From Pseudomonadota bacterium (lineage in GTDB: Bacteria > Bdellovibrionota > FAC87 > UBA2466): a stretch of 64,000 nucleotides of DNA. The position numbers were made by a program, and so were the translations under genes. The DNA is taken from the NCBI GenBank assembly GCA_043767805.1, contig JAYUGC010000053.1, positions 1 to 64,000 of the forward strand. The letters are read 5' to 3'. Each line of letters opens with the position of its first letter. Within the stretch, counting starts at the first letter, position 1. Below the pieces are notes generated by a model. That model was not told the origin of the DNA. It worked only from the letters and a program-made list of their open reading frames with translations, and searched no databases. Shown one piece after another: positions 1 through 64,000 of this stretch.

Positions 1-2
1 TC

Positions 3-470
3 GCCCCCCAAGGCCTCAGCTGGCGTGTCGACTGGCTTTTACAACACCCGGGCGCCGCGGGCGTGGTGGGCAACCTCGATAAAACGATGGATGCGGACGG
101 AAACGCGTTCGAGGTCTTCCCGGATTTGGCGGCCATGTACCAGAGACTCCCCGACCAAATCACCTGGGCCGGGATGCATACCCATCGCATCTTTCCCTCC
201 CCTTTGAACGCCACTTTGTTTCGCGCTTCCGTGTTTCGGGACATCGGCCGTTTCGACGAGAAACTCCTGAGGGCGGAAGATAGAGACTTTCTGTACCGCC
301 TCTTGAAACAAGTTTCGCTCGCGCACGTGAGCCGTCCCGTTTTCCAGTATCGCATTCACGACCAGAATATTTCGGTCAGGGCCCAAGGCAATCGGCTCCA
401 TGCCTTTACACAGTCGGAGAGCTACCGCATCCTGGTGGACATGGAGCACGGCATTCCCCTTAAGACATGA
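3..470 (+). CDS. GT2 family glycosyltransferase, 5'-partial (runs off the window edge)
   Basis: Frame open from base 3 (APQGLSWRVDWLLQHP...). C-terminal GT2 motifs IGRFDEKLLRAEDRDFLYRL and YRIHDQN. Resembles the 8842..9558 protein. Confidence 0.85.
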   Translation, partial: APQGLSWRVDWLLQHPGAAGVVGNLDKTMDADGNAFEVFPDLAAMYQRLPDQITWAGMHTHRIFPSPLNATLFRASVFRDIGRFDEKLLRAEDRDFLYRLLKQVSLAHVSRPVFQYRIHDQNISVRAQGNRLHAFTQSESYRILVDMEHGIPLKT

Positions 471-1303
471 ACCTCGGCGACTCCTTACAGCGCGCGCTCA
501 GCAAGAGGAAGGCGGACCGGTGGCGTGCCGAGGCGGAGAGCCGTGGGCAAACTTTGATTTTCACCCACATCGCGAAATGCGGCGGCACGACTTTCCGGAA
601 AATGTTTTTTGATGCCGCCGCCCACCAGCCCAGAGCTTCTCTCTTCATTCCGGGATTCACGCCCATATCGCACGACGCTGTGATGGGCAGACTCTCGCGG
701 TCGAACCGAAGAAGGCTCGTCATAATCGCTGGACACTTTAATTACGGAATTCACGAGCTGCTCGGCATTCGCAATCCGGTCTACTACACGGTCCTCCGGG
801 ATCCCCTGAAGCGAGCTATTTCCCATTACTACTTTTCGATTTACCCCAAGACGAAGAAGCGGCTGAGCCAGCTCTCTCATTCGGAAAGGAGAATACTCCT
901 ACCGATCATTTCCAATACGATGACGAAAACGCTCCGGGGAAAGGATTGGTGGGTCGACGGGTGGGACACGGACCCCCTCGAGCTCCGCCGTTTACAAAAA
1001 AAAGCGCTCTCCAATCTGATCCACAAGTACCGCTGCTTTGGCCTTTTGGAAAACCTCGACCAGTCTCTCCTGCTATTGAGAAGCCATTTTCCCTGGCTCG
1101 ACCTAAAGCTCGATCCGCGCCACAGGCTCAATCAGACGACGATAATGGCCTACCAGCCGGAAGCGGAGCCAAGTTTCATCCGGCAGCTCCTAACTAATCT
1201 CAACGAGCCTGATAGGGAGCTTTACGCGGGAGCAAAAGCGCACTTTGAGAGCCTCGTTCATTCTCTCACCGCCCCTGCCCCCAGCGACGCTCCAATGCTA
1301 TAA
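467..1303 (+). CDS. Sulfotransferase (Sulfotransfer_2-like)
   Basis: 5'-PSB motif FTHIAKCGGTT and 3'-PB motif TVLRDPLKRAISHYYF; late D..LY motif. ATGA overlap with the upstream GT. Confidence 0.85.
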   Translation: MNLGDSLQRALSKRKADRWRAEAESRGQTLIFTHIAKCGGTTFRKMFFDAAAHQPRASLFIPGFTPISHDAVMGRLSRSNRRRLVIIAGHFNYGIHELLGIRNPVYYTVLRDPLKRAISHYYFSIYPKTKKRLSQLSHSERRILLPIISNTMTKTLRGKDWWVDGWDTDPLELRRLQKKALSNLIHKYRCFGLLENLDQSLLLLRSHFPWLDLKLDPRHRLNQTTIMAYQPEAEPSFIRQLLTNLNEPDRELYAGAKAHFESLVHSLTAPAPSDAPML

Positions 1304-1354
1304 TTTTAGGGCCTCTTCCGTCCGATTTTAACTCCCTGCATCACTAGCCACCCC

Positions 1355-2032
1355 ATGAGCGACCGCGTAAGCTTTGCTTCGGTAAGCCTGTCTTTTGCGC
1401 GGGCCTCCAAAGAGCGCAATATCTACAAGCGCCTGGTCACGCGCGCGCCCGCGACTCGCAAAGTTCTCTTCGAAAATCTCAACTTGGCAATCGAGGCGGG
1501 CGAAACGGTGGCTCTCGTCGGGCCTAATGGAAGCGGCAAGACCACGCTCCTCAAGCTCGCGGCGGGCATCTTCGTGCCGGAAACGGGCGAAGTGCAAATT
1601 GGAGACGAGCTTCAGCCCCAGGTTCGAAGAGAGAAGCTGGGGCTAATGCTCAATACTCAGCTTTTGTACGACGGACTCACGGGCTACCAAAACCTCGACT
1701 ACACCGCTCATCTCTACGCCTGCCAAGATTTGAGCTCGGTCATTCAAGAGGCCGTCTCTTTCTGGGGGATGGAAGAGTACATCGATGCGTCGGTCCGGAG
1801 CTATTCCGCGGGCATGAAAGCGAGACTCGCTCTCGCCCGCGCTACTTTGCACCGGCCGTCCGTACTCCTGCTCGACGAGCCCACGGTATTTCTCGATTTG
1901 GACGGCCTCACGCGGCTGAAACATTATCTGCGCACCTCCCCGGTCACCGCCGTCATCACTACCCATCAGGAAACCGCCTTCGCTGAAGTCTTGAACCGAG
2001 TCATCCCGATCGAAACTTTAGAGACAAACTAA
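1355..2032 (+). CDS. ABC exporter ATP-binding protein
   Basis: Walker A GPNGSGKT, signature YSAGM, Walker B LLLDEP, H-loop TTH. Confidence 0.92.
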   Translation: MSDRVSFASVSLSFARASKERNIYKRLVTRAPATRKVLFENLNLAIEAGETVALVGPNGSGKTTLLKLAAGIFVPETGEVQIGDELQPQVRREKLGLMLNTQLLYDGLTGYQNLDYTAHLYACQDLSSVIQEAVSFWGMEEYIDASVRSYSAGMKARLALARATLHRPSVLLLDEPTVFLDLDGLTRLKHYLRTSPVTAVITTHQETAFAEVLNRVIPIETLETN

Positions 2033-2041
2033 ACAACGCCC

Positions 2042-2887
2042 GTGGAAAAACTTCTCCCTCTGCAGCGGTTCCTTTTTAACTTTAGGGCGCTCCCGCGCCC
2101 GCGGTGTTTCTACGGCCTCTTCAAGAAAGAGTTCGCACTGCAAAGCTCGAGCAGCTTGAGTCTCGTCAATAAGCTCATCATCGGCCCCCTGGTCAGCCTC
2201 GGCACCACCGGCATTCTCTACGGCAGCTTCTTTCGCACGCACCCCGGCTCGACCCTCGGCGGGATGAGCGCGGACAACTACGTTATCTTCGTCGCCATCG
2301 GCTTTTTGATGCACACGTATTTGAACGCGGGCTACTACTGCTTTTCGACAAAAATCCTGAACGAAGTTTCTTCGGGGACTTTGCAGATCCTCTGGATAGC
2401 CCCTTACCACCGGGTTAAAGCTCTGCTCAGCATGGCGAGCATGGAGGGGCTACGATGTTTCGTCGTTTTGCTCCTGTCCCTACTCATCGCGGGCCTTCCT
2501 CATCGGCCGTTCCTGGACGCGCTTAGCCTTCAGCTTCTGTGCTACTTCGTCTTCGTGCCGATATGCCTGACCATAGGAGCCATTCGCGCGATGGTCATGC
2601 TACTAAATAACGACCTCGCCGAAATTCTCGATCACGGTTATCTCATCTTCGTTCTGACGGCCTGTCCTTACATCCCGGGCACCCTTCTCCCTAAAATCTT
2701 GCAGCCATTCACGCAAATCAACCCGGGCTATCATTTCGGCTACGTCATGCGCAGCACCTGGGAACGCGGCTTTCACGCCCCTATTCATCTCTGGGCGGCG
2801 GGGCTGCTCGGCGGTTCCGTCCTGGCGTTCGCGTACTTGCTCTGGGGAAAATACCGCAAGCAAATCGTAGAGCGCTGCTTTCTATAA
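2042..2887 (+). CDS. ABC-2 type exporter permease
   Basis: About 6 hydrophobic segments, E..SGTL..L..AP and INP motifs; directly follows the ABC ATPase. Confidence 0.8.
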   Translation: MEKLLPLQRFLFNFRALPRPRCFYGLFKKEFALQSSSSLSLVNKLIIGPLVSLGTTGILYGSFFRTHPGSTLGGMSADNYVIFVAIGFLMHTYLNAGYYCFSTKILNEVSSGTLQILWIAPYHRVKALLSMASMEGLRCFVVLLLSLLIAGLPHRPFLDALSLQLLCYFVFVPICLTIGAIRAMVMLLNNDLAEILDHGYLIFVLTACPYIPGTLLPKILQPFTQINPGYHFGYVMRSTWERGFHAPIHLWAAGLLGGSVLAFAYLLWGKYRKQIVERCFL

Positions 2888-2890
2888 GCG

Positions 2891-3763
2891 CTACTGCGGA
2901 TAGTAAGAGAACGTCGCTCCGCTCGCCGATACCAGGTCGGAGGCCAAATAGCGCGTCGATAGATTCATTGCTTCGATATGAGAGCGGAAGGGATGAGGGG
3001 TCAAAAAGTCGAGGAACCTGTCCTCGAAGCCAGGCCAGAACGTCGCCATCAACTTTAGATTTCGGTAAATGTAGTAGGTCGCCCGCGCTCCCACGCCAAA
3101 AGATTTCGAACCGTGGTGATAGACGAAAAGATCGTCGGCGCAGACACTTTCAAAGCCCTTCTCTTTCGCGCGAAACGAATAATCCACGTCTTCCCAGTAC
3201 CCGGCCCCGAACGCGAGCTCAAAGGCGCCGAGGGCGTCGATCACTTCCCGCTTGATGGCCATGCAACAGCCGAGGCCCGCGGGAATGCTTGGGTAAGCGC
3301 GCGGCGAAACCTCGGCTAGGCGATCGCAAAAATCAGAAAAGGATCCGTCGGGAAGGTAGTTCGCGACGAACGCCTTCGGAAAAGAAAGATAGTAAGCGCA
3401 GCTAAAAAGCGGGCTCACGATGCCTACCGAAGGGCGTGACTCGAGGGCGCCGGTCAGCCGCTCTACCCAGCGTCGCGGCACGAGAGTGTCTGAGTTTAGT
3501 AAAAGGAGATCGTTTCTACTTTGGCGAAAGCCTTGATTCGCCGTGAGCAGAAAGCCTTGGTTGGTGTCGGAGCGATGCACTTTGAGATGCCTATGAGCCG
3601 CGGCGAGCCCGAGCAGATAAGGCTGTACCTCGGGATCGGTACTCGCATCGTCGAAAAGATAAATGGGATGACGGGGATCGGTGTGCGCGAGAACCGCCGC
3701 CATACACGCCTTCAAGGCGGCAAGCGCGTTGAAGACGGGAATGACGATGTCGAAAGTTCTCAA
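2891..3763 (-). CDS. GT2 family glycosyltransferase
   Basis: DIVIPVFNA, DDASTD, LLLNSDT, GYWEDVDY, YHHGSKSFG. Confidence 0.92.
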   Translation of the reverse strand: MRTFDIVIPVFNALAALKACMAAVLAHTDPRHPIYLFDDASTDPEVQPYLLGLAAAHRHLKVHRSDTNQGFLLTANQGFRQSRNDLLLLNSDTLVPRRWVERLTGALESRPSVGIVSPLFSCAYYLSFPKAFVANYLPDGSFSDFCDRLAEVSPRAYPSIPAGLGCCMAIKREVIDALGAFELAFGAGYWEDVDYSFRAKEKGFESVCADDLFVYHHGSKSFGVGARATYYIYRNLKLMATFWPGFEDRFLDFLTPHPFRSHIEAMNLSTRYLASDLVSASGATFSYYPQ

Positions 3764-3793
3764 AACAATGCCGCCTGGGTGCCGCGCTTGGGG

Positions 3794-5146
3794 TTACTGC
3801 AATCTCAATCGAAAGATGATCTTTGGATGAAGATCGCCGCTCGGGGCTCCACTCCAAGTACCCCAAGTCTCGGCGACTTTCCAGCCGGTTTCCGCAAACC
3901 AAGCCCGCCACTGCGCTTGGGGAAACATCCGAATCCCGGTTTTCAATAACTCGTAGCGTAATCCGTGGTGAGACACCGCATGCTCCCAAACCACTTCATT
4001 GGGTTCCTTACCGACGTACGTTCTTTCCCAGAGGTGGCGGCTCGCCGTCTCGCCCACGGAGGCCTTGAACAAGTAAGTCCATTTTCCCTTCAGCCACTCC
4101 GCGCGGTGGAGATCCCAAAAAGGCAGATGGTGCACGTCGATGAAGGCTTCTCCCGTGGGGACACAATGCGCTTTAAGCTGGGTGAGCGTTTGCCGAATTC
4201 GTTCCTCGGAGCCCACGTGCTCGAGGCCGTTATTGAGCGACACGATCGTGTCGAACTTCCGTCCCAGGGAAAGCTCGCCCGCATCTTGATTGACGATCTC
4301 CAGAAGCGATCGTCGCTCGGGCGGAAGCAGCGCCTTTCTTTCTCTCGCCGTCTCCAGCATCGCTTCCGAGTTATCGACAAGAGTGCAAGGAGTTCCTTGA
4401 CGAGCCAGGGCCTCCGCGAGCCGACCCGCCCCTCCGGCGAGATCGAGAACTCCGCTCTCGTTCCCTTGGCACAACCGGGTCAAATTTTCCACGGCACCAT
4501 CGCCCTGACAGAAAAGAGACTCGTAGAAGAGCGCGTGACCATAATCCAGCCCGTGTGCCCGCATCCGCAGCCCTTCGCGGCTCGGCGGAGCCAGCGGCAA
4601 AAGGGGTTTCAGCCAGGACTTAACCACCGGAAACGCGAGCCACGGATGACTCATTCTTTCAAAAGCCCACGAGAAAACCGGAGCGCGCAAATAACGGTAC
4701 TTCAATCGCCCGATCTTCAAGCCAAGCGGCGAATGAAAAATACCGCGGTACAGCCGGTGCTGAAGACGGGAATGAAAAAACAAAACCCTCGAAGCTAGCC
4801 GGAAGAGCGGGTGCTTTACGGGGAAAGCGCCGACCTGAACCACCTTACCGAGCAAATGTTCCCGGCAAATCCATCCGTCGGCTTTGAAGTTCGCATCTCC
4901 CTTCAGAAGCCATTGCGTGTAATAGCCTTGCCCCACGCGCTCGAGAACCCGGTGGCAAATGCGGGTGCCCTCGCGGTTATAGACGACGAGATCCCCAGGA
5001 GTCAGCTCATCCAGAACAAGCGGATCGACGATAATCTCGCTTCCGCTTCGCAAAAGCGGCCACTGACTCGGGCCCAGGCAGGTCAACTTCATTTGCCAAG
5101 GCATCGTGGAGTTTGAGTGCGTCATGAGTCGAAGAAATCTTAACAC
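3794..5146 (-). CDS. S24/S26 peptidase-like domain fused to a class I SAM-dependent methyltransferase (start could be 5125, 5104 or 5092)
   Basis: N-terminal GPSQWP..PGDLVVY..CHRV..KGDAN..DG (S26 Ser/His type). C-terminal VLDLAGGAGR, VDNSEAML, FDTIV, LEH. Confidence 0.8.
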   Translation of the reverse strand: MLRFLRLMTHSNSTMPWQMKLTCLGPSQWPLLRSGSEIIVDPLVLDELTPGDLVVYNREGTRICHRVLERVGQGYYTQWLLKGDANFKADGWICREHLLGKVVQVGAFPVKHPLFRLASRVLFFHSRLQHRLYRGIFHSPLGLKIGRLKYRYLRAPVFSWAFERMSHPWLAFPVVKSWLKPLLPLAPPSREGLRMRAHGLDYGHALFYESLFCQGDGAVENLTRLCQGNESGVLDLAGGAGRLAEALARQGTPCTLVDNSEAMLETARERKALLPPERRSLLEIVNQDAGELSLGRKFDTIVSLNNGLEHVGSEERIRQTLTQLKAHCVPTGEAFIDVHHLPFWDLHRAEWLKGKWTYLFKASVGETASRHLWERTYVGKEPNEVVWEHAVSHHGLRYELLKTGIRMFPQAQWRAWFAETGWKVAETWGTWSGAPSGDLHPKIIFRLRLQ

Positions 5147-5193
5147 AAGCTCGCATGGACGAACTCCCGCGCTTCAGCTAAGGGTGGAAGCAC

Positions 5194-6543
5194 ATGGCGC
5201 CCCGTCTTCTTCATGTGCTTCACTCTTGGGAAACTCCCGGGGGAACTGAGCTCTTGGCAAAGCATCTCATCGACGCGCTCTCCCGTCGTTACCAGAGCTC
5301 CGTCATCTATCCGAGAAACGCCTGGCAACAAACGCCGGCGTTACATCCCGTTTCCAGCGGACGATCCGTGGTGTGGCGGCTGGAGCGGCCTGTTTGGGCC
5401 TCTCCCCTAAATGTCATGGGATTTCCCACCACCTGGGAGGACCCGGCGGTGGAAGCGAAATTCGACGAGCTGCTCCGAATGGAAAAAATAGAGCTCGTCC
5501 ACTTCCATCACTTTTCCGGCTGGGGCACGTTTCGTCTCGCCGAGATCGCGCGTACCCACCATCTTCCCGTTGTGCTCGGCCTCACGGATTTCTTTTTGCT
5601 TTGCCCCGACTGGACGTTGCGCGGCCCCGACGGGCTTCCCTGCGGAAAACGGCATTCCGCCGACGGCTCCGATCTCTGCGGCGACTGCTTTGCCTCGAAG
5701 ACCACTTCCCTCGGGCCCACTCCGGTCAACGCGGCTTGGAGCACGAGCTACTTGCAAGAACGACTGGCGAGAGCGCGCGCCCTAGTCGACCAAGCGGACC
5801 GTCTCGTCACTCTGTCTCACTTTCTCGCCGAGCGTTTGTCCGATGGATTGGGCCATCCGCTTTCTGATTTCCAAGTCATTGCTCCCAGCCTAGGACAAAA
5901 TTTTCAGCCGCTGGAAGCGCCTTCCGTGGAAGGACCGCTGCACATCGCGTTTCTCGGCTGCTTCGTCCCCCAAAAGGGATCCCGTTTCTTTTTAAGCCTC
6001 GCCAAGGCTCTGCACGGGAAAGGCTATCGTTTCTCCGTCGTCGGAGCCTGTCCCAACGAGGACCCTCTGACTTTTTCCAAGCTCGGCATCGAAAGCCGCG
6101 GCCGTTACGAGCCCGATCGGCTTCCCGCTTCGCTCAGAGACGTGGATGTCGTACTCGTTCCTTCACAGTGGGAGGAGACGTACGGGATGGTGGTCACGGA
6201 AGCTCAAGCCTGCGGCGTTCCTGTCGTCGCCTCCGATCTCGGGGCGATTAGCGAGCGAATCGTCGACGGGGTGAATGGATTCACCCGTCCGGCTTACGAC
6301 TTGGAAGCGTGGGTCTCGCTTCTAGAGTCTCTTGGCTCCGATCGAAAGAAACTGCTATTTGTCCGAGAAGAGCTAAAGAGAAACCCGGTTTGTCTCCAAT
6401 CGGAAGGCAGACATTTCGTGCAGGCTCACGCGGCGATTTACGACGAGTGCTTAGATTCGAAAAGTCGCCTGGCGATCCCTGAGCCTTTTCTGCAAAGGCC
6501 CCTCAATGTTGCCGTACCGACGGGACAGAGTCTTAAGCAATAA
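5194..6543 (+). CDS. GT4 family glycosyltransferase
   Basis: PGGTE, VHFHHF, DFFLLCP with a Cys cluster, KG, ETYGMVVTEAQACGVPVV (EX7E). Confidence 0.92.
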   Translation: MAPRLLHVLHSWETPGGTELLAKHLIDALSRRYQSSVIYPRNAWQQTPALHPVSSGRSVVWRLERPVWASPLNVMGFPTTWEDPAVEAKFDELLRMEKIELVHFHHFSGWGTFRLAEIARTHHLPVVLGLTDFFLLCPDWTLRGPDGLPCGKRHSADGSDLCGDCFASKTTSLGPTPVNAAWSTSYLQERLARARALVDQADRLVTLSHFLAERLSDGLGHPLSDFQVIAPSLGQNFQPLEAPSVEGPLHIAFLGCFVPQKGSRFFLSLAKALHGKGYRFSVVGACPNEDPLTFSKLGIESRGRYEPDRLPASLRDVDVVLVPSQWEETYGMVVTEAQACGVPVVASDLGAISERIVDGVNGFTRPAYDLEAWVSLLESLGSDRKKLLFVREELKRNPVCLQSEGRHFVQAHAAIYDECLDSKSRLAIPEPFLQRPLNVAVPTGQSLKQ

Positions 6544-7206
6544 GCTGGCCGTGATGGCGCGCTGATTGCTTTTCCAATAGTTTCGAAACGCGGTGCCTTG
6601 CGCGAGCCGCTTTACCGCGCAGACCGCTTCATCGAATTTCTGCTCGAAGCGATCGCCTACTTTGAGAAACGCATCCGGCGCTTCCTCGCAAAAAAGCGTT
6701 TCGTCGTAGCCGCCCACGGCTAGGAGCGCCGAGCGGCGCCAGGTCGTCGCGCTGTGAATGATTTGATACGGCGTCGCCAAATCCCAGCCCGGCACGAAGC
6801 CGGGAGCGGGCAGAAGCCTCGGTGACGGGTCGTCCTTGGACTCCACGAGGGCCCTCCCCCAGACGACGCCGACCGTAGGGTGAGAGGCCAAAATCGTGCC
6901 GTGGCGTTTCACTTTCTCCGAGTAAAAGGCATCGTCCGCGTCGAGAACGGAGACGAACTCGCCGCGGGCTTCGTTGAGTAACCGGTTGCGGCATCGAGGC
7001 ACGCCTTGGCGCTTGGCGTTTCGAAAACAGCGCACCGTAATCGGCAAAGTCTTTAGATAATCCCAAGTTCCGTCGTACGAGCCGTCATCTAAAATCAGAA
7101 GCTCCCAATGCGGGCTGGTCTGAGCGAAGACGGACTGCACCGCTTGCTCGAGGGTAGATCTCATCTGATGCGCACAAATGACGACGGAGGTAAGAGGTTG
7201 GCTCAC
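6451..7206 (-). CDS. GT2 family glycosyltransferase
   Basis: SVVICAH, ILDDGSYD, RN...ARGEFVSVLDADD, VGGYDE. Confidence 0.9.
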   Translation of the reverse strand: MSQPLTSVVICAHQMRSTLEQAVQSVFAQTSPHWELLILDDGSYDGTWDYLKTLPITVRCFRNAKRQGVPRCRNRLLNEARGEFVSVLDADDAFYSEKVKRHGTILASHPTVGVVWGRALVESKDDPSPRLLPAPGFVPGWDLATPYQIIHSATTWRRSALLAVGGYDETLFCEEAPDAFLKVGDRFEQKFDEAVCAVKRLAQGTAFRNYWKSNQRAITASLLLKTLSRRYGNIEGPLQKRLRDRQATFRI

Positions 7207-7274
7207 TCCCCTCTACATACTTGAGATCCCGGTGATAGAAAAGTAGTGGCGGTTGACCCTTATCTCACTATGAT

Positions 7275-8390
7275 TTGGCCGTGACTCTGACATTCTGCTC
7301 CATCATTTGTAGGAATTATCTCGCGCAGGCACGAGTGCTCGCGGCTTCCCTGAGAGAGCACCACCCCGAGTCGCGCCTGGTGGTTTTGGTGGTCGATGCG
7401 ACGGCGGCCTGGGCCGGGGACCAAACGGAGCCGTTTGAAATCCTTTCGCTCGAAGCACTTCATCTAACCAACGTCACCGATCTCTGTTTCCAATATTTTC
7501 TTTGGGAGCTGACCACGTCGGTAAAGCCTCGTTTCTTGAAATTTCTTTTCGGTCGGGGCGCGGAGAAGCTCGTCTACCTGGACCCCGATATCGTGGTCTA
7601 CCATCCGTTGAAGCCGGTCGAGGCCTGGCTCGAAACGAGCCCCCTTCTCCTGACTCCGCATGTGACCCAGCCCTGTTCCGAACGAAGCTCTCTGCGCGAT
7701 CGCGAACTGCTTCTCTACGGCACCTATAATCTGGGCTTCATCGCCTTGAAGGCCGGGGAGACGGCCGATCGTTTTCTCGACTGGTGGGGAGAGAAACTCG
7801 AGCGAGGGTGCCGCGCGGATCCCGCCAATGGTTTTTTTGTCGATCAAAGATGGCTCGACGTGGCTCACGCTTTTTTTGAGGGCGCCCGCGCCATCCGGGA
7901 GCCGGGCTACAACGTGGCGTTTTGGAATTTGTCTTACCAGCCCATCCACTGGAAGGGCTCGTCGCCTTGGGTGCCGAGCTCGCCCTGTTACTTTTTTCAT
8001 TTCTCCGGATTTCTTCCGCAATTTCCCGAGAGCGTTTCCAGGCATCCGCGCAAACCTATTTCCATGAATGAGGTGGGGGAAGCGCGGATCTTGTACCGCC
8101 GCTATGCGGAGAGCTTGAAAGCCGCAGGGTATGAGGAGACTCACTCTCAGCCGTACGCTTTCGACCGTTACGACAACGGGGAACCCATTTCGAAGGAGGC
8201 TCGGCGCTTTTACCTGGACCTCACGGCCGAAGAACGGCGCTTTGGTAATCCGTTTGCCACCGACGGCAAGCAGTCGTTTCACCGCTTCTGGAACGAGACG
8301 CAGGCCAAACAAAGCGAGCGCCTCTCAGCCGATCGCGCCTTTAGCTTCGTCGAGAAAAAACGGAACAGCGAGAAGAGCCCGCTCCTTTAA
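7275..8390 (+). CDS. GT-A fold glycosyltransferase (GT8-like)
   Basis: NYLAQARVL, YLDPDI (DxD), LTPH, YNLGFI, DQRWLD, YNVAFWNL, FFHFSG. Confidence 0.8.
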   Translation: MAVTLTFCSIICRNYLAQARVLAASLREHHPESRLVVLVVDATAAWAGDQTEPFEILSLEALHLTNVTDLCFQYFLWELTTSVKPRFLKFLFGRGAEKLVYLDPDIVVYHPLKPVEAWLETSPLLLTPHVTQPCSERSSLRDRELLLYGTYNLGFIALKAGETADRFLDWWGEKLERGCRADPANGFFVDQRWLDVAHAFFEGARAIREPGYNVAFWNLSYQPIHWKGSSPWVPSSPCYFFHFSGFLPQFPESVSRHPRKPISMNEVGEARILYRRYAESLKAAGYEETHSQPYAFDRYDNGEPISKEARRFYLDLTAEERRFGNPFATDGKQSFHRFWNETQAKQSERLSADRAFSFVEKKRNSEKSPLL

Positions 8391-8749
8391 GGACAGAGAA
8401 ACGCGATCTCGTCCAAGGTCTTTTCATCCAGACGGATGAACTCGGGCCGGGCGTAATCGAACTTCGAAGGCGCCTCGGCACTACCCAGGGAAGTTTCTTC
8501 CAGAAGCTGGTTTTCCACCATGAAGGAGACGAGGCCCTTCAAATGATCGATCTCCGTCGGGTTGCTCACGACGTCAGTGGCGCTCAGAAAAGCGTCGAGG
8601 CGCTGAGGCTCTTTGAAGAACTTCAGAAGCGACTCGGTGCCTTCGCTGAAGTAAAACATCTTCCCGGTGTTCAGCTGAATGACGACAAGCTGGCCCAAAA
8701 CCTGGCGATAAACGACTGAATCGGGTGTGAGGTAGAATTCTTTGGCCAT
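8387..8749 (-). CDS. PqqD-family / RiPP recognition element (RRE) protein with a C-terminal extension
   Basis: VVYRQVLGQLVVIQLNTGKMFYFS (three-strand wing) followed by helices ending LVSFMVENQLL; tail YARPEF...LCP. Confidence 0.72.
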   Translation of the reverse strand: MAKEFYLTPDSVVYRQVLGQLVVIQLNTGKMFYFSEGTESLLKFFKEPQRLDAFLSATDVVSNPTEIDHLKGLVSFMVENQLLEETSLGSAEAPSKFDYARPEFIRLDEKTLDEIAFLCP

Positions 8750-8841
8750 GGTTGAGCCTCGCTTAATATACGGATCGACGTAACCCTACTGACTTCGATT
8801 CCCCTATGGCAAGAACTTTTGTCCGGAGTTAGAGTCCGCCC

Positions 8842-9558
8842 ATGCCTGGTTCCGGTCTTTCTCGCCCTCCCGAACTCTCCGTGCTCATTGCTTTTCACAA
8901 CGAGAGAAAATTTTTGCGCGGCGCAGCAGAAAGTGTCCTGCGGGAAAACCTGAGCGCGATCGAAGTCGTCGCCTTCGACGATGGCTCCACCGATGACAGT
9001 CTGGATACCATTCGCGACCTTCCCGTGCGCTGGCACCGAAGGGAGAGCAACGCGGGCCCTGCCTCGGCGAGAAACGGGGCTCTCGCCCAAGCTCGCGGAG
9101 AATGGATCACCTTTCTCGACGCCGACGATCGCCTGGTGCCGCGCAGTTTGGAATCCCGGTTGCTGTGGCTCAGAAATAATCCGGAGGAACGAGGCGTTCT
9201 GGGGTCCATGGGACGAGTCATCGGACCCGACGGCAACCCTCTGCGCGCCTTTCAAAAGGTCACCTACCCATTGCCCCCCAGCCGGCTCGACGCGGATTTT
9301 CTGTTAAAGAATCCCTCTTACCCGGCCGTCATGTGGCTCGGCGTGTTTCACCGCTCTTTGATGGAGAGCGTAGGCCGATTCGATGAAAGCCTATGGCACG
9401 ACGACGATCGCGATTTTCTCATTCGCCTTCTCAAAGTGAGTCCGCTCGAGGTGCTCCCCATTCCCTGCGTGGACTACCGCATGCACGCCAAAAATCTTTT
9501 TTTTCATCTCCAAGGATTTCCGAAGAGGCAGAGGCCCCTGGCAGAGGCGACGAGATGA
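8842..9558 (+). CDS. GT2 family glycosyltransferase
   Basis: LSVLIAFHN, DDGSTD, GPASARN, ARGEWITFLDADD, VGRFDE..DDRDF. Confidence 0.92.
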   Translation: MPGSGLSRPPELSVLIAFHNERKFLRGAAESVLRENLSAIEVVAFDDGSTDDSLDTIRDLPVRWHRRESNAGPASARNGALAQARGEWITFLDADDRLVPRSLESRLLWLRNNPEERGVLGSMGRVIGPDGNPLRAFQKVTYPLPPSRLDADFLLKNPSYPAVMWLGVFHRSLMESVGRFDESLWHDDDRDFLIRLLKVSPLEVLPIPCVDYRMHAKNLFFHLQGFPKRQRPLAEATR

Positions 9559-10199
9559 TTTCACGGGACTTGCTGCGAAGCCACGAGATCGAGGGACTTC
9601 ACGTGGGTTGCCGCAATCAACTGCTACCCGGATGGCTTAACGTCGATATCACCGAGCGGGTGAGCGCGGTTGGAACAGACGTCGGAACGACGGGGCTGCG
9701 CCGCCTGGACTCGGGCGCCTACTTCCTGCGTCACGACGCCTCTCAGCCCTTTCCGCTAGAGTCCGGCGCGTTTCAGAAAATCTTTTCCGAGCACATGATC
9801 GAGCATTTGACGCTCTCTCACGGCGCGAAGTGGCTAACGGAAATGTTTCGAGTGCTAGCTCCTGGCGGCGTACTGCGCCTTTCCACTCCAGATCTCGGCA
9901 AATACGTGGAAGGGTACTTGGATCCCGAGAGCCGTTTCTATAAGGCACACCGAGAGCAGCTGATGGACGAGCACTTCGGAGTCCCGGCGAGAAAGTCCTG
10001 GATGCTGAATCAAATTTTCATGCTCTGGGAGCACCGCTGGATCTATGACTTCGAGGAAATTATTTACGCCGGCCAGCAAGCGGGCTTTCGAAGAGCGGAT
10101 ATCCGGCGCCGGGAGTATCGCTTGGGCGCCCTCTCCGGACTGGATCAACCGAGCCGCCGAGACGAGAGCCTTTATGTCGAGCTAACCCGCGATACCTAA
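9555..10199 (+). CDS. SAM-dependent methyltransferase (type 11-like)
   Basis: LHVGC..GWLNVD, SEHMIEHL, RVLAPGGVLRLSTPD, ESLYVE. Start placed at the ATGA overlap (9555) instead of 9393. Confidence 0.85.
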   Translation: MISRDLLRSHEIEGLHVGCRNQLLPGWLNVDITERVSAVGTDVGTTGLRRLDSGAYFLRHDASQPFPLESGAFQKIFSEHMIEHLTLSHGAKWLTEMFRVLAPGGVLRLSTPDLGKYVEGYLDPESRFYKAHREQLMDEHFGVPARKSWMLNQIFMLWEHRWIYDFEEIIYAGQQAGFRRADIRRREYRLGALSGLDQPSRRDESLYVELTRDT

Positions 10200-11008
10200 G
10201 ATTTTTTCTCGAGAAGTACGCCGGTCTGATACCCATAGGCCTCTCGGGTGACGGAGAGCACTTTGAACCCGCCCTCAACGAGACGACGGAAACTCTCGCC
10301 GGTATAGAAGACGAGAAATTCATTCTCTATCTCCAAGACTAACCGAGCCCAGGTCCGAGGGTTCTCCTGGTAGATCGCGCTGCCGAATAAAGTGAGGGCC
10401 ACCCAGTTATCGTTCCAGGGCGGCTTCGAGAGAAGGTCCACCGTGTGCTCGTCCAGAATCGTGACGTAAAGACGTCCCTTCTCGCCGAGCACGCGATGCA
10501 ACTCCATGAGCCACGAGTCGGTCCTCTCATTGATGTGAGTAAAGACGGACATGGCATAGATCAGATCGAAATAGCCATCTTCGAAAGGTAAACGCGGGTG
10601 CGGCGTCGTCGTCGCGAAATGAAAGGGCGGGCTTAGATTCTGCCGACACCAGTCTATTTCTTCCTCTCTAAGATCGACTCCCCAAATCTCGCGCCCTTCG
10701 GCGAGCGGGAAGAAATGCCGCAGAGTCCGGCCAATGCCGCACCCGAAATCCAGAGCCCGGCCGCCGGGCCGCAAAGTAAAATGAGACGCTTCGATAACTT
10801 GCCTCATGACGTCGTAATCTTGGGAATCGAGAAACAAGGCGGGGTCGGTCCCGTACTTGACGACCATGGCTTCCGAAGGAAGCGCGGCCACTAATCGCCC
10901 CTCGCTCTGACGACTCATCCAGGCATAGTCCAGGAGAGGCGCGGGACGGACGCGAGTGCTCAAATACTTGTCCACTGAGCTCAGAATCCTGGCCCGATCA
11001 GAGTCCAT
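10196..11008 (-). CDS. Class I SAM-dependent methyltransferase
   Basis: ALDFGCGIGR, FDLIYAMSVFTHI, WLMELHRVL. Confidence 0.9.
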   Translation of the reverse strand: MDSDRARILSSVDKYLSTRVRPAPLLDYAWMSRQSEGRLVAALPSEAMVVKYGTDPALFLDSQDYDVMRQVIEASHFTLRPGGRALDFGCGIGRTLRHFFPLAEGREIWGVDLREEEIDWCRQNLSPPFHFATTTPHPRLPFEDGYFDLIYAMSVFTHINERTDSWLMELHRVLGEKGRLYVTILDEHTVDLLSKPPWNDNWVALTLFGSAIYQENPRTWARLVLEIENEFLVFYTGESFRRLVEGGFKVLSVTREAYGYQTGVLLEKKS

Positions 11009-11106
11009 GGGAGACTTATACCCGCACCGATTTCCCTTTGATACCGGCGATGACTAACGCTGCGCTCCTCCTTGAGAGCGCCGACCGATTGGCCTAGCCT
11101 TCTCTC

Positions 11107-12633
11107 ATGAGCAAGCAGGGACGCACTCTATTTTCCTACCCAGTTCTTTTTTGGGGGGTGATCGCGCTGACGCTGGCTCTGCGGCTTCTCGGCTTAAACC
11201 GGGGCCTATGGATTGACGAGTACAGCTCGCTCACGTTCGCGAGCAAAGAAGGCTTTTGGGCGACCGCCTTTGGTTACAACAATCCCCCCCTCTACTACCT
11301 CCTCTTAAAAGCCTGGCGGCACCTTGGCACCTCTGAGCCGTGGATACGGTTACTTTCCGTGGGGCTTTCCGTTGCCACGGCGGGCGTGCTGATGACAAGT
11401 CTAAAGCCTCGCTCGAAGACGGCCGCGCTCGTGGCCGGCGTTTTGTTTGCCACCCTCCCCGAGATGCTGAAGTACGGCTCCGAAATCCGCGCGCATTCCC
11501 TTTTTTTGCTCGCCACCGTCGGCGTTTTCTTTTTCGCGGACCGGTTTAGCCGGACGTGGAACGACAAAAGAGCGCTTCTCGGTCTCGGCGCCTGTTTGCT
11601 TTTAGCCATGTTCACGCAATCGATTGGGCTCTTTCTCTTGGGCGCGGTCTTTGCCTTTCTTCTCTCCTCACGTCTTCTCTCGGGAGAAGCGGTGCCTTGG
11701 AAGACACTCGCTAGGCTTGGACTCGCCGCACTCGTGGTAACGAGCCTCTTCGCGCTTTGGCTCGCTCCGCATCTGAGTCAAAGAGATTGGATTCCTTCGG
11801 TCACTTGGATACAAGCCGCGAAAGTTTTCTTCGAGTCTTTGGGAGTGCCCGCTCGCGCGCTCAGCGGAAAAGCCGCGGGTTTCGACGAGCTTGCCGCCAC
11901 CCCTGCGCTGGAAAAAATCGGTCTGGTCTGGGTGCTACTCTCCCTCTGCACGCTACTTTGTCTCGTCCCTTTCGGAAATTGGCGAAAGCACGCGCCTTAC
12001 TTTTATGCGTTTATCGCCCTGTGGTTACAGCTCGTGTTCTGCTCTTTGTTTTTCCGGCCGGTCTTGATCGGCCGCACCGCTCTGATGACGCTCATACCGC
12101 TCGTCGCTTTCCTCGCGCTGCAAACCGCTTCCCTTCGCCGGCCGGCGCGAACCGCGGCCTTTGCCGCACTGGCGAGCCTTTGTCTGATTTCCTCCTTCAC
12201 TTGGGCCAGATGGGGAGCTTATCTGTCTCAGGAAAACTGGAAAAAGGTTTTCACCATTTTGGAACGTGAATGGCATGCCGGTGACGTGCTCATTCTCGCG
12301 CCGTGGTGGCTCGGCAAGGAAGGCATCGGCAAATATCATTTCCCCGTCCCCGAGCCTGACGTCATGGCACTGCATCGCCCGGATGACGATGTGGGTTACC
12401 AGCAAAAGCGGTTCAAGACTTATCTCGAGCAAAAACTGAAAACGGATCCCGAGTCCCGAGTCTTTCTCATTACGCGTAAGTTTCAGCCCACGGAGTGGAC
12501 GGATATTTTAGTTCCGGCGCTGGGCTCCGTGCCCGCGAAGCTGGTGGAAGGCCCCGTGCGTCTCTATCTTTGGAAGACGCCGCTCAAAGCGCCGAAAGTC
12601 GCAAACGGTAATACCTTCGAGCGGATGAGATGA
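11107..12633 (+). CDS. GT-C (GT39/PMT-like) membrane glycosyltransferase
   Basis: LWIDE, NPPLYYLLL, RLLS, EIRAHSL motifs; many TM helices plus a soluble C-terminal domain. Confidence 0.85.
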   Translation: MSKQGRTLFSYPVLFWGVIALTLALRLLGLNRGLWIDEYSSLTFASKEGFWATAFGYNNPPLYYLLLKAWRHLGTSEPWIRLLSVGLSVATAGVLMTSLKPRSKTAALVAGVLFATLPEMLKYGSEIRAHSLFLLATVGVFFFADRFSRTWNDKRALLGLGACLLLAMFTQSIGLFLLGAVFAFLLSSRLLSGEAVPWKTLARLGLAALVVTSLFALWLAPHLSQRDWIPSVTWIQAAKVFFESLGVPARALSGKAAGFDELAATPALEKIGLVWVLLSLCTLLCLVPFGNWRKHAPYFYAFIALWLQLVFCSLFFRPVLIGRTALMTLIPLVAFLALQTASLRRPARTAAFAALASLCLISSFTWARWGAYLSQENWKKVFTILEREWHAGDVLILAPWWLGKEGIGKYHFPVPEPDVMALHRPDDDVGYQQKRFKTYLEQKLKTDPESRVFLITRKFQPTEWTDILVPALGSVPAKLVEGPVRLYLWKTPLKAPKVANGNTFERMR

Positions 12634-12667
12634 CGCCAGGCTTCATCGATACTAACCATCTCCCCCG

Positions 12668-12697
12668 TTGACTGCCCTCGGGATCCGAAACTACGCT
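12668..12697 (+). promoter_or_regulatory. Candidate sigma70 promoter for the 12731 glycosyltransferase
   Basis: TTGACT-N18-TACGCT, 33 nt upstream of the ATG. Confidence 0.35.
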
Positions 12698-12730
12698 CTA
12701 TTTAAGTCCTCTCAAACGAACTCAATCTAA

Positions 12731-13687
12731 ATGGCGCGCATTTACGTTTATTGCCCGGATCTCAACGTGCCCATCGGAGGAGCAAAGATGCTCTACCGGC
12801 ACGTCGATATATTGAGAGAGCTCGGGCACGAAGCGTACGCTTTGCATCGATCGCCGGGTTTTCGCTTTACCTGGTTCGGCAACACGACACCCGTTCAGCA
12901 TGACGCCGAGATAAAACTCGAGGCGGAAGATTTCTTGCTGGTTCCCGAGATCATCTCGATTCGGGTCTTGCGCCAGTATCCGCGCGCGAAAAAGATCGTG
13001 TTCAATCAAAACGCCTACAACACTTTCCTTTCTTTCGCGCTGAACGAAGCCGAAGACTTCTGCCCTTACAAGAAGGCCACCGGCTTTCTGGCTTCTCTCG
13101 TCGTCTCCGAGGACAACCGCGCCTACTTGAGCCACGCTTTTCCCGATCACAAGATTCACCGCCTTCATTACTCCGTGGACGCAAAGCTGTTTCACCCGCG
13201 GGAAAAAAAGAAACCGCAAATCGCTTTTATGCCGAGGAAGAACTTCGGCGATGCCATGCAGGTCTTCGGCATTCTGAAGGCGCGCAAAGCCCTCGAAGGT
13301 TTTACGATCAAGCCCATTGATGGTAAGTCGGAGGAGGACGTCGCCGCCTTGCTGCGGGAGTCGGCGTATTTTTTCAGTTTCGGTTACCCCGAAGGCTGCC
13401 CGATCCCTCCCTTGGAGGCGATGTTCAGCGGGGCTCTGGTGGTGGGCTATCACGGGCGCGGCGGCCGGGAGTACTTTCTTCCTGAGTTTTCTTACCCCGC
13501 CGAGGTAAACGACATCATCGGCTTTGCGTCCCAAGCGGAAGCGGCGCTGTCTCTCTGGAAGCGCGAGCCCGGAGTGTGGGCTGAGAAAACGGCGGCGGCC
13601 CTTGCTTACGTTTCCGACACGTTCAACCTAGCTCGGGAGAAAGCCGACATCGAATCGGCCTGGCGATCCCTCACGGCGAAGAGTTGA
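12731..13687 (+). CDS. GT-B fold glycosyltransferase (GT4-like)
   Basis: PIGGAKMLYRHV, VPEI, FNQN, FMPRK, EGCPIPPLEAM (EX7E). Confidence 0.85.
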   Translation: MARIYVYCPDLNVPIGGAKMLYRHVDILRELGHEAYALHRSPGFRFTWFGNTTPVQHDAEIKLEAEDFLLVPEIISIRVLRQYPRAKKIVFNQNAYNTFLSFALNEAEDFCPYKKATGFLASLVVSEDNRAYLSHAFPDHKIHRLHYSVDAKLFHPREKKKPQIAFMPRKNFGDAMQVFGILKARKALEGFTIKPIDGKSEEDVAALLRESAYFFSFGYPEGCPIPPLEAMFSGALVVGYHGRGGREYFLPEFSYPAEVNDIIGFASQAEAALSLWKREPGVWAEKTAAALAYVSDTFNLAREKADIESAWRSLTAKS

Positions 13688-14519
13688 GGGCCGCGCGTTG
13701 ATTGAGCGCCGCCTCTAGGCGGCCTACGAGCGGGGCAAAAGGCTCTCGCTCCTGGAAATCGTATAAATCGGCGGGGTAGTTAGGCCAGAAGCGGGAAAGA
13801 ATGATCTCGCTCCGACGCCGGAGGGCATAGGGTTTCTGCCCTTCTCCGAAGGAAGCATTCCCCTGATGGTAGATGAAACAATCGTCGGCACAGGCGATCC
13901 CGAAGCCCGCCCGCGTCGCCCGGTAGCAGTAGTCCAGCTCTTCGCCGTACCCGTGCAGAAAAACTTTGTCGAAGTAACCGATGGAACGAATCACTTCGCG
14001 CCGAATCCACATGCAGTAGCCGATGGCGACGGGGAGCTCCGGATACTCTTGATGCGAGACCGAGGCCACGAGCTCGGCGTACTCCGCGAGCGAAATCCCC
14101 TTGGGCATCTCGTTGGCGTGGTTGAGCTTCGGAATGGAGAGAAGAAACCCGTTATTGGTGAGCGGAGACACGATGCCAAGGTTTGCCCGGGCATTGAGAC
14201 AAGCCTCCAGCTTATCCAGCCACCCAGAGGTAACTTGAGTGTCGGAGTTGAGCAGCACGATATCGCCCTCTCCTTGCACCATGCCGCGGTTTGCGGCCGC
14301 GACGAAGCCAGAGTTCTTTTTCAACTTGAGAGAAGTGACGCGCGCGTGGCTCAGCGCATAACTCTCCAGCAACGGAGCGATGGCCGGATCGGTGCTTCCA
14401 TCGTCGATGAGAAGGAGGCTGTGGCGCTCGTCGGAATGGGTCAAGACGCTGTCAAGGCAACTTCGAGTCGCGGCAACCGCATTAAAGATGGGAATGACGA
14501 TTTGAACGCGGGGCTTGAT
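13671..14519 (-). CDS. GT2 family glycosyltransferase, paralog of 2891..3763; start probably non-canonical (ATC at 14519)
   Basis: DDGSTD, LLNSDT, GYGEELDY, YHQGNASFG. The conserved VQIVIPIFNA strand lies upstream of the first canonical start (14444); in-frame TAA at 14529-14531. Confidence 0.85.
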   Translation of the reverse strand: MKPRVQIVIPIFNAVAATRSCLDSVLTHSDERHSLLLIDDGSTDPAIAPLLESYALSHARVTSLKLKKNSGFVAAANRGMVQGEGDIVLLNSDTQVTSGWLDKLEACLNARANLGIVSPLTNNGFLLSIPKLNHANEMPKGISLAEYAELVASVSHQEYPELPVAIGYCMWIRREVIRSIGYFDKVFLHGYGEELDYCYRATRAGFGIACADDCFIYHQGNASFGEGQKPYALRRRSEIILSRFWPNYPADLYDFQEREPFAPLVGRLEAALNQRAALNSSP

Positions 14520-14543
14520 TTGAAAAGCTTAAAGGGCGGCAAA

Positions 14544-15965
14544 ATGCTTTTCAAGCACGGCCATGATAACTTCCGGCTCATGGCTCAGGCGGGAAATGAC
14601 GGTTCGGTTGTCTTTAACCCTCAGTTGCGGGAGCTCCTCTTTCGTTGTCTCCGTCCGCCGGGAATCCGCTCTGCGGCGAAACAGGCACATCGGTTTTTCG
14701 CGGGCTCTTCTGCCCGGGCCTTGCTTCGATGCGAGAGCGTGAGGTCAGTGACTTTGCGGGGGGGGACCCTCAGCCACTTTCTCCCCGCCGTGTCCGACAT
14801 CGATCTTACCTTGCACGTGGATAGCCCCGAAAGCGAAGCAAGCTGGGTGCGGACGATGTTCGCCTTGAGAGAAGCGTACTGCCGGTCGAAGACCTTCGTG
14901 CCAGCTCTCGGAGAAGTTTTGATTCTGGACCGGCAAGATCGGGAGTTTCTCGAGGCAAGCAAAAGCTTTTTGCTTTTCTCCTCGTCCCCCGAAAAAGTCC
15001 TCGCGGGAGAAAATCTGTGCATCCAGTACTCGGCACGCCCGACCGACGCGGGCAGCTTCATGAACGCCATTTCGCTCTACGAGCTCGCCTTCAGAAAAAT
15101 GCGCCAGTTCGCCACCGGAGAGTTGCCGCACTTGAGAGAGGCCGAGATCCGTCGCGATCTAAAAAAGATTTTGAGACAAGCAGGGCGCGCCGTAGGAACG
15201 GATCTTTCGCTATCTCAGCTTTTCGCTCTCGCTTTCGAAAGACTCGACGAGCTGGCCACCAGGTTACTCGCTAAAACGTTTCCGCCCACGACGGGAGAAA
15301 AGCTCGGACCCTGGCGATCCCCGCCTCAGGAAACTTTTCCCGAAGAATCCGAGACAGGCGTCCAGTGGTGGCTCGGTATCACCTGTGCGGTGAGAAAAAA
15401 AGGCAAGTTCAGCTGCGCCAGTGATTCCAGAAGGTTTCTCTGGGAGCCTTCAGCGCCAGCTTTCACCAAGGATTTGTTCGAAGCGGTGAACAAGAGGTTC
15501 GATCGTTCTTTTTTCCCGCTCTCCGTCTTGTCTCCCGCCGCGGAAAAGTGCCGGCTCATGGGACTCACGTTAAATCTGGCGCTCCTTGGCATTCCGGACG
15601 TTCCCGAGAGCTGGCTGGAAGATCCCGAGCTCCACCCTCCGCTGCTTTCTTTCGTACGTGAGCGCACGTACGAAATGGCGGTCATGCAATATTTCCTGAT
15701 GCCGTTTCATCTCGTGGCGCTCAGTTACGATAGAACCCGGGAATGGCTGAAAGAGCTTTGCGCTCGCACCATGATGCTGGAGACCGGTATTTTTTCGCAC
15801 GGCTGGGGACCAGTCGAAAAATCCAAGCTATTCCATGCCCCCCATCTCTGGGAAAAAACCCACGACCTCACCTTCGACCCCCACGACCCACTCCACATGC
15901 CGCTCGTCTACCGAACGCTGTCCGAGATCAGGTCCGAGCTGACCCCGTTTGGCCGCGCTAGATAA
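14544..15965 (+). CDS. Nucleotidyltransferase-domain protein (Pol-beta-like); start 14544 or 14580
   Basis: LRGG....PAVSDIDL motif. The 13866-14543 part of the ORF-track call is antisense to a GT2 gene and was discarded. Confidence 0.6.
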   Translation: MLFKHGHDNFRLMAQAGNDGSVVFNPQLRELLFRCLRPPGIRSAAKQAHRFFAGSSARALLRCESVRSVTLRGGTLSHFLPAVSDIDLTLHVDSPESEASWVRTMFALREAYCRSKTFVPALGEVLILDRQDREFLEASKSFLLFSSSPEKVLAGENLCIQYSARPTDAGSFMNAISLYELAFRKMRQFATGELPHLREAEIRRDLKKILRQAGRAVGTDLSLSQLFALAFERLDELATRLLAKTFPPTTGEKLGPWRSPPQETFPEESETGVQWWLGITCAVRKKGKFSCASDSRRFLWEPSAPAFTKDLFEAVNKRFDRSFFPLSVLSPAAEKCRLMGLTLNLALLGIPDVPESWLEDPELHPPLLSFVRERTYEMAVMQYFLMPFHLVALSYDRTREWLKELCARTMMLETGIFSHGWGPVEKSKLFHAPHLWEKTHDLTFDPHDPLHMPLVYRTLSEIRSELTPFGRAR

Positions 15966-15990
15966 AGTCCGACTTCGCCCCAATATTTTT

Positions 15991-16058
15991 CGTCGAAGCG
16001 TCTTTAGGAGGGGCTTGCCGAGTCGTAGCCCAGCGGCCCTAAGGCCGCCAGCGAAGAA
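15991..16058. repeat. REP-like hairpin element directly 3' of the tRNA
   Basis: GCGGCC-CTAA-GGCCGC stem inside (minus strand) CTTCGCT...GCTACG...GGCAAGCC. Confidence 0.35.
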
Positions 16059-16143
16059 TGGTGCTCGATAGGAGATTCGAACTCCTACAGGTTTCCCTAC
16101 ACGGTCCTGAGCCGTGCGCGTCTACCAATTCCGCCAACCGAGC
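16059..16143 (-). tRNA. tRNA-Leu (anticodon CAG), CCA encoded
   Basis: Reverse complement GCTCGGTTGGCGGAATTGGTAGACGCG-CACGG-CTCAGGA-CCGTG-(long variable arm)-GTAGGAGTTCGAATCTCCTATCGAGCACCA; cloverleaf with GTTCGAA T-loop. Confidence 0.96.
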
Positions 16144-16246
16144 AACACATCGGGGGCATATAAGAGATTGCCGGGCCCCCTCACAGGAACTAGGTATTTA
16201 ACTGTTTCAAAAAGATTTGTCCAGGATTGGGGCGGCGGCTGAAATA

Positions 16247-16936
16247 GTGAAACGACAGGGCTTTTTCATCTCTTTTGAAGGCGGGGAAGGGGCTGGAAAG
16301 TCCACTCAGCTTCGCCTTTTGACGGACTGGTTGCGAAAGAACGCTCAGGCTCCGATCCGCACTTTGGAACCGGGCGGCACGCCGATTGGCGAAAAAATCC
16401 GGGATCTTCTGCTCGATCCCGCCAACGGGAAGCTGTCTCCCCGAGCCGAGCTCCTCCTTTATGAGGCCGATCGCGCCCAGCACGTCCAAGAAATCATCCT
16501 TCCCAAGCTGAAGGAAGGCGCCATCCTGGTCTGCGATCGCTACGGCGATTCCTCCATGGTCTATCAAGGGATCTGCAGGAAGCTCGGCGAGGCCCGGGTC
16601 GCCGACCTAAATCATTTCGCCACTCAAGGCATCAAGACCGATCTCACCATCGTCCTCGACCTCCCCGAAAAAGAAGGCTTGAAGCGCATCCGCCGCCGCC
16701 TCGAGGAAGACGGGGAGCTACACGGCATCCGCCGCCGGGTGAAGCTCGATCGCCTGGAGCGGGAGAAGGCCGATTTTCACCACCGGGTCCGGCTCGGATT
16801 TTTAAAGCTCGCCCGCCGCGAGCCGAAACGCATTCGCATCCTCGACGCGAGCCAAAGCGTCGAACTAGTCTTCGAACAGGTCCGCGCGCTCGTATTGCCT
16901 GGGCTGAAAAGGAGGAAACTATGGAAAGGCGAGTAG
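16247..16936 (+). CDS. tmk: Thymidylate kinase
   Basis: FISFEGGEGAGKST, EPGGT, DRY..SS..YQG. GTG start at 16247 preferred over 16217. Confidence 0.96.
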   Translation: MKRQGFFISFEGGEGAGKSTQLRLLTDWLRKNAQAPIRTLEPGGTPIGEKIRDLLLDPANGKLSPRAELLLYEADRAQHVQEIILPKLKEGAILVCDRYGDSSMVYQGICRKLGEARVADLNHFATQGIKTDLTIVLDLPEKEGLKRIRRRLEEDGELHGIRRRVKLDRLEREKADFHHRVRLGFLKLARREPKRIRILDASQSVELVFEQVRALVLPGLKRRKLWKGE

Positions 16937-17742
16937 GTTTGGGACTCTTGGGTCTCTCCGGTAACGAAGGTTTGCAAAAGCGCCTCTCCAATTACCTCAT
17001 GGGCGGCCGCATCCATCCCGCGCTCATACTGGCGGGTCCCGATCGCGAAGCGAAGTTCGCGCTCGCGCGCAATATCGCGAAGTTTCTCATTTGCCGGGAG
17101 CTTGGCGGCCGAGGTTTCTGCGAAACGTGCTCGGTGTGCCGCCGCATCGAGAAAGAGCTCCATCCCGACGTGCTGACTCTGAAAGAAGAGCCGGACGAGC
17201 CCATCAAGATCGACACCATTCGCGAGATCATCCATCAGATGACGGTGAGCCCCATGGAGGCGACCCACAAGATTTGTATTTTGGACGAGTGCCACCGCAT
17301 GAACACGGCGGCGGCCAATGCCTTCTTGAAGACCCTCGAGGAACCGGGAGAGAACCGGCTCTTTCTGCTACTGACCTCTCAGCCCGGCTCGCTTTTGCCG
17401 ACGATTACGTCGCGCTGTCTCGAGTTCTCCCTGAAGCCGCAAGCGATGGAAGCCGAGGTGGAGTTTCCTCCCGAGCAGGAGGCCCTGTATCGTCAGTTCC
17501 TGCAATCGGGTGACACCACGGAGCTTATCGCCGCGCTGAAAGAAAAGGAAGACGCCGTTCGCTTCGCGCGCTTTCTCCAAAAAGAATCGCGGGACGAAGC
17601 CAGTGGCGCCCAAGCCGCTCCCGATGTTTTCGATCGGTTCGAAGCGGCTCTCGAGCTCGAGGGCCGATTGCGTTCAAATGCCAACTACGGTTTAATGGTG
17701 GACGGCTTTCTCCGCTCTCATTATTTGCCTTCCGGGGTTTAA
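16921..17742 (+). CDS. holB: DNA polymerase III delta' subunit
   Basis: Zn-binding C..C..C, HPD, AANAFLKTLEEP, LLPTITSRC; follows tmk. Confidence 0.93.
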   Translation: MERRVGLGLLGLSGNEGLQKRLSNYLMGGRIHPALILAGPDREAKFALARNIAKFLICRELGGRGFCETCSVCRRIEKELHPDVLTLKEEPDEPIKIDTIREIIHQMTVSPMEATHKICILDECHRMNTAAANAFLKTLEEPGENRLFLLLTSQPGSLLPTITSRCLEFSLKPQAMEAEVEFPPEQEALYRQFLQSGDTTELIAALKEKEDAVRFARFLQKESRDEASGAQAAPDVFDRFEAALELEGRLRSNANYGLMVDGFLRSHYLPSGV

Positions 17743-19290
17743 GTGGAACCTTACTACATCACGACGCCCATCTATTACGTCACCGATGCCCCGCATATCG
17801 GCCATCTGTATTGCACCGTCGCGTGCGATATCATGGCGCGCTATCAGCGGCTTCGAGGCAAGGACGTCTGGTTTCTCACCGGCACCGACGAGCACGGCCA
17901 GAAGATCGAAAAGAAGGCGAAAGAGAACAACGAAACACCTCGCGCTCTCGCCGATCGCGTCGTCGAGCGCTACCGCGAAGCTTGGAAAGTGTACGGGATC
18001 GAGAACGACGACTTCATTCGCACCAGCGAGCCCCGCCACATCGAAGTCGTGCAGGAGTACGTGTCTCGTCTGATGAAGACGGGCGACATTTATTTGGGCA
18101 GTTACGAAGGCTGGTACTGCGTCCCCGACGAGACGTATTGGACGGAAACCCAGCTCGTCGACGGCAAATGCCCCGACTGCGGCCGTCCCGTGGAGCGGCT
18201 GAAAGAAGAGAGCTACTTCTTCAAGATGTCGAAGTACGAAAAGGCCTTGCTCGAGCACATCGAGAAGAACCCGAGCTTCATCTTCCCCGAGTCCCGCAAG
18301 AACGAAGTCTTGGGCTTCATCAAACAAGGCTTAAAAGACATCAGCATCAGCCGCACCACCATCGAATGGGGCATTCCTATGCCGGCGGACGATAAAGCCA
18401 CCAAGTCCCACAAGGTTTACGTTTGGTTCGACGCGCTTACCAACTACGTCTCTGCTTTGGCGCCTTTCGAGAAGGGCTCCAAGTTCGAAAAGTTTTGGCC
18501 GACCGCCGTGCATGTGGTGGGAAAAGACATCCTTCGCTTTCACGCGGTCTATTGGCCGACGTTCTTGATGGCCCTCGGCTTACCGTTGCCGAAGCAAATC
18601 GTCGCACACGGCTGGCTGACGCTCGCCAATAAGAAAATCGGCAAATCGCTCGGCAACGCGGTCAATCCGCTCGAGCTCGCACAAACCGTCGGCGTGGACG
18701 GCATGCGCTACTTCATGTTCCGCGAGTTCGTCTTCGGCCTCGACGGCGAATACTCCGAAGAGACGCTCTATAACCGCGTGAACTCGGATCTCGCTAACGA
18801 CTACGGCAACTGCGTGAGCCGCACCTGCGCGATGATCTTGAAATATTTCGGCGACGCGCCTTTGGACAGAACCGCGTCGCTTCAGGCGGACTCTCCGGTA
18901 AAGACCGCTGCGCTGGAAGCGCCCGCGAAATTCGTGGAATCCATGGATCAGTGGGCCTTTCACAAAGCCCTCGAGTCCATTTGGAAGGTAGTTTCCGAAG
19001 TAAATAAGTTCATCGACGTCAGCGCGCCCTGGACGCTTGCGAAGTCGACGGCTACGGAGGACAAAGAAAAGCTCCGCATGGTCCTCGTCCATTGCCACGA
19101 AGCCTTGCGGATCGTTTCCGTCTGGTTGCACGCTTACCTTCCGGGCTCGACGACGAAGGCGCTGGAATCTCTCGGCAGCCCGCCGAGTGGCGACTGGTTG
19201 GCGAGCGGCCATTGGGGCAAGGGCCCCGCGACGGCGCAAGTTTTGAAAAGCACGCCCCTCTTTCCGCGGCTCGAATGGAAAAAAAGCTAA
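17743..19290 (+). CDS. metG: Methionyl-tRNA synthetase (short form, no C-terminal tRNA-binding domain)
   Basis: YITTPIYY..PHIGH, GTDEHGQK, YVWFDAL, GKDILRFH, KIGKS (KMSKS variant). Confidence 0.97.
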   Translation: MEPYYITTPIYYVTDAPHIGHLYCTVACDIMARYQRLRGKDVWFLTGTDEHGQKIEKKAKENNETPRALADRVVERYREAWKVYGIENDDFIRTSEPRHIEVVQEYVSRLMKTGDIYLGSYEGWYCVPDETYWTETQLVDGKCPDCGRPVERLKEESYFFKMSKYEKALLEHIEKNPSFIFPESRKNEVLGFIKQGLKDISISRTTIEWGIPMPADDKATKSHKVYVWFDALTNYVSALAPFEKGSKFEKFWPTAVHVVGKDILRFHAVYWPTFLMALGLPLPKQIVAHGWLTLANKKIGKSLGNAVNPLELAQTVGVDGMRYFMFREFVFGLDGEYSEETLYNRVNSDLANDYGNCVSRTCAMILKYFGDAPLDRTASLQADSPVKTAALEAPAKFVESMDQWAFHKALESIWKVVSEVNKFIDVSAPWTLAKSTATEDKEKLRMVLVHCHEALRIVSVWLHAYLPGSTTKALESLGSPPSGDWLASGHWGKGPATAQVLKSTPLFPRLEWKKS

Positions 19291-20066
19291 ATTACGTCGA
19301 CACGCATTCGCATCTGGCGCTGCTCGAGCACACGCTTCCCGAAGAGGCTCTCCTCCGTGCCCGCGCGGCGGGTGTCTCGAAGTTACTGACCGTTTCCACC
19401 AATGAGACCAGCTGGGAGCCCAATCGCCGGCTCGCCGAAGCGAACGACGGCGTGTACTACACCCTGGGCCTTCATCCCCATGACGCTCAAACTTGGACCG
19501 AGTGCGGCGGCAAGATGTTCGAGAGATTTTCGCCCTTTCCCACGGTACCCGCGAGATGTGTCGCCATCGGCGAGATGGGGCTCGATTTCCACTACGACTT
19601 TTGCCCGAAAGACATCCAGATCCACGCCTTTGAAAGTCAGCTTTCTTTCGCCGCTCAAGTAAATCTTCCCATCATCATCCATTGCCGGGAGGCCTTCCCC
19701 GCGCTTTTCGACTCGATTCGCAACATTGGGCTGGGACCGCGATCGGGCGTGCTTCATTGTTTTACCGGGACCGTCGCCGAGGCGAAAACCGCGCTAGATC
19801 TAGGCCTCAAGATCTCTTTCTCCGGAATTGTGACCTTCAAAACAGCCAACGAGCTGCGAGAGGCCGCGAAGATAGTGCCGCTCACCGAGATGTTCATCGA
19901 GACCGACTGCCCTTACCTCACGCCCATGCCTCACCGAGGCAAGCCAAACGAGCCCAGCTTTCTTCCTCTGACGGCCGCGCACCTCGCCGGCACCCTCGGG
20001 ATACCGGTGGAAGAGATCGCTGAACAAACGACCACGAACGCGATAGAATTCTTCCAGCTCTCTTAA
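19275..20066 (+). CDS. tatD: TatD family hydrolase
   Basis: DTHSHL, GLHPH, IGEMGLD, IIHCR, HCFTG, ETDCPYL. Start at ATG 19275, overlapping the end of metG. Confidence 0.94.
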   Translation: MEKKLNYVDTHSHLALLEHTLPEEALLRARAAGVSKLLTVSTNETSWEPNRRLAEANDGVYYTLGLHPHDAQTWTECGGKMFERFSPFPTVPARCVAIGEMGLDFHYDFCPKDIQIHAFESQLSFAAQVNLPIIIHCREAFPALFDSIRNIGLGPRSGVLHCFTGTVAEAKTALDLGLKISFSGIVTFKTANELREAAKIVPLTEMFIETDCPYLTPMPHRGKPNEPSFLPLTAAHLAGTLGIPVEEIAEQTTTNAIEFFQLS

Positions 20067-20082
20067 AAGGTACCTTTTAAGA
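20061..20082. repeat. Perfect 22-bp palindrome TCTTAAAAGGTACCTTTTAAGA
   Basis: Read directly; spans the tatD stop codon and the following intergenic gap. Confidence 0.85.
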
Positions 20083-20092
20083 TGACCTACGA

Positions 20093-21004
20093 ATGAAGAA
20101 AGTTCTCATCATCGGTGTCTCTAGTTTCGTTGGGTCAAACCTAGCGGTCGTCCTGCGCGATCACTTTAGGATTTTCGGCACCTTTCAGCGGCACAAACCG
20201 AAGATCGACGGCGTGCCGTGCTTCTCCTATCCGATCCCGACTCAGCAAACCGTCGACGAGCTGCTGGAGCTCGTGAAGCCGGACGCGGTGATCTATTGCC
20301 CCGGCATGGCGGGCTTTCGTGAGTGCCAGGCCGATCCCTTGGGGGCGCTCCACTTGCACGCCGAGTTCCCCACTTCCATCGCCGCCCGCATGGAGGCGCG
20401 CAAGGGACAGTTCTTTTATTTTTCGACTTCCAAAGTTTTCGACGGCGAGTCGGGAACCTATCGCGAGGACGATCCGGTCAACCCTCGCACCGTGTACGGA
20501 AAAACGAAGGCGCGAGGCGAAGAGCTTTTGCAGCGCCACGCCGGAGCCGTAATTCTGCGTCTCGGTACCGTTTTCGGGCTGGGCTCTCTCGGACAGAACT
20601 CTATCTTGAACCGCACCTGGAAAGAGATCGCGACTGGAAAAGAACGCCGTTACATCTCAGACGAGTTGCGCAGCTTCTACAGCGTCGAGTATGTCGCCGC
20701 GGCCGTTCGCCACTTGCTCCAGCTCGGCCCTGAATATTCAGGCCTCTACCATTTGAGTCATTCGAAGCGGGAGAGCTATTACGGATTCGCAAAATCCCTC
20801 GCCGAGGTTTTCGGGTTACCGCAAACCAATCTCGTTCCCGTCACCGGACAGAGTTTTTCTTCCGCCACGGGAAGCGACGAAGCGCGCGGACGCGACTTGA
20901 GCCTTTCTGGGCTCACCTTCGAACGCCGTTTCGGTATCGCTTGCCCCACCCTCGAGGAGTCCCTGAGCTCCATCCGCACGAACCTTCGCCTGGGCGTCCA
21001 GTAG
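20093..21004 (+). CDS. RmlD-like extended SDR (dTDP-4-dehydrorhamnose reductase family)
   Basis: IIGVSSFVG, FSTSKVFDG, P.TVYGKTK (YxxxK). Confidence 0.85.
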   Translation: MKKVLIIGVSSFVGSNLAVVLRDHFRIFGTFQRHKPKIDGVPCFSYPIPTQQTVDELLELVKPDAVIYCPGMAGFRECQADPLGALHLHAEFPTSIAARMEARKGQFFYFSTSKVFDGESGTYREDDPVNPRTVYGKTKARGEELLQRHAGAVILRLGTVFGLGSLGQNSILNRTWKEIATGKERRYISDELRSFYSVEYVAAAVRHLLQLGPEYSGLYHLSHSKRESYYGFAKSLAEVFGLPQTNLVPVTGQSFSSATGSDEARGRDLSLSGLTFERRFGIACPTLEESLSSIRTNLRLGVQ

Positions 21005-21081
21005 GCTGTCGCCCGTCCAAAATCTAGACGAACTTCCGTTCCTAAATGGTCAAAAAACCCTTTAGTTTCAATGGTTAACTT

Positions 21082-21097
21082 TGGTGCGCGGGTTGCA
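21082..21097 (+). promoter_or_regulatory. Candidate sigma54 (-24/-12) promoter; upstream palindrome at 21015-21029
   Basis: TGGTGCGCGGGTTGCA (GG-N10-GC); upstream GTCCAA-AAT-CTAGAC. Confidence 0.6.
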
Positions 21098-21125
21098 TTG
21101 TAGGGGGGTACGAACTAACACAATT

Positions 21126-21962
21126 ATGAAATCTACTTTGAGAAACACCATGGACGCGCTTCGATTGACCCTGATCGCCGCCCTTTTTCTCTCATTTTCC
21201 GCCCACGCTCAGCCTGAGGAAACCGCTAGAGCCATGGGCGACGTCGTGAAAATCGCCCACGCGATTTCCATCGTTCAACCGAGCCTGGAAGAGCCTAAAT
21301 ACATCGAGTACGCGCTAGGCATCTACCGCGCCTCGAAAAAATACGATATTCGCCCGGGCCTCATCATCGCGATCGCCCAGCAGGAATCGAGCTTTAAAGA
21401 GGCGCTCCCCGAAGGGAAAGCCGGAGAGCTCGGTATTACGCAGGTCTTGAAGAACTGGGCCAATAACCCGAAATTTCGCCGCGAGTTCCCGAACGCGACC
21501 CAAAGCTCTTTCAAAAAACCCGCGGAAAGCTTCCTTTATACGGCTTGGATCTTAAGCGAGCTGAAAAAACACGAAGCTCCTGGCACTTTGCCGTTTTGGT
21601 CTTTCTACAACGCGCGCCAGTTCAAGCACCGGATCAAGTATTTCGTCCGCGTGAATAAGCACATGGCGAAATTGAAACGTAACCTCTACCGGATCGAAGA
21701 AGCTTTGAATCCGGTCGCCGTCGCGCGGCGGGGGCAGCCCGTCCCGTCCGAGCGTACTCTCGCTTTTACTTCCAAGGCTCCGAAGGCTGCCACCAAGCCT
21801 AAATGGGTCTCAAAACCCGCGCCCTCCACCAAGATCGCGGAACAGAGACCGGTCTCGACTTATCCCTGGCTGGCCGAAGTGCCTGCTCAAAAACCCAAGT
21901 CCAATACTTCTAAGCGCGATGCGCGCGACCTGCTCTTAAGATCTGCTTCCATGGGAGGCTGA
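21126..21962 (+). CDS. Secreted lytic transglycosylase (SLT domain) with a basic low-complexity tail
   Basis: Signal peptide ending SAHA; LIIAIAQQESSF (catalytic Glu), GELGITQV, FYN. Start 21126 or 21150. Confidence 0.8.
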   Translation: MKSTLRNTMDALRLTLIAALFLSFSAHAQPEETARAMGDVVKIAHAISIVQPSLEEPKYIEYALGIYRASKKYDIRPGLIIAIAQQESSFKEALPEGKAGELGITQVLKNWANNPKFRREFPNATQSSFKKPAESFLYTAWILSELKKHEAPGTLPFWSFYNARQFKHRIKYFVRVNKHMAKLKRNLYRIEEALNPVAVARRGQPVPSERTLAFTSKAPKAATKPKWVSKPAPSTKIAEQRPVSTYPWLAEVPAQKPKSNTSKRDARDLLLRSASMGG

Positions 21963-21966
21963 TTCC

Positions 21967-23337
21967 ATGAGAGCTCTGTTCGTCGGGATATTTCTATTTT
22001 TAACGGTGCCGGCGTTTGCCTGCCCCTTTGGGCGCCTAAGTAACTACGCCATAAATCTATTTCGAACCCTTTTTCCCGGCCCAGATCCCAACGCGCCTCA
22101 ATCGGATCGCCAGTGGAACAGGCTCCGGGAAAACTGGACGAAACAAGTAAAAGAACGATTCAAGGACGTCATCCGCGATCCGAACTGGGGATATGAACGG
22201 AATCGGCGCACGGACATTCGTTTCCTCGAGGAAAACCTAGGGTTCGAGTACGACGCGGTTCACGCCAAGATGATAGTGCCGCCTCGGGACGTTTTTCTGC
22301 GAAAGTACCGGGAGCTCATGGAACGGTACGTACGGGAAGGCATCGTCACCCCGGAAGAGGTCCTGATGCCGGGAAGTGTTTATGAATCCTTGAAAGGGGA
22401 CGACGTCGGAAATCTTCATATCGTTCCCTCGGATAACCCGCCCAAGAACGGTTGGTCTCCCGTTTCCCCGTCCCCAAGCCCTCGTCTCTACACGCGCATG
22501 TTAAAAGAGGGGTTTCATCCTTTTGATGACGGCAGCTACCATGATTCGATTGGACATATGCTGGGCTTTGCCCGCTACCCGAGATACATGGCGGCGATGC
22601 GAAAGCTCGCCAGCAATGCTCCCGTCGGAGAAGGCAAACTGACTCGCGACGAGTGGACATTACGTTACCTCTTTCTCCTCGAAGGATTTTCGTTGATGCC
22701 CGCGAGTTCGCGGCCGTTTTTGGAAACCACTTTGGCTCCCGTCTTCTCGCAGCGAAAGACGACGGAAGTTTTCACTTTGGAAGTAGAAAATTACTACAAG
22801 GAAATGCCTGACTTCGTCGTCCGGGCACAGGCGAAAAAACTCATCTTGCTTTACGAAAAATACGGCGAAAAGTATGCCGGGTCCGCTATGGAAATCGGAG
22901 GGATGGGGAATTACAGCGATCGAGCGGAAATGCGGCAGTCGCTCTACGGTCTCACTTCCACCGTCGCGCACTACAGCGGCCCGGAAGCTTCGAAAGACCC
23001 CAAACAGAAGGAACACTTGCTAAGAGCCATAGCCAACCTCGAAGTAGCGCTTTGGCGCTCGAGCTTCATCCCAATGGAAAAATTCGTCGAGGACTTCACC
23101 AGGCCCGATATTTCTCGCAGCAGCCCGGTCTTTGGTTATTTCGTTAGATCGGGCATTAGCCATGACGTGCCCTTTTATTCGTACGAGCAGCAGAAGATCA
23201 TCGAATCGTACGGCCTCGTCGCGCGTTCCCTTACGAAAACCACGGGACAGGAAGACATCGTGAAAGAGGCTTATTTCCAGGACTACGACAATCTCGGCCG
23301 GGATAAAAAGGGAAATATTCTCGAGGGCAGAAAATAG
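21967..23337 (+). CDS. Hypothetical exported protein
   Basis: 456-aa ORF with signal peptide (MRALFVGIFLFLTVPAFA); no family recognised. Confidence 0.7.
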   Translation: MRALFVGIFLFLTVPAFACPFGRLSNYAINLFRTLFPGPDPNAPQSDRQWNRLRENWTKQVKERFKDVIRDPNWGYERNRRTDIRFLEENLGFEYDAVHAKMIVPPRDVFLRKYRELMERYVREGIVTPEEVLMPGSVYESLKGDDVGNLHIVPSDNPPKNGWSPVSPSPSPRLYTRMLKEGFHPFDDGSYHDSIGHMLGFARYPRYMAAMRKLASNAPVGEGKLTRDEWTLRYLFLLEGFSLMPASSRPFLETTLAPVFSQRKTTEVFTLEVENYYKEMPDFVVRAQAKKLILLYEKYGEKYAGSAMEIGGMGNYSDRAEMRQSLYGLTSTVAHYSGPEASKDPKQKEHLLRAIANLEVALWRSSFIPMEKFVEDFTRPDISRSSPVFGYFVRSGISHDVPFYSYEQQKIIESYGLVARSLTKTTGQEDIVKEAYFQDYDNLGRDKKGNILEGRK

Positions 23338-23349
23338 TTCTATTTCCTC

Positions 23350-23376
23350 GGCTCCCGCCGGACCTACGGCGGAGCC
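23350..23376. terminator. GC-rich hairpin between convergent genes
   Basis: GGCTCC(C)GCCG-GACCTA-CGGCGGAGCC; no clear U-tract. Confidence 0.35.
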
Positions 23377-23995
23377 AGGGCATAGCGCACCCGCTCACGC
23401 CAAGAGCGAAGGCCTCGCCACGCTTCTACCTATGTTGCGAGGGTGTGTTAAAGATTTTTTCAAAAGGCCCTAGGTTTCCGATGAGCTCCGTGTGCAGCCA
23501 AAATTGATAAAGCAGGTTCAGGCCAAACACCATACCAACGGCCCGCGGATCTATCCCGAGGCAGACGAACGGCACCAGCATCAACCACCCTCCGGTAATC
23601 CCCGCCGTCCAACCGAGGCGGTAGGCACCTGACAGCCGGAAATGCTCCGAGGAATGATGCACGAGATGACTCGCCCACGGCCAGCGCACCCTGTGCGAGA
23701 AGCGATGAACCCAGTAGTAGACGAAATCGACGGCGATAAAGAGCGCGATCCAATGCCATACCGAAATTAGCGAGAGAGTTTGCCATCGCCATTCGTAAAA
23801 CCACAGTAGTTCTTGAGAAGTCATCGGCACGGTAAAAAGGTGAAAGCCTTTCCCCAAGATCGCCACGCCCAGCGTGCAAAGCGCCTCCCTGCCTCCGTAG
23901 GAAGCGCCACACACGAAAAGCAAAATCAAAGCCTCTGCCACTAGCCCAAACGTAAAGAACGGAAGCGCGTGAATGAGAACCGCGACGTTTTCCAT
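23364..23995 (-). pseudogene. Sterol desaturase / fatty-acid hydroxylase family gene, internally deleted
   Basis: His boxes HRFSH and HLVHH present. ORF stops at NTPSQHR* inside the last His box; a C-terminal-like fragment EAWRGLRSWRERVRYALAPP* follows in another frame (23426..23364). Confidence 0.7.
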
Positions 23996-24157
23996 ACGTC
24001 TCACTTTAGCGAGCAATGCTGGCGGATGCATTTCGACTGTAAGCCATTGTATTCATCTCGTTTAATACGGATTAGTGAGGGACAGATCCCGCAACAATTC
24101 GGAAAGCATTGGCCCGTAACGTAGAGGAAGTAACAACACCTAAGGAGGCAAAGTCGC

Positions 24158-24766
24158 ATGAAACGAGTGATTTTAGTGGTTCAAGAGGACCCAGGCTTGG
24201 AGTCATTTTTGAGATCGCAACTGGACGAGGAACGCTACGTACTGAAAAGCGCCAGCTCGATTCTAGAAGCGCGCGCGCGTTTGAACGAAGCGCCGGTGGA
24301 TTTGGTCTTTTCTAAAATGTCGTTTCCCGATGGAGATGCTTCCGCCTTGAGCGATTGCTTGCGAGGGGCGACGCTCATCCCGCTCGAAGGATCCGCGCAC
24401 AGCCAGGAGATCGTCACGAAAGCCGTGGCCGCGCTCCGCCGCTTCTCCGATTTGTCAGTTGGAGACATCGTCGTCGATTTGAACCGCCGGGAAGTGAGAA
24501 ACAACGACACGCCCATTCGCCTGCGGCGCCGTGAATTCGATATTTTTTCGATTCTCGTCCGCCGCCGCGAGGAAATAGTGACTCGCCGGGAAATTCTGAA
24601 AGAGCTGCAAGAGCCTCGCGAATTCTCCGTGAGAAACTTGGACAGTCACGTCAGCCGTATCCGCAATGCCCTTCGCAAAGCCGGAGCGGACGATCTCATC
24701 ATCACCTCGGTCTACGGCATGGGCTATAAGGTCGAGCTTCTTCGCGAGAACGAGAGGGCCGGATGA
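24158..24766 (+). CDS. OmpR-type winged-helix regulator with a degenerate receiver domain
   Basis: RBS AAGGAGG; C-terminal REFDIF..VTRREIL..RNLDSHVSRIRN..SVYGMGY; receiver VDLVFSKMSFPDGD lacks the phosphoacceptor Asp. Confidence 0.85.
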   Translation: MKRVILVVQEDPGLESFLRSQLDEERYVLKSASSILEARARLNEAPVDLVFSKMSFPDGDASALSDCLRGATLIPLEGSAHSQEIVTKAVAALRRFSDLSVGDIVVDLNRREVRNNDTPIRLRRREFDIFSILVRRREEIVTRREILKELQEPREFSVRNLDSHVSRIRNALRKAGADDLIITSVYGMGYKVELLRENERAG

Positions 24767-24894
24767 TTGTCGCCGAATCCTTGCCGCTTCTTTTCGGCCT
24801 CGAGGCCGATCGAGAAGCGTGATCGAAATGGACGCGTGACCAGTTCTTTTGCTCACAAAAAAGAAAGCGGCAAGTTTTTCGGGCCTACAAAAAA

Positions 24895-24910
24895 TGGCAC
24901 CGAGTCTGCA
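24895..24910 (+). promoter_or_regulatory. Candidate sigma54 promoter
   Basis: TGGCACCGAGTCTGCA, near consensus TGGCAC-N5-TTGCW, 50 nt upstream of a GTG with an AGGAGG RBS. Confidence 0.65.
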
Positions 24911-24960
24911 ACTAAGTTCCACGACTCGTCACAATGACGAGCGGCAACTAGGAGGCATCG

Positions 24961-25227
24961 GTGACTTTACCCAAAATGAAACAAATGGCTCTCTCTTTTG
25001 CCCTAGCGCTCGCGCTGACGGCTTGCGGCCGCCTTCCGGAAGTAGAGGGCTCGCTTTCAGAAGCAATGAGTGCGATGAAGGCGGAGCTCAAGAATCCCGC
25101 TAACGCAATGACTGGCGAGGCGTCTCTCGAGTCGGTCGCGTCCAAGAGGGCAGCAGTGGAAATGCGGGCTACGTCTACTGCACGAGTGTCAGCTCGAAAT
25201 GTAAAAACCAGAAAACTTGGTTACAGC
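24961..25227 (+). pseudogene. Lipoprotein gene 5' portion, probably truncated (frame runs on to 25902 antisense to the next gene)
   Basis: AGGAGG RBS, signal ...LALALTA-C (lipobox); no stop before the convergent gene at 25228. Confidence 0.45.
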
Positions 25228-26943
25228 TCAGGGCGGCCCGGACGATTCGGGCCGCTCCACCCCTGCCACGCGGAACTCTTGTCCGCCAAAGTGGTAGAGA
25301 TGCAAACGGAGCGGAGGCGTTTCGGAAACCCCTTGAAGCCCCGCGGTCACGTCGAGCACGAGGTAAGCGGGCTTCTGCTTCGTGCCGCCCGCTTGCTTGG
25401 GCAGCTCGACACAAACGCGCTCCGATCCCGTGCGAGCGGTAACGCCGAGCCGGCCCCCGGAAGTAAACGGCTCTCCTTGCCAGAGCTCGGCCTTATAAAC
25501 TCGCTTTGTCTGCGAAACGACTTTCGCGTAGACGGCGAGATCTCTAACACAGAGGCGTCCCTCGGAAGCTTCCACCGCTGGATGCGAAAGGGGCGAGAGC
25601 TTTCCCAGCCAGCGCGCCAGCACTTTGTCTCTGCGGCCGAGAATCGCTTTTCTCATCTCCCGGTCGAGGACTTTGTTTTGCAACTTCGCCTCGTCGATAA
25701 TCGCGTTCATATGGGCGTCGGTCATCTCGGCAATGAGACGAGCCATCCAAGCATCGTCTTCTTCGCGGCGGTTGAGCATGCCCGTGAGCGGATAGCCAGC
25801 GTGCCATTCATCCGGCACGAAATTCTCCGCGTTGTAGTAGCCCAGGGAAGAGCCTGCGGGCCCGAACTTGGCTCTATCCCAGGGCCGCTCAATGACGCCT
25901 AGAGTGGCGAAATCGGCCAGCACGTGACCGGCCTTCAAGTAGTACGTCTGACCGTGACGGCGGGACATTTCGTCCTGGGCCCAGATGCTCCCGAAGCAAT
26001 CTCCGAAATCGATGATGTTATGACGGACGTAGCCTTTTCCGTCCTTGTTCTCGTCAATCCACGTGGTCAGCGTGTTTTGATCGCGGGCATCGAAATGATT
26101 GGTCCAGGCATTGAGTACGTACCCGCCCCGGACTTCCCGGCGGTCCTCGTGATCGATGACGTCATTGGGATCATCGCCACGTCTGCCCTCGTAGCGCCAA
26201 GGGCCGAGAGGCTTTCCGCTCAAGAACTCGCTCGCGAAGCCGCGGACTTTGCCTTCCGCATTGGGTTTTACCACCTGAAAGGCTTTGTTCACATCTTCCT
26301 GGGTCATGGCCACTTTCGTGCCATCCGCCTTTTTGATGGTGGCCTTGGGCGATAGCTTCAGCACCTTGGGATTAAAATAGACGATCTGATTGCAAGGAGA
26401 AGGATAGCCGAGAAAATGCCAGATCTTCGAGCCGATGACGTCGGCCGCGGTAGCTCGCTCGGGCTGGTCCTCTCCGTCAAATTTGAAAAAGTACTTCTTC
26501 CCCGCGGCGGTCTTGACGAGAAAGCCGGGATTTAGCCCATCGGGCTTTCCGCCGATGACTTCGAACGGTCCATTGGGATCGAGAATGATGTCGCAGGCTC
26601 CGCGCGCGGCCTCGGTCGGCGTGGGCGGTTTCCCTTGGAGACGATTTGTAAACCAGGACGAATCGGGAACCTCGTCCCAGGCGTTCACGTTCTTCGCCCG
26701 GCGCGTGACGTCGAACGCAAACAGATGGGGAATCGGCCGAAGCATAGTGCCGTCGAAGACTTCCCAGAAGGTCGCCGGCTCGTACTCTTCGGGCTCGGCC
26801 GCGAACTCACGGAAATCTCCGTCGTCCTTCCACATCGTATCCTTGAGCGGAAAACGGCGCGGGCTCGACGCACAAGAGATCAGTAATGCCGACAACACCG
26901 CGCTAAAAAGCGCGTGTGAGGCCGACGAGAAAACGAAACTCAT
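25228..26943 (-). CDS. Lipoprotein with protein-kinase-like (HipA/PI3K/CotH-type) catalytic motifs
   Basis: Lipobox LISC; DEVPDSSWFTNR; Gly loop GGKPDGLNPG; YFFKFD; PERATA; NHFDARDQN; IIDFG. ATG 26943 follows an AGGGGG RBS. Confidence 0.7.
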   Translation of the reverse strand: MSFVFSSASHALFSAVLSALLISCASSPRRFPLKDTMWKDDGDFREFAAEPEEYEPATFWEVFDGTMLRPIPHLFAFDVTRRAKNVNAWDEVPDSSWFTNRLQGKPPTPTEAARGACDIILDPNGPFEVIGGKPDGLNPGFLVKTAAGKKYFFKFDGEDQPERATAADVIGSKIWHFLGYPSPCNQIVYFNPKVLKLSPKATIKKADGTKVAMTQEDVNKAFQVVKPNAEGKVRGFASEFLSGKPLGPWRYEGRRGDDPNDVIDHEDRREVRGGYVLNAWTNHFDARDQNTLTTWIDENKDGKGYVRHNIIDFGDCFGSIWAQDEMSRRHGQTYYLKAGHVLADFATLGVIERPWDRAKFGPAGSSLGYYNAENFVPDEWHAGYPLTGMLNRREEDDAWMARLIAEMTDAHMNAIIDEAKLQNKVLDREMRKAILGRRDKVLARWLGKLSPLSHPAVEASEGRLCVRDLAVYAKVVSQTKRVYKAELWQGEPFTSGGRLGVTARTGSERVCVELPKQAGGTKQKPAYLVLDVTAGLQGVSETPPLRLHLYHFGGQEFRVAGVERPESSGPP

Positions 26944-28261
26944 CGAACTTACCCCCTTGATCGAAGGGCTTAGAGGCAAAAGCTAAAGTCAGCGAGAACG
27001 TCTCGTCGGCATCGGTCGGAGCTTTCATGCCGATACCAAGACTCTTTCTCAAGCGATCGAACTTGAAGCCGCCGAGATCCCGCTGAAAGACGTTGCCCAC
27101 TTCGAAATTGGTAAACCCATCCAGGAAAGACCAGATGGGCCAGCGGTACTCGAGCGTGGCGGCGACCGCGCTTTCATCGACTAAACGCGCCTGCCGGAAA
27201 CCTAAAAGCGGGCGGCTACCGCCGAGCTGCATGAGCTCCGTGAACGGGACCGGGTTGGCTGAGCCACCCGTGGGCCGCACGAAGTGACCGTCGACGGTGA
27301 GACTGAGAACCCGAAACCGTCGGTTCAGAGCGGCAAAGCCGGTTAGACTTCCGCCGTAGGTGATCCAGCCACTCCGGAACTTTCCCCGCAAAGAGAAGGC
27401 ATGCTCAAAAAGCAGGCTCGCGCGCACTCCGAACATTTCGGAAGGCCGGGAGGGCCGATCTCCCCAGCCGACTTCGACCAATTGACGTAACGAGGTGTAT
27501 CCCGAGCGAAAGCCGTTCGGGGTGGGAAATACACCCGCCGAGATTTTCGACTCGATGCCGGGATCGTCGCAGCACGAGCCGTCTTGAAAGTCCGCCGATT
27601 TGAAACCGAGCTCCGCGCGGTACCAGCCCCGTTGTGGGATCTGATTCTTATAGCCAACGCTGACTTCCGTCTTTCTTAGCTGAAAACGGGAACGATCGGC
27701 TTCAAGCGTATTCCAGCCGACGCCGTGAAAGATGAGATCCGGCCGCTGGTTCCATTGCACGGTGGTGATTAGCTGAGAGTGAGAATCGAGCTGAGCCCGA
27801 TCTCTGACGCCAAGCCCGTAATAGCGCGAGCCTCCGTAAGCGATGTCGAACGCGAACTGATGCGATTCCCAGGGAAAACGCTTTCCTTTGAAATGAAGCC
27901 CGGCGCTGGGACGAAAACCGAAGTCGAGGAGAGCCGTCGGATACAGCGTGAACTGCTGCTCTTCTCCAAAAGAGAAAAGATCGACGAGCTGAGTGGGAAG
28001 CTTGTGCTTTTCGGCGTAGCGCCCGAAGGAGTTGATCGGCCAGCGGAAGCCGTACTCAGTGACGAGATAGACCGGATAAAAAAGAACTCTCGGTATCCAA
28101 AGAAGTTTTTGCCCCGTGGTCTCGGGCGCTTCTCCCCGGCCATCGTAGTTGGGCAGAGGTCTTTCCTCGGCCGGCGGGGCCTCGACGGCACGAGCGAGCG
28201 CGGGAGCTCCCAGCAAGGCAAGAAAAACCAAGGCGCTCCCGATATTACGCATTCTTCTCAT
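26903..28261 (-). CDS. Omp85/BamA-TamA-like outer-membrane beta-barrel, no obvious POTRA domains
   Basis: Signal peptide; amphipathic strands; LGGSRPLLGF (VRGY-loop equivalent); LEYRWPI, FEVGNVF, SLGIG; C-terminal Phe. Confidence 0.78.
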   Translation of the reverse strand: MRRMRNIGSALVFLALLGAPALARAVEAPPAEERPLPNYDGRGEAPETTGQKLLWIPRVLFYPVYLVTEYGFRWPINSFGRYAEKHKLPTQLVDLFSFGEEQQFTLYPTALLDFGFRPSAGLHFKGKRFPWESHQFAFDIAYGGSRYYGLGVRDRAQLDSHSQLITTVQWNQRPDLIFHGVGWNTLEADRSRFQLRKTEVSVGYKNQIPQRGWYRAELGFKSADFQDGSCCDDPGIESKISAGVFPTPNGFRSGYTSLRQLVEVGWGDRPSRPSEMFGVRASLLFEHAFSLRGKFRSGWITYGGSLTGFAALNRRFRVLSLTVDGHFVRPTGGSANPVPFTELMQLGGSRPLLGFRQARLVDESAVAATLEYRWPIWSFLDGFTNFEVGNVFQRDLGGFKFDRLRKSLGIGMKAPTDADETFSLTLAFASKPFDQGGKFDEFRFLVGLTRAF

Positions 28262-28295
28262 TTTAGTGTGCGTCCGCTATTCTGGAAACTCTCTA

Positions 28296-29114
28296 ATGCC
28301 GTATTTTCACCGTCTGATCCGCCTTTTCCTCGTCGTCAACTTGAGCACCGCCGTGGCAAGCGCCGCCGTTCCCGAAAAAGAACGCTCGCTTCCTTTTAGT
28401 AACGTTCAATACGCCCTTTTGCCCGTGCTGCTCGTGGGCAATGTCTTCTTGGCCTATCAGGCCCCGTCCGAAAAGGCCGGCTGGAGTAGCCCCATCCTCT
28501 TCGACCAAGCGGCGAGATCGGCTTTGCGCGCCGAAACCTCCGAAGGCCGCGCCGTCGCGGCCACGGTGAGCAATATCTTACTCTACTCTCTCGTTTCTTA
28601 TCCTTATGTCGTCGACGTGGCCGCCGATGCCGGCATCGCTCAAGGGGATGGAAAGACCGCGGGCCGGTTAGCTCTGATTAACTCGCAAGCCTTCCTGGCG
28701 ACCGGCGCCGTGGTTCAGATGGTGAAACTCCTTAGCGCGCGGCAGCGGCCCTTTCAGGGAGAGTGCGCGACGGACTCGAAATACGATCCAGGTTGCGACA
28801 GCCCCGATAGCCGGCTCAGTTTCTTCAGTGGTCACACGGCTTTTGCCTTCACGGCCGCAGGCCTTATCTGCGCACATCATAAGGCCCTCGATCTCGCGGG
28901 CGGCATGGCGCCTTGCTACGTCTCTTTAGGGCTCGCGCTCGCGACGGCAATGACGCGCGTAATGGCCGATCGCCACTACGCCTCGGACGTCCTGGTGGGA
29001 ACCGTGGTCGGCTTACTTTCCGGGTTCGTACTGACGCGCGCCACGCAAAGCGAGGGATCCTACGTCGTCAATCGCTCGGCTCCTTTGAGCATGACCTTCG
29101 CCTTTGGACTGTAG
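28296..29114 (+). CDS. PAP2 family phosphatase
   Basis: KLLSARQRP (KX6RP), FSGH, TRVMADRHYASD; signal-like N-terminus. Start moved from 28149 to ATG 28296. Confidence 0.9.
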   Translation: MPYFHRLIRLFLVVNLSTAVASAAVPEKERSLPFSNVQYALLPVLLVGNVFLAYQAPSEKAGWSSPILFDQAARSALRAETSEGRAVAATVSNILLYSLVSYPYVVDVAADAGIAQGDGKTAGRLALINSQAFLATGAVVQMVKLLSARQRPFQGECATDSKYDPGCDSPDSRLSFFSGHTAFAFTAAGLICAHHKALDLAGGMAPCYVSLGLALATAMTRVMADRHYASDVLVGTVVGLLSGFVLTRATQSEGSYVVNRSAPLSMTFAFGL

Positions 29115-29132
29115 TCCAAAATCCGTTACAAT
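29103..29132 (+). promoter_or_regulatory. Candidate sigma70 promoter for the NTT gene, overlapped by a palindrome
   Basis: TGGACT-N16-TACAAT; TTTGGACT-GT-AGTCCAAA inverted repeat at 29103-29120. Confidence 0.4.
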
Positions 29133-29156
29133 AGAGAGAATCCCCCAGGAAAATTT

Positions 29157-30470
29157 ATGCCACTCTCTACGATCCGCAGCCTGGATCGCGATTCCGCGAA
29201 AAAGGTTGGACTGCTCTTTCTTTTCTTCTTTTTGATTATCGCGGCCTTCTGGACGCTAAAGCCCATGAGGACGTCGAACGTTATCAAGGCCTTCGGACCC
29301 GATTACTACCCGCTCTTCAAGCAGGGGTTCATCTTCCTGGTGCCCCTCTTCATGGGGCTCTTCACCTCGATGACCTGCTACCTGAACCGGGAACAGTTGG
29401 TCTACTTCTTCACCGGACTATTCCTCGCCACGAGCTGGGCCTTCTGGCTCGCCTTCGAAACGGTGGCCTCCCCCGCGGTGCAGATCCTCTTCTACTTCTA
29501 TGTCGATGCCTACATCACCCTGATGGTGGTGCTCTTCTTCTCTTATCTGAGCGACATCTATAAGCCGGAAGAAGCCAAAAAGTATTACGGCATCATCGGG
29601 CTCGGCGGCCTGCTGGGTGGCATCGTCGGCTCGGCCGTCTCTGGCTGGGCGAGCGAGCTGCTCGGAAACCACATCATTCTCACCATCTCCTTCTTCCTCA
29701 TTCCGATTTTCTTCATCGTGAATGCCCTGAAAGGCGTCGTTCCGCCTGCCAATACGTCGACAGTTTGCACGACGGAAGGAAAAACCGCCACGGGACGTTT
29801 CACCGAAGGTGTGACCCTCGTTTTCCGCTCTCGTTATCTACTCGCCATCGCGCTCATCGTCGGTCTTTACGAGATCATGAGCACGACCATCGATTACCAA
29901 TACACGGCCATGGCGGATGCTCGTTACACGGATCGCGCGCAGATGGCCGCCTTCCAAGGGCAAGTCGCGTTCTGGTCGAGTGTGGCTTCCGTCTTCGTGC
30001 AGATGTTCCTCACCACCTGGATTTTGCGATCGAAGGGCGTTCTCGTCGCCTTGATGATCCTTCCCGTGCTCATGCTGAGCGGCTCTTCGATGTTTCTCAT
30101 CTTCCCGATGCTCAGCGTGATTGCGTTTACGACTGGAGGAGACGCGGCGTTCTCGTACTCCATCAATCAGATCTCGAAAGAAGTGCTCTACGTGCCGCTC
30201 GATAGCGTCGCACGCTTCAAGAGCAAAGCCTTCATCGACATGTTCGTGCAGCGGGGCGCGAAGGCCGCGGGCGGCCTCGTGCTCATGGCCTACACGCTTT
30301 ATCTCCGTAAGCAGGGCTTCTCCACGAACTGGCTCATGGGCTTGAACATCGTTTGCGGCGTGGTTTGGGTCGGAGCCGTGCTCTACGCGAGCCGCGTCTT
30401 CAACGAGTACACCGCGGCGAAACCTGTCGAATCGCCGGTCGCGAAGTCGCAAATGAGCCAGGCGTCCTAA
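29157..30470 (+). CDS. NTT/TLC family nucleotide (ATP/ADP) translocase, MFS fold, no HEAT/cNMP extension
   Basis: About 12 TM; LKPMRTS, EAKKYYGIIGLGG.LGG, STTIDYQY, YSINQISKEVLYVPL...RFKSKAFIDMFVQRGAK. Confidence 0.85.
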   Translation: MPLSTIRSLDRDSAKKVGLLFLFFFLIIAAFWTLKPMRTSNVIKAFGPDYYPLFKQGFIFLVPLFMGLFTSMTCYLNREQLVYFFTGLFLATSWAFWLAFETVASPAVQILFYFYVDAYITLMVVLFFSYLSDIYKPEEAKKYYGIIGLGGLLGGIVGSAVSGWASELLGNHIILTISFFLIPIFFIVNALKGVVPPANTSTVCTTEGKTATGRFTEGVTLVFRSRYLLAIALIVGLYEIMSTTIDYQYTAMADARYTDRAQMAAFQGQVAFWSSVASVFVQMFLTTWILRSKGVLVALMILPVLMLSGSSMFLIFPMLSVIAFTTGGDAAFSYSINQISKEVLYVPLDSVARFKSKAFIDMFVQRGAKAAGGLVLMAYTLYLRKQGFSTNWLMGLNIVCGVVWVGAVLYASRVFNEYTAAKPVESPVAKSQMSQAS

Positions 30471-30512
30471 AGCTAATTTTCCGTTCCCCGGGGAATGCGC
30501 TATTCTTTCCCC

Positions 30513-30920
30513 ATGGAAAATTTTCTTCGTAGCTGCGCGCTCGCTTATTCCGCTGGCACTTTAGGCGGCATCGCCAACTTTCTCTTCGGCTTGGCCATGG
30601 GATCGCTTGGGGTGATGTCGGCCCTAGGGATTCATCTTCCCGCGGGTCCCTTTCCAGCCACCCTCTATAACAAGATGGTTTGGGGCGGAATCTGGGGAGC
30701 GATGCTCTTTGTCCCCATCAGCGGCGGCATTCTCTCTCGCGGTTTTTGGATTGGCCTCGCGCCGACGCTCATCGCGGGACTCGTGGTCTTTCCCATGAAG
30801 ATGAACAAAGGGCCGTTCGGAATTCAGCTGAGCCCGCTTATGCCGATCGTCATTATTCTCTTCAACTGGATTTGGGGAATCGTGACCGTGTGGTCGGCGC
30901 GCGAAATGGGCCTACGTTAG
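30513..30920 (+). CDS. Small hypothetical membrane protein (about 4 TM)
   Basis: Hydrophobic ORF with LYNKMVWGGIWG and FNWIWG; start 30495 or 30513. Confidence 0.7.
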   Translation: MENFLRSCALAYSAGTLGGIANFLFGLAMGSLGVMSALGIHLPAGPFPATLYNKMVWGGIWGAMLFVPISGGILSRGFWIGLAPTLIAGLVVFPMKMNKGPFGIQLSPLMPIVIILFNWIWGIVTVWSAREMGLR

Positions 30921-31541
30921 AAACGGATTTTCCCGTTTTTCTTCGCCGATACGAGTCGTCGGGCCGTGGCCCGGGTACACCACGAGATCGTCTTCGAGGA
31001 CGAATAGCCGTTCTTTAATGGAGCGGGCGAGCTGGCGTTCGTCGCCGCCCCAAAGATCCGCGCGGCCCACGCTGCGATAAAAAAGCGTGTCCCCCGAATA
31101 GACGTTCTCTTTTCCGTCCTTCAGCTTGAAGCAAATGCTGCCGGGGCTATGGCCTGGGGTGTGGATGACCTCGAGACTGTGATCGCCGAAAGTGACGAGC
31201 TCTCCGTCCTCGACGAATTTCTCGATGGCGGTCGGGTCCTGAAACTCGAAACCGAACATCTCGCCCTGCTTCTTCAAAGCATTCCACAGCATTTCGTCGG
31301 ACTTGTGCAAGGCCACGACTCCGCCGTTCACGGCTTTTACCGCAGCGGTCGCACCGAAATGATCGAAGTGCGCGTGGGTGTGAAGCAGGTACTTAATCTT
31401 GAGATTCGGCTGACCGAGCGCCTTTAAAATCTTTTGCGGCTCGTCGCCTGGATCGATGAGGACGGCCTCACCCGTGCGCTCGCAGACGAGCAAGGTGCAG
31501 TTACACTGAAGCGGTCCCACCACGATGTTCGTCTGAATCAT
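30912..31541 (-). CDS. MBL-fold hydrolase (glyoxalase II / YcbL-like)
   Basis: THAHFDH, HTPGHSPG, SGDTLF, PGHG. Confidence 0.93.
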   Translation of the reverse strand: MIQTNIVVGPLQCNCTLLVCERTGEAVLIDPGDEPQKILKALGQPNLKIKYLLHTHAHFDHFGATAAVKAVNGGVVALHKSDEMLWNALKKQGEMFGFEFQDPTAIEKFVEDGELVTFGDHSLEVIHTPGHSPGSICFKLKDGKENVYSGDTLFYRSVGRADLWGGDERQLARSIKERLFVLEDDLVVYPGHGPTTRIGEEKRENPFLT

Positions 31542-32563
31542 TAGCCGTGGCCTCCCATGAGAAAGGGCTGTCCGTCGTCCACTCGCGAGTGGGTCTGATA
31601 GCGATCGAAATAATCCTCGCAGAAGGTGCGAAGCTCGTCGACGTCCTCGGTCTCAAAGATCCGGCGGCGAAAATGAGAAGCGCCCGGATAGCCGGCGGCG
31701 TACCACGCCATGAATTTTTTCAGAGAAAGAAACGCGCGCTCCTTGCCCTTGTGCTCGATGGCCAAGTCGAAATGGCGGGTGACGAGCTTTCCGAAATTCT
31801 CCTGTTCCGCGTGGTCGTCGAGAATTTCCCGGAATACCCACGGATTTTTCAGCGCACCCCGGCCGATCATCACGCCATGGCAATAGCCTTCGTCGATGCG
31901 GCGGCGGGCTTGCGCGGCGGTCAAGATGTCGCCGTTACCTAGAATCGGAATCGGACTTTCCTGCGAAACCTCGCGAATGATGTCCCAATCCGCGAGACCG
32001 GCATAGCCTTGCGCGCGCGTTCTCCCGTGAATCGCGACCCAAGACACTCCGGCCTGAGCCGCGGCGAGCACGACTTCCTTCACGTTGATAGAGCTTTCGT
32101 CCCATCCGGTGCGGACCTTGATGGTAAGCGGAATGGAGAGCACGTCTTTGATTTGCTTTAGGAGCTCGCCCATCTTCTGTGGATCTTGGAGCCAGGCGGC
32201 GCCGCCGCCATCGCAGACGACTTTTTTCACGGGACAGCCGAAGTTGATGTCGACGAAATCCGCGCCCTTGTCTTCCACGATTTTCGCAGCGGAAACCAAC
32301 GTCTCAATCTTCGAGCCGAAAAGCTGAATGCCCACCGGGCGCTCTTCGTCGCAAAACTTCATGAGATCGAGGGTCTTCTGCCCCCCCCGCACGAGGCCTT
32401 CGGAAGAAATGAGTTCGGATACGACGACCTGAGCCCCTAACCCGCGGATGAGCGTGCGAAAAGTTATGTCGGTGATACCGGCCATCGGCGCCATCACGTA
32501 GCGCAAATCACCGAAGCGCTCGCGGAATAAACCAATAGGGGGAAGGGCCGGCATGGGGCGCAC
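31541..32563 (-). CDS. dusB: tRNA-dihydrouridine synthase DusB
   Basis: APMAGITD, DINFGCP, KVRTGW, HGRT, NGDI, MIGRG. Confidence 0.93.
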   Translation of the reverse strand: MRPMPALPPIGLFRERFGDLRYVMAPMAGITDITFRTLIRGLGAQVVVSELISSEGLVRGGQKTLDLMKFCDEERPVGIQLFGSKIETLVSAAKIVEDKGADFVDINFGCPVKKVVCDGGGAAWLQDPQKMGELLKQIKDVLSIPLTIKVRTGWDESSINVKEVVLAAAQAGVSWVAIHGRTRAQGYAGLADWDIIREVSQESPIPILGNGDILTAAQARRRIDEGYCHGVMIGRGALKNPWVFREILDDHAEQENFGKLVTRHFDLAIEHKGKERAFLSLKKFMAWYAAGYPGASHFRRRIFETEDVDELRTFCEDYFDRYQTHSRVDDGQPFLMGGHG

Positions 32564-32585
32564 CCTATCACACTACTGCGAAACG

Positions 32586-32625
32586 AAAAAAGCCCCCGCG
32601 GCCCTGCTGGCGCACGGAGGCTTTT
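32586..32625 (-). terminator. Intrinsic terminator of the 32644..33246 gene
   Basis: Minus strand AAAAGCCTCCGTG...GCGGGGGC-TTTTTT: stem-loop followed by a U-run. Confidence 0.75.
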
Positions 32626-32643
32626 CTCTGGGATGTCTGTAAC

Positions 32644-33246
32644 TTACAGGGTCGGTGGGGGGCCGATCGGAATCATCTGAACCGTGGCCGCCTGACCCAT
32701 CGGCGCCGGTTGCAACCTGATTTGGAAGATCTGACCGGCAACGCTCACATACTGAAAGAGCGCCGAGGGCATCGCCGGAGGCGACGGCGGCATCGCCGGA
32801 GGGGGGCGGAGCAGCTGATCTTCTTTAGAGAAGGTGACGGAAAGAGCAACCGACCGGCGCATTGGGATCGACATGCGATTACACATTGAGGGCTGACTCA
32901 ACGCGATTCCTTTCACCTCGAAGTTTTTCACCACGAGCGATTGTTGAGTCGGAGTCGGATATCCCTGACCGGGGATCAGCGTAATGATGGACTCGGACGT
33001 TTCCTGAAAGTACGTCGCATTCATCATGCAGGAATCTTGAATGGCGATTTCCGCCTGGAAACTTACCTTCCACAAAACTCGGCCTCGGCCGCTCGGATCG
33101 ATCACGACCGGAGCATTGCCCTGCTGAATCTGAGGATAAGGGGACAAGGCGCGCAAAAGACGGAGACTCTGCGCGTCCGATAAGGGGCTTTCCGCGAACG
33201 CGGACGTACTTACGAGAATGAGTATGGCAAGGGCTTTCAATTTCAT
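32644..33246 (-). CDS. Hypothetical secreted protein with a Pro-rich repeat
   Basis: Signal MKLKALAILILVSTSAFA; two Cys; PPAMP repeated; candidate promoter and terminator flank it. Confidence 0.72.
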   Translation of the reverse strand: MKLKALAILILVSTSAFAESPLSDAQSLRLLRALSPYPQIQQGNAPVVIDPSGRGRVLWKVSFQAEIAIQDSCMMNATYFQETSESIITLIPGQGYPTPTQQSLVVKNFEVKGIALSQPSMCNRMSIPMRRSVALSVTFSKEDQLLRPPPAMPPSPPAMPSALFQYVSVAGQIFQIRLQPAPMGQAATVQMIPIGPPPTL

Positions 33247-33305
33247 GGGGAAGCTCCGGGGGTTTAAGGGGTGGAGTGGGTGTGCTTTAGGTTGCGAGAG
33301 TGAAT

Positions 33306-33322
33306 TGCAAAGCGAAGACCAA
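33306..33322 (-). promoter_or_regulatory. Candidate sigma54 promoter; upstream palindromes at 33366-33380 and 33431-33445
   Basis: Minus strand TTGGTCTTCGCTTTGCA (GG-N10-GC); GCCGAA-CTT-TTCGGC and GTCCAA-ATC-TTGGAC upstream. Confidence 0.6.
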
Positions 33323-33572
33323 CCTAAATACACGAATGAAACAGTTGGAAAGAAAGGTGACAGATGCCGAACTTTTCGGCAAGCGCGCGGCGAGCGGAGC
33401 CCATACTGTCGGGTTACGGTGAGTTAGCCTGTCCAAATCTTGGACGCCCCTAAGGTCAGCGGGCCGATGCCCGGAAATTTCCCCGGCCCCCCTAAGAGTT
33501 AGCGGAAGGTGACCAAGAAGGGATGCTAAAAAGGTGGCGCCACGATGGCCTGGTCCAAGCCTAGGATTAGGC

Positions 33573-34571
33573 CTAAGCTTCCTTCTGCCGTCGTCTACGC
33601 TCTTTGGGATGGGCCTTCTCGTAAGATTTCTTGAGCCGCTGCAAATCGACCTGGGTGTACTTTTGCGTAGTTACCAAAGACTGATGACCGAGGAGCTCTT
33701 GAATCTCACGGAGCCCGGCGCCGCCCGAAAGCAAATGAGTCGCGCAAGAATGGCGTAGCGTGTGCGGCGTCACCTTCGCGCCGGCGGGTCCCAAGATTTC
33801 GATCGAGAAACGGCGGAGGGTTCGCTGCGTGCTCCGCACCGTGAACGCACCGCCACGGCCGTTCAAAAACAAGGGAGTATCCAATCCCTTTTTTTGAAAG
33901 GTCGGCACGGAATCGATGTAATCGCGGATCGCGTTCTGGCAATGACGGCCGAGCGGAACGACCCGTTCTTTGCTTCCCTTACCCAAAACGCGGATAAAGC
34001 CGCCGCGAAGATCGATCGCCTCGTATCTCAGGCCGATGAGTTCCGAAACGCGGATGCCGGTGGAATAAAGTAGCTCCACGATGGCCCGCATGCGTTTGTC
34101 GGGCAGGCGATCGGTCGGAATATTCTCGATGAGCTGCAAAACTTGCTCGGGCTTTAAAACGACGGGAAGCTTCTCATGCGCTTTAGGAAGCGAGATGAGC
34201 TTCGCCACGTTCTTTTTGATGTACTCTTCCCGGTGCAGAAATTTCAAAAACCCTTTGATGACCGAAAGGCGGCGCGACACCGTGGTGCGCTCATACTGCT
34301 TCATCTCGGCGGAGACGAACTCACGAAGGAGCTTCAAATCAGTCATGCGATCCAAGATCGGCGCGCTCGTCGTCTGCGAGAAGAGGAACTTCAGCCAGCG
34401 GCGCAGATCGATCTGATAGTTAACGAGGGTATGCTTGCTGGAACGACGCTCGCCTTCCAGATACGACAGATAGTCCTTAACCATCGCCGGAACGGGGACG
34501 GAAGGTTCTTTGGAGAAGAGATCTCGTTCAGCCATCGGCTTCATCTTGGTGGTCTTTTTCGGAAATAGCAA
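33573..34571 (-). CDS. xerC: XerC/XerD-family tyrosine recombinase (start may be 34544 or 34535)
   Basis: SAM-like N-domain; LYSTGIRVSEL, GKGSKER, TPHTLRHSCATHLL, LLGH..TTQKYT. XerC versus XerD not resolved. Confidence 0.85.
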   Translation of the reverse strand: MLFPKKTTKMKPMAERDLFSKEPSVPVPAMVKDYLSYLEGERRSSKHTLVNYQIDLRRWLKFLFSQTTSAPILDRMTDLKLLREFVSAEMKQYERTTVSRRLSVIKGFLKFLHREEYIKKNVAKLISLPKAHEKLPVVLKPEQVLQLIENIPTDRLPDKRMRAIVELLYSTGIRVSELIGLRYEAIDLRGGFIRVLGKGSKERVVPLGRHCQNAIRDYIDSVPTFQKKGLDTPLFLNGRGGAFTVRSTQRTLRRFSIEILGPAGAKVTPHTLRHSCATHLLSGGAGLREIQELLGHQSLVTTQKYTQVDLQRLKKSYEKAHPKERRRRQKEA

Positions 34572-34601
34572 TCCAGGGGGAATCCGGGATAGAATTTCGC
34601 C

Positions 34602-35336
34602 ATGAGTCGTCCGGTAAAAACTTTGGTTGGTCTCTTGGCCTTGTGGCTCGCAAGCCCCTTGCCCGCGAGCACCCTGCCCGGCGCGCTTGGTCCTTCCGAC
34701 GTGGGCCGCATCGTCGAGATCATCGGTATCCCCGCCGTCGCCCGGCCCTTGCGCTCGGCGGAGGCGTATGCGACCTGGCCGGGCCTGAAACTCGGCTTCG
34801 AAGTTTTAGCCATCGGAGAACGAGGGCTAAACCTTTTGGGAAATGGAACTGGTACCCTCCCCAATTTAAGTCCGGTGCCTCGTCTGTATCTCTCCAAGGG
34901 CCTTTTTTACGATTCCGAGATCACCATCAGCTTCTTCCCGACGAGCGAAGTCAATCCGGTGGCGACTCTCGGTGTCATCTTCAAATACTGTTTTTATCAG
35001 GAACAGGCGGATTGGCTGAGCATCGCGGGTTACCTCGGCTTCACGGACGTCGAAGCGTTTCGATCGCAGTACCACGGTACCGACATCGAAGTCGGCGTCA
35101 TCTTGAGTAAGGACTACGTTCGCATGAAGCCTTACCTTGGTCTCGCCATTCTCGTGGCCCGGGGAGAAGTGGACCGGGCGCTGCTGGCTTCCCGAGTTAC
35201 CGACAACGACGCGTGGCAATCGACGTTGCACGCCTTTCTCGGCACCGAGTTCGAGCTCCCGCTCACCTTCGGCGCTCAAGTGGATCTCTTCAACTTATCC
35301 TTAGGGGCGAGCTTCTTCGTCGGGAAGAAGTTTTAA
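34602..35336 (+). CDS. Hypothetical exported protein, probable outer-membrane beta-barrel
   Basis: Signal peptide, alternating beta-strand pattern, PYLG, C-terminal Phe. Confidence 0.6.
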   Translation: MSRPVKTLVGLLALWLASPLPASTLPGALGPSDVGRIVEIIGIPAVARPLRSAEAYATWPGLKLGFEVLAIGERGLNLLGNGTGTLPNLSPVPRLYLSKGLFYDSEITISFFPTSEVNPVATLGVIFKYCFYQEQADWLSIAGYLGFTDVEAFRSQYHGTDIEVGVILSKDYVRMKPYLGLAILVARGEVDRALLASRVTDNDAWQSTLHAFLGTEFELPLTFGAQVDLFNLSLGASFFVGKKF

Positions 35337-35795
35337 GCGCTCGATGAGGCTCGTGGTGGAGAACCCGGGCACTAAAGAGAGCACCCGCACTTCGCCGCCG
35401 CCCGCTTCGACGACCAGACGCTCGGGCAAATCTTCCACGCGATAATCGCCGCCTTTTACGTGGATGCCGGGCTTGACCATTTCCAGAAACGCTTCGGGCG
35501 TCGCCTCTTCGAAAATGACGACGTAATCCACGCACTCGAGGGAAGCGATCTGGCGGGCACGCACGAGCTCCGGATTGAGCGGCCGGGACGGGCCTTTCAA
35601 TCGCTTCACGGAGGCGTCGCTATTTAAGCCCACGAGTAAAAGGTCGCCCAAGGCCTTTGCCTCGGTCAGGTATTGGATGTGGCCCCAGTGCAGAAGATCG
35701 AAGCAACCGTTAGTCGTAACCAACCGTTTCCCTTGGTCTTTCACCAATTTGGAAAGCGTCGGCAGCGTTGTGAAGGAAACGATCTTCTGGTCCAC
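35301..35795 (-). CDS. rfaE2: D-glycero-beta-D-manno-heptose 1-phosphate adenylyltransferase (RfaE domain II)
   Basis: TNGCFDLLHWGH, GLNSDASVKRLKG..RP, VKGGDY, STT. Confidence 0.92.
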   Translation of the reverse strand: MDQKIVSFTTLPTLSKLVKDQGKRLVTTNGCFDLLHWGHIQYLTEAKALGDLLLVGLNSDASVKRLKGPSRPLNPELVRARQIASLECVDYVVIFEEATPEAFLEMVKPGIHVKGGDYRVEDLPERLVVEAGGGEVRVLSLVPGFSTTSLIERLKLLPDEEARP

Positions 35796-35814
35796 GGCGC
35801 GAGCTTAGCCCGGA

Positions 35815-36768
35815 TCAGGCGGTGCGGCAAAGGTAGGAGCCCGAGAGCCAGTCCACCAGGTTCCGCCCCTTGACGCGAATGACGAGCAGCACGCTCGGAA
35901 CTAAGAGCGCTTCGAAAACGAAGCTGGTCAAAACGCGCATGAGCTTTCGGGCGAAATGACTGTCTCCGGACTGGGTCGTGTAGCTGATGCGAAGTCCCCA
36001 AACCCACATGCCGAAAGTCATGTCTAGGATGCCGACGCCGAGCACGAGGTAACTCATCCAAAGCGTGGCAAATCCTAAAATGGCGAACCGAAGGTAAGCC
36101 GGGTGCTTCATATTCGTAATCAAGCCTTGAGACAGCACGCCCCCTTCTTTGGAAAGAACGGCCGAGGTAATGAGAAGCACGACGGCGAGCAGGGTCAAAA
36201 CGAACGCCTGGTCGATCATGCCCGCGAGCAGGCGGCGAAAGAAGGACGCTTGCGGCACGGGAGGAGGCAACGCCTTGGTCTCTTCCTGGGTTTCCTGAAG
36301 CGCGCGCTCCACATCGGCCGCGCGATCGGCTTTGCGTTCCGCGAAAACGGAACGTTGTGGAATCTCCTTGATGACCGGAGCCGGGTTCATGACGGGTACG
36401 GGCTTCGGCACCACTTCTTCCCGGCGCGCTTCCACGCGCGGACGCTCGGGAACGAGCGGCGGGGAATTTTCCGTCGGAAAGGAATCAAAAAATTTGGTGG
36501 CGTCCGGAACGGGCACGCGGCCCGCAGCGCGCGCCGCGAGAGTAGCGGGTTTAGGGGCGGGAGCTTTGGGAGCGGGAGCTTCTTTCTTGGGAGGATTTCC
36601 CGCAAGGCCCAAGCCGTCGGTGAGCGGGCGAAATGCGCGGCCGAAGTGAGATTCTCCGCCGGCTTCTTCGAGCTCGTCGGCTAAAAACTTTTGAAGCTCG
36701 ACTAGGCTCATCAGCCCAGTCTCTTCGGGAAATGGCTCGTTCCGGTGTTTGTCTCTTGGCGTTTCCAC
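35815..36768 (-). CDS. RDD family membrane protein with a long Pro/Ala-rich N-terminal region
   Basis: ASFFRRLLAGMID, TFGMWVWGLRI, RNLVDWLSG. Confidence 0.8.
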   Translation of the reverse strand: METPRDKHRNEPFPEETGLMSLVELQKFLADELEEAGGESHFGRAFRPLTDGLGLAGNPPKKEAPAPKAPAPKPATLAARAAGRVPVPDATKFFDSFPTENSPPLVPERPRVEARREEVVPKPVPVMNPAPVIKEIPQRSVFAERKADRAADVERALQETQEETKALPPPVPQASFFRRLLAGMIDQAFVLTLLAVVLLITSAVLSKEGGVLSQGLITNMKHPAYLRFAILGFATLWMSYLVLGVGILDMTFGMWVWGLRISYTTQSGDSHFARKLMRVLTSFVFEALLVPSVLLVIRVKGRNLVDWLSGSYLCRTA

Positions 36769-36872
36769 GAAGCTCCGACTTTCAGGGGATATCCCTATTA
36801 AGCCAAAGGCCGCGAATTAAGTAAACGACCTGGACGCCGACACGGCGAGCCATTTCCCTCGAGAGCCTTAAA

Positions 36873-37391
36873 TTACATCGCGAAGATGACGCCGAGCTGG
36901 GGCTGGAACACGCCCGTGCCCCCGATGACGCCGAAACGCGCTTCCGCGTTCAACGCGACCGATTTGCCGAGCTCCACGTTCACGCCCGGGCGAAAGAGAA
37001 GACCAAACTCAGCCGAGGAGCCGGGGCCCGTCGAGAACACGGGTCCAATCATCGCCCCAATAAGCGGGTGAACGGCGGAGTCGATCTCGAACAAATAATA
37101 CGCCTGGGCGAGAAGTGGAATCGTGACCGAGGAAGGCGTGCTGTTGAAGTAAACGCCGACTTCGCCGCCGTAGTAGAGGGGGGTGTCCGCGTTATGACGC
37201 CAGCTCATGCCCGCGGTGACTCCAGGAGACGTCACGCCGCTGCTGGAAAGCAATGCGGCGTCGACCGTGACCGTGCGGCCGCTCGTATCGGGGCCGCCCG
37301 TCGTTTCCGAGACGCCGCCTCTGGCGGCCTGAACGGAAACCGAGAGAAAACTGAAACCCAGTAAAGCTAACATCAAAATTCGCTGCTTCAT
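36873..37391 (-). CDS. Small outer-membrane beta-barrel protein
   Basis: Signal peptide; about 8 amphipathic strands; HPLIG, LGVIFAM terminus. Confidence 0.65.
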   Translation of the reverse strand: MKQRILMLALLGFSFLSVSVQAARGGVSETTGGPDTSGRTVTVDAALLSSSGVTSPGVTAGMSWRHNADTPLYYGGEVGVYFNSTPSSVTIPLLAQAYYLFEIDSAVHPLIGAMIGPVFSTGPGSSAEFGLLFRPGVNVELGKSVALNAEARFGVIGGTGVFQPQLGVIFAM

Positions 37392-37554
37392 CGACGCATC
37401 CTTTTGGTTGGGAACGCGGAAAAACCGCGTCCACGTTTTGCCAAAGGCGGAGCAAAAGTCAGGCCAGCTCTTTTAGCCAGGCCCCTGTCTCATCCTAGAT
37501 ACGACTGCAGCGGAACCGTCTCCAAAAAGAATCAGCACTCGCCGCCACACAAGT

Positions 37555-38274
37555 GTGTTGAATTTGGAACGCGCCTTGCACCACGCGGAAATCATGATGG
37601 GCCATTTACACCTTCCCCAAAAAGAATCTCGAAAATTTCCTGAAACCCGCGTTCCTCCCTCGCTGCATTTTCCGCGGCGGCCGTGGACCGTACCGCCCAC
37701 GGAGATCGCGCCTCGCTCAGGCGTGGCTTTCGTCATGAAGGCGGGGCAGAAGCTCAAAGTAGTCGACGTGCTCGGCGAGCAAGTTGCCGACCTCATCTGC
37801 TTCAACGCCACCGAGATTCAAGAAGTCCTCTCGTCGGGACGAACCATCGATTACAACGGCACCCTTTATCCGAAGCAGGGCGATAAGTTTTATTCCAACC
37901 GCAGCCGCCCGATGTTCACGCTCACCGAAGATACGGTGGGCCGTCATGATTTTCTTTTCACGCCTTGCAGCTCCGATACGTTTCGCATCCTCTACGGCCA
38001 CGAGCACCCTCATCAAGGATGCGAGGGCAATCTCGCGGGAGTGCTCGCAAAATACGGTATTCGGCCCGACGCGATTCCAACCACCTTCAACGTTTTCATG
38101 AACGTGGATTTGGAGCCCGACACGGGAAAGCTGACGGTGAAGCCGCCCAAAAGCCGCGCGGGCGATTACATCGTCATCGAGAGCCACATGGATCTCATCG
38201 TTGGCCTCACCGCCTGCTCGGCAGAGCAGTCCAATAACTATTCCTTCAAGCCGATTCAGTACGAGATCTTTTAA
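37555..38274 (+). CDS. DUF1989 (urea carboxylase-associated) family protein; start uncertain
   Basis: GEQVADL, SSGRT, YSNRS, HDFLFTPC, GCEGN, FNVFMNV, LTACSA. Confidence 0.85.
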   Translation: MLNLERALHHAEIMMGHLHLPQKESRKFPETRVPPSLHFPRRPWTVPPTEIAPRSGVAFVMKAGQKLKVVDVLGEQVADLICFNATEIQEVLSSGRTIDYNGTLYPKQGDKFYSNRSRPMFTLTEDTVGRHDFLFTPCSSDTFRILYGHEHPHQGCEGNLAGVLAKYGIRPDAIPTTFNVFMNVDLEPDTGKLTVKPPKSRAGDYIVIESHMDLIVGLTACSAEQSNNYSFKPIQYEIF

Positions 38275-39095
38275 GTCTCGGTCCAGGGAAAGAGATCGAA
38301 GTTTACCTGGAAGGCTTGCTCGGGCGGCGCCTTTTCAATCCAAGGATCGATCTCTCTTAGAAACTCGAGAAACCTCGACTGCACTTTCTTGTAAGTTTCC
38401 TGATTGGCCGAGAATGCCATGGAAAACCCGTACGCCTTCTCACGCGGCAAAGCTTGCAGCCTTTGCAGGGCGAGAAGCCGCACTTGGTTTCTCCACGCGA
38501 CATAGGCAGCCGAATCCCGAGGCAGGTGAATATTTCTCACCTGCACCCGCATCTTCTCGCCTTCTCGTTTCACGAGCCCCATGCGCTCCAAGTTATCGAG
38601 CACCGGCAAAAGCATCTGCGGATGCAGCCCCAATTCAGTGGCGAGCAAAGTAGGATTCGCGCGATAGCGATCGATGGAGAGGCAAATATGAACGACCTGA
38701 TGAATCGGCTGTAGGTAATACTCGATAATGCCTTCTTCGGTCGCGAGCACCGGCCGATTGGCGAGGGACTTCTCCGATTTGAGATTAGCCTCCTGAATCG
38801 CACTCACCGCCTTCTGCAATTTCTTGCGTCGATCGGGCAACCCCGTGCGAGCGAGCTCGAGCAGCAGGTCTAGGTAGTGCGTCTCTTCTTCCGTCAAACC
38901 TAGAGCACGCGCTGCCATAAAGAGCTGGTCGGTGCTCAAGTGAGCGTCCCCTTTGAGTACCTTCGAGAGGTACGGCTTCTGGACGTGAATCTCCTCGGCA
39001 AGCCGCTGGAAGGTGTAGGAGCGATCGATACGTTTTCGTTCCTCAACAGTTTCCTTCAATATTTCTCGATAATTAGAGCTACTAAAAACATTCAT
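38271..39095 (-). CDS. TIGR02147/DUF4423-type protein with an N-terminal HTH
   Basis: NYREILK..LAEEIHVQKPYLSKVLKG (HTH), YLDLLLELAR, C-terminal AFQVNFDLFPW. Confidence 0.75.
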   Translation of the reverse strand: MNVFSSSNYREILKETVEERKRIDRSYTFQRLAEEIHVQKPYLSKVLKGDAHLSTDQLFMAARALGLTEEETHYLDLLLELARTGLPDRRKKLQKAVSAIQEANLKSEKSLANRPVLATEEGIIEYYLQPIHQVVHICLSIDRYRANPTLLATELGLHPQMLLPVLDNLERMGLVKREGEKMRVQVRNIHLPRDSAAYVAWRNQVRLLALQRLQALPREKAYGFSMAFSANQETYKKVQSRFLEFLREIDPWIEKAPPEQAFQVNFDLFPWTET

Positions 39096-39101
39096 GTCTT
39101 G

Positions 39102-39118
39102 GTTTCCAATCAGGAAAC
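39102..39118. promoter_or_regulatory. Inverted repeat in the divergent promoter region
   Basis: GTTTCC-AATCA-GGAAAC, 6 nt upstream of the HTH gene start. Confidence 0.45.
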
Positions 39119-39234
39119 TTATAGCACATTATGAATTACTTTTTAATATACCTGGGCCTCTGAAAACCCCTATATCTCCTCCCACGATTTGGCCCTGGAA
39201 TCGGAAAACTCGAATCTCTATAAAGGAGCGAATT

Positions 39235-40143
39235 ATGAAACGTGTCATCTTACTCAGCTGCTTCACTGCCCTCTCGGCCATGGCCACCACCGGCGATAAA
39301 TCCTCGGGCGGCGGAGACCCTTTACGCTTCGATTTCGAACAGGGAAAGGACCAGGCCATCTTCATCTTGGACAACCTTTCCGAAGCGTCTTTCGACAAAG
39401 CCTCCGTCGAAGTGCGCAAGTACCTGCTCGAGTACCGCGGTAAATTATCCGGCGACTTGAAGAAGGCGCCTCTCGATTGGGATGCCCCGCAGTCTCAGAA
39501 GACCTGCGCGCATACCGACTTTCGCGAAAACGCCAAGATCGAGCTCTCGTTCGATAAATGCCGCGGGCGCATTTACTCGAAAGAAGACGCGGCCAAAACG
39601 CTCATTCACGAAGCCAGTCATCATTGGGGCGTGACGGACGAAACTTTCGCCGACCAGGTGGCCCTCGCGGCGTACGCGGCTTGGGAATCGAAGAAACTCG
39701 CCTCCATCCCGACCTGCCAAGGCCACGAGCTCATCGCCGAAGCGCTTCCCGGAGAGTGGCAAGTCAACAACGGCATCAGCCGGCTCTTGCCTGGTGGCGT
39801 ACCCACGAAGTTCCAGACTCTTAAGTTAACGAACGATCCGACGGCGATTGCGAAAATTCCTGGCGTCGGCCTCTGTTCTTTCGTCTCGGGGGTTATGACG
39901 TTCGAGGAAAACGGAAAGGCCGTTTATGGCCCTCTTCCGTACATGCTGACCGAAGCGCACGGAAAACTCTTCCTAATGTCGTTCAAGGACGGCGGCGATG
40001 GCACCTTCAACTCCGAAGCGAACATGGTCACCTACTTCACGGAACGTGCGAAAGCGCCCCGAGGTGTGCTTTTCGTGGGCGGAGATCATGACGACGAGTC
40101 CGTCACCGCGTATGAGAAAAAGGCGCCGCTGAAAAAGCCCTAG
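39235..40143 (+). CDS. Secreted protein with a GGGD motif and a zincin HExxH motif
   Basis: AAGGAG RBS; signal MKRVILLSCFTALSAMA; SSGGGD; LIHEASHHWG. Start moved from 39094 to 39235. Confidence 0.75.
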   Translation: MKRVILLSCFTALSAMATTGDKSSGGGDPLRFDFEQGKDQAIFILDNLSEASFDKASVEVRKYLLEYRGKLSGDLKKAPLDWDAPQSQKTCAHTDFRENAKIELSFDKCRGRIYSKEDAAKTLIHEASHHWGVTDETFADQVALAAYAAWESKKLASIPTCQGHELIAEALPGEWQVNNGISRLLPGGVPTKFQTLKLTNDPTAIAKIPGVGLCSFVSGVMTFEENGKAVYGPLPYMLTEAHGKLFLMSFKDGGDGTFNSEANMVTYFTERAKAPRGVLFVGGDHDDESVTAYEKKAPLKKP

Positions 40144-43100
40144 CCGAAATCAAAGCCCAAGAGGCCGCACACGCGCTGGATCTCTCTCAACTGTGAGCTC
40201 CACGACGTGTCGGCCGCTTCGAAGACCAGCTTCTGATCGGGCGTGACGGAGAACTTCTTCGACTTGTCCGACACGAGTTTCACGATGCTCTCGGGCGTCA
40301 CTGGTGTTGTCGAGGCGAACTGTAACGAGGTTCGCTTCGGCCCAACCCCCATCCGCACGACATGGAGGCGCTTCAGATAGAGCTTAATCCGCATTAACCC
40401 GAGGAGGTTAGCCACTTCCTCGGGCGGCGGACCAAACCGGTCACGCACTTCCCGCTCGGTCTCCGCCACTTGCCCTTCCTGCTCCACGCTCGACAATCGA
40501 CGATATAAGTTGATGCGCTCGGTGATGTCCGGAATATAGTACTCGGGAAAGAAGGCCGGGATACGAAGGTTGATCTCGGGCTCCACTTCGATTCGCCGCT
40601 CCTGCCCGCGTAGCTCACGCATGGAGTCTTCCAAAAGCTCGAAGTAGTAGTCGACGCCGATGGCGGTGAGATAGCCCGACTGGTCGGAGCCCAAAAGATC
40701 GCCCGCGCCTCTTAGCTCTAGATCGTGGCTCGCCACCTGAAAGCCCGCGCCCAGATCGGTGTAGCGCTGGAGAACTTGAAGACGCTCTTTGGCGTCTTCC
40801 GTGATCTGGGCCTCGTCGTGAACGAGCAGATAGCAATAAGCCCGGCGCTCCGATCGGCCGACTCGCCCCCGCAGCTGATAGAGCTGGGCCAAACCGAAAT
40901 GATCCGCGCGGTCGATGAGGATAGTGTTGGCGCGGGAGATATCGAGTCCCGACTCGATGATGGCGGTGGAAAGCAAAATCTTCGCGTCTCCCTGATAGAA
41001 CGCGAGCATTCGCTTCTCGAGCACATCCGCATCCATCTGGCCATGGACGACCTCGATGCGAACGCGCGGTAAGAGCTTTTGCAGCTCTTGGGCGACCTTT
41101 GCTTGAGTCTCGATGCGGTTATGGACGAAAAAGACCTGCCCGTCGCGGGCAAGCTCGTTACTGACCGCTTCGGCGATGAGCTCGTCCGTGCGGCGAGCGA
41201 CGAAGGTACGAACCGATAGCCGGTCGGGGGGAGGCGTCGTGATGATGGAGATATCCTTGATTCCGCTCATGGCCATGTTGAGCGTGCGCGGTATGGGGGT
41301 AGCCGTCATGGTCAGGTAATGTACGGACTCCGAAATCTTCTTAAGCCGCTCTTTGTGAATGACACCAAAACGATGTTCCTCGTCAACAATCACCAGGCCC
41401 AGGGCCTTGAACTCGACGTCGGTCGAAAGGATGCGGTGCGTGCCGATGATGATGTCGATGCTGCCCTCTTTGAGGTGCTGCAAGGTGAGCTTTGTTTCGC
41501 TATTGGTGCGCAGGCGGCTGATCATCTCGACTTTGGCGCCGCTGGGCAAAAACCGCTTCTTGAAGTTCTCGAAATGCTGAAAGGCGAGCACGGTCGTGGG
41601 AACGAGAATCGCGACTTGTTTACCGTCGTTGATGGCGCGGAAGGTGGCACGCATGGCGACTTCCGTCTTGCCGTAGCCCACGTCGCCGCAAATGAGCCGA
41701 TCCATGGGGTGTGATTTTCCCAAATCCGCCATTACGTCGTTGATGGCCTTCATCTGATCGGGAGTCTCGTCGAAAGCGAACTCCATCTCGAACTGCGCGT
41801 ACTCTTTGCCGGTGGGCGGGAAAGCGTGCGCGGGGATGAGCCGGCGCTTCGCCTGCATTTTCAAGAACTCGGCGGCGAGTAGCGCCACCGCTTTCTGCGC
41901 TTTTCGTTTAGCTTTCGTCCAGCGCTCTCCGCCAAGCTTATCGACCGAAAGAGAGCCCGCCCCCTCGCCGCCGACGTACTTCTGCAAAACGTTCAAGCGG
42001 TAGATGGGGACGTAGAGCTTGTCGCCGTCCTTATATTCGAGCACGACGAAATCGTTCGGCACTTCCTGAACGAGCATGGATTTCAGGCCCATGTATTTGC
42101 CGATGCCATGCTCCTTATGCACGACGAGGTCGCCTGTCTTCAGATCGCGAAAGGATTGCAGCAGGCGAGCCGGGTCCGCTTTCGAAGTCCAGGACGCGGC
42201 CTTCGCGGGACGCTTCTTCTGGCCGAAAACTTCTTCCTCACTGAGAACGACTAGTTTCAGCTCCGGGTACACCTGGCTGTGGGATACAAACCCCTGCCAA
42301 AGATGCACGTCACCGAAATCTTCCTCGAGCATCTCGTCGAGCGGAGCCTCCTCGCTTAGGTGATGCGTGCAAGAAATGTCGTAAGGCTCAATGAGCATCT
42401 GAAACCGCTCGGCGTGCGTGCGCGTGTGGCAGACGAGATTTACTCGGTAACCCAGATCCATCCATTCTTTGATTTTCTGAGAGGCCCCGAAAAGCAAAGC
42501 CTGGGAGCCCTTGCCGGGATTTGAGCTCTGAAGACGCGCTTCGCTCCGCTTAATCGGTATTTCAGAGGCATGTCCCGAGGCAAAGGTTTCGAAGCTCGCA
42601 TTCGAGCGCTCGGCAATGAGCGCCTTGTACTCGGCGAGCGTGACGAAAAGCTCGTTCTTCTTCGCAATCGGGATGGGCTCTTTTTCGTAGAGCTCGTAGT
42701 TCTTATCGAGGGCGGGAATCTCGGTGTCTTCGGCAATGGATGCCGATTGCGCGAATCCATCCCAGAGTAGAAAGGTATCCTTCGGAAAATATTCGAGTGG
42801 GCTCGCCGATCCTTTAGAGAGCAGTGGAAAGAGAAGGCCCAGCTCCGGAAAACTCTGGTGATTGGCGATCTTCTCTAAAATCTCCTCGCGGCGGTGTTTC
42901 GCTACCCCCAGGTTGTCGAGCCGCTCTTTGATGCGAAGAGACGCGTCTTGAAAGGCCTCTCCGTGAGGCAGGAGTGTTTGCCCGACGGGAACAACGAGCG
43001 CCGTTTCCACCTTTTCGGCGGAAAGCTGACTCTGCGGATCGAAGAAGCGAATCTCTTCGACGAGATCGCCGAAGAACTCCAAACGAAACGGCTTGGGATA

Positions 43101-43658
43101 GAGCGGGCAAAAAATATCGATGACGCCGCCGCGAATCGCAAAGACACCGGGGTCATAGGCGGACGGCTGATTTTGATAGCCCGCTTCGTGGAGTGAAAGA
43201 ATGAACTTATCGCGGTCGAGCTCTTCGTTACTTCTCAACGTCACTACCGAGCGGCGAAACTCCTCGCGAGGCACGACTTTCTGCAAAACCGAACGGACCG
43301 TCGTGAAAAAGACCCGGCCCTCGGGGTCGGTCATCGCATGGTAGAGCGAAACATTTCGCTCAAATAGCGTTTCGGGATTGGGAAGTAACCCCCGGTAGAA
43401 ATCGAAATCGACGCAAGGCAGGTAGTGCGCGTGCTTGCCGCTTCTTCCGCCCGCGAAAAAACAGAAGTTGTCGAGCGCGTTGCGGGCCGCTGAGCGCGAC
43501 GGCAACACGACGACGATAGGCCGGCGGATTCTCTGGGCAAGCGCGGATACCGCCAAAGCCTTTGAGAGCTCGTCGAATCCGGCGAAGCGGGAACCCGCCT
43601 TCGGCGCTCCTTCGCCTTCCATCAACCATTTTTCAAAGGTGAGATCGCCGGAAGCCAC
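40140..43658 (-). CDS. mfd: Transcription-repair coupling factor
   Basis: UvrB-like N-terminus, CarD/RID domain, [32 protein letters not shown] domain. Confidence 0.98.
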
Positions 43659-44657
43659 TTACGCCCATTCGTGTTTGAGATCGCGGCTCATGAGCTCGGA
43701 GACCGCTCTTTGAGGCGTGCTGCCTTCGTACAGAATTCGATATACCTGATCCATGATCGGCATGTCGATGCCCCGGCTCGCGGCAAGTTCGTGCGCCGAC
43801 TGCGCGGTGTAATAACCTTCGGCGACACCGCCCAAAGCTTTCTGCGCTTCTTCCAGACGTTTCCCCTCGGCAAGTAAAACGCCGAGCTTCCGGTTACGAC
43901 TCAAAGGACCCGTGCAGGTCAAAACTAAATCGCCCATCCCGGCGAGTCCCAGGAAAGTGCGCGGATCGGCGCCGAGTTGTTTTCCGGCGCGCGCCATCTC
44001 GGCGATGCCGCGGTTGATGATCGCGGCTTGTGCGTTGTAGCCAAGCTGAAGGCCGCTCACCATGCCGGACGCAATCGCAATCACGTTCTTCAAAGCGCCC
44101 GCGAGCTCAACCCCGATGACGTCCTGGCTCCAGTAAGCGCGAAAGTAAGGCGTCGCCATCATCTTCTGCAAATCACCCGCGAGTTTTTCATCGCGGCACG
44201 CGACGGTGACCGCGGTGGGAAGCCGCTTCACGGTTTCCAAAGCAAAGCTAGGTCCGGAGACGATGAGATATTTCGCTTCCGGAATGATCTCCGTGAAAAT
44301 CTCGCTTACCCGCTTGTGAGTTGCGATCTCGATGCCCTTACAAGTATTGACGATGTTTTTACCCGAGACCTGGGCCGCGATGGGCCCAAACACGTTTCGG
44401 ATTTGCTGAGTGGGAATCGCGCAGACGATCCAAGAGGTCGTGGCAATGAGCGCGTTGAGATCCGTCGACGCTTTCAGCGTTTCATTGAGCCGGAGGCCCG
44501 CGAGGTATTTCGGATTTTCGTGGCGCTCATGGATCGAGCGGGCAAGTTCCGCGTCCCGGCTCCAGAGCGTTACCGGGTGACCCGCGTCGGCGAAAACATT
44601 CGCCATCGCCGTTCCCCACGCTCCTGCTCCGACGACAACGACTGGCTGCTTATCCAT
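43659..44657 (-). CDS. gpsA: NAD(P)H-dependent glycerol-3-phosphate dehydrogenase
   Basis: GAGAWGTA, KGIE, SGPSFA, GALKNVIAIA, GDLVLTC..SRN. Confidence 0.97.
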   Translation of the reverse strand: MDKQPVVVVGAGAWGTAMANVFADAGHPVTLWSRDAELARSIHERHENPKYLAGLRLNETLKASTDLNALIATTSWIVCAIPTQQIRNVFGPIAAQVSGKNIVNTCKGIEIATHKRVSEIFTEIIPEAKYLIVSGPSFALETVKRLPTAVTVACRDEKLAGDLQKMMATPYFRAYWSQDVIGVELAGALKNVIAIASGMVSGLQLGYNAQAAIINRGIAEMARAGKQLGADPRTFLGLAGMGDLVLTCTGPLSRNRKLGVLLAEGKRLEEAQKALGGVAEGYYTAQSAHELAASRGIDMPIMDQVYRILYEGSTPQRAVSELMSRDLKHEWA

Positions 44658-44761
44658 TTATGCGCCTCCCAAGAGATCGAATGTGAAGATTAGCCTACGC
44701 ATCTGGGGGTGGGCAAAGTCATCTTTCGAACGGGCGGAATCCTGCCGTAAAAAGCCCAGAA

Positions 44762-44791
44762 GCCGGGGTCCGGGAAAACCTGGGCCCCGGC
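44762..44791. repeat. Strong GC hairpin in the gpsA/nuoA divergent intergenic region
   Basis: GCCGGGGTCCGGG-AAAA-CCTGGGCCCCGGC (13-bp stem with G-U pairs); no U-tract. Confidence 0.55.
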
Positions 44792-44849
44792 ATTCCCCAT
44801 TCCTCGTCGACACATCACGGCAAACCCGCGAAAACACAGCATCTCAGGC

Positions 44850-44879
44850 TTGACAATAACCTTAACCGGACGATAAGGT
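44850..44879 (+). promoter_or_regulatory. Candidate sigma70 promoter of the nuo operon
   Basis: TTGACA-N18-TAAGGT, 50 nt upstream of nuoA. Confidence 0.5.
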
Positions 44880-44929
44880 CTCGTCGTTAATTTTTAATTT
44901 CAACTACTTAGCCGCGGAGCTGTCACCTG

Positions 44930-45334
44930 TTGGAAACTGGATACATCACGGTCTTCTGGTTCGTGGTTTTCTCCTGTTTGACCGTTCCTTTGATGTTGGG
45001 AATCGGCTGGATCCTACGGCCGAAGCACACGCCCAAGGGTAAAGAAGCGCTTCCCTACGAGTGCGGCGAAGAGCCGACCGGTCCCGCCTGGGTACAGTTC
45101 AACATTCGCTTTTACGTGGTCGCCATCGTCTTCCTCATTTTCGACGTGGAGCTCGTGGCCCTTTATCCGGCGGCCGTTCTCTATAAGGACGCTATCAATA
45201 ACGGCACCGGGGCTTTGGTTTTCGCAGAGATTTTCCTGTTCGTGGGGCTCCTCCTTGTGGGCCTCCTCTATTGTTGGGTTCGTGGAGACTTGGAGTGGGT
45301 TAAGGGCATCATCAAGATCGCCCCCCAGAAATAA
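44930..45334 (+). CDS. nuoA: NADH-quinone oxidoreductase subunit A
   Basis: PYECGEEP, FYVVAIVFLIFDVE, GDLEW. Confidence 0.96.
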   Translation: METGYITVFWFVVFSCLTVPLMLGIGWILRPKHTPKGKEALPYECGEEPTGPAWVQFNIRFYVVAIVFLIFDVELVALYPAAVLYKDAINNGTGALVFAEIFLFVGLLLVGLLYCWVRGDLEWVKGIIKIAPQK

Positions 45335-45337
45335 CCA

Positions 45338-46483
45338 ATGGTACAAAGCGCAGCCTTTGCACAGTCCCTGCAGACCTGGGTGGGCCTCGGCCCCCTGTGG
45401 ATGTGGGCCGCCCTTTCGGCCTTACTGATCATCTATCTCTTGGCTCTGCCGTTCGGCGGTTTGGCCACGTACGTAGAGCGTAAGGTTTCGGCCGACATGC
45501 AGGACCGCATCGGTCCGAACCGGGTCGGTCCCCTCGGCATCCTGCAGTTTCTCGCCGACGCCGTGAAAATGATTTCGAAGCAGGATTTCGTTCCGCCCGA
45601 CGGCGATCGCTTCCTGTACGGCCTCGCCCCCATTCTGGTGGTCGGCGGCGTTTGCTCGGCCTTCGCCGTGCTTCCCCTCAGCCAGTACTTGATGGGCGCG
45701 GATATCGACATTGGCGTCTTCTACATGTTCGCCTGCAGCACCATCGTGGCGCCCGGCATCTTGCTCGGCTCCTGGTCGTCTGCGAACAAGTGGTCGCTTC
45801 TCGGAGGCCTTCGCGCCGCCGCTCAAATCGTCAGCTACGAAATCCCGGTGGCGCTTGCCATCGCGCCCATCATCTTGATCTCGGGCTCTCTTCGGGTCGG
45901 CAGCATCGTCGAGCAGCAAGGCTGGATTTGGTCGGGCGAAAACCCGTTGAACGCCCACTTCTGGAACGTGTTTCACAACCCGTTCTGCTTCGTGGCCTTC
46001 TTCCTCCTTTTCATCTCAGGCCTCGCCGAAACGAACCGCATTCCCTTCGACTTACCGGAAGCGGAATCGGAGCTCGTCTCCGGCTTCAACACGGAATTCT
46101 CCGGCATGCGCTTCGGCCTCTATGCCTTGGGCGAGTTCTGCGAAGTGTTCGTGATGTGCGCCCTAGCCGTCGCGCTTTATCTCGGCGGCTGGCATCTGCC
46201 CTTCTTAAATCTCGATGCCCTCTGGATCAAGCTCCCCACGGGACTCATCGCGCTCATTCAGTTCACGGTTTTCATGGCCAAGGTGCTCTTCCTGGTTTTC
46301 GTGGTCATGTGGTTGCGCTGGACTTTGCCCCGCCTTCGGGTCGACCAGCTCATGGGTTTCTGCTGGAAGGGTCTCGTGCCCTTGTCTCTCATCAACCTGC
46401 TCGGCACCGCGGTTTGGATGTGGGTGTTTCACAACAAATCGCTTATCCAGCTCGTTCTCGGCGCTGGCGGCGGGGGACACTGA
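45338..46483 (+). CDS. nuoH: NADH-quinone oxidoreductase subunit H
   Basis: ERKV..MQDRIGPN, SYEIP, ETNRIPFDLPEAESELVSG, PRLRVDQL. Confidence 0.97.
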   Translation: MVQSAAFAQSLQTWVGLGPLWMWAALSALLIIYLLALPFGGLATYVERKVSADMQDRIGPNRVGPLGILQFLADAVKMISKQDFVPPDGDRFLYGLAPILVVGGVCSAFAVLPLSQYLMGADIDIGVFYMFACSTIVAPGILLGSWSSANKWSLLGGLRAAAQIVSYEIPVALAIAPIILISGSLRVGSIVEQQGWIWSGENPLNAHFWNVFHNPFCFVAFFLLFISGLAETNRIPFDLPEAESELVSGFNTEFSGMRFGLYALGEFCEVFVMCALAVALYLGGWHLPFLNLDALWIKLPTGLIALIQFTVFMAKVLFLVFVVMWLRWTLPRLRVDQLMGFCWKGLVPLSLINLLGTAVWMWVFHNKSLIQLVLGAGGGGH

Positions 46484-46486
46484 TTT

Positions 46487-47005
46487 ATGTCGGATTCGGC
46501 AAAGCTTATCCTGCTCTTCGGGCAAATTCTGACCGTCGGCTCGGCGATCGTGGTGGCCATCCACCCGAATATCCTCTACGCGGCGGTGGCGTTACTCTCG
46601 ACGTTTCTGGGCGTGGCCATTCTCTTCTTGTTTAGTGGCGCGGACTTCGTGGCGGGCGCTCAAGTGGTGGTCTATGCGGGCGGTATCACCATCCTCATCC
46701 TCTTCGCCATTATGCTCACGCAGTGGCTCTATAAAGTTAAGCTGCGCGATTACGGCGCCAGGCTTCTGGTCCCAGCCGTAGTGGCTCTCGGCGTCTTTCT
46801 CGTCGTCTACCGCTCCACCGCGGAGCTCGGTAACTGGGCGCTAAAAAACGCGCCCACTGAAGCGGTCGACAAGTTCGCCTTCCTCCCGAAAACGGCCCTC
46901 ATCGGTCAGGCGTTTCTCGGCCCGTACCTTTTAGCCTTTGAAGCGGTAACCATTCTCTTATTGGGCGCGCTCGTCGGAGCGGTCTGGCTGGCGAGGCCTA
47001 AATGA
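46487..47005 (+). CDS. nuoJ: NADH-quinone oxidoreductase subunit J
   Basis: ADFVAGAQVVVYAGGI..LFAIML, FE...LLL.ALVGA. Confidence 0.94.
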   Translation: MSDSAKLILLFGQILTVGSAIVVAIHPNILYAAVALLSTFLGVAILFLFSGADFVAGAQVVVYAGGITILILFAIMLTQWLYKVKLRDYGARLLVPAVVALGVFLVVYRSTAELGNWALKNAPTEAVDKFAFLPKTALIGQAFLGPYLLAFEAVTILLLGALVGAVWLARPK

Positions 47006-47325
47006 ATCTTTTGAACTGGGCCACGGGCCTGCACGGCTACCTCTGGGTCAGCACGGCGCTCTTCGCGCTGGGCGTCCTCACCGTTTTGTCCCGCAAGAAC
47101 GCCATCGGAATCCTGCTCGGCGTCGAATTGATTTTGAACGCGGCGGCCATCAACTTCGTGGCCTTCAGCCGTTTTCGCACCGGCGCCGTCGACGGACACA
47201 TGGTGGCTCTTTTCATCATTTTGGTGGCGGCCGCTGAAGCTGCGGTCGCGCTCGCGATTATCTTGAGGCTCTACCGCCTCCGTCAGACGGTCGATACCGA
47301 CGAGGCGACCCTCTTAAGGAACTAA
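47002..47325 (+). CDS. nuoK: NADH-quinone oxidoreductase subunit K
   Basis: RKNAI..LLGVELILNA, AAAEAAVAL (both conserved Glu present). Confidence 0.96.
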   Translation: MNLLNWATGLHGYLWVSTALFALGVLTVLSRKNAIGILLGVELILNAAAINFVAFSRFRTGAVDGHMVALFIILVAAAEAAVALAIILRLYRLRQTVDTDEATLLRN

Positions 47326-47327
47326 CC

Positions 47328-49385
47328 ATGGCGCAAACTTGTCTGCTCATCGTGCTGCTTCCGCTCACCGCCTTCGTAGTGCAGGTGTTCTTCGGTAAGC
47401 GCTTGCCCCGCCAAGGAGACTGGGTCTCCATCCTGGCCATCGCCGGTTCGCTCTTTCTCGCTTTCCCGATTTTCACGGCTTTCCTCAGCACGGGTAACCT
47501 GCACGACACCTTGCAGACCACCTGGATGTCCCTGCCCATTCAGGTCTCCGGACACGGCGGCATGTCGTCTTTCGACATCGTCATCGGCACGCTGGTCAAT
47601 AACCTGACCGCCATCATGCTGTTTATGGTCACGCTCTGCGCGACCCTCATTCATATTTTCGCAAGCTCCTACATGCACGGCGAGCCCCGCTACCACCTTT
47701 TCTTCGCGTACATTTCGCTCTTCTCGGCGGCAATGCTGGGCTTGGTCGTCTCGGACAACCTGCTCACCTTCTTCATCTGCTGGGAGATCATGGGCCTTTG
47801 CTCCTACTCCCTCATCGGCTTCTACTACGAGAAGCCGTCCGCGAACGTGGCGAGCCTCAAAGCGTTCATGACCACTCGCGTGGGTGATTGCTGCTTCTTC
47901 CTCGGTATCTGCGGCTTGTACTTCCTGTTCGGCACTTCGAACTTCGAGCAGATTTATCAAAACCTCGCGATGCCCGAGCTCGCGGGACGCACCATCTTAG
48001 GGATGCCGGCCTTGGCCTTCATCGGCTTTATGCTGATGATGGGCACCATCGGTAAATCGGCGCAGTTCCCGCTCCACATCTGGTTGCCGGACGCGATGGA
48101 AGGCCCGACACCCGTCTCGGCCCTCATCCACGCGGCCACCATGGTGGCCGCCGGCGTGTTCCTGCTCATTCGCACCTTCCCGCTGCTTCAAGCCGCGGAA
48201 ATCGTGCTTCCGGTCATCGCCTACATCGGCGCGTTCACGGCGCTCTTTGCGGCGACGATTGCCCTGGTGCAGGTCGACATCAAGAAGGTGCTCGCCTACT
48301 CGACGATTTCTCAGCTCGGCTTCATGGTGTTCGGTGTCGGCGTCGGCGCTTTCGCGGCGGCTTTCCTCCACCTTCTCACCCACGCCGTTTTCAAAGCTTG
48401 TTTGTTCCTCGGCTCGGGTAGCGTCATCCACTCCGTTCACACGAACGACATGCGCGAAATGGGCGGCCTGCGCACCAAGATGCCTTGGACGTTCCGCACG
48501 ATGCTGATTTCCACTTTCGCCATCAGCGGCTTGCCCTTCTTTTCGGGCTTCGTCTCGAAAGACCGGATTCTCGCCGGCGCACTTGCTTACGGCATGGAAC
48601 ATCCGCAACACATGCTCGTGCCCATCTTCGGATTCACGGCGGCGGGCCTCACGGCGTTTTACATGTTCCGCCTGATCTACCTGACGTTCTTCGGCCACGC
48701 GCGGGACGAGCACAAGCACCACCACGCGCACGAGTCGAGCCCGGTCATGACGGTGCCGCTCATGATCCTAGCCACCCTCTCGTTTGCGATTTGGTACGCG
48801 GGCCCCACGGGCATCGAGTTTATCGATCACATCCTTCCGGTCCGCTGGTACGACATCGGCATCGCGAACGTCATGGAGTCGATGCACATTCACGCCGCCC
48901 ACGGCGACGAGCACATCCATCACCTCGCCCACAACCTGGCGCTCATTTTGTCGCTCTCCATCGCGGGCGCGGGCATCCTGCTCTCGACTTTGATGTACCT
49001 GAAAAAGGTAATCTCGCCGGACGCTATCCAAAAGCGTCTTTCGGCCGTGCACAAAGTGCTTTGGAACAAGTATTACGTCGACGAGCTCTTCATCGGCATC
49101 GGGATTAAGAAGGGTCTTTTGACCTTCAACAACCTGCTCGCCCGCTTCGACGACTTGGTCGTGGACCGGATTTTCGTCGACGGCTGGAAAGATATCGCCA
49201 TGGCCGTTAAGTCTGCGGTGAACCAGTTCGACAATATCGTCGTCGATAAGGGCCTCGTGGATGGAACCGCGTACGCGGTTTCCGCCGGCGGTTGGATGAT
49301 CCGTCAGTTTCAGACCGGTCAGGTGCAGACGTACCTCGTTTGGACCTTGGTCGCTCTTGGCATCTATTTGGTACGCGTTTTTTAA
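47328..49385 (+). CDS. nuoL: NADH-quinone oxidoreductase subunit L
   Basis: WEIMG, GKSAQFPLHIWLPDAMEGPTP, KKVLAYSTISQLG, GFVSKD, QTGQVQTY. Confidence 0.97.
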   Translation: MAQTCLLIVLLPLTAFVVQVFFGKRLPRQGDWVSILAIAGSLFLAFPIFTAFLSTGNLHDTLQTTWMSLPIQVSGHGGMSSFDIVIGTLVNNLTAIMLFMVTLCATLIHIFASSYMHGEPRYHLFFAYISLFSAAMLGLVVSDNLLTFFICWEIMGLCSYSLIGFYYEKPSANVASLKAFMTTRVGDCCFFLGICGLYFLFGTSNFEQIYQNLAMPELAGRTILGMPALAFIGFMLMMGTIGKSAQFPLHIWLPDAMEGPTPVSALIHAATMVAAGVFLLIRTFPLLQAAEIVLPVIAYIGAFTALFAATIALVQVDIKKVLAYSTISQLGFMVFGVGVGAFAAAFLHLLTHAVFKACLFLGSGSVIHSVHTNDMREMGGLRTKMPWTFRTMLISTFAISGLPFFSGFVSKDRILAGALAYGMEHPQHMLVPIFGFTAAGLTAFYMFRLIYLTFFGHARDEHKHHHAHESSPVMTVPLMILATLSFAIWYAGPTGIEFIDHILPVRWYDIGIANVMESMHIHAAHGDEHIHHLAHNLALILSLSIAGAGILLSTLMYLKKVISPDAIQKRLSAVHKVLWNKYYVDELFIGIGIKKGLLTFNNLLARFDDLVVDRIFVDGWKDIAMAVKSAVNQFDNIVVDKGLVDGTAYAVSAGGWMIRQFQTGQVQTYLVWTLVALGIYLVRVF

Positions 49386-49402
49386 GGTGATGTGAGGAAA
49401 CT

Positions 49403-50905
49403 ATGCTTAGTTGGATGACCTTTACCCCCCTTCTGGGGATGGCCGTCGTTCTTGCTCTCCCCAAGGAGAAGCACAATTTAATCCGCTGGACGGCACTCGT
49501 GACGTCCTTGATACCGCTCGGCTTCGCCGCGGTCCTTTTCATGCACTTCGACCGCACGACGGCGGCGATTCAGTTCGTGGAACGGGTTTCGTGGATTAAA
49601 CCCTTTAACATCGAATACTACATGGGCGTCGACGGCCTGAGCATTCCGATGATTCTGCTGACCGCCCTACTCACCGTCATCTGCATCATCGCCTCGTGGA
49701 CCATCGACTACGCGGTCAAAGGCTACTTCGCCATGTTCCTGATGCTGGAATGCGCCATGCTCGGCGTGTTCATGGCTTTGGACTTCTTCCTCTTCTTCAT
49801 CTTCTGGGAAGCGATGCTGCTCCCGATGTACTTCCTAGTCGGTATCTGGGGAGGCCAGAACAAGGTCTATGCGGCCATCAAGTTCTTCCTCTACACGCTG
49901 TTCGGCTCCGTCTTGATGCTGATCGCGATGCTGGGCTTTTATTACTACGGCGGCCAGAGCTTCGATCTCATCAAACTCGCGGCGACGCATCCGTTCGCGG
50001 GTCAGACGATTGCCCTCTTCGGCTGTCAGATGCCTCTCGATAAGTTCTTCTGGGTGATGCTCTTTATCGGCTTCGCCATCAAGGTTCCCGTGTGGCCTTT
50101 CCACACCTGGTTGCCTTGGGCGCACGTCGAAGCCCCGACGGCGGTCTCGGTCATTCTGGCCGGCGTGCTGCTTAAGATGGGAACGTACGGCATCCTGCGC
50201 ATGAACTTCCCGATCCTTCCCGAAGCGACCATGTGGGCCTCGAACGCCATGATGATCTTGGGCGTGATCAACATTCTCTACGGAGCCTTCTGCGCGATGG
50301 CGCAGAAGGATCTGAAAAAGCTCGTCGCTTACTCCTCCGTTTCCCACATGGGTTACGTGATGATGGGCATGGCGACCTTTACGGTGGCCGGCGTGAACGG
50401 CGCCGTTCTCCAGATGTTCAACCACGGTACGTCGACGGCCATGCTCTTCCTCTTGGTCGGCGTGATCTACGACCGCGCTCATCACCGCTGGATCGTGCGC
50501 CCCGACGGCTCGCGCGGCTTCGGCGGTATCGCCGCGGTCGCTCCCGTGTACACGGCGATTTTCGCGGTGGCGCTGTTTGCGTCCCTCGGTCTTCCGGGCT
50601 TGTCCGGGTTCATCAGCGAAGCGCTGATCTTCCTCGGCGCCTTCTCGGTTCCGAAGTACCAGACGCTCACCGTATTCGGCGCATTCGGCATCTTACTCGG
50701 CGCCGCGTACCTCCTCTGGATGTTCATGCGGGTGTTCTTAGGTCCCTTGAATCCCGAGTACGCGAACTTGGAAGACATGAACTGGCGTGAGCGAGGCATG
50801 CTCATTCCGCTTTGCATTCTCGTCGTGCTTTTCGGCGTCTATCCCATGCCGGTATTGAACTTGATGGGAGCGACGGTCGCAAAGCTCCTGACTTACTTTT
50901 CGTGA
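49403..50905 (+). CDS. nuoM: NADH-quinone oxidoreductase subunit M
   Basis: FFIFWE, AIKVPVWPFHTWLP.AHVEAP, LLKMG, GFISE. Confidence 0.97.
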   Translation: MLSWMTFTPLLGMAVVLALPKEKHNLIRWTALVTSLIPLGFAAVLFMHFDRTTAAIQFVERVSWIKPFNIEYYMGVDGLSIPMILLTALLTVICIIASWTIDYAVKGYFAMFLMLECAMLGVFMALDFFLFFIFWEAMLLPMYFLVGIWGGQNKVYAAIKFFLYTLFGSVLMLIAMLGFYYYGGQSFDLIKLAATHPFAGQTIALFGCQMPLDKFFWVMLFIGFAIKVPVWPFHTWLPWAHVEAPTAVSVILAGVLLKMGTYGILRMNFPILPEATMWASNAMMILGVINILYGAFCAMAQKDLKKLVAYSSVSHMGYVMMGMATFTVAGVNGAVLQMFNHGTSTAMLFLLVGVIYDRAHHRWIVRPDGSRGFGGIAAVAPVYTAIFAVALFASLGLPGLSGFISEALIFLGAFSVPKYQTLTVFGAFGILLGAAYLLWMFMRVFLGPLNPEYANLEDMNWRERGMLIPLCILVVLFGVYPMPVLNLMGATVAKLLTYFS

Positions 50906-50913
50906 GATGATGC

Positions 50914-52401
50914 ATGGCTAATCTGCTGTTGAACTTGAAGCTCTTTGGACCCGAAGCGACCCTGGTGGGTCTCTTGGTCATCCTCTTTCTGGTGGACGGC
51001 TTTCTGCCGAAATCCCGGGAGAGCTTCTTGCCGCTCTGCCTGGTCGCCTTGGCTTCGGCCTTCGCGGCCTACATCACCTGTCAGCTGAACGTCGCCCCGG
51101 CGACCTTCTTCACGGGTCTTGTGGCGAACGACGGGTTCTCGGCTTTTTTCCGCTACATCTTCTTGTTCACGCTCGTTGCGGGACTCTATTTGGCCTATGG
51201 CTCCAAAGAAGTGCCCAAAGACGCCCGCATCGAGATGTCGCTGCTCCTCGTTTGCGTGACTTTCGGCATGAGCCTCATGGCCATTGCCTCGAACCTCTTG
51301 ATGCTTTGGCTCGGCGTCGAAACGGTGAGTATCGTGTCCTTCGTGCTGGCGGGTTTTCGCCGGGACAACCTTCGCTCGAACGAAGCGTCCTTCAAGTACT
51401 TGGTCTACGGAAGCTTGGCTTCCGGACTCATGCTCTACGGCATGAGCCTCATCTATGGATTCGCGGGAAGCCTCTACTACGCCGACCTCAGCAAGTACTT
51501 CATGCTGCATTCGGGTGAGCTTCCCTACACTTTGGCGCTCTCCCTCCTTTTGGTGTTCGCGGGTCTCGCGTACAAAGTGTCGGCATTCCCGATGCACTTC
51601 TGGACCCCGGACGTTTACGAAGGCGCCCCCACTCCGGTGGCGGCGTTTTTCTCGGTAGGTCCCAAGGCGGCGGGATTTGCGGCCCTCATGCGCATCTTCC
51701 TCGACGTCTTTTCGTTCAAGACGGGGCCGCTTCAGTGGCATTCCGTCGAAGGCATCGCGATTCCCCACGGCTTGGCCATCATCGCGGCGCTCACCATGAT
51801 CGTCGGTAACCTTTCCGCGCTCGGACAGACCAACGTGAAACGCATGCTCGCCTACTCGAGCATCGCCCACGTCGGTTACATGCTGGCGGGTCTCGTGGCC
51901 TTAAATAGCGCGGGCATCACGGCGGTTCTCTTCTACATCGTCGCTTATTGCGGCATGAACCTCGGCGCTTTCTGGGTAGTGAGCGTCGTCACCGATCGGC
52001 GCGGCAACGAAGATCTCGAGGCTTTCCGCGGCATCGGCGCGAAGACGCCGCTGCTCGGCATCTGCATGGCGGTCTTTCTCTTTTCGCTGACCGGTTTGCC
52101 CCTTTTCTCCGGCTTCATTGGAAAGTTCCTGCTTTTTGGCGCCATTTTGCAGACTCCGGGCTTCCTATGGCTTGCGCTCATCGGCGTCTTGAACAGCGTC
52201 GTTTCGCTCTTTTATTACGTCCGGGTGCTGAAATCCATGTGGCTGGATAGTCCCGCGGCCGGAGACACCGGAGCGGTCGCGCTTCCGCTCTACCATGCGA
52301 TTCCGCTCCTGGGCCTCGCAATCCCAACCATCATTCTCGGCCTCTTTTTCACGCCCATTTTCGAGTTCGCGCAGCGCTCGGTCGCCGCCTTCCTCAACTA
52401 G
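50914..52401 (+). CDS. nuoN: NADH-quinone oxidoreductase subunit N
   Basis: GVETVS, YKVSAFPMHFWTPDVYEGAP, GPKAAG, KRMLAYSS, GFIGK. Confidence 0.97.
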   Translation: MANLLLNLKLFGPEATLVGLLVILFLVDGFLPKSRESFLPLCLVALASAFAAYITCQLNVAPATFFTGLVANDGFSAFFRYIFLFTLVAGLYLAYGSKEVPKDARIEMSLLLVCVTFGMSLMAIASNLLMLWLGVETVSIVSFVLAGFRRDNLRSNEASFKYLVYGSLASGLMLYGMSLIYGFAGSLYYADLSKYFMLHSGELPYTLALSLLLVFAGLAYKVSAFPMHFWTPDVYEGAPTPVAAFFSVGPKAAGFAALMRIFLDVFSFKTGPLQWHSVEGIAIPHGLAIIAALTMIVGNLSALGQTNVKRMLAYSSIAHVGYMLAGLVALNSAGITAVLFYIVAYCGMNLGAFWVVSVVTDRRGNEDLEAFRGIGAKTPLLGICMAVFLFSLTGLPLFSGFIGKFLLFGAILQTPGFLWLALIGVLNSVVSLFYYVRVLKSMWLDSPAAGDTGAVALPLYHAIPLLGLAIPTIILGLFFTPIFEFAQRSVAAFLN

Positions 52402-52403
52402 CC

Positions 52404-52460
52404 TCTTAAAAGATACGCCGTACCTTTTAGGACGACGGGGAATGGGTCCGACCGTATAAT
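52404..52460 (+). promoter_or_regulatory. Split palindrome plus a TATAAT -10 box upstream of the divergent Nuo-like operon
   Basis: TCTTAAAAG-ATACGCC-GTACCTTTTA (52404-52429); TATAAT at 52455-52460, 9 nt before the TTG; no clear -35. Confidence 0.45.
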
Positions 52461-52469
52461 TCGGGAACT

Positions 52470-53108
52470 TTGAGCTCCTATTTTTCTATCGGACTCTCGG
52501 CCTTGTCTATCGCCGGAGGCGCCGTGGTTTTACTCAGTCATGGCGGGCGTATGCTCGCGGGCGGCTGGGCACTCACCTGCTTCTCGCTCTCGATCCTCGC
52601 GCTACTGCAACCCGGGCCGCCTTGGCTCTTGGCTCTCTTAATCGCCGGGCTCGCCGTCAGTCTCGGCCTGTCGCTTGCGGTGCTCGCTTCGGAATCGCTT
52701 CCCGGGTTCTTGGACGGAAACGTTCGCAAAATTCTCGCGGTATTCGCGGTCTGGGCAATCAGCCTCTTCATCCTTCGCTCGTCCCATGCCTCGCACCTCC
52801 ATGGCGCGGCCGAGACCTATTGGTCGCTCTATAGTACGGCCGCCCTTTTCGGGCTGGGGTTACTCACCCTCATCCTAAAGCGAGACGCCGTGCAAGTATG
52901 GAGCGGGGTGGGCCTTTTACTTTTAAGTCCCTTACCCACTTCGCTCGCTTCGGCCGCGGGGCTGCAATCGGGAGACGGCTGGCTACTATCGCTACTTTGT
53001 GGCGCGCTTTGCGCCGTGCACGGCGCATTCGCGATAGTGGTACTCGGACGCGTCAGCCGCCGGGAAGGCTCTCTCGACGTCAAAACTTGGGAGGAGCTTC
53101 AAGGGTGA
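52470..53108 (+). CDS. Divergent NuoJ/NuoK-like fusion membrane protein
   Basis: C-half aligns by eye to this window's NuoK (STAALFGLGLLTLILKRDAV...RREGSLDV...LQG); hydrophobic N-half is only weakly NuoJ-like. Confidence 0.6.
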   Translation: MSSYFSIGLSALSIAGGAVVLLSHGGRMLAGGWALTCFSLSILALLQPGPPWLLALLIAGLAVSLGLSLAVLASESLPGFLDGNVRKILAVFAVWAISLFILRSSHASHLHGAAETYWSLYSTAALFGLGLLTLILKRDAVQVWSGVGLLLLSPLPTSLASAAGLQSGDGWLLSLLCGALCAVHGAFAIVVLGRVSRREGSLDVKTWEELQG

Positions 53109-54055
53109 TTGGCTTTCAACACACTTGGTGGCGCATCGCGAGCTTCGACATCCTCTGTAGCTGGTACGCCGATAAATTTGATCTAGCCGCGCTCTTTGCC
53201 GTCTTCGCGCTGACCGTGCTGTGGGCGGCTCGCCAGCCTCGGGCCACGTGGGCCGCGGTAGTGTGGTTTCTGGCGACGGGCGCGCTTTGCGGCGCGGGAA
53301 ACGCCTTCACGCTCATCTCCGCCTGGATGCTGGGAACCGTCGCGACCCTCGTCCTCTTTCACGCAAGCAGCGAGGGAAATCAACGCGGGCTATATACGTT
53401 CGCCCTGGCCGGTGCGCTTGCCGACGTTTTGCTTTTCTTGGGCTACCTGCTCTACGGCGGCACTTACCGAGACAGCTTTCTTCCTACCGAAGAACAATTT
53501 TTAGAAGCGTCCGTGGCTTTGACGACGTTTCCTGCAAAGGCCTTTGCCCTAAGCGCGCTACTCGCCGTCTTAGCACGCCTCGTTATCGGCGCGGGAAGTC
53601 TTTGGCTTCCCGGCGAGCCGCAACTTCAAGCAAGAGAGTTCTTGGCGCAAAGACTCGCCGTACTGCTCTTACCCTGCGTGATGCTACTCGATAAGCTCAG
53701 CTTTCTTAAAGCGGACGCCTCGGAAGGGGCGGTTCTCACCGTGCTAGTTCTTTCGATCCCCGCCATCTTGGGCGGTGCTTTTCACGCCATGAACCGGCCT
53801 TTCCCTTGGTTTCTCAATCCGGCCAAATGGTTCGACGAGCTCGTGCAAAAACCGTTGCGCTCTCTCATCGGCTTCTTCGACCGCAGGCTCGAAGCCCGCA
53901 CCTTCGATGCCATTTTGATTCTGCCCACCCGGCTCGCGCGGGCGGGAGGCGTTTGGATTTCGCTCGTTCAGTCGGGTTCGCTCGCCTCTTACCTTACGTT
54001 TTCCGTACTGGGAATGGCGGCGCTTTTTGCCTGGGCACTGTGGGGAGGCAAATGA
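53105..54055 (+). CDS. Divergent, internally shortened NuoL-like protein (about 316 aa)
   Basis: GTGA overlap; ADVLLFLG, SLWLP, and a C-terminal transverse-helix region ending SLVQSGSLASYL (compare QTGQVQTYL). Confidence 0.6.
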   Translation: MIGFQHTWWRIASFDILCSWYADKFDLAALFAVFALTVLWAARQPRATWAAVVWFLATGALCGAGNAFTLISAWMLGTVATLVLFHASSEGNQRGLYTFALAGALADVLLFLGYLLYGGTYRDSFLPTEEQFLEASVALTTFPAKAFALSALLAVLARLVIGAGSLWLPGEPQLQAREFLAQRLAVLLLPCVMLLDKLSFLKADASEGAVLTVLVLSIPAILGGAFHAMNRPFPWFLNPAKWFDELVQKPLRSLIGFFDRRLEARTFDAILILPTRLARAGGVWISLVQSGSLASYLTFSVLGMAALFAWALWGGK

Positions 54056-55569
54056 GTTACCTGCTTCCCTGGTTCTTTTATCTTCCGCTCATCGCCTTTG
54101 GCGCGGCGCTGCCTTTCTCGCTCGCTCTCTCCCGGCGAGTGGCCGGGGCGCTTGCGATCGTGAACTTCCTTGCTCCGCTGACGTTTTATACCTTAGGCGA
54201 CTCCGTGTGGCTCCAGACCCTGACAGGAATCACTTTCCAAAGCGGTCCCTTGCAACTTCAGCTCGATGCCTGGACGCTTCCCTTTCTGCTTCTCATCAAG
54301 CTCGCGGCCTTACTCGCCTTGAAACAACCTTCGGTCCGGCTGGGACGCACTCAGCTTGCCTGTCTTTTCGGAGCCGACTTTGCGCTTTCCGGGGCGCTAT
54401 TTTCCACCGATGTTTTTGCCATCGTATTTTTCTCGCAGCTCGCCCTTGTTCCCCTTTCGCTGCTCATCGTGATCTGGGGCGGGCACGACCGGCTCTTCGC
54501 TTCGCGGAAGTTCTTTTTGTCTCAAACCGCGGGCTGCCTGCTTTGGCTCGTCGCCTTGGCGATTCGCGCTTCCACTCACGAGTCTCAGTTCGGATATCCG
54601 AGCGGGCTCCCCGCGGATCTCGCCAAAGCCCTGGGACCGGCCGAGCTGACCGCTTTCGTCTGTTTTCTCCTGGGCTGTTTCCTTCGCTCCGCCGTGTTTC
54701 CGCTTCATAGCTGGCTGCCCGATACGCTGGCTCAAGCTCCCCTTTCGGCGAGTCTCCTTATCGTCGGTGGGCTGCTTCCTTCCGGCATTCTCCTGCTTCA
54801 GCGCGTGGGCCTTTCCGTTTTCCCGGCGGGCTTTGAGCGCGCGCAAAACCTGGGAACGGCCCTCGCGGTGTTCGGAGCGATTTACTCAGGGCTACTCGCC
54901 TGGCGGCAAAACGATAGCCGCCGCTACCTCGCCTTCGCGGCCAGTCTACTCATGTCGTTCGTTCTGGGAGGCGTGCTCATGGCGGGTCCGCTCACTTGGA
55001 CGGCCAGCGCCTTTCTCCTCTGCGCGGGCTCACTCGCGAGTCTTGGCGTTTTGATTCTTTTCGAGTGGGCTTTTGAGCGCCAGAATAGCCGTCAGCTACC
55101 GGATTGGGCGGGGCTCGGGCAACAGAGCCCGCTCTTCCGCGGTTTTCTCGTATTCCTCACCCTGAGCGCGCTCACGCTTCCGGGCACCGCGGCCTTTCCT
55201 GGAACCTTCGCGCTTTTGACCGCCGCCATAAACCGCAACTTCATCTGGTGTGTAGGCTGGCTTGCCTCACTTTTCCTTTTGATGGCAAGTGCCGTGCGCC
55301 TGCTCGGTACGATTTCCTTCGGCACGCCTCGCCGCGGCCCGCTAGTCGCTGGATCCGATCTGTCGACGAGTGAGTCGTTGAGACTCTTGGCCCTTTCTCT
55401 GCTTCTTTTGGCTTTGGGCTGCGCTCCCGGTGGGTTTCTGGCTTCTTTAGAGCGGCCCATCGAGTCTTTCTGGGAAGCGAGTCCCGCGAAGGAGCGGTTC
55501 GTCTTTCCCGGAGACGAAGGCAAGAGCACCTTGCCAAGAGTCTTTCACCGGGATGAGGTTCCGCAATGA
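54052..55569 (+). CDS. Divergent NuoM-like antiporter-fold protein
   Basis: ATGA overlap; IWGGHDRLFASRKFFL, VFPLHSWLPD..QAP, LPGTAAFPG. Confidence 0.75.
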   Translation: MSYLLPWFFYLPLIAFGAALPFSLALSRRVAGALAIVNFLAPLTFYTLGDSVWLQTLTGITFQSGPLQLQLDAWTLPFLLLIKLAALLALKQPSVRLGRTQLACLFGADFALSGALFSTDVFAIVFFSQLALVPLSLLIVIWGGHDRLFASRKFFLSQTAGCLLWLVALAIRASTHESQFGYPSGLPADLAKALGPAELTAFVCFLLGCFLRSAVFPLHSWLPDTLAQAPLSASLLIVGGLLPSGILLLQRVGLSVFPAGFERAQNLGTALAVFGAIYSGLLAWRQNDSRRYLAFAASLLMSFVLGGVLMAGPLTWTASAFLLCAGSLASLGVLILFEWAFERQNSRQLPDWAGLGQQSPLFRGFLVFLTLSALTLPGTAAFPGTFALLTAAINRNFIWCVGWLASLFLLMASAVRLLGTISFGTPRRGPLVAGSDLSTSESLRLLALSLLLLALGCAPGGFLASLERPIESFWEASPAKERFVFPGDEGKSTLPRVFHRDEVPQ

Positions 55570-56954
55570 ATCCTTCTTCCGCGACTTTCTACGTCGTGGG
55601 CTTTCTCTTCGCGAGCGCGGTGCTAGCCGCGGCGGTTGCGCACTCACGGCGGCTTTCTCTTTACCTTTCCGTTTTCGCTTTTGGGACGGCCGAGCTTGCG
55701 CTCGGCTGGCTCGCCGCTGGCAGAGTTGGCAACTGGCTTCCGCCCGTCGACTCCCGCTTTCTGACCCTCTCGGGTTACCGCTTGGATGCGGCTTCGCTCC
55801 TTCTGCTTTTTTGTGCGGCTTCTTATTTACTGGTCCACGCGTTTGCCGAAGATGAGGTGAAACGCGGAAGCTTGGGGCCGCTCTTCCTGCTTGCGGCGGC
55901 CGCGGGAATTTTATGCGCCGCCAGTGAGAACCTCTTAGTCACTTGCTTTGGCCTGGAGCTCGGCGCGCTTGCCGCCCACGGCATCACCGCCTTTCCCTCG
56001 CTCACCCGAGATCGGTTTGAAGCCCTCTGGAAACAGTATGCGTTCCATGGCCTGGGCACGGCTTGCCTACTTTTGGGCAGCGCTCTGTTTTACTCTCAGC
56101 TTGGCACTCTCGCTCTTACCGAAATTAGAGACACCCTTGCCGCCCAGCCGCCTTCGCCTTTCGTCACCGTGGCGTGTGTCTTATTGCTACTGGGCATCGC
56201 GGAGAGGCTCGGCGCGTTTCCCTTTCTCTCTTGGCCCGCCGACGTGACCGAAGGATCGCCATGGGGCGGGGTGTTTCTCGAAACGGCGGGACGCTTTATT
56301 TCGATCTGTGCCCTACTGCCGCTTTTCCTCGAAGCTCTGCTTCCGCTTCGGTCCGCTTGGGTGGGCCCGCTCTTCGTCATTGGCGGAGTCACTCTCGCGT
56401 GGGGCGCGCTAGGTGCGATCACGCAAACGAATCTGAAACGCTTACTCGCCTATTTAGGACAGGCGCACGTCGGGTGGCTACTTCTTTTTGCGGCGGCTTC
56501 CAGCGAACGAGGCAGCCTTGCCGGTCACTTTCTACCTTCAGCTCTCATCTTCGCCCTGGTCGCCCTCGGACTTCGCGCCGGTGTCTGTCTTTTGGAGCGC
56601 GAGGCAAATGACTGCGATATTTATCAGCTCTCGGGACTAGGAGAAACCCATCCCGTGCTCGCTCTGTGGTGGACGTTACTTTGCCTGGCCGGCGCGGGAT
56701 TTCCACCGACCTCCGGGTTTGCCGCGCAAACGGCTTTCTTCCTGGAGCTCGGCTCGACCGGCCACGTACTGCGCCTAATCGCCATCGGCGTGGGTTTATT
56801 GGCCGTGGCCTATTCTTACTTGAGAATGGTCGCTTACCTCTACGGCCGGGAATGCCGGGAGACCATCGCGTTGACCCACCGGGCGGCGCTTCCCATCGCC
56901 TGCGCCTCGGCGTGCGCGATACTGGCGGTAGTGCTCCTCTTTTTCTGGCGCTAA
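55566..56954 (+). CDS. Divergent NuoN-like antiporter-fold protein
   Basis: ATGA overlap; GLEL, EALWK, FPFLSWPADVTEG, QTNLKRLLAY...HVG, AGFPPTSGF. Confidence 0.78.
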   Translation: MNPSSATFYVVGFLFASAVLAAAVAHSRRLSLYLSVFAFGTAELALGWLAAGRVGNWLPPVDSRFLTLSGYRLDAASLLLLFCAASYLLVHAFAEDEVKRGSLGPLFLLAAAAGILCAASENLLVTCFGLELGALAAHGITAFPSLTRDRFEALWKQYAFHGLGTACLLLGSALFYSQLGTLALTEIRDTLAAQPPSPFVTVACVLLLLGIAERLGAFPFLSWPADVTEGSPWGGVFLETAGRFISICALLPLFLEALLPLRSAWVGPLFVIGGVTLAWGALGAITQTNLKRLLAYLGQAHVGWLLLFAAASSERGSLAGHFLPSALIFALVALGLRAGVCLLEREANDCDIYQLSGLGETHPVLALWWTLLCLAGAGFPPTSGFAAQTAFFLELGSTGHVLRLIAIGVGLLAVAYSYLRMVAYLYGRECRETIALTHRAALPIACASACAILAVVLLFFWR

Positions 56955-57270
56955 CGAAAGTCAGAAGGAAGCTTTCCAGTCACTTTGCGAAACGCGTGAA
57001 TGAATTGGGAGAGTGAGGAGTGGCCCACTTCGAGCGCCACGTCCGTCACGGAAGTGTCCCGCTTGTTTAAAAGACGTTTCGCCTTTTCCATCCGGCAGAA
57101 GAGCACCATCTGCTTCGGAGAAAAAGAAAGCTCGTCCAAACAAATCCGGTTGAGGCTTCTGAGGGAGAGGCCAGAGTGCTTCGCGATTTCTTCGACCGAC
57201 AAAGGCTCTTTGAAGTTCGCTTCGATATAATCGACCGCGCGAGTGACACGAGCATCTTTGGCGAGCTCAT
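56951..57270 (-). pseudogene. AraC-family regulator, C-terminal HTH domain only (N-terminal domain missing)
   Basis: RAVDYIEANF..EEIAKHSGLSLRSLNR..SVTDVALEVGHSSLSQF..AFRKVTGKLPSDFR; the upstream frame is the antisense of another gene relic. Confidence 0.65.
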
Positions 57271-57460
57271 GAAGTCGAAATGCTTTGCTCTCGCTCTCCT
57301 TGCTACCACGGCCTGCGCGGCCCAAAAGCCCGCGGTCTACACGTTCGAATCGGACAGGGGGTGGCTTTAACACCAAAAACTATTTCTACGATAACGGAGA
57401 AGAAGTGGTGGCGTTCGATACGCAGTTCACGCCCGAGCTCGCGCGACAATCGATCAAGGT
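57269..57460 (+). pseudogene. Frameshifted, truncated exported-protein relic (probably an MBL-fold hydrolase N-terminus)
   Basis: MKSKCFALALLATTACAAQKPAVYTFESDR, frameshift at G5 (57357-57361), then GGFNTKNYFYDNGEEVVAFDTQFTPELARQSI; ends before any HxHxDH motif. Confidence 0.55.
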
Positions 57461-57473
57461 GAGTGCCCTTTTT

Positions 57474-58457
57474 CTATTCGGAGAAAAGCGCAGTATGGAT
57501 TTTGCCGTCTTGGGTTACATACCCGCGGGGCATACCCGCCACGTTTCGGCTAAACGCCAAGTTACCCTTCGGATCGAGAACGATCGCGCCGCCGTGGCCG
57601 TCCACGGGTTTGAGCTTTTGGAGTATCACGTCGTCGGCAGCCCGCGCGCCCGACCAATGTTTATATTTCATCTGAGCACACACATCGTAAGCGGCCACGA
57701 ACCGAATGAAGAATTCCCCGTGTCCGGTTGTCGAGATGGCGCATAAACCGTTTTCCGCGTATGTGCTGGCTCCGATGATGGGCGTATCGCCAACACGGCC
57801 ATGCTTCTTGTTGACCCGTCCTCCCGTCGAAGTCGCCACGGCGAGATTGCCTTTTGCGTCCAAAGCCACGGCGCCGACCGTGCCTTTCGCGTCTTCAAGA
57901 AGCTTTCCCTCGGCCTCGCCCTGCTTTTTTTGAACTCGCTTTAACTCGTCCAGGCGCCACTGTGTCGAAAAATAGGAAGGCTCCACCAAAGTGAGGCCGA
58001 CTTCTTTGGCTAGCTTTTCCACGGCGTCTCCGGCGAGAAAGGCATGGGAAGTGTGTTCCATTACCGCGCGCGCCGCCGAAATGGGATTTTTCACGGCGGT
58101 CACTCCAGCCACCGAGCCAGAATTTCTCGTCCTGCCATCCATGATGGAAGCTTCTAACTCGTTCTTTCCTTCTTCCGTAAAAACGGCTCCCTTACCGGCG
58201 TTAAACAGAGGATTGTTCTCCATTACGATCACGGCCGCTTCGACCGCGTCCAGGCTTGAGCCCTTGGCTTTGAGCACGGCGTAACCCGCCGCTAGCGCCT
58301 CTGACAGACCTTGGTGATAGATCTTTTCTTTTTCCGGCGGAATTTTCTGATGATCGGCGGTGCCGCCATGGATGGCCAAAATCACCCGGGCCGCCGAATC
58401 CGCGCCGAAGCTGGAGAAGGTGAAGGTTAAAGCCGCGAGGAGAATCTTGGTTGCCAT
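57474..58457 (-). CDS. iaaA: Isoaspartyl peptidase / L-asparaginase (Ntn hydrolase) with a signal peptide
   Basis: AIHGG, FNAGKG, G|TVGAVALD autocleavage Thr, TSTGG, GRVGDTP, TGHGE. Confidence 0.93.
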   Translation of the reverse strand: MATKILLAALTFTFSSFGADSAARVILAIHGGTADHQKIPPEKEKIYHQGLSEALAAGYAVLKAKGSSLDAVEAAVIVMENNPLFNAGKGAVFTEEGKNELEASIMDGRTRNSGSVAGVTAVKNPISAARAVMEHTSHAFLAGDAVEKLAKEVGLTLVEPSYFSTQWRLDELKRVQKKQGEAEGKLLEDAKGTVGAVALDAKGNLAVATSTGGRVNKKHGRVGDTPIIGASTYAENGLCAISTTGHGEFFIRFVAAYDVCAQMKYKHWSGARAADDVILQKLKPVDGHGGAIVLDPKGNLAFSRNVAGMPRGYVTQDGKIHTALFSE

Positions 58458-58511
58458 GCCCTAGGGATACTTTATTGTCGGCGGTAAGGAAAGAACCGGG
58501 GGGAGGTTGTC

Positions 58512-60218
58512 CTGAAGAGCGCGCGTTTCTTATTCACCGCGATATGGTTCGTGTCGGCAGCGGCGTGGGCCAATGCGGATAGCGATCTCAAATTCACGAA
58601 ATTTATCGACGCCTACTACGACGCGTACTTCCATTGGAACCCGTCTTATGCAACGTGGGCCGGGTTTCATGCTTATGACGGCGAAATGTCGGACTGTAGT
58701 AGGAGCGGGGTAACCCGGCGCGTCCGCGCCTTGAACGGATTTCTTGCCCAGCTAAAAGGTTTTGACGAAGCCACTTTGTCTAAAGACAACTCGCTGGATC
58801 GGCGGCTGCTCGTGTCGGAGATACACGCGGAAAAGCTAAGCCTCGAAACGCTTAGATACTGGCAAACCGATCCCGACGGTTACTCGAGTGAGGTCAACCA
58901 CGCCGTCTATTTGCTCATCAATCGCGATTTCTCCCCCATCGAAGCTCGTTTGCGCTCGATCGTTTCAGTGGAAAAAAAGGCGCTTCGGCAATTTTCTTGC
59001 GCCCGTGCCAATCTCAAGAACCCGCCCAAGATTTTCACTGAAATAGCCATCGAGCAGATACCTAGCATCGTCCGCTTTTTCGAGAGAGACGTCCCCTTGG
59101 CCGTTTCGGGGTCAAAGGACCAGAAACTCAATACGGAGTTCAAACGCGCGAACCAAGCCGTCATCGGAGCACTTCAGCGCTACCAAATCTTTTTGAAAAA
59201 TGAGGTGCTACCAAGATCTAAAGGCGACTATCGGCTAGGCGAAAAGAACCTCCGCGCTAAACTGAAATTTCAAGATATGATCGAGACACCGCTAGATGAG
59301 CTCTTAAAAATTGGCATGGAGGACTTAAGAAAAAATCAGACGGAATTCGCCGCGGTCGGCAAAAGAATCGACCCCACAAAGTCCACCGCGGAAATTCTGG
59401 AGTCCTTGGAATCCGATCATCCGACGTCGGAAAAGCTTTTGGACAGCGTCCGCTTGGTTTTGGGCGACATCCGAAAGTTTATATTGAGCCACGACATCAT
59501 CACGCTTCCCTCGGACAAAGATCCCATCGTGCAGGAAACCCCGCCTTTCAAGCGAGCTTCCACGTTTGCCTCCATGAACACGCCCGGCCCCTTCGAAACC
59601 CACGGCACCGAGGCGTATTATAACGTGACTCTCCCCGACCCCTCCTGGACGAAAGAGCATACGGAGCAGCATCTCAGGGGCTTTAACCGTGGCACCATCG
59701 TCAGCACCTCGATTCACGAGGCGCTTCCTGGCCATTACACGCAGTTTCTTTGGTTCAAGAAGGCGCCGAGCAAAGTAAGGAAGTTCTTTGGAGCGAAATC
59801 CAACAAGGAGGGCTGGGCTCATTACACCGAAGAAATGATGCTCGACGAAGGATTCGGTAACGGCGATCTCCAATTGAAATTGGGCCAGCTTCAGGACGCC
59901 CTTCTTAGAAACGCTCGTTTCATCGTCGCCATTCAGCTGCATACCGGCAAGATGACTTTCGAGGAAAGCGTTCGCTTCTTTGAGCAGGAGGGGTATCAGA
60001 CCCGCGCCAATGCCGAGCTCGAGGTAAAGCGCGGAACCTCGGACGCAACCTATCTCGTCTACACCTTGGGGAAGCTTCAGGTGAAAGAGTTGAAGGAAGC
60101 CTATAAACGCGCCAAAGGCAGGCATTTCCGCCTGAAGAGTTTTCACGACGAGTTCGTGAAACAGGGCGCGATTCCGATTCCGATGATTCGAGAGATTATG
60201 CTTTCAGGCAGCCACTAG
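58512..60218 (+). CDS. DUF885 family exported protein (metallopeptidase-like); probable CTG start
   Basis: HEALPGHY, EGWAHYTE, DATYLVYTLGK, FHD. GGAGG precedes CTG 58512, which gives a full signal peptide. Confidence 0.88.
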   Translation: MKSARFLFTAIWFVSAAAWANADSDLKFTKFIDAYYDAYFHWNPSYATWAGFHAYDGEMSDCSRSGVTRRVRALNGFLAQLKGFDEATLSKDNSLDRRLLVSEIHAEKLSLETLRYWQTDPDGYSSEVNHAVYLLINRDFSPIEARLRSIVSVEKKALRQFSCARANLKNPPKIFTEIAIEQIPSIVRFFERDVPLAVSGSKDQKLNTEFKRANQAVIGALQRYQIFLKNEVLPRSKGDYRLGEKNLRAKLKFQDMIETPLDELLKIGMEDLRKNQTEFAAVGKRIDPTKSTAEILESLESDHPTSEKLLDSVRLVLGDIRKFILSHDIITLPSDKDPIVQETPPFKRASTFASMNTPGPFETHGTEAYYNVTLPDPSWTKEHTEQHLRGFNRGTIVSTSIHEALPGHYTQFLWFKKAPSKVRKFFGAKSNKEGWAHYTEEMMLDEGFGNGDLQLKLGQLQDALLRNARFIVAIQLHTGKMTFEESVRFFEQEGYQTRANAELEVKRGTSDATYLVYTLGKLQVKELKEAYKRAKGRHFRLKSFHDEFVKQGAIPIPMIREIMLSGSH

Positions 60219-60857
60219 GCTCATCTTCTCGGCGAGGCCGGCGCGATAGAAGTGCCGGATGCGGCGGAGCGCTTCCGCGCGCGTCTCGGGACGGCAGAGG
60301 TCTTCGCGGAGCTTCTTCAGGAACTGGCGAGCGGATTGATTGGCCTCGCGGTAGCGGTCCTGCTCATGGGAGTCCAATCCTTCGACCAAACGGAACGCCT
60401 CGAACGCCTGACGAAACGCCAGATCGAAAGCCTCTATCTCCCGGCCTTTGCCGGTCGAGGCGAAGAAGGCGAGAAGAAACGCGTCCACTTCTCCTTGTAG
60501 TTCCATTTCGAACCGGGAAATTTCACGCCCGGAATGCACGTTGCGAAGGAGGTAATTGAAGTGGCTAACTTCTTCGGAAGCCACGGCGAACGCTTGCTTC
60601 TGAGGCAAAGTGAGTCTCTCCATTTCCCAGCGGCGAAACGAGCCGAGCTCGCGCGCGACCTTGGGATGAAAGTAGATGCCGACCGCCACCCCTTCGCTTT
60701 GCGCGTCTCGTTCCTCACGTACGTAAAGCGCGCCAGCCGGGTCGGGCTGACCCACCGGCTCAGGCTCGCGGACGATGAAGTCCTCGGCCTTATGATCGTG
60801 CTCGACGTTGTTTAACGTCTTGATCGCCCGATCGATGCGGCGGATGGCCGTCTTCAC
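60204..60857 (-). CDS. Conserved-looking hypothetical protein (EEVSHF / ELQGEVD motifs)
   Basis: 217-aa ORF co-oriented 7 nt downstream of 60865..61470. Confidence 0.72.
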   Translation of the reverse strand: MKTAIRRIDRAIKTLNNVEHDHKAEDFIVREPEPVGQPDPAGALYVREERDAQSEGVAVGIYFHPKVARELGSFRRWEMERLTLPQKQAFAVASEEVSHFNYLLRNVHSGREISRFEMELQGEVDAFLLAFFASTGKGREIEAFDLAFRQAFEAFRLVEGLDSHEQDRYREANQSARQFLKKLREDLCRPETRAEALRRIRHFYRAGLAEKMSLVAA

Positions 60858-60864
60858 GTTTACC

Positions 60865-61470
60865 TCATTGGGAAATTTTGAACACTTTGCCGTCGGTGGC
60901 GAGAATGCCTTTTTCCACCAGACGCGCTTTCAAGCGATCGTCTCCCGTGGTGAGCCAACGCTCGTAGAGCTGCAAGAGATCCGTGTTTCTTTGCAACCCG
61001 TGCGCATCGCTCAGCTCGGACAAGATGTTCGAGTAGTCTTTGAATTTCGTCGCAAGCTCCGAGAAAAGAGTCTTGGCGATTTTCGAAAACTGCATGGAAG
61101 AGAGTGTGCTGTAAGCCGCGCCTCCCATTCCGAAGTAGTACTCAGTTCCGACGAGTTTCTTCCGTAAGCTTTCCGGAAACACGCCGGTAATGAGCAGGCA
61201 GATGTCGCCCAGGCGTTTTAAGGCGAAGTGCCGGGTCTCGCTATCGCCTTCCAGGTACTTGGCGTACAAGGTGGCCAGAACGTTGTCTTGCAACTTTCCG
61301 TCGGGAGTTTGTTCGAAGAAATTATCGGAGCGCATGTAGCGGACGAGGAGGTCCACCAGGTAATCAAAGGATTGATCCGCGCTTACCTTGCGTTTGGAAA
61401 GAACCGAACGCAGCTCAGCCGCGAAGTAATCGCGAGCATCAGAGACCGAACTCGACCTGACTCGGAGCAT
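60865..61470 (-). CDS. Conserved-looking hypothetical protein
   Basis: GGAGG RBS; YLVDLL, LKRLGD..L...G.FPESL, YYFGMGGAAY, LYERW motifs. Confidence 0.78.
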   Translation of the reverse strand: MLRVRSSSVSDARDYFAAELRSVLSKRKVSADQSFDYLVDLLVRYMRSDNFFEQTPDGKLQDNVLATLYAKYLEGDSETRHFALKRLGDICLLITGVFPESLRKKLVGTEYYFGMGGAAYSTLSSMQFSKIAKTLFSELATKFKDYSNILSELSDAHGLQRNTDLLQLYERWLTTGDDRLKARLVEKGILATDGKVFKISQ

Positions 61471-61535
61471 ATAACCTCCATTAAAAACCGGGTGGTTACG
61501 AGCTACGGCAATTCGCTTCAGCTACTACTTTAGGG

Positions 61536-61587
61536 CCCCCTACCTCTACGTTGGGCTAGGGTGGTGAAAACCACCCCCTACATCTAC
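61536..61587. repeat. 14-bp direct repeat flanking a hairpin in a divergent promoter region
   Basis: CCCCCTACCTCTAC (61536) and CCCCCTACATCTAC (61574); GGGTGGT-GAAA-ACCACCC between them. Confidence 0.6.
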
Positions 61588-61737
61588 ATTTTACCCTATT
61601 TTTATGGGGTCCTGCCTAGTGTGTATCGGCGAGCTTGACACAAAGCTTCAAGGAATTCGACGCTTTGAGTTAACGCCTTGAAATCTAAAGAGCATTTTGG
61701 GGTTGTTGCCAACCACTGGGTAGGGTATAGGTCGCCC

Positions 61738-62559
61738 ATGCGCCGTGCGTTTTGGGCCTTTTTGCTGGTTTTGAGTGCCCCCTCGGCGCATGCCCTAAAA
61801 GTAGCTTCCACAAGCCCCCAGGTCACCGAGCTCATCTTTGACTTGGATAAAGGGAGCGATTTGGTCGCGGTCAGCGCCTTTAGTCAGTACCCGAAAGAAG
61901 CGGCCGCGTTGCCCGTCTTGGGAAGCCTGTTTTTTCCGAGCATCGAGCGCGCCGTGCAACTCGGCGCCGAGATCGTCGCCTTCGATGAGATGAACGCGAG
62001 CTCTAGTTTCTCCCAAGCGGTCGAAGCCATGGGCATGAAACGGTTCGAGTTTGAAATGACCGGCGTGGAAGCCCTCGTCACCGATTCGCGGCGCTTTCTT
62101 CAAGGTGCTTACGGGCAAGCAAGCCACCCACGCGTGGACAAAGTGTTTCCCTGCGTCACCGCGTATCATCCCAAACGTTCTTTTCGGTTTCTCGCGCTCA
62201 CTTGGTTTCAGCCTCCCATTGCGTTCGGAGAAAAAACGTTTCTTTCCGATGTCCTCACTCGTCTTGGAGGCACCAATCTCTTGGCCAATTTGAGCCGCGC
62301 TCAGTTTCCGCGCCTTTCCTTGGAATGGATCCTCAATCAAAAAGTGGATTACGTTTTCTTCCTGACTCAATTTCCGGAAACGCTGAAAGAAGCGCACTCG
62401 GCGGTCTCGCACTGGTGGCCCACGCAAACGCCCCTGCTCGTTGCGCTAAACGCCGACGATTTTGCTCGAGGCGGCTTCACGCCGCTTCGCCAGGCAGACA
62501 CCTTGCCCATGGTGGAGCCGAAAACCGGGTGGAAGGAATGCCTTGAAAGCGGACAGTAA
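61738..62559 (+). CDS. BtuF/FecB-type ABC substrate-binding protein
   Basis: Signal ending AHA; VASTSPQVTELIF.L, YP.EAA.LP..G, SIE, FPRLSLEWIL. Confidence 0.82.
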   Translation: MRRAFWAFLLVLSAPSAHALKVASTSPQVTELIFDLDKGSDLVAVSAFSQYPKEAAALPVLGSLFFPSIERAVQLGAEIVAFDEMNASSSFSQAVEAMGMKRFEFEMTGVEALVTDSRRFLQGAYGQASHPRVDKVFPCVTAYHPKRSFRFLALTWFQPPIAFGEKTFLSDVLTRLGGTNLLANLSRAQFPRLSLEWILNQKVDYVFFLTQFPETLKEAHSAVSHWWPTQTPLLVALNADDFARGGFTPLRQADTLPMVEPKTGWKECLESGQ

Positions 62560-63502
62560 ATTTTGGTTCGTCGTTGGCTGCGTGGGCGTTTTGCTCGCGG
62601 CTCCTTTCTTTGGCTCGGACGCTTTGTCACTCTCGTCCGTATTGGATCCCGCGAGCACCGCGCACCGGATTTTCTTCGAGCTACGGCTACCTCGGCTTCT
62701 CGCGGTGATCACCGCGGGAGCCGCGCTCTCCGTCCTTGGAGGCACCTACCAGACGCTCTTTCATAATCCTCTCGCCGAGCCTTATCTATTGGGCGTTTCC
62801 AACGCCGTGACCCTCGGTCTTGCGGGCGCCGAAATTCTCTTCGGCTTTGGGCCGCAATCTTTCGCGAGCCACCTCGCCGGCTTTCTGGGAGCCGCTCTGG
62901 TCACCGGAATCATCTTGCTGCTCCATCGCTACCGCCCCAAAGCGGAGATCATTCTCTTTGGCATGGGAACGCAGTTCGTTCTCTCCTCGGTTTTGTTTCT
63001 GATCCTCTCATTCCATTCGCAAACCGCGGGGGGCGGAAGCCTGCGCTGGCTCTTCGGACAAATTCCCTGGCCTTCTTTGACGGAATCGCTTCTTTTTGCT
63101 GGCGTGAGCGCGGTCTTACTTCTTGGTTTAATCGTCGGCGGCCGTTCCCTCGATGCGCTCTCCTTGGGAGACTCGGTAGCGCGCACCCTCGGCGTATCAC
63201 CAGAGAAATCTAGATCTCGGCTGCTTCTGCTATCTTCCGCGCTCATCGCCGTGGTCGTTTCTTTTGGCGGCGCCATTGGTTTTGTGGGACTCGTCGTTCC
63301 TCACGTCGTGCGCCTGGTGCTTCGCCCGGACAGCACGCGAAAATTATTTCTCGCGTCCGCCCTTCTCGGCGGATCGTTTCTCGCGCTTTCCGACGTCTTC
63401 TCGCGCGCCCTGCTTCCGCCCATGGAGTTTCCCATTGGCGTCATCACGACCGTCATCGGTGGTCCCCTCTTCTTGGTTCTCCTGGGAAGGAGGAGCGCGT
63501 GA
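62543..63502 (+). CDS. FecCD/BtuC-family ABC permease
   Basis: LRLPR, Q.LFHNPLAEPYLLGVS, LG...ARTLGV, IGFVGLVVPH, PIGVIT..IGGP.F; TTG start after AAGGA. Confidence 0.92.
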   Translation: MKADSKFWFVVGCVGVLLAAPFFGSDALSLSSVLDPASTAHRIFFELRLPRLLAVITAGAALSVLGGTYQTLFHNPLAEPYLLGVSNAVTLGLAGAEILFGFGPQSFASHLAGFLGAALVTGIILLLHRYRPKAEIILFGMGTQFVLSSVLFLILSFHSQTAGGGSLRWLFGQIPWPSLTESLLFAGVSAVLLLGLIVGGRSLDALSLGDSVARTLGVSPEKSRSRLLLLSSALIAVVVSFGGAIGFVGLVVPHVVRLVLRPDSTRKLFLASALLGGSFLALSDVFSRALLPPMEFPIGVITTVIGGPLFLVLLGRRSA

Positions 63503-64000
63503 GCCATTTTTCCGAAGCCAAATCACTCAGGCTCGGCGCGGGAGACTGGCGGCTCACGCCGGAGCCTCTTTCCTTTCAGTTACCCACTGGAAAAATTACG
63601 GCGCTCGTCGGTAGAAACGGCGCCGGTAAGACGACGCTACTCAAAGCCTTGCTCGGAGAGCCCGTCATTCAGTCCGGCTACTTAAGTCTTGCCGGACTCG
63701 ATGCCAAAACCGCCTCTTATGCGGATAGAGCCCGCACCATCGCCTTTGTCCCGCAGGAGCACGAGTTTCCCGGACAAGCCACAGTCTACACCATCTTGAA
63801 AATCGCTTTCCTTCCGCGCATGGGCCTCTGGGGAAAGTTACCCGAAGGCGCGGGGTCCGAAATCGAGCGCGCCTTGGACGCTTTCGGTCTTTCCTCCCTC
63901 AAAGAGCGACGTCTCAGCAGTTTAAGCACCGGCGAAAGGCAGCGCGCCTTCCTCGCGAGAGCCTTATTGCAGAAACCAAAGGTCCTCATTCTCGATGAGC
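63499..64000 (+). CDS. ABC importer ATP-binding protein (BtuD/FecE-like), 3'-partial
   Basis: Translated by hand from GTG 63499: GRNGAGKT, FVPQE, LSTGERQR, ILDE at the window edge; absent from the ORF track. Confidence 0.9.
   Translation, partial: MSHFSEAKSLRLGAGDWRLTPEPLSFQLPTGKITALVGRNGAGKTTLLKALLGEPVIQSGYLSLAGLDAKTASYADRARTIAFVPQEHEFPGQATVYTILKIAFLPRMGLWGKLPEGAGSEIERALDAFGLSSLKERRLSSLSTGERQRAFLARALLQKPKVLILDE

Follow-up and report, generated by a model that had tools for sequence, protein, structure and literature searches.

A 64,000-nucleotide stretch of contig JAYUGC010000053.1 (hereafter the window) encodes a lipoprotein with an atypical kinase fold, whose gene overlaps that of an Omp85 barrel devoid of POTRA domains and lies close to the genes for a TLC/NTT-family membrane protein and a PAP2-family phosphatase (Table 1). 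We give about an even chance to the reading that this lipoprotein is an active periplasmic kinase of the HipA/CtkA-PI4KII-Fam20-CotH group, seated on a dedicated Omp85 barrel, with its nucleotide possibly provided by the TLC exchanger. The overlapping barrel gene, the exact co-occurrence of both genes in the window's phylum, the modelled complex and the TLC and PAP2 linkage are newly found here; an earlier note on this DNA had described the lipoprotein but not the neighbouring Omp85 barrel, TLC and PAP2 genes, from which most of the functional clues come.

Table 1. Features of the kinase-fold lipoprotein locus (positions in the window).
Feature	Position	Strand	Remarks
Kinase-fold lipoprotein gene	25228..26943	-	571 aa, stop codon included; ORF and translation
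Signal peptide and lipobox L-I-S-C, residues 1-24, C24 predicted lipidated Cys	26872..26943	-	sequence and homologue alignment
N-terminal extension, residues 25-118; predicted main docking surface for barrel	26590..26871	-	conservation and complex model
Atypical kinase domain, about residues 119-446	25606..26589	-	
N-lobe motifs: Gly-rich loop GGKPDGLNPG (K133, G136), beta3 K154, alphaC acid D168	26440..26553	-	conservation and hhalign
Catalytic loop H283-F-D285-A-R-D-Q-N290 and D312-F-G	26002..26097	-	conservation
C-terminal Ig/FN3-like beta-sandwich, about residues 447-571	25231..25605	-	
POTRA-less (noNterm-type) Omp85 barrel gene, 452 aa	26903..28261	-	directly upstream; last 41 nt overlap lipoprotein gene start
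PAP2-family phosphatase gene, divergent	28296..29114	+	PF01569 64.4 bits vs cut-off 27.2
TLC/NTT-family (nucleotide transporter-like) membrane protein gene	29157..30470	+	PF03219 70.2 bits vs cut-off 21

The listed open reading frame at the lipoprotein locus spans 25228..26979 on the minus strand and begins with TTG; the ATG at 26943 is the in-frame M13 of this frame, with the Shine-Dalgarno-like motif AAGGGGG about 8 nt 5' of it. Conservation and this motif argue against a mis-called reading frame. The four sequencing runs listed for the window are DNA from a single sediment study and may be where the assembly came from. The gene is present in one copy in its own genome and belongs to a large family without annotation that is widespread in Myxococcota, with more than 1661 homologues in a word-index search and 2183 representatives by HMMER; all five homologues checked for annotation were either a 'hypothetical protein' or nameless. 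An NCBIfam scan found no family matching the lipoprotein, and the chain sequences of the PDB returned no match at E <= 10, whether queried with the single protein or with a 40-sequence profile. A Pfam scan of 40 relatives yielded SBD_N in four of them (best E 1.8e-4) and other single matches that were scattered; all of these were taken as chance, since they are inconsistent among relatives and unrelated to a kinase fold. In the open-access literature no description was found of the family or of the kinase/barrel/TLC gene combination. The window's phylum holds further kinase-like relatives (L093-L096, E 1e-11 to 1e-18), which belong to no Pfam family and have neither a barrel nor a TLC gene adjoining.

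The reading frame and all of the motifs listed in the earlier note are present in the translation, namely GGKPDGLNPG (residues 131-140), YFFKFD (K154), PERATA (E162), HFDARDQN (D285 to N290), IIDFGDC (D312-F-G) and, as the late L.RR motif, ILGRRDK (R437). In 122 lipoprotein representatives, chosen to share at most about 50% pairwise identity, K133 is kept in 91%, G136 in 95%, K154 in 93%, D285 in 96% and N290 in 95%, and further along the chain H308 in 99%, D312 in 98%, G318 in 99% and R437 in 100%, so the catalytic Lys, Asp, Asn and DFG residues put forward earlier are indeed conserved in homologues. No residue among K133, K154, D285, N290 and D312 is lost in 108 of the 122 or in any of 49 homologues derived from gene loci, the latter being invariant throughout the catalytic loop and the DFG region. 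One assignment has to be shifted, as the alphaC acid had been placed at E162 of the PERATA motif. The helix motif is there, but E162 is found in 74% of the wide set and varies in closer relatives (consensus QGPRAT), whereas position 168 of the alphaC-like helix is acidic in 88% of the 122 (53 D, 54 E); furthermore, hhalign against five HipA_2 proteins (prob 46.6, E 2e-4, 57 columns) aligned K154 with the Lys and D168 with the Glu that are invariant in them. By these alignments the alphaC acid is D168, six positions beyond E162; with the beta3 Lys, the catalytic Asp, the Asn five positions after it and the DFG Asp, the conserved set in the lipoprotein is complete.

The AF2 model of the lipoprotein (pLDDT 84.0, pTM 0.86) places the Gly-rich loop between strands 127-132 and 140-144 and K154 within strand 150-155, followed by helix 163-178, while D285 and N290 stand just ahead of strand 291-297 and D312 just past strand 304-310. 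As the motifs coincide with canonical elements of a confident model, are conserved in the 122 representatives and go together with a conserved lipobox Cys, they are regarded as more than chance. Structure comparison, which included the HipA, CotH, Fam20 and PI4K groups, puts the protein within the bilobal atypical kinase fold (HipA/CtkA, PI3/4K, Fam20, CotH branch) and thereby supports the HipA/PI3-4K-like fold proposed earlier. The top Foldseek match was Fam20C (E 8.9e-5), and the best structural matches were CtkA (the best), Fam20C, PI4KII, CotH, MavQ and HipT. Matches to protein kinases and to lipid kinases differ by no more than about 1 Z unit, and the substrate class is for this reason a guess. 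The type II phosphatidylinositol 4-kinases PI4KIIalpha and PI4KIIbeta and the Legionella lipid kinase MavQ are among the closest known systems. Relative to CtkA (Helicobacter pylori JHP0940), HipA and HipT, the lipoprotein adds a lipobox, a 95-residue N-terminal extension, a C-terminal Ig-like domain and the pairing with an Omp85 barrel. It has no detectable sequence similarity to Fam20C (the Golgi casein kinase), Fam20A, Fam20B or FJX1, from which it also differs in being bacterial and, as predicted, lipid-anchored and barrel-bound. CotH spore-coat kinases, which act in the mother-cell cytoplasm where ATP is present, have neither a lipobox nor a barrel partner.

At the level of sequence profiles the likeness to HipA is faint. 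Pfam HipA_2 (PF20613) covered only residues 128-214 of the lipoprotein, that is the N-lobe, at 13.8 bits against a cut-off of 27 (E 0.035), and gave weak matches in 3 of 40 relatives (best E 0.035). PF20613 matched nothing in the window's genome translated in six frames, a small HipA_2 profile found only chance-level matches in the PDB (E >= 0.55), and the family profile, compared by hhalign with E. coli HipA as a single sequence, gave no match (prob 0.4). A HipBA-type toxin can be ruled out: the protein bears a signal peptide and lipobox for export, there is no HipB-like antitoxin, and the neighbours are the Omp85 barrel, PAP2, TLC and an OmpR-type regulator.

The N-terminus MSFVFSSASHALFSAVLSALLIS-C24 fits the lipobox pattern [LVI][ASTVI][GAS]C of Sec/SPII substrates, and the LISC lipobox noted earlier is shared by homologues: 47 of 49 locus-derived proteins have the Cys in the same alignment column, and the other two show AVGC and LVAC a few residues off. 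At +2, 46 of the 47 carry G, A or S, and none has D or K. The lipoprotein is thus probably exported by Sec and lipidated at C24. Two pairs of cysteines covary among the 122 representatives, C117/C184 being both present in 56, both absent in 65 and single in 1, and C465/C511 both present in 55, both absent in 56 and single in 11, which is consistent with an oxidising compartment. The N-terminal extension carries the motifs RFPL..W.D, PEEY and NVNA.DEVPDSSWF.NR, with D43, N87, E91, S95, W97 and R101 invariant or nearly so; in the AF2 model of the lipoprotein by itself the extension has low-to-middling pLDDT.

The gene neighbourhood was surveyed at 79 kinase-gene loci. Greedy clustering of open reading frames at these loci fused kinase and barrel genes and produced antisense artefacts, and the counts by tblastn and profile search were relied on for that reason; in the clustering itself, the merged kinase/barrel cluster covered 75 loci, the TLC cluster 29 and every other cluster at most 9, two of the clusters at 8-9 loci arising artefactually from the strand opposite the kinase or barrel gene. 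By tblastn, a barrel gene adjoins the kinase gene in 64 of 79 loci, 52 times immediately upstream on the same strand, 9 times downstream on the same strand and 3 times in another arrangement; a profile search found it in 63. In the window's phylum the barrel occurs in 4 of 301 genomes, exactly the four with a strong kinase match, and in all five genomes whose kinase locus is without the barrel it is encoded elsewhere (E <= 1e-157). The window's response regulator, its 456-aa ORF and its His-box ORF had no match in the 79 loci.

The modelled barrel has 16 strands with a long L6 between strands 11 and 12, as expected of an Omp85 protein, and its chain ahead of strand 1 consists solely of a disordered stretch and a pair of helices (49-85, 88-96). 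Since the model contains no POTRA domain, the protein is assigned to the POTRA-less 'noNterm' forms, a class reportedly defined in an earlier study; in place of POTRA domains as in BamA, it has an N-terminal 'P-x-Y-D-G-R' motif and a 37-residue helix. Curated models scarcely register it, with no Pfam match at E <= 0.1 and 18.4 bits for NF047779 against a cut-off of 200. Its syntenic counterpart at locus L091, on the other hand, scores 43.4 bits with PF01103 (cut-off 24), and in the ESM-Atlas clusters nearest to the barrel 35-41% of members carry PF01103.

In 30 of the 79 loci a TLC-like gene is encoded no more than 5 kb from the kinase gene, 20 times on the same strand; 17 of the 30 are on the same strand at a distance of 300 bp or less (by extrapolation). 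Of 18 such neighbours examined, 17 exceed the PF03219 cut-off, and several are NTT-HEAT fusions. The window's TLC protein, of the family that includes the ATP/ADP translocases of Rickettsia, Chlamydia and plastids, likewise passes PF03219, but at 79.3 bits against a cut-off of 387.2 it falls far below TIGR00769 and is distant from the characterised transporters. This leaves room for an active enzyme beside a transporter that does not supply its ATP, the latter importing nucleotides or another solute and the kinase using a different donor or another ATP route. No TLC-like gene was found within 5 kb in 49 of the 79 loci, the proteins stay far under this equivalog-level NTP/NDP exchanger model, and the NTT homologues of free-living bacteria, including NTT-HEAT fusions with no known role, are described as known but uncharacterised in the available text of PMC5381601. 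The 6.4-10.6 Mb genomes, however, have 0-2 detectable TLC genes each, and in 3 of 3 genomes with a match one of them lies beside the kinase gene; in the window's own genome TLC genes are rare too, one of them beside the kinase gene. The close same-strand linkage points in the same direction, and the association is retained across two families of the window's phylum despite rearrangement, as in the second of these (kinase 30-34% identical) TLC, kinase, barrel and PAP2 genes are adjacent again in a changed order. All characterised family members carry nucleotides according to the part of PMC5381601 at hand, in which no proposal was found of an export role of NTT proteins that feeds a periplasmic enzyme. 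An active kinase with an unrelated transporter is an appreciable, if minor, possibility, and we keep to the reading in which the TLC exchanger may provide the nucleotide.

In models of the barrel with the kinase-fold lipoprotein, three runs reached ipSAE values of 0.82, 0.80 and 0.80, against 0.00 for the best control; in a calibration that holds roughly for the alignments used here, 116 of 157 solved complexes attained the ipSAE mark, as did 2 of 215 mismatched pairs. The runs had at least 95% of contacts in common, 116-126 contacts each and a partner pLDDT of at least 81. Kinase residues 29-93 lie inside the confident interface, and the barrel contributes residues 313-317, 372-384 and 412, which are periplasmic turns according to strand parity in the barrel model. 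The interface contains the most conserved non-catalytic residues, on the kinase N87 and D258-D261 and on the barrel R34, P37, Y39, G41, W55 and R58. The kinase is accordingly modelled, and thus predicted, to be periplasmic and to dock on the periplasmic face of the barrel via its N-terminal extension and two surface patches; the pairing is also supported by synteny and co-occurrence. In its 16 strands, long L6 and missing POTRA domain the partner resembles noNterm Omp85 proteins, and a lipoprotein at the periplasmic face of a barrel, as predicted here, recalls BAM. We know of no kinase-fold protein that partners BAM or a noNterm barrel.

The same pair could be read as a secretion system, with the barrel as a translocator of the two-partner secretion or surface-lipoprotein flippase type that would move the kinase to the surface or out of the cell, where it might act, for example, on prey or matrix. 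The order of barrel followed by passenger is that of TpsB/TpsA-type systems, the best structural match, CtkA, is titled in its PDB entry a cell-translocating proinflammatory kinase, and the host lineages (Myxococcota, one MAG labelled Pseudobdellovibrionaceae) include predators. NoNterm Omp85 genes are, moreover, often flanked by lipoprotein genes, and the role of these Omp85 proteins is left open in the available part of PMC11358297. The complex model, on the other hand, shows a folded kinase resting on the barrel, against its periplasmic turns and its N-terminal helices; the confidence, size and conservation of this interface argue for a stable assembly more than for a transit state. The long L6 loop is typical of BamA-like barrels, and the link to an inner-membrane nucleotide transporter suits a periplasmic enzyme and not a surface one. 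We consider the kinase rather unlikely to be cargo and retain the periplasmic, barrel-bound enzyme as the preferred reading.

Somewhat less probable again is a pseudo-enzyme, in which the kinase fold would serve as a structural accessory of a specialised Omp85 machine, comparable to BamB-E for BamA, with or without nucleotide binding and without phosphotransfer. Many kinase-fold proteins are pseudokinases, for instance Fam20A, which is also among the structural matches. At least one of the residues K133, K154, D285, N290 and D312 is lost in 14 of the 122 representatives, and the positions invariant at 100% outside the catalytic set are D258, R268, R269, R272, D396, W399 and R437; these strictest invariants are non-catalytic, and D258-D261 belong to the predicted barrel interface. 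D285 as base and N290 and D312 as metal ligands are nonetheless kept at 95-98% at a divergence down to about 30% identity, which is unusual for pseudokinases, and the linkage to a nucleotide transporter speaks against an inactive protein as well. Even if the enzyme were inactive, the pair would represent a novel type of Omp85-lipoprotein assembly. A different chemistry, be it AMPylation or some other transfer of a nucleotidyl or acyl-phosphate group, is very improbable, for although kinase folds are chemically versatile (SelO and SidJ catalyse chemistry other than phosphorylation) and H265, R268, R269 and R272 are strongly conserved with no assigned role, the best structural matches CtkA, Fam20C, PI4KII, CotH, MavQ and HipT are all phosphotransferases and D-x4-N plus DFG is the canonical phosphotransfer set.

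For the active, barrel-bound lipoprotein we infer kinase catalysis, and with it a substrate class, ATP export and a direction of transport, in the following form. After Sec export the protein would be lipidated at C24 and anchored in the outer membrane, and its N-terminal extension and two surface patches would dock it under the POTRA-less Omp85 barrel. There it would most likely pass the gamma-phosphate of a nucleotide to an envelope component at or near the barrel, with the phosphates held by K154 and D168, the metal bound by N290 and D312, and D285 serving as catalytic base. A TLC/NTT-type exchanger might deliver the nucleotide to the periplasm and take back ADP. As for the acceptor, we lean weakly towards a lipid or a lipid-linked outer-membrane glycan over a protein client, with PAP2 as a possible reverse activity. 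The full three-part machine, with NTT/TLC exporting ATP and retrieving ADP to power a barrel-clamped kinase that phosphorylates lipids, LPS or client proteins at the Omp85 gate, and PAP2 reversing the mark, is more doubtful than probable and is offered as a tentative proposal.

The periplasm and the outer membrane are textbook ATP-free compartments, ATP not being known to be available in the periplasm, and to our knowledge every known outer-membrane machine takes its energy from the inner membrane or from folding. The family makes it testable whether nucleotide-dependent chemistry takes place in the bacterial envelope and by which route ATP would come there, and it offers a first functional handle on two orphan groups, the POTRA-less Omp85 proteins and the NTT homologues of free-living bacteria. 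Should the three-part machine prove real, the bacterial outer membrane would gain its first dedicated ATP-consuming enzyme system, and the lumenal Fam20-type kinases, whose activity relies on ATP being imported into the secretory pathway, would have a prokaryotic counterpart.

The PAP2 open reading frame is listed from TTG 28149, the internal Met at 28296 being the probable start. A PAP2 gene is found near the kinase gene in 9 of the 79 loci, and it is present in both loci of the second family of the window's phylum.

The lipoprotein can be rated as a predicted exported atypical kinase; that three or four genes of its locus together encode an ATP-fed outer-membrane system of a new type is less certain. 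Its minus-strand open reading frame extends over 25228–26979 from a TTG start, and an in-frame ATG at 26943, twelve codons past the TTG and preceded by AAGGGGG at a distance of ≈ 8 nt, bears out the frame and start taken in the earlier note and gives a product of 571 amino acids. The motifs quoted there were all found in the same order, from the LISC lipobox through the Gly-rich loop, K154, PERATA, HFDARDQN and IIDFGDC to R437; features of the locus and of the protein are compiled in the table.

Features of the locus (nucleotide positions) and of the kinase-fold lipoprotein (residue numbers; percentages are conservation among 122 full-length representatives of the family)
Feature	Position	Strand	Remarks
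456-aa ORF	21967-23337	+	N-terminal hydrophobic signal-like segment
201-aa membrane ORF	23426-24031	-	His-box motifs HRFSH, HLVHH, read from translation
OmpR-type regulator	24158-24766	+	convergent with kinase gene; Trans_reg_C 59.5 bits
Kinase-fold lipoprotein	25228-26943	-
POTRA-less Omp85 barrel	26903-28261	-	directly upstream, 41-nt overlap with lipoprotein gene
PAP2 phosphatase	28296-29114	+	divergent from barrel gene; probable start at an internal Met; PF01569, 64.4 bits
TLC/NTT-family transporter	29157-30470	+	divergent from barrel gene; PF03219 70.2 bits, cut-off 21
Lipobox LISC	C24
GGKPDGLNPG	131-140		K133 91%, G136 95%
YFFKFD	K154		93%
PERATA	E162
HFDARDQN	D285, N290		96%, 95%
	H308		99%
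IIDFGDC	D312		98%
	G318		99%
ILGRRDK	R437

The protein is a member of no curated family. Pfam HipA_2 (PF20613) gave a sub-threshold match of 13.8 bits (cut-off 27) to the N-lobe only (residues 128–214), and the lipoprotein further differs from this family in its extra N- and C-terminal domains and in the lack of an antitoxin context. An NCBIfam scan matched no family, and a PDB sequence search returned nothing at E ≤ 10, with either the single protein or a 40-sequence profile as query. A word-index search scored 8000 candidates, at least 1661 of which were matches at E ≤ 1e-3; among the 120 matches listed, none carried a precomputed Pfam domain and any names read 'hypothetical protein'. The exhaustive HMMER search against 50%-identity representatives gave 2183 proteins at E ≤ 1e-3, of which 1451 also reached ≤ 1e-10 and 595 ≤ 1e-30, such that the family is large, yet unrecognised by curated libraries. 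Among the word-index matches listed and the fetched loci, named relatives stem nearly all from Myxococcota MAGs (Polyangia, Sandaracinaceae, Bradymonadales, Myxococcaceae), and Acidobacteriota are also mentioned in ESM-Atlas clusters. A search of open-access papers and bioRxiv yielded no account of this family or of a combination of kinase, Omp85 and NTT.

An AlphaFold2 model from 40 homologues (pLDDT 84.0, pTM 0.86) places the catalytic residues on canonical kinase elements. Foldseek against the PDB returned Fam20C at the top (E 8.9e-5), followed by Fam20A, VPS34, PI4KIIα, CtkA and Rio2; structural match figures were 12.6 for DrFam20C1, 12.2 for PI4KIIβ, 12.0 for PI4KIIα, 11.6 for CotH, 11.0 for MavQ and 10.2 for HipT. 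All are atypical kinases, each spanning model residues ≈ 110–450, and the comparison with HipA, CotH, Fam20 and PI4K suggested in the earlier note is therefore positive for all four groups. The fold resembles that of HipA/CtkA, PI4KII, Fam20 and CotH kinases, and a likeness in working is proposed. Protein kinases (CtkA, Fam20C, CotH, HipT) and lipid kinases (PI4KII, MavQ) were tied as structural matches; given the lipid anchor and a PAP2 gene nearby, we slightly favour a lipid or a lipid-linked glycan as substrate.

The lipoprotein would be an active nucleotide-dependent phosphotransferase. Conservation of the catalytic residues in homologues holds widely: K133, K154, D285, N290 and D312 are jointly intact in 108 of the 122 representatives and invariant in 49 locus-derived homologues. 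The remaining 14, about five of which look broadly degenerate, lack at least one of the five, a point to be set beside the rival view of the lipoprotein as a pseudo-enzyme accessory of the barrel; another rival would have the kinase fold carry out non-phosphoryl chemistry. The αC acid anticipated in the earlier note is present on an αC-like helix, its assignment to E162 being replaced by D168: E162 is kept in 74% of the wide set and varies between close relatives, while position 168 is occupied by D in 53 and by E in 54 of the 122. Along these lines, a profile–profile alignment with five HipA_2 proteins of the window's phylum (probability 46.6, E 2e-4, 57 columns) puts K154 opposite an invariant Lys and D168 opposite an invariant Glu.

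With respect to export, 47 of 49 locus-derived homologues align a Cys at the lipobox position, the other two having AVGC or LVAC a few residues off. In E. coli, the identity of the residue after this cysteine bears on outer-membrane targeting; in 46 of 47 homologues it is G, A or S, which fits such targeting. Furthermore, C117/C184 (a complete pair in 56 representatives, neither cysteine in 65, one alone in 1) and C465/C511 (55, 56 and 11, respectively) covary among the 122, a sequence pattern typical of disulfides, and would point to an oxidising compartment.

The barrel (AlphaFold2 pLDDT 87.6) features a signal peptide, a disordered stretch with a conserved P-x-Y-D-G-R, helices 49–85 and 88–96, and 16 strands, of which 11 and 12 are joined by a long loop. 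No POTRA domain was present in the model, which therefore assigns the protein to the 'noNterm' Omp85 class. In PMC11358297, this class is described without known function, its genes often being flanked by lipoprotein genes. The Omp85 lid-lock motif is quoted there as (L/M)RG(W/Y), in place of which loop 6 (residues ≈ 350–364) reads PLLGFRQARL (family consensus PMxGFLxGRLxGRS), and this subfamily may have a modified lid-lock; the FLDG motif of strand 13 is kept, with D381 near-invariant.

In 79 loci from species-representative genomes, the barrel gene adjoins the kinase gene in 64 (63 by profile search). Of these, 52 have the two genes on one strand with the barrel gene directly upstream, 9 have a same-strand barrel gene downstream, and 3 are arranged in other ways. 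Four of the 15 barrel-less loci have almost no upstream flank, and all five genomes tested with such a locus hold a strong barrel homologue elsewhere (E ≤ 1e-157), two of them with a second, divergent adjacent kinase–barrel pair. Extra kinase-like copies in two Myxococcota genomes (G308:C326, G308:C338, G309:C38) each contain one in-frame stop, TGA or TAG, and two of the three adjoin divergent barrel copies; these may represent paralogous pairs in decay, or else sequencing errors.

Co-folding of the mature lipoprotein (25–571) with the mature barrel (26–452), using a 49-row alignment each, gave ipSAE values of 0.82, 0.80 and 0.80, the best of three controls scoring 0.00; at least 95% of contacts were common to the runs, and partner pLDDT was at least 81. 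In calibration, 116 of 157 solved complexes attained the ipSAE mark, as did 2 of 215 mismatched pairs, figures that are a rough guide for custom alignments; the prediction supports binding of the lipoprotein to the barrel. The predicted interface comprises the N-terminal extension 29–93 (including N87), the D257–V262 patch, 323–349, 356 and 561 of the lipoprotein, and 29–89 (P-x-Y-D-G-R and one face of the long helix), 313–317, 372–384 and 412 of the barrel. Strand parity in the barrel model identifies the last three as turns T5 and T6, both periplasmic, and the end of strand 14 on the periplasmic side, so that the kinase is predicted on the periplasmic face and would act at the periplasmic mouth or rim. 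The location of NVNA.DE and DDPNDV in this interface would explain why these non-catalytic motifs are among the most conserved of the family. A further rival takes the lipoprotein as cargo that the barrel exports to the cell surface.

For the putative kinase at the barrel, the TLC exchanger would supply periplasmic ATP and recover ADP, and the PAP2 phosphatase may take the phosphate off again. The transporter scored 79.3 against TIGR00769 (cut-off 387.2). Within 5 kb of the kinase gene, 30 of the 79 loci carry a TLC-like gene and 9 a PAP2 gene; 20 of the 30 share the kinase gene's strand, 17 with an extrapolated gap ≤ 300 bp, and 17 of 18 neighbouring transporters scanned exceeded the PF03219 cut-off. 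TLC genes are rare in kinase-bearing genomes: five Myxococcota genomes (6.4–10.6 Mb) gave 0, 1, 1, 2 and 0 six-frame matches, weaker ones evidently being missed relative to Pfam on ORFs, and each of the three with a match has one within the kinase locus, as has the window's genome, which holds two in total. In a second family of the same phylum (L091, L092), the four genes are again adjacent, with TLC on the opposite side; linkage that outlasts rearrangement at 30–34% kinase identity argues for a functional tie. According to PMC5381601, characterised NTTs all carry nucleotides, free-living bacterial homologues are without assigned role, and the NTT-HEAT architecture is widely conserved and uncharacterised; the rival here is an active kinase whose TLC neighbour serves another role. 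Five of the 18 transporters, beside the kinase gene in L019, L049, L060, L071 and L077, are NTT-HEAT fusions of 900–1320 aa (PF03219 and HEAT_2), and the neighbourhood is a possible handle on their function.

The closest locus, titled as from an uncultured Pseudobdellovibrionaceae MAG, shows 69% identity and the same gene order. Among 301 sampled genomes of the window's phylum, the kinase profile matched 8 at E ≤ 1e-10, only 4 strongly, and the barrel occurs in exactly these 4. The kinase is 45–50% identical to Myxococcota proteins and thus nearer to them than to the other same-phylum family; the opposite holds for the TLC protein, 45% identical to that of L091 and L092. This occurrence and these opposite affinities suggest that the cassette is patchy in the phylum, and mosaic or horizontally transferred. 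The superfamily extends beyond the Omp85-linked clade: four distant same-phylum relatives (L093–L096, 523–632 aa), without Pfam family, match in the catalytic core alone (E 1e-11 to 1e-18), and their neighbourhoods hold no barrel, TLC or PAP2 gene; DUF2252, an AMP-binding enzyme and a SIS-CBS protein are among the products encoded there.

On the other side of the kinase gene, the 456-aa ORF matched no Pfam or NCBIfam family and has no homologue in the 79 related loci. The OmpR-type regulator has no counterpart beside the kinase gene in any of these 79; its receiver is short and sub-threshold (Response_reg 25.4 bits vs 30.2, profile positions 1–56 of 111 only) and may be degenerate and phosphorylation-independent. 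The His-boxes of the 201-aa ORF presumably recall the fatty-acid hydroxylase/sterol desaturase superfamily.

Follow-up and report, generated by a model that had tools for sequence, protein, structure and literature searches.

The four open reading frames (ORF1–4) that follow the canonical Complex I membrane-arm operon in the 64,000-nucleotide stretch analysed here (the window) appear to be what survives, in remodelled and fast-evolved form, of a second membrane arm of Complex I. A non-pumping membrane subcomplex with a non-canonical role is the reading that we favour, with a probability of roughly 0.6. On the sequence evidence, ORF1–4 derives from the canonical tandem arm 2 of sister genera and has lost NuoA, NuoH and the core of NuoL; this origin is new relative to the preliminary description of the locus.

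Organization of the locus

Table 1. Positions of the membrane-arm genes and of the spacer between them in the window.
Feature	Positions	Strand	Evidence or remark
Arm 1, canonical membrane-arm operon nuoA-H-J-K-L-M-N	44930..52401	+	strong Pfam and NCBIfam matches for all seven genes
nuoN–ORF1 spacer, 68 nt	52402..52469	+	two blocks kept in G001: GCCGTACCTT and TATAATTCG...TTG
ORF1, 212 aa, NuoK-like C-terminal part	52470..53108	+	hhalign against NuoK; alignment to E. coli NuoK
ORF2, 316 aa, NuoL C-terminal part	53105..54055	+	NuoL HMM; hhalign against L2
ORF3, 505 aa, NuoM-derived antiporter-fold protein	54052..55569	+	PF00361; E. coli alignment; tree
ORF4, 462 aa, NuoN-derived antiporter-fold protein	55566..56954	+	PF00361; E. 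coli alignment; AU tests

The coordinates and reading frames bear out the preliminary description, in which four ORFs without stops lie right after nuoN on the same strand (Table 1). The coupling that it proposed is also present, the ORF1/2, ORF2/3 and ORF3/4 overlaps reading GTGA, ATGA and ATGA, respectively. The TATAAT box ascribed to the four genes stands in part: the literal hexamer is situated at 52454–52459, 10 nt upstream of the TTG start of ORF1 and within the block TATAATTCG that is kept in a genome of the same genus (G001), but the promoter scan of the plus strand before ORF1 calls no −35/−10 pair of the sigma-70 type. Meanwhile, no terminator is called after arm-1 nuoN. The upstream neighbour of ORF1–4 is nuoN and the downstream neighbour is an AraC-like gene on the opposite strand; A- and H-like ORFs are absent between nuoN and ORF1 and after ORF4, and no MrpE/F/G-like genes are adjacent to ORF1–4. 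The peripheral partners of arm 1, nuoB-C-D-I, are located on another contig of the same genome (G000:C170, 3877–6533, by tblastn). An assembly artefact is rejected, as the arrangement recurs in G001, in JGI and Logan contigs and, within the same study, in the contigs of two additional runs, which match the ORF1–4 stretch without indels; another run, X4, covers little of the stretch and was left aside.

Replacement of the relay residues in ORF3 and ORF4

Both larger proteins possess the antiporter-like fold. PF00361 matches ORF3 with 101 bits and ORF4 with 120.4 bits, against a gathering score of 21.5, while the canonical L1, M1 and N1 reach 245–271 bits. On the subunit-specific models, the two proteins stay below the cut-offs: ORF3 scores 171.3 on TIGR01972 (NuoM; cut-off 263.8, M1 581.4), and ORF4 scores 162.2 on TIGR01770 (NuoN; cut-off 332.6, N1 384.8). 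The MrpD-type NCBIfam models fall below the Nuo models, with 57.9 versus 171.3 bits for ORF3 and 78.7 versus 162.2 bits for ORF4.

The residues taken as the signature of pumping are the Glu of TM5, the Lys of TM7, the Lys of TM8 and the Glu or Lys of TM12, that is, E144, K234, K265 and E407 in E. coli NuoM and E133, K217, K247 and K395 in NuoN. HMMER alignment to the E. coli chains reproduces the replacements that had been read by eye. The M-like protein retains none of its four residues (E144 to Q, K234 to R, K265 to P and E407 to T), and the N-like protein retains one of four, keeping E133 with K217 to R, K247 to R and K395 to Q, so that seven of the eight relay residues of M and N are replaced. 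In addition, the TM7 His is Leu in ORF3 and Leu or Val in ORF4. According to PMC3046159, function is abolished when M_K234 or N_K217 is mutated, and activity is lost when M E144 is exchanged for A or Q.

All of the canonical sequences compared (10 M and 10 N) keep the relay residues, whereas the degenerate orthologues (3 and 3) do not. Q129, R212 and P243 of ORF3 are invariant in 3/3 orthologues, and the replacement states of ORF4 are identical in 3/3, an invariance that is not statistically telling, since roughly every second column of these three-row alignments is invariant. The position of E407 in the M-like protein varies as T/A/V. The K/R counts of the M-like and N-like proteins are 6/25 and 3/22, compared with 15/11 and 13/13 in M1 and N1. 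A family search with ORF4 in metagenome contigs found no relative.

The K-like protein and the NuoL remnant

The NuoK-like portion of ORF1 comprises the C-terminal 103 residues, whose homology to NuoK is supported by hhalign (96.7%, E 3.8e-10). As a NuoK, however, the protein falls short on the PF00420 score (19.1 bits, under the gathering cut-off of 26.1) and on both membrane glutamates; it also scores under the NCBIfam NuoK cut-off, and 3/4 members of the ORF1 family match PF00420 below its cut-off. The proposed substitutions E36 to G and E72 to H are confirmed by HMMER alignment to E. coli NuoK as G148 and H184, which are invariant in 4/4 family members. The new invariant His184 is accompanied by an SPLP motif in the K-like part. 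Only 3 true relatives of ORF1 occur among 1.84 billion representatives, and a relative with 43% identity is still 212 aa long and keeps both G148 and H184.

The N-terminal ~109 residues of ORF1 are hydrophobic and possibly represent a NuoJ/MbhD remnant. The hhalign match of these 109 residues to NuoJ is colinear with a probability of 6%, PF00499 (NuoJ) gives no Pfam match in 4/4 family members, and an Atlas lead connects ORF1 with an MbhD/Oxidored_q2 cluster at 0.89. Of the earlier label "JK", the K part is supported, and the J part is not established at this probability.

ORF2 has no Pfam, NCBIfam or relevant PDB match, including none to NuoL (TIGR01974; PF00361 and PF00662). Its residues 205–314 align with positions 518–631 of an HMM built from 8 NuoL sequences (hmmsearch E 4e-12), and residues 29–316 are colinear only with L2 positions 344–632 (hhalign 96.5%). 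In NuoL terms, ORF2 represents just the C-terminal ~290 residues, with the TM12–15 region, the lateral helix and the last helix among them; by profile similarity, it contains the NuoL C-terminal module of lateral helix plus last TM helix (~115 residues). It lacks the antiporter core, where E144, K229 and K399/D400 reside, and the "SGFFSKD" stretch is not kept in the ORF2 alignment. The previous reading of E144 to M and K229 to R in an L-like protein therefore fails, because the part of NuoL carrying both positions is deleted rather than substituted. The length of 316 aa is found in 3/3 full-length orthologues, two of them metagenomic. In a strain-level variant of ORF2, 11/14 differences fall at codon position 3 and 9/13 changed codons are synonymous. 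A family search with ORF2 in genome contigs found no relative.

Probable origin from a tandem second arm

In four relatives from sister genera (loci L022–L025), arm 1 is directly followed by a canonical arm 2, giving the order A1H1J1K1L1M1N1 and then A2H2J2K2L2M2N2, with two peripheral modules elsewhere. The flank upstream of ORF1–4 is shared with G005, a genome with a canonical arm 2. In the tree, ORF3 falls inside the NuoM clade of arm 2 (support 100/99). AU tests, whose groups were named only after the first tree had been inspected, reject a clade of ORF3 with M3 (p-AU 0.018) or with M1 (p-AU 0.007). For ORF4, a clade with N2 is not rejected (p 0.49), and the rejection of a clade with N3 or with N1 is weak (p 0.029 each). 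The stem branch measures 3.84 against crown branches of 0.15–0.47 in the ORF3 tree, and 3.2 against 0.11–0.50 in the ORF4 tree. Derivation of ORF1–4 from a copy of set 3, the 14-gene operon of this genome, is rejected, as M3 and L3 stand outside the arm-2 clade that holds ORF3, in line with the rejection of ORF3+M3.

The genome itself, which is 100% complete, contains three L/M/N-type gene sets, whereas nuoB/C/D/I occur at two sites and nuoE/F/G at a single one. This genus possesses an entire nuoA-N operon of 14 genes, which belongs to another type, together with an 11-subunit-type pair (nuoBCDI and arm 1), and no third peripheral module. ORF1–4 is not a complete membrane arm, as NuoA, NuoH and a dedicated NuoB/C/D/I are missing. 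With two peripheral modules for three arms, the ORF1–4 arm is therefore an orphan, and the missing third module suggests that arm 2 lost its redox partner.

Selection on ORF1–4

Orthologues of all four ORFs exist, in a small degenerate clade known from the genomes of two species and from three metagenome contigs. Between the genome studied here and G001, all four ORFs are intact with an amino-acid identity of 50–62%; pN is 0.25–0.33, pS is 0.66–0.70 and dN/dS is 0.16–0.25, values that are rough since the synonymous sites are near saturation. The canonical control genes in the same comparison show a dN/dS of 0.06–0.18. The dN of ORF1–4 is 0.31–0.44 versus 0.16–0.20 for the canonical L/M/N, ~1.7–2.5 times faster, so that constraint on ORF1–4 is relaxed. 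No gap block separates the two species in the 500 aligned codons of ORF3 or the 461 of ORF4. The ORF lengths are kept on independent metagenome contigs, at 316/316/316 aa for ORF2, 462/463/463 aa for ORF4 and 505/506 aa for ORF3.

The marks of a pseudogene (stops, frameshifts and a dN/dS near 1) are not seen: neither genome has a stop, and dN/dS keeps to the range given above. The intact ORFs, this dN/dS and the absence of indels in ORF3 and ORF4 together argue for selection and not decay. The earlier suggestion that simple decay does not explain the locus is upheld, by the orthologues in a second species and on three metagenome contigs, by a pN far below pS and by the indel-free M-like and N-like alignments.

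A slowly decaying relic, in which arm 2 became redundant once the complete nuoA-N operon arrived and the functionless ORFs are merely unbroken so far, is an unlikely explanation. It would fit the loss of A2, H2 and the NuoL core, the functional residues lost in ORF3 and ORF4, a dN about twice that of the canonical arms and the very narrow distribution of ORF1–4. Such a relic is nevertheless difficult to reconcile with the excess of pS over pN, with an ORF3 and ORF4 free of stop, frameshift and indel in two species, and with ORF lengths kept on independent metagenome contigs. The full-length ORF1 relative that retains G148 and H184, the short crown branches after a long stem and the retained start/stop overlaps also speak against it.

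Proposed history and assembly

In the favoured history of a remodelled second arm, A2 and H2, the subunits coupling to the quinone site, would have been deleted, J2 and K2 would have merged into one 212-aa protein, and of L2 only the C-terminal helices and the lateral helix would have been left. M2 and N2 would have undergone a burst of change replacing the Lys/Glu/His relay, after which ORF1–4 appear to have settled under the purifying selection seen in the present comparison. The four proteins probably still assemble in the Complex I order of K-like, N-like and M-like subunits, with the L-derived lateral helix as a clamp. Such a subcomplex would be incapable of redox-driven or relay-based proton pumping and may be retained because it has a structural or some other non-canonical role in the membrane; it would be produced alongside arm 1. 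A search for sequencing runs carrying the stretch lists no RNA run.

The complex prediction of ORF4 with ORF1 gives 0.71, with 0.00 for the best control; 116/157 solved complexes and 2/215 mismatched pairs attain this mark. At least 90% of contacts are common to the runs, and the partner pLDDT is at least 71. The predicted interface involves only the K-like residues 116–209 of ORF1, together with residues 122–199 of ORF4. Because NuoK–NuoN complexes are already solved, this prediction indicates likeness to them and not proven binding. AlphaFold2 models of ORF2 are too poor for use, with a mean pLDDT of 41.4 from a 3-row alignment and 45.8 from 11 rows including NuoL C-terminal halves, and the clamp role of its lateral helix is thus proposed from sequence homology only.

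More tentatively, the orphan arm could have been exapted as a new four-protein, relay-less antiporter-fold complex, consisting of the K-like fusion, the N-like protein, the M-like protein and the NuoL-derived clamp. Its function would be unrelated to redox-driven pumping, for example, scaffolding or organising the co-encoded Complex I in the membrane, or serving as a conduit for another ion.

Since an exchange of Lys for Arg retains the charge, ORF1–4 may have some ion-handling role. An ion transporter or channel in the full sense, moving another ion or protons along a polar axis rebuilt from Arg, His and the Glu that is still present, in the manner of an Mrp-type antiporter that has no redox module, is improbable. 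The retained PF00361 fold, the E133 of the N-like protein, the Lys to Arg exchange at three relay sites, the invariant His184 with the SPLP motif and the self-contained, Mrp-like composition with a K-like subunit are all compatible with it. However, none of the four relay residues is left in the M-like protein, where K265 is P and E407 is T/A/V, and arginine is a poor proton carrier. The shift from Lys to Arg extends across both proteins, as the K/R counts indicate, and is not a site-specific redesign. Furthermore, the MrpA-type core, equivalent to the NuoL core, is deleted, and the MrpD models score under the Nuo models.

Least probable is a role for ORF1–4 in one of the two working Complex I enzymes, as an accessory module or an alternative distal one docking putatively on arm 1, which would accord with the same strand, the 68 nt past arm-1 nuoN without a called terminator and the 23-residue insertion in the lateral-helix region of L1 relative to L2 and L3, but the insertion is also present in G005 and G011, whose arm 2 is canonical, and is thus not tied to the degenerate set, while an own K-like subunit and an own lateral helix fit a separate assembly. 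A longer NuoL helix has reportedly been described in a paper on a "2M" Complex I.

Comparison with known systems

ORF1–4 resembles the arm 2 of the sister genera (A2–N2) in position and gene order, and its ORF3 and ORF4 carry PF00361 and group with the arm-2 NuoM and NuoN. Likeness to a Complex I arm in general extends to the NuoK-like domain of ORF1, the lateral and last-helix region of NuoL in ORF2 and the canonical predicted interface between the K-like and N-like proteins. Unlike such an arm, ORF1–4 lacks NuoA, NuoH, a peripheral module and the NuoL core, and both NuoK glutamates are replaced along with the M and N relay residues noted above.

The Mrp antiporters (CPA3; MrpA/C/D) likewise utilize stand-alone antiporter-fold subunits and a NuoK-like subunit without a redox module. 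Mrp keeps the relay residues, which are missing in ORF1–4; in addition, the Nuo models outscore the MrpD-type models on ORF3 and ORF4, and MrpE/F/G are absent nearby. MBH has a small protein of its own, MbhI, for the lateral helix, and ORF2 is nearly reduced to the same. DabB, NdhD3/F3, HyfB/D/F and MbhH are further PF00361 proteins outside classical Complex I; to our knowledge, they all keep the Lys/Glu relay and each has a defined partner enzyme. A DabA/DabB-like pair is encoded elsewhere in this genome (C71), unrelated to the ORF1–4 locus. As far as the published accounts consulted describe them, the partial second nuo clusters of Streptomyces and Desulfurivibrio, with nuoAHJKLMN apart from nuoBCDI, share the separation of membrane-arm genes and more than one arm per genome. 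In the literature searched, mostly at abstract level, no account was found of a Complex I arm stripped of the relay residues and of NuoA/H. Should ORF1–4 have its own function, the module would exemplify an antiporter fold used without the relay, for which this literature yielded no description.

For the part of Complex I that is debated most, the locus constitutes a natural experiment, in which antiporter-like subunits are conserved without the Lys/Glu/His relay, NuoH/NuoA and the NuoL core. Simultaneously, the ancestral canonical state persists at the same locus in sister genera, allowing a direct comparison that distinguishes the features of the fold for structure and assembly from those for ion transfer. 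It also provides a traceable case of the fate of a respiratory membrane arm once its redox module is replaced.

Locus organization

The four genes under study (ORF1–ORF4, encoding K-like, L-derived, M-like and N-like proteins) follow the canonical membrane-arm operon (arm 1) on the same strand, separated from nuoN by a 68-nt spacer and joined to one another through GTGA, ATGA and ATGA junctions. An ORF resembling an AraC-type regulator converges on the end of ORF4, and a counterpart exists at the equivalent place in the second genome of the genus (G001; 67% identity). The spacer contains a literal TATAAT. The block bearing it, TATAATTCG...TTG, and a second block, GCCGTACCTT, are both kept in G001, which is missing the 18-nt stretch between them. 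Since the synonymous sites of the flanking genes are nearly saturated, the conservation of these blocks stands out, and they could act as an internal promoter or help to initiate translation. A consensus scan found no sigma-70 pair on the plus strand of the spacer and no terminator after nuoN.

Features of the locus and related genes of the source genome (G000); positions without a contig name refer to the window (G000:C53:1–64000)
Feature	Position	Strand	Length	Remark
Arm 1, nuoA-H-J-K-L-M-N	44930–52401	+		Strong Pfam and NCBIfam matches for 7/7 genes
Arm-1 nuoL	47328–49385		685 aa
Histidine-rich loop of arm-1 NuoL	48700–48760
nuoN–ORF1 spacer	52402–52469		68 nt
TATAAT	52454–52459
ORF1	52470–53108	+	212 aa
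ORF2	53105–54055	+	316 aa
ORF3	54052–55569	+	505 aa
ORF4	55566–56954	+	462 aa
AraC-type regulator-like ORF	56951–57376	−
Set 3, complete nuoA-N operon	G000:C15:7397–17906, continuing at G000:C182:45688–48424			Outside the window
DabA-like ORF and two PF00361 ORFs	G000:C71:24245–29585	−	941, 434 and 405 aa	Outside the window

Family assignment

ORF3 and ORF4 match PF00361 with 101 and 120 bits (245–271 for arm-1 NuoL, NuoM and NuoN), and their best NCBIfam models are NuoM (171.3 bits, far under the cut-off of 263.8; arm-1 NuoM 581) and NuoN (162.2 bits, far under the cut-off of 332.6; arm-1 NuoN 385), respectively. As a single sequence, ORF1 resembles NuoK weakly (PF00420, 19.1 bits, cut-off 26.1; E = 0.007 against E. 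coli NuoK). A profile of four family members aligns residues 110–212 with positions 4–107 of the NuoK profile at 96.7% probability, so that the C-terminal part of ORF1 covers NuoK over its full length. The N-terminal 109 residues have no Pfam match and reach 6% probability against NuoJ by profile comparison; an Atlas feature search with ORF1 provided, as a lead only, a cluster with MbhD and Oxidored_q2 domains (0.89).

ORF2 has no match in Pfam or NCBIfam and no relevant match in the PDB. Its residues 205–314 correspond to positions 518–631 of an HMM built from eight NuoL sequences (E = 4e-12), and residues 29–316 are colinear with positions 344–632 of NuoL from arm 2, the tandem second membrane arm of sister genera (hhalign 96.5%; alignment A5). 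These two alignments indicate that ORF2 is the C-terminal part of NuoL, including the TM12–15 region, the lateral helix and the last helix, without the first ~340 residues.

Compared with NuoL of arm 2 and set 3, arm-1 NuoL itself has 23 extra residues inserted in the lateral-helix region, near the 3' end of the gene (alignment A5, columns 315–337). The insertion looks as if an 'FD..VVD..VDG' unit had been duplicated in tandem, and it is also present in arm-1 NuoL of the relatives G005 and G011. In '2M' Complex I, an additional antiporter-like subunit goes together with a lengthened NuoL helix; no such subunit was assigned here. In place of a shorter 'YRG..HPHE' in arm-2 and set-3 NuoL, the arm-1 protein also contains a histidine-rich loop, RDEHKHHHAHES.

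Origin from a second membrane arm

ORF1–ORF4 derive from arm 2 and have lost NuoA and NuoH, the core of NuoL and the proton relay. In four relatives (loci L022–L025; G005, G008 and G011 of the same family and G025 of another family of the same order), picked from 40 searched as both arms sat on one contig, arm 1 is directly followed by a canonical A2-H2-J2-K2-L2-M2-N2 arm with an L2 of 629–634 aa, and the genes upstream of arm 1 are common to the source genome and G005. ORF4 matches arm-2 NuoN of the relatives with E values of 1e-38 to 1e-47 (29–36% identity), compared with 3.5e-17 for its own arm-1 NuoN. Under a mixture model, the ORF3 clade is situated inside the arm-2 NuoM clade, among same-family sequences (support 100/99), and NuoM of set 3 (M3) falls outside it (89/88). 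Trees forcing ORF3 together with M3 or arm-1 NuoM were rejected (p-AU 0.018 and 0.007); the grouping of ORF4 with arm-2 NuoN is compatible with the data (p 0.49), and its groupings with set-3 or arm-1 NuoN are weakly rejected (p 0.029 each), the tested groups having been named after a first tree had been seen, the stems being long and the sequences unusual in composition.

In the tandem-arm relatives, the peripheral genes lie elsewhere in the genome; two NuoD loci were seen in 4/5 genomes checked and one NuoF in 5/5. For a pair of Complex I isoenzymes, such a split-operon layout, with two complete canonical arms in tandem and both peripheral modules encoded elsewhere, is unusual.

Loss of the proton relay

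HMMER alignment to the E. coli chains (E. coli numbering) places E144Q, K234R, K265P and E407T in ORF3, and K217R, K247R and K395Q in ORF4, which retains E133; in the K-like part of ORF1, E36 and E72 are replaced by G148 and H184. The TM7 histidines are likewise substituted in ORF3 and ORF4. All relay residues are present in 10/10 canonical M and 10/10 canonical N sequences compared, contributed by five genomes for arm 1, four for arm 2 and G000 for set 3. Passages of PMC3046159 report complete loss of function upon mutation of M_K234, N_K217 or L_K229, and complete loss of activity when E144 of M or L is changed to A or Q. The preliminary description had also mapped E144M and K229R onto the L-like protein, a map that falls because the NuoL region with those positions is deleted in ORF2.

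The replacements are common to 3/3 ORF3 and 3/3 ORF4 orthologues, which is suggestive and no statistical proof, as about half of the columns are invariant in these three-row alignments. G148 and H184 are invariant in 4/4 ORF1 family members, one of them at 42% identity. Furthermore, the lysine-to-arginine change is protein-wide (K/R 6/25 in ORF3 and 3/22 in ORF4; 15/11 and 13/13 in arm-1 NuoM and NuoN), extending over window positions 54052–56954; regional G+C is similar. A rebuilt ion pathway is a rival reading of ORF1–ORF4.

Conservation and selection

In a small clade, purifying selection acts on ORF1–ORF4, which remain intact. All four are present in G001, divided between two contig ends, with no gap blocks relative to G000 in ORF3 (500 codons) or ORF4 (461 codons).

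Divergence of ORF1–ORF4 between G000 and G001 (Nei–Gojobori estimates)
Gene	Amino acid identity	pN	pS	dN/dS
ORF1	50.5%	0.33	0.70	0.22
ORF2 (130 and 189 of 316 codons)	57 / 54%	0.29–0.31	0.66	0.24
ORF3	61.6%	0.27	0.70	0.17
ORF4	61.8%	0.25	0.70	0.16

The controls gave 77.7% identity and dN/dS 0.15 for arm-1 nuoN, and 70–93% identity, dN 0.07–0.24 and dN/dS 0.06–0.18 for the 14 genes of set 3. The ORF1–ORF4 proteins therefore change about twice as fast as canonical L/M/N, yet far slower than their own synonymous sites; with pS close to saturation, any error in the ratios is towards overestimation. Protein lengths are preserved in metagenome orthologues of ORF2 (316 aa, 77% and 66% identity), ORF3 (506 aa, 62%), ORF4 (463 aa, 74%) and ORF1 (220 aa at 62%, 288 aa at 57% and 212 aa at 43%), the last three being the only true relatives of ORF1 among 1.84 billion representatives. 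Positions 52300–57100 recur without indels on contigs from two additional runs belonging to the same study. In a low-depth variant contig (53765–53914), 11 of 14 listed differences fall at ORF2 codon position 3 (binomial p 7e-4), and 9/13 affected codons are synonymous. Stem branches reach 3.84 (ORF3) and 3.2 (ORF4) changes per column, and crown branches 0.11–0.50; such long stems and short crowns point to a burst of change, then renewed constraint. A slow relic is another rival reading of ORF1–ORF4.

Predicted assembly

The predicted complex of ORF4 with ORF1 scored 0.71 (best control 0.00), a mark reached by 116/157 solved complexes and 2/215 mismatched pairs; runs share at least 90% of contacts, with partner pLDDT of at least 71. 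ORF4 residues 122–199, including the retained Glu131, face ORF1 residues 116–209, exclusively in the K-like part, and the arrangement is that in solved Complex I. Because NuoK–NuoN complexes have been solved, this result shows likeness and is no proof of binding. The structure models of ORF2 are of low confidence.

Orphan status and possible role

The source genome (100% complete, 2.8% contamination) contains arm 1 with nuoB-C-D-I on contig C170, set 3, and ORF1–ORF4. With nuoB/C/D/I at two places (nuoE/F/G at one), there are three arms for two peripheral modules. Considering full-length matches (partial contig-end matches in G015 and G031 excluded), set-3 NuoF is 86% identical to that of G001, 75–78% to those of G009, G012, G019 and G023 (same family, contiguous operon) and 71% to that of one genome from a different family; identity falls to 53–57% for the remaining family members, including the four confirmed tandem-arm genomes. 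This pattern indicates two Complex I types patchily distributed in the family, and the genus carries the other type (set 3) together with arm 1 and a degenerate arm 2.

Outside the window, contig C71 encodes an ORF that we take to be DabA-like from its N-terminal sequence by eye, followed by two PF00361 ORFs; together they look like a Dab-type inorganic-carbon module unrelated to ORF1–ORF4.

A literature search at the level of titles and abstracts found no description of a relay-less Complex I arm. ORF1–ORF4 might alternatively serve a working Complex I as an accessory module. In the preferred reading, arm 2 probably lost its redox partner when the set-3 operon took over, through either transfer or old paralogy. 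ORF1–ORF4 would still assemble as a membrane-arm-like subcomplex, would be incapable of pumping by the canonical mechanism, and may be retained because of a role that is structural or non-canonical in some other way.
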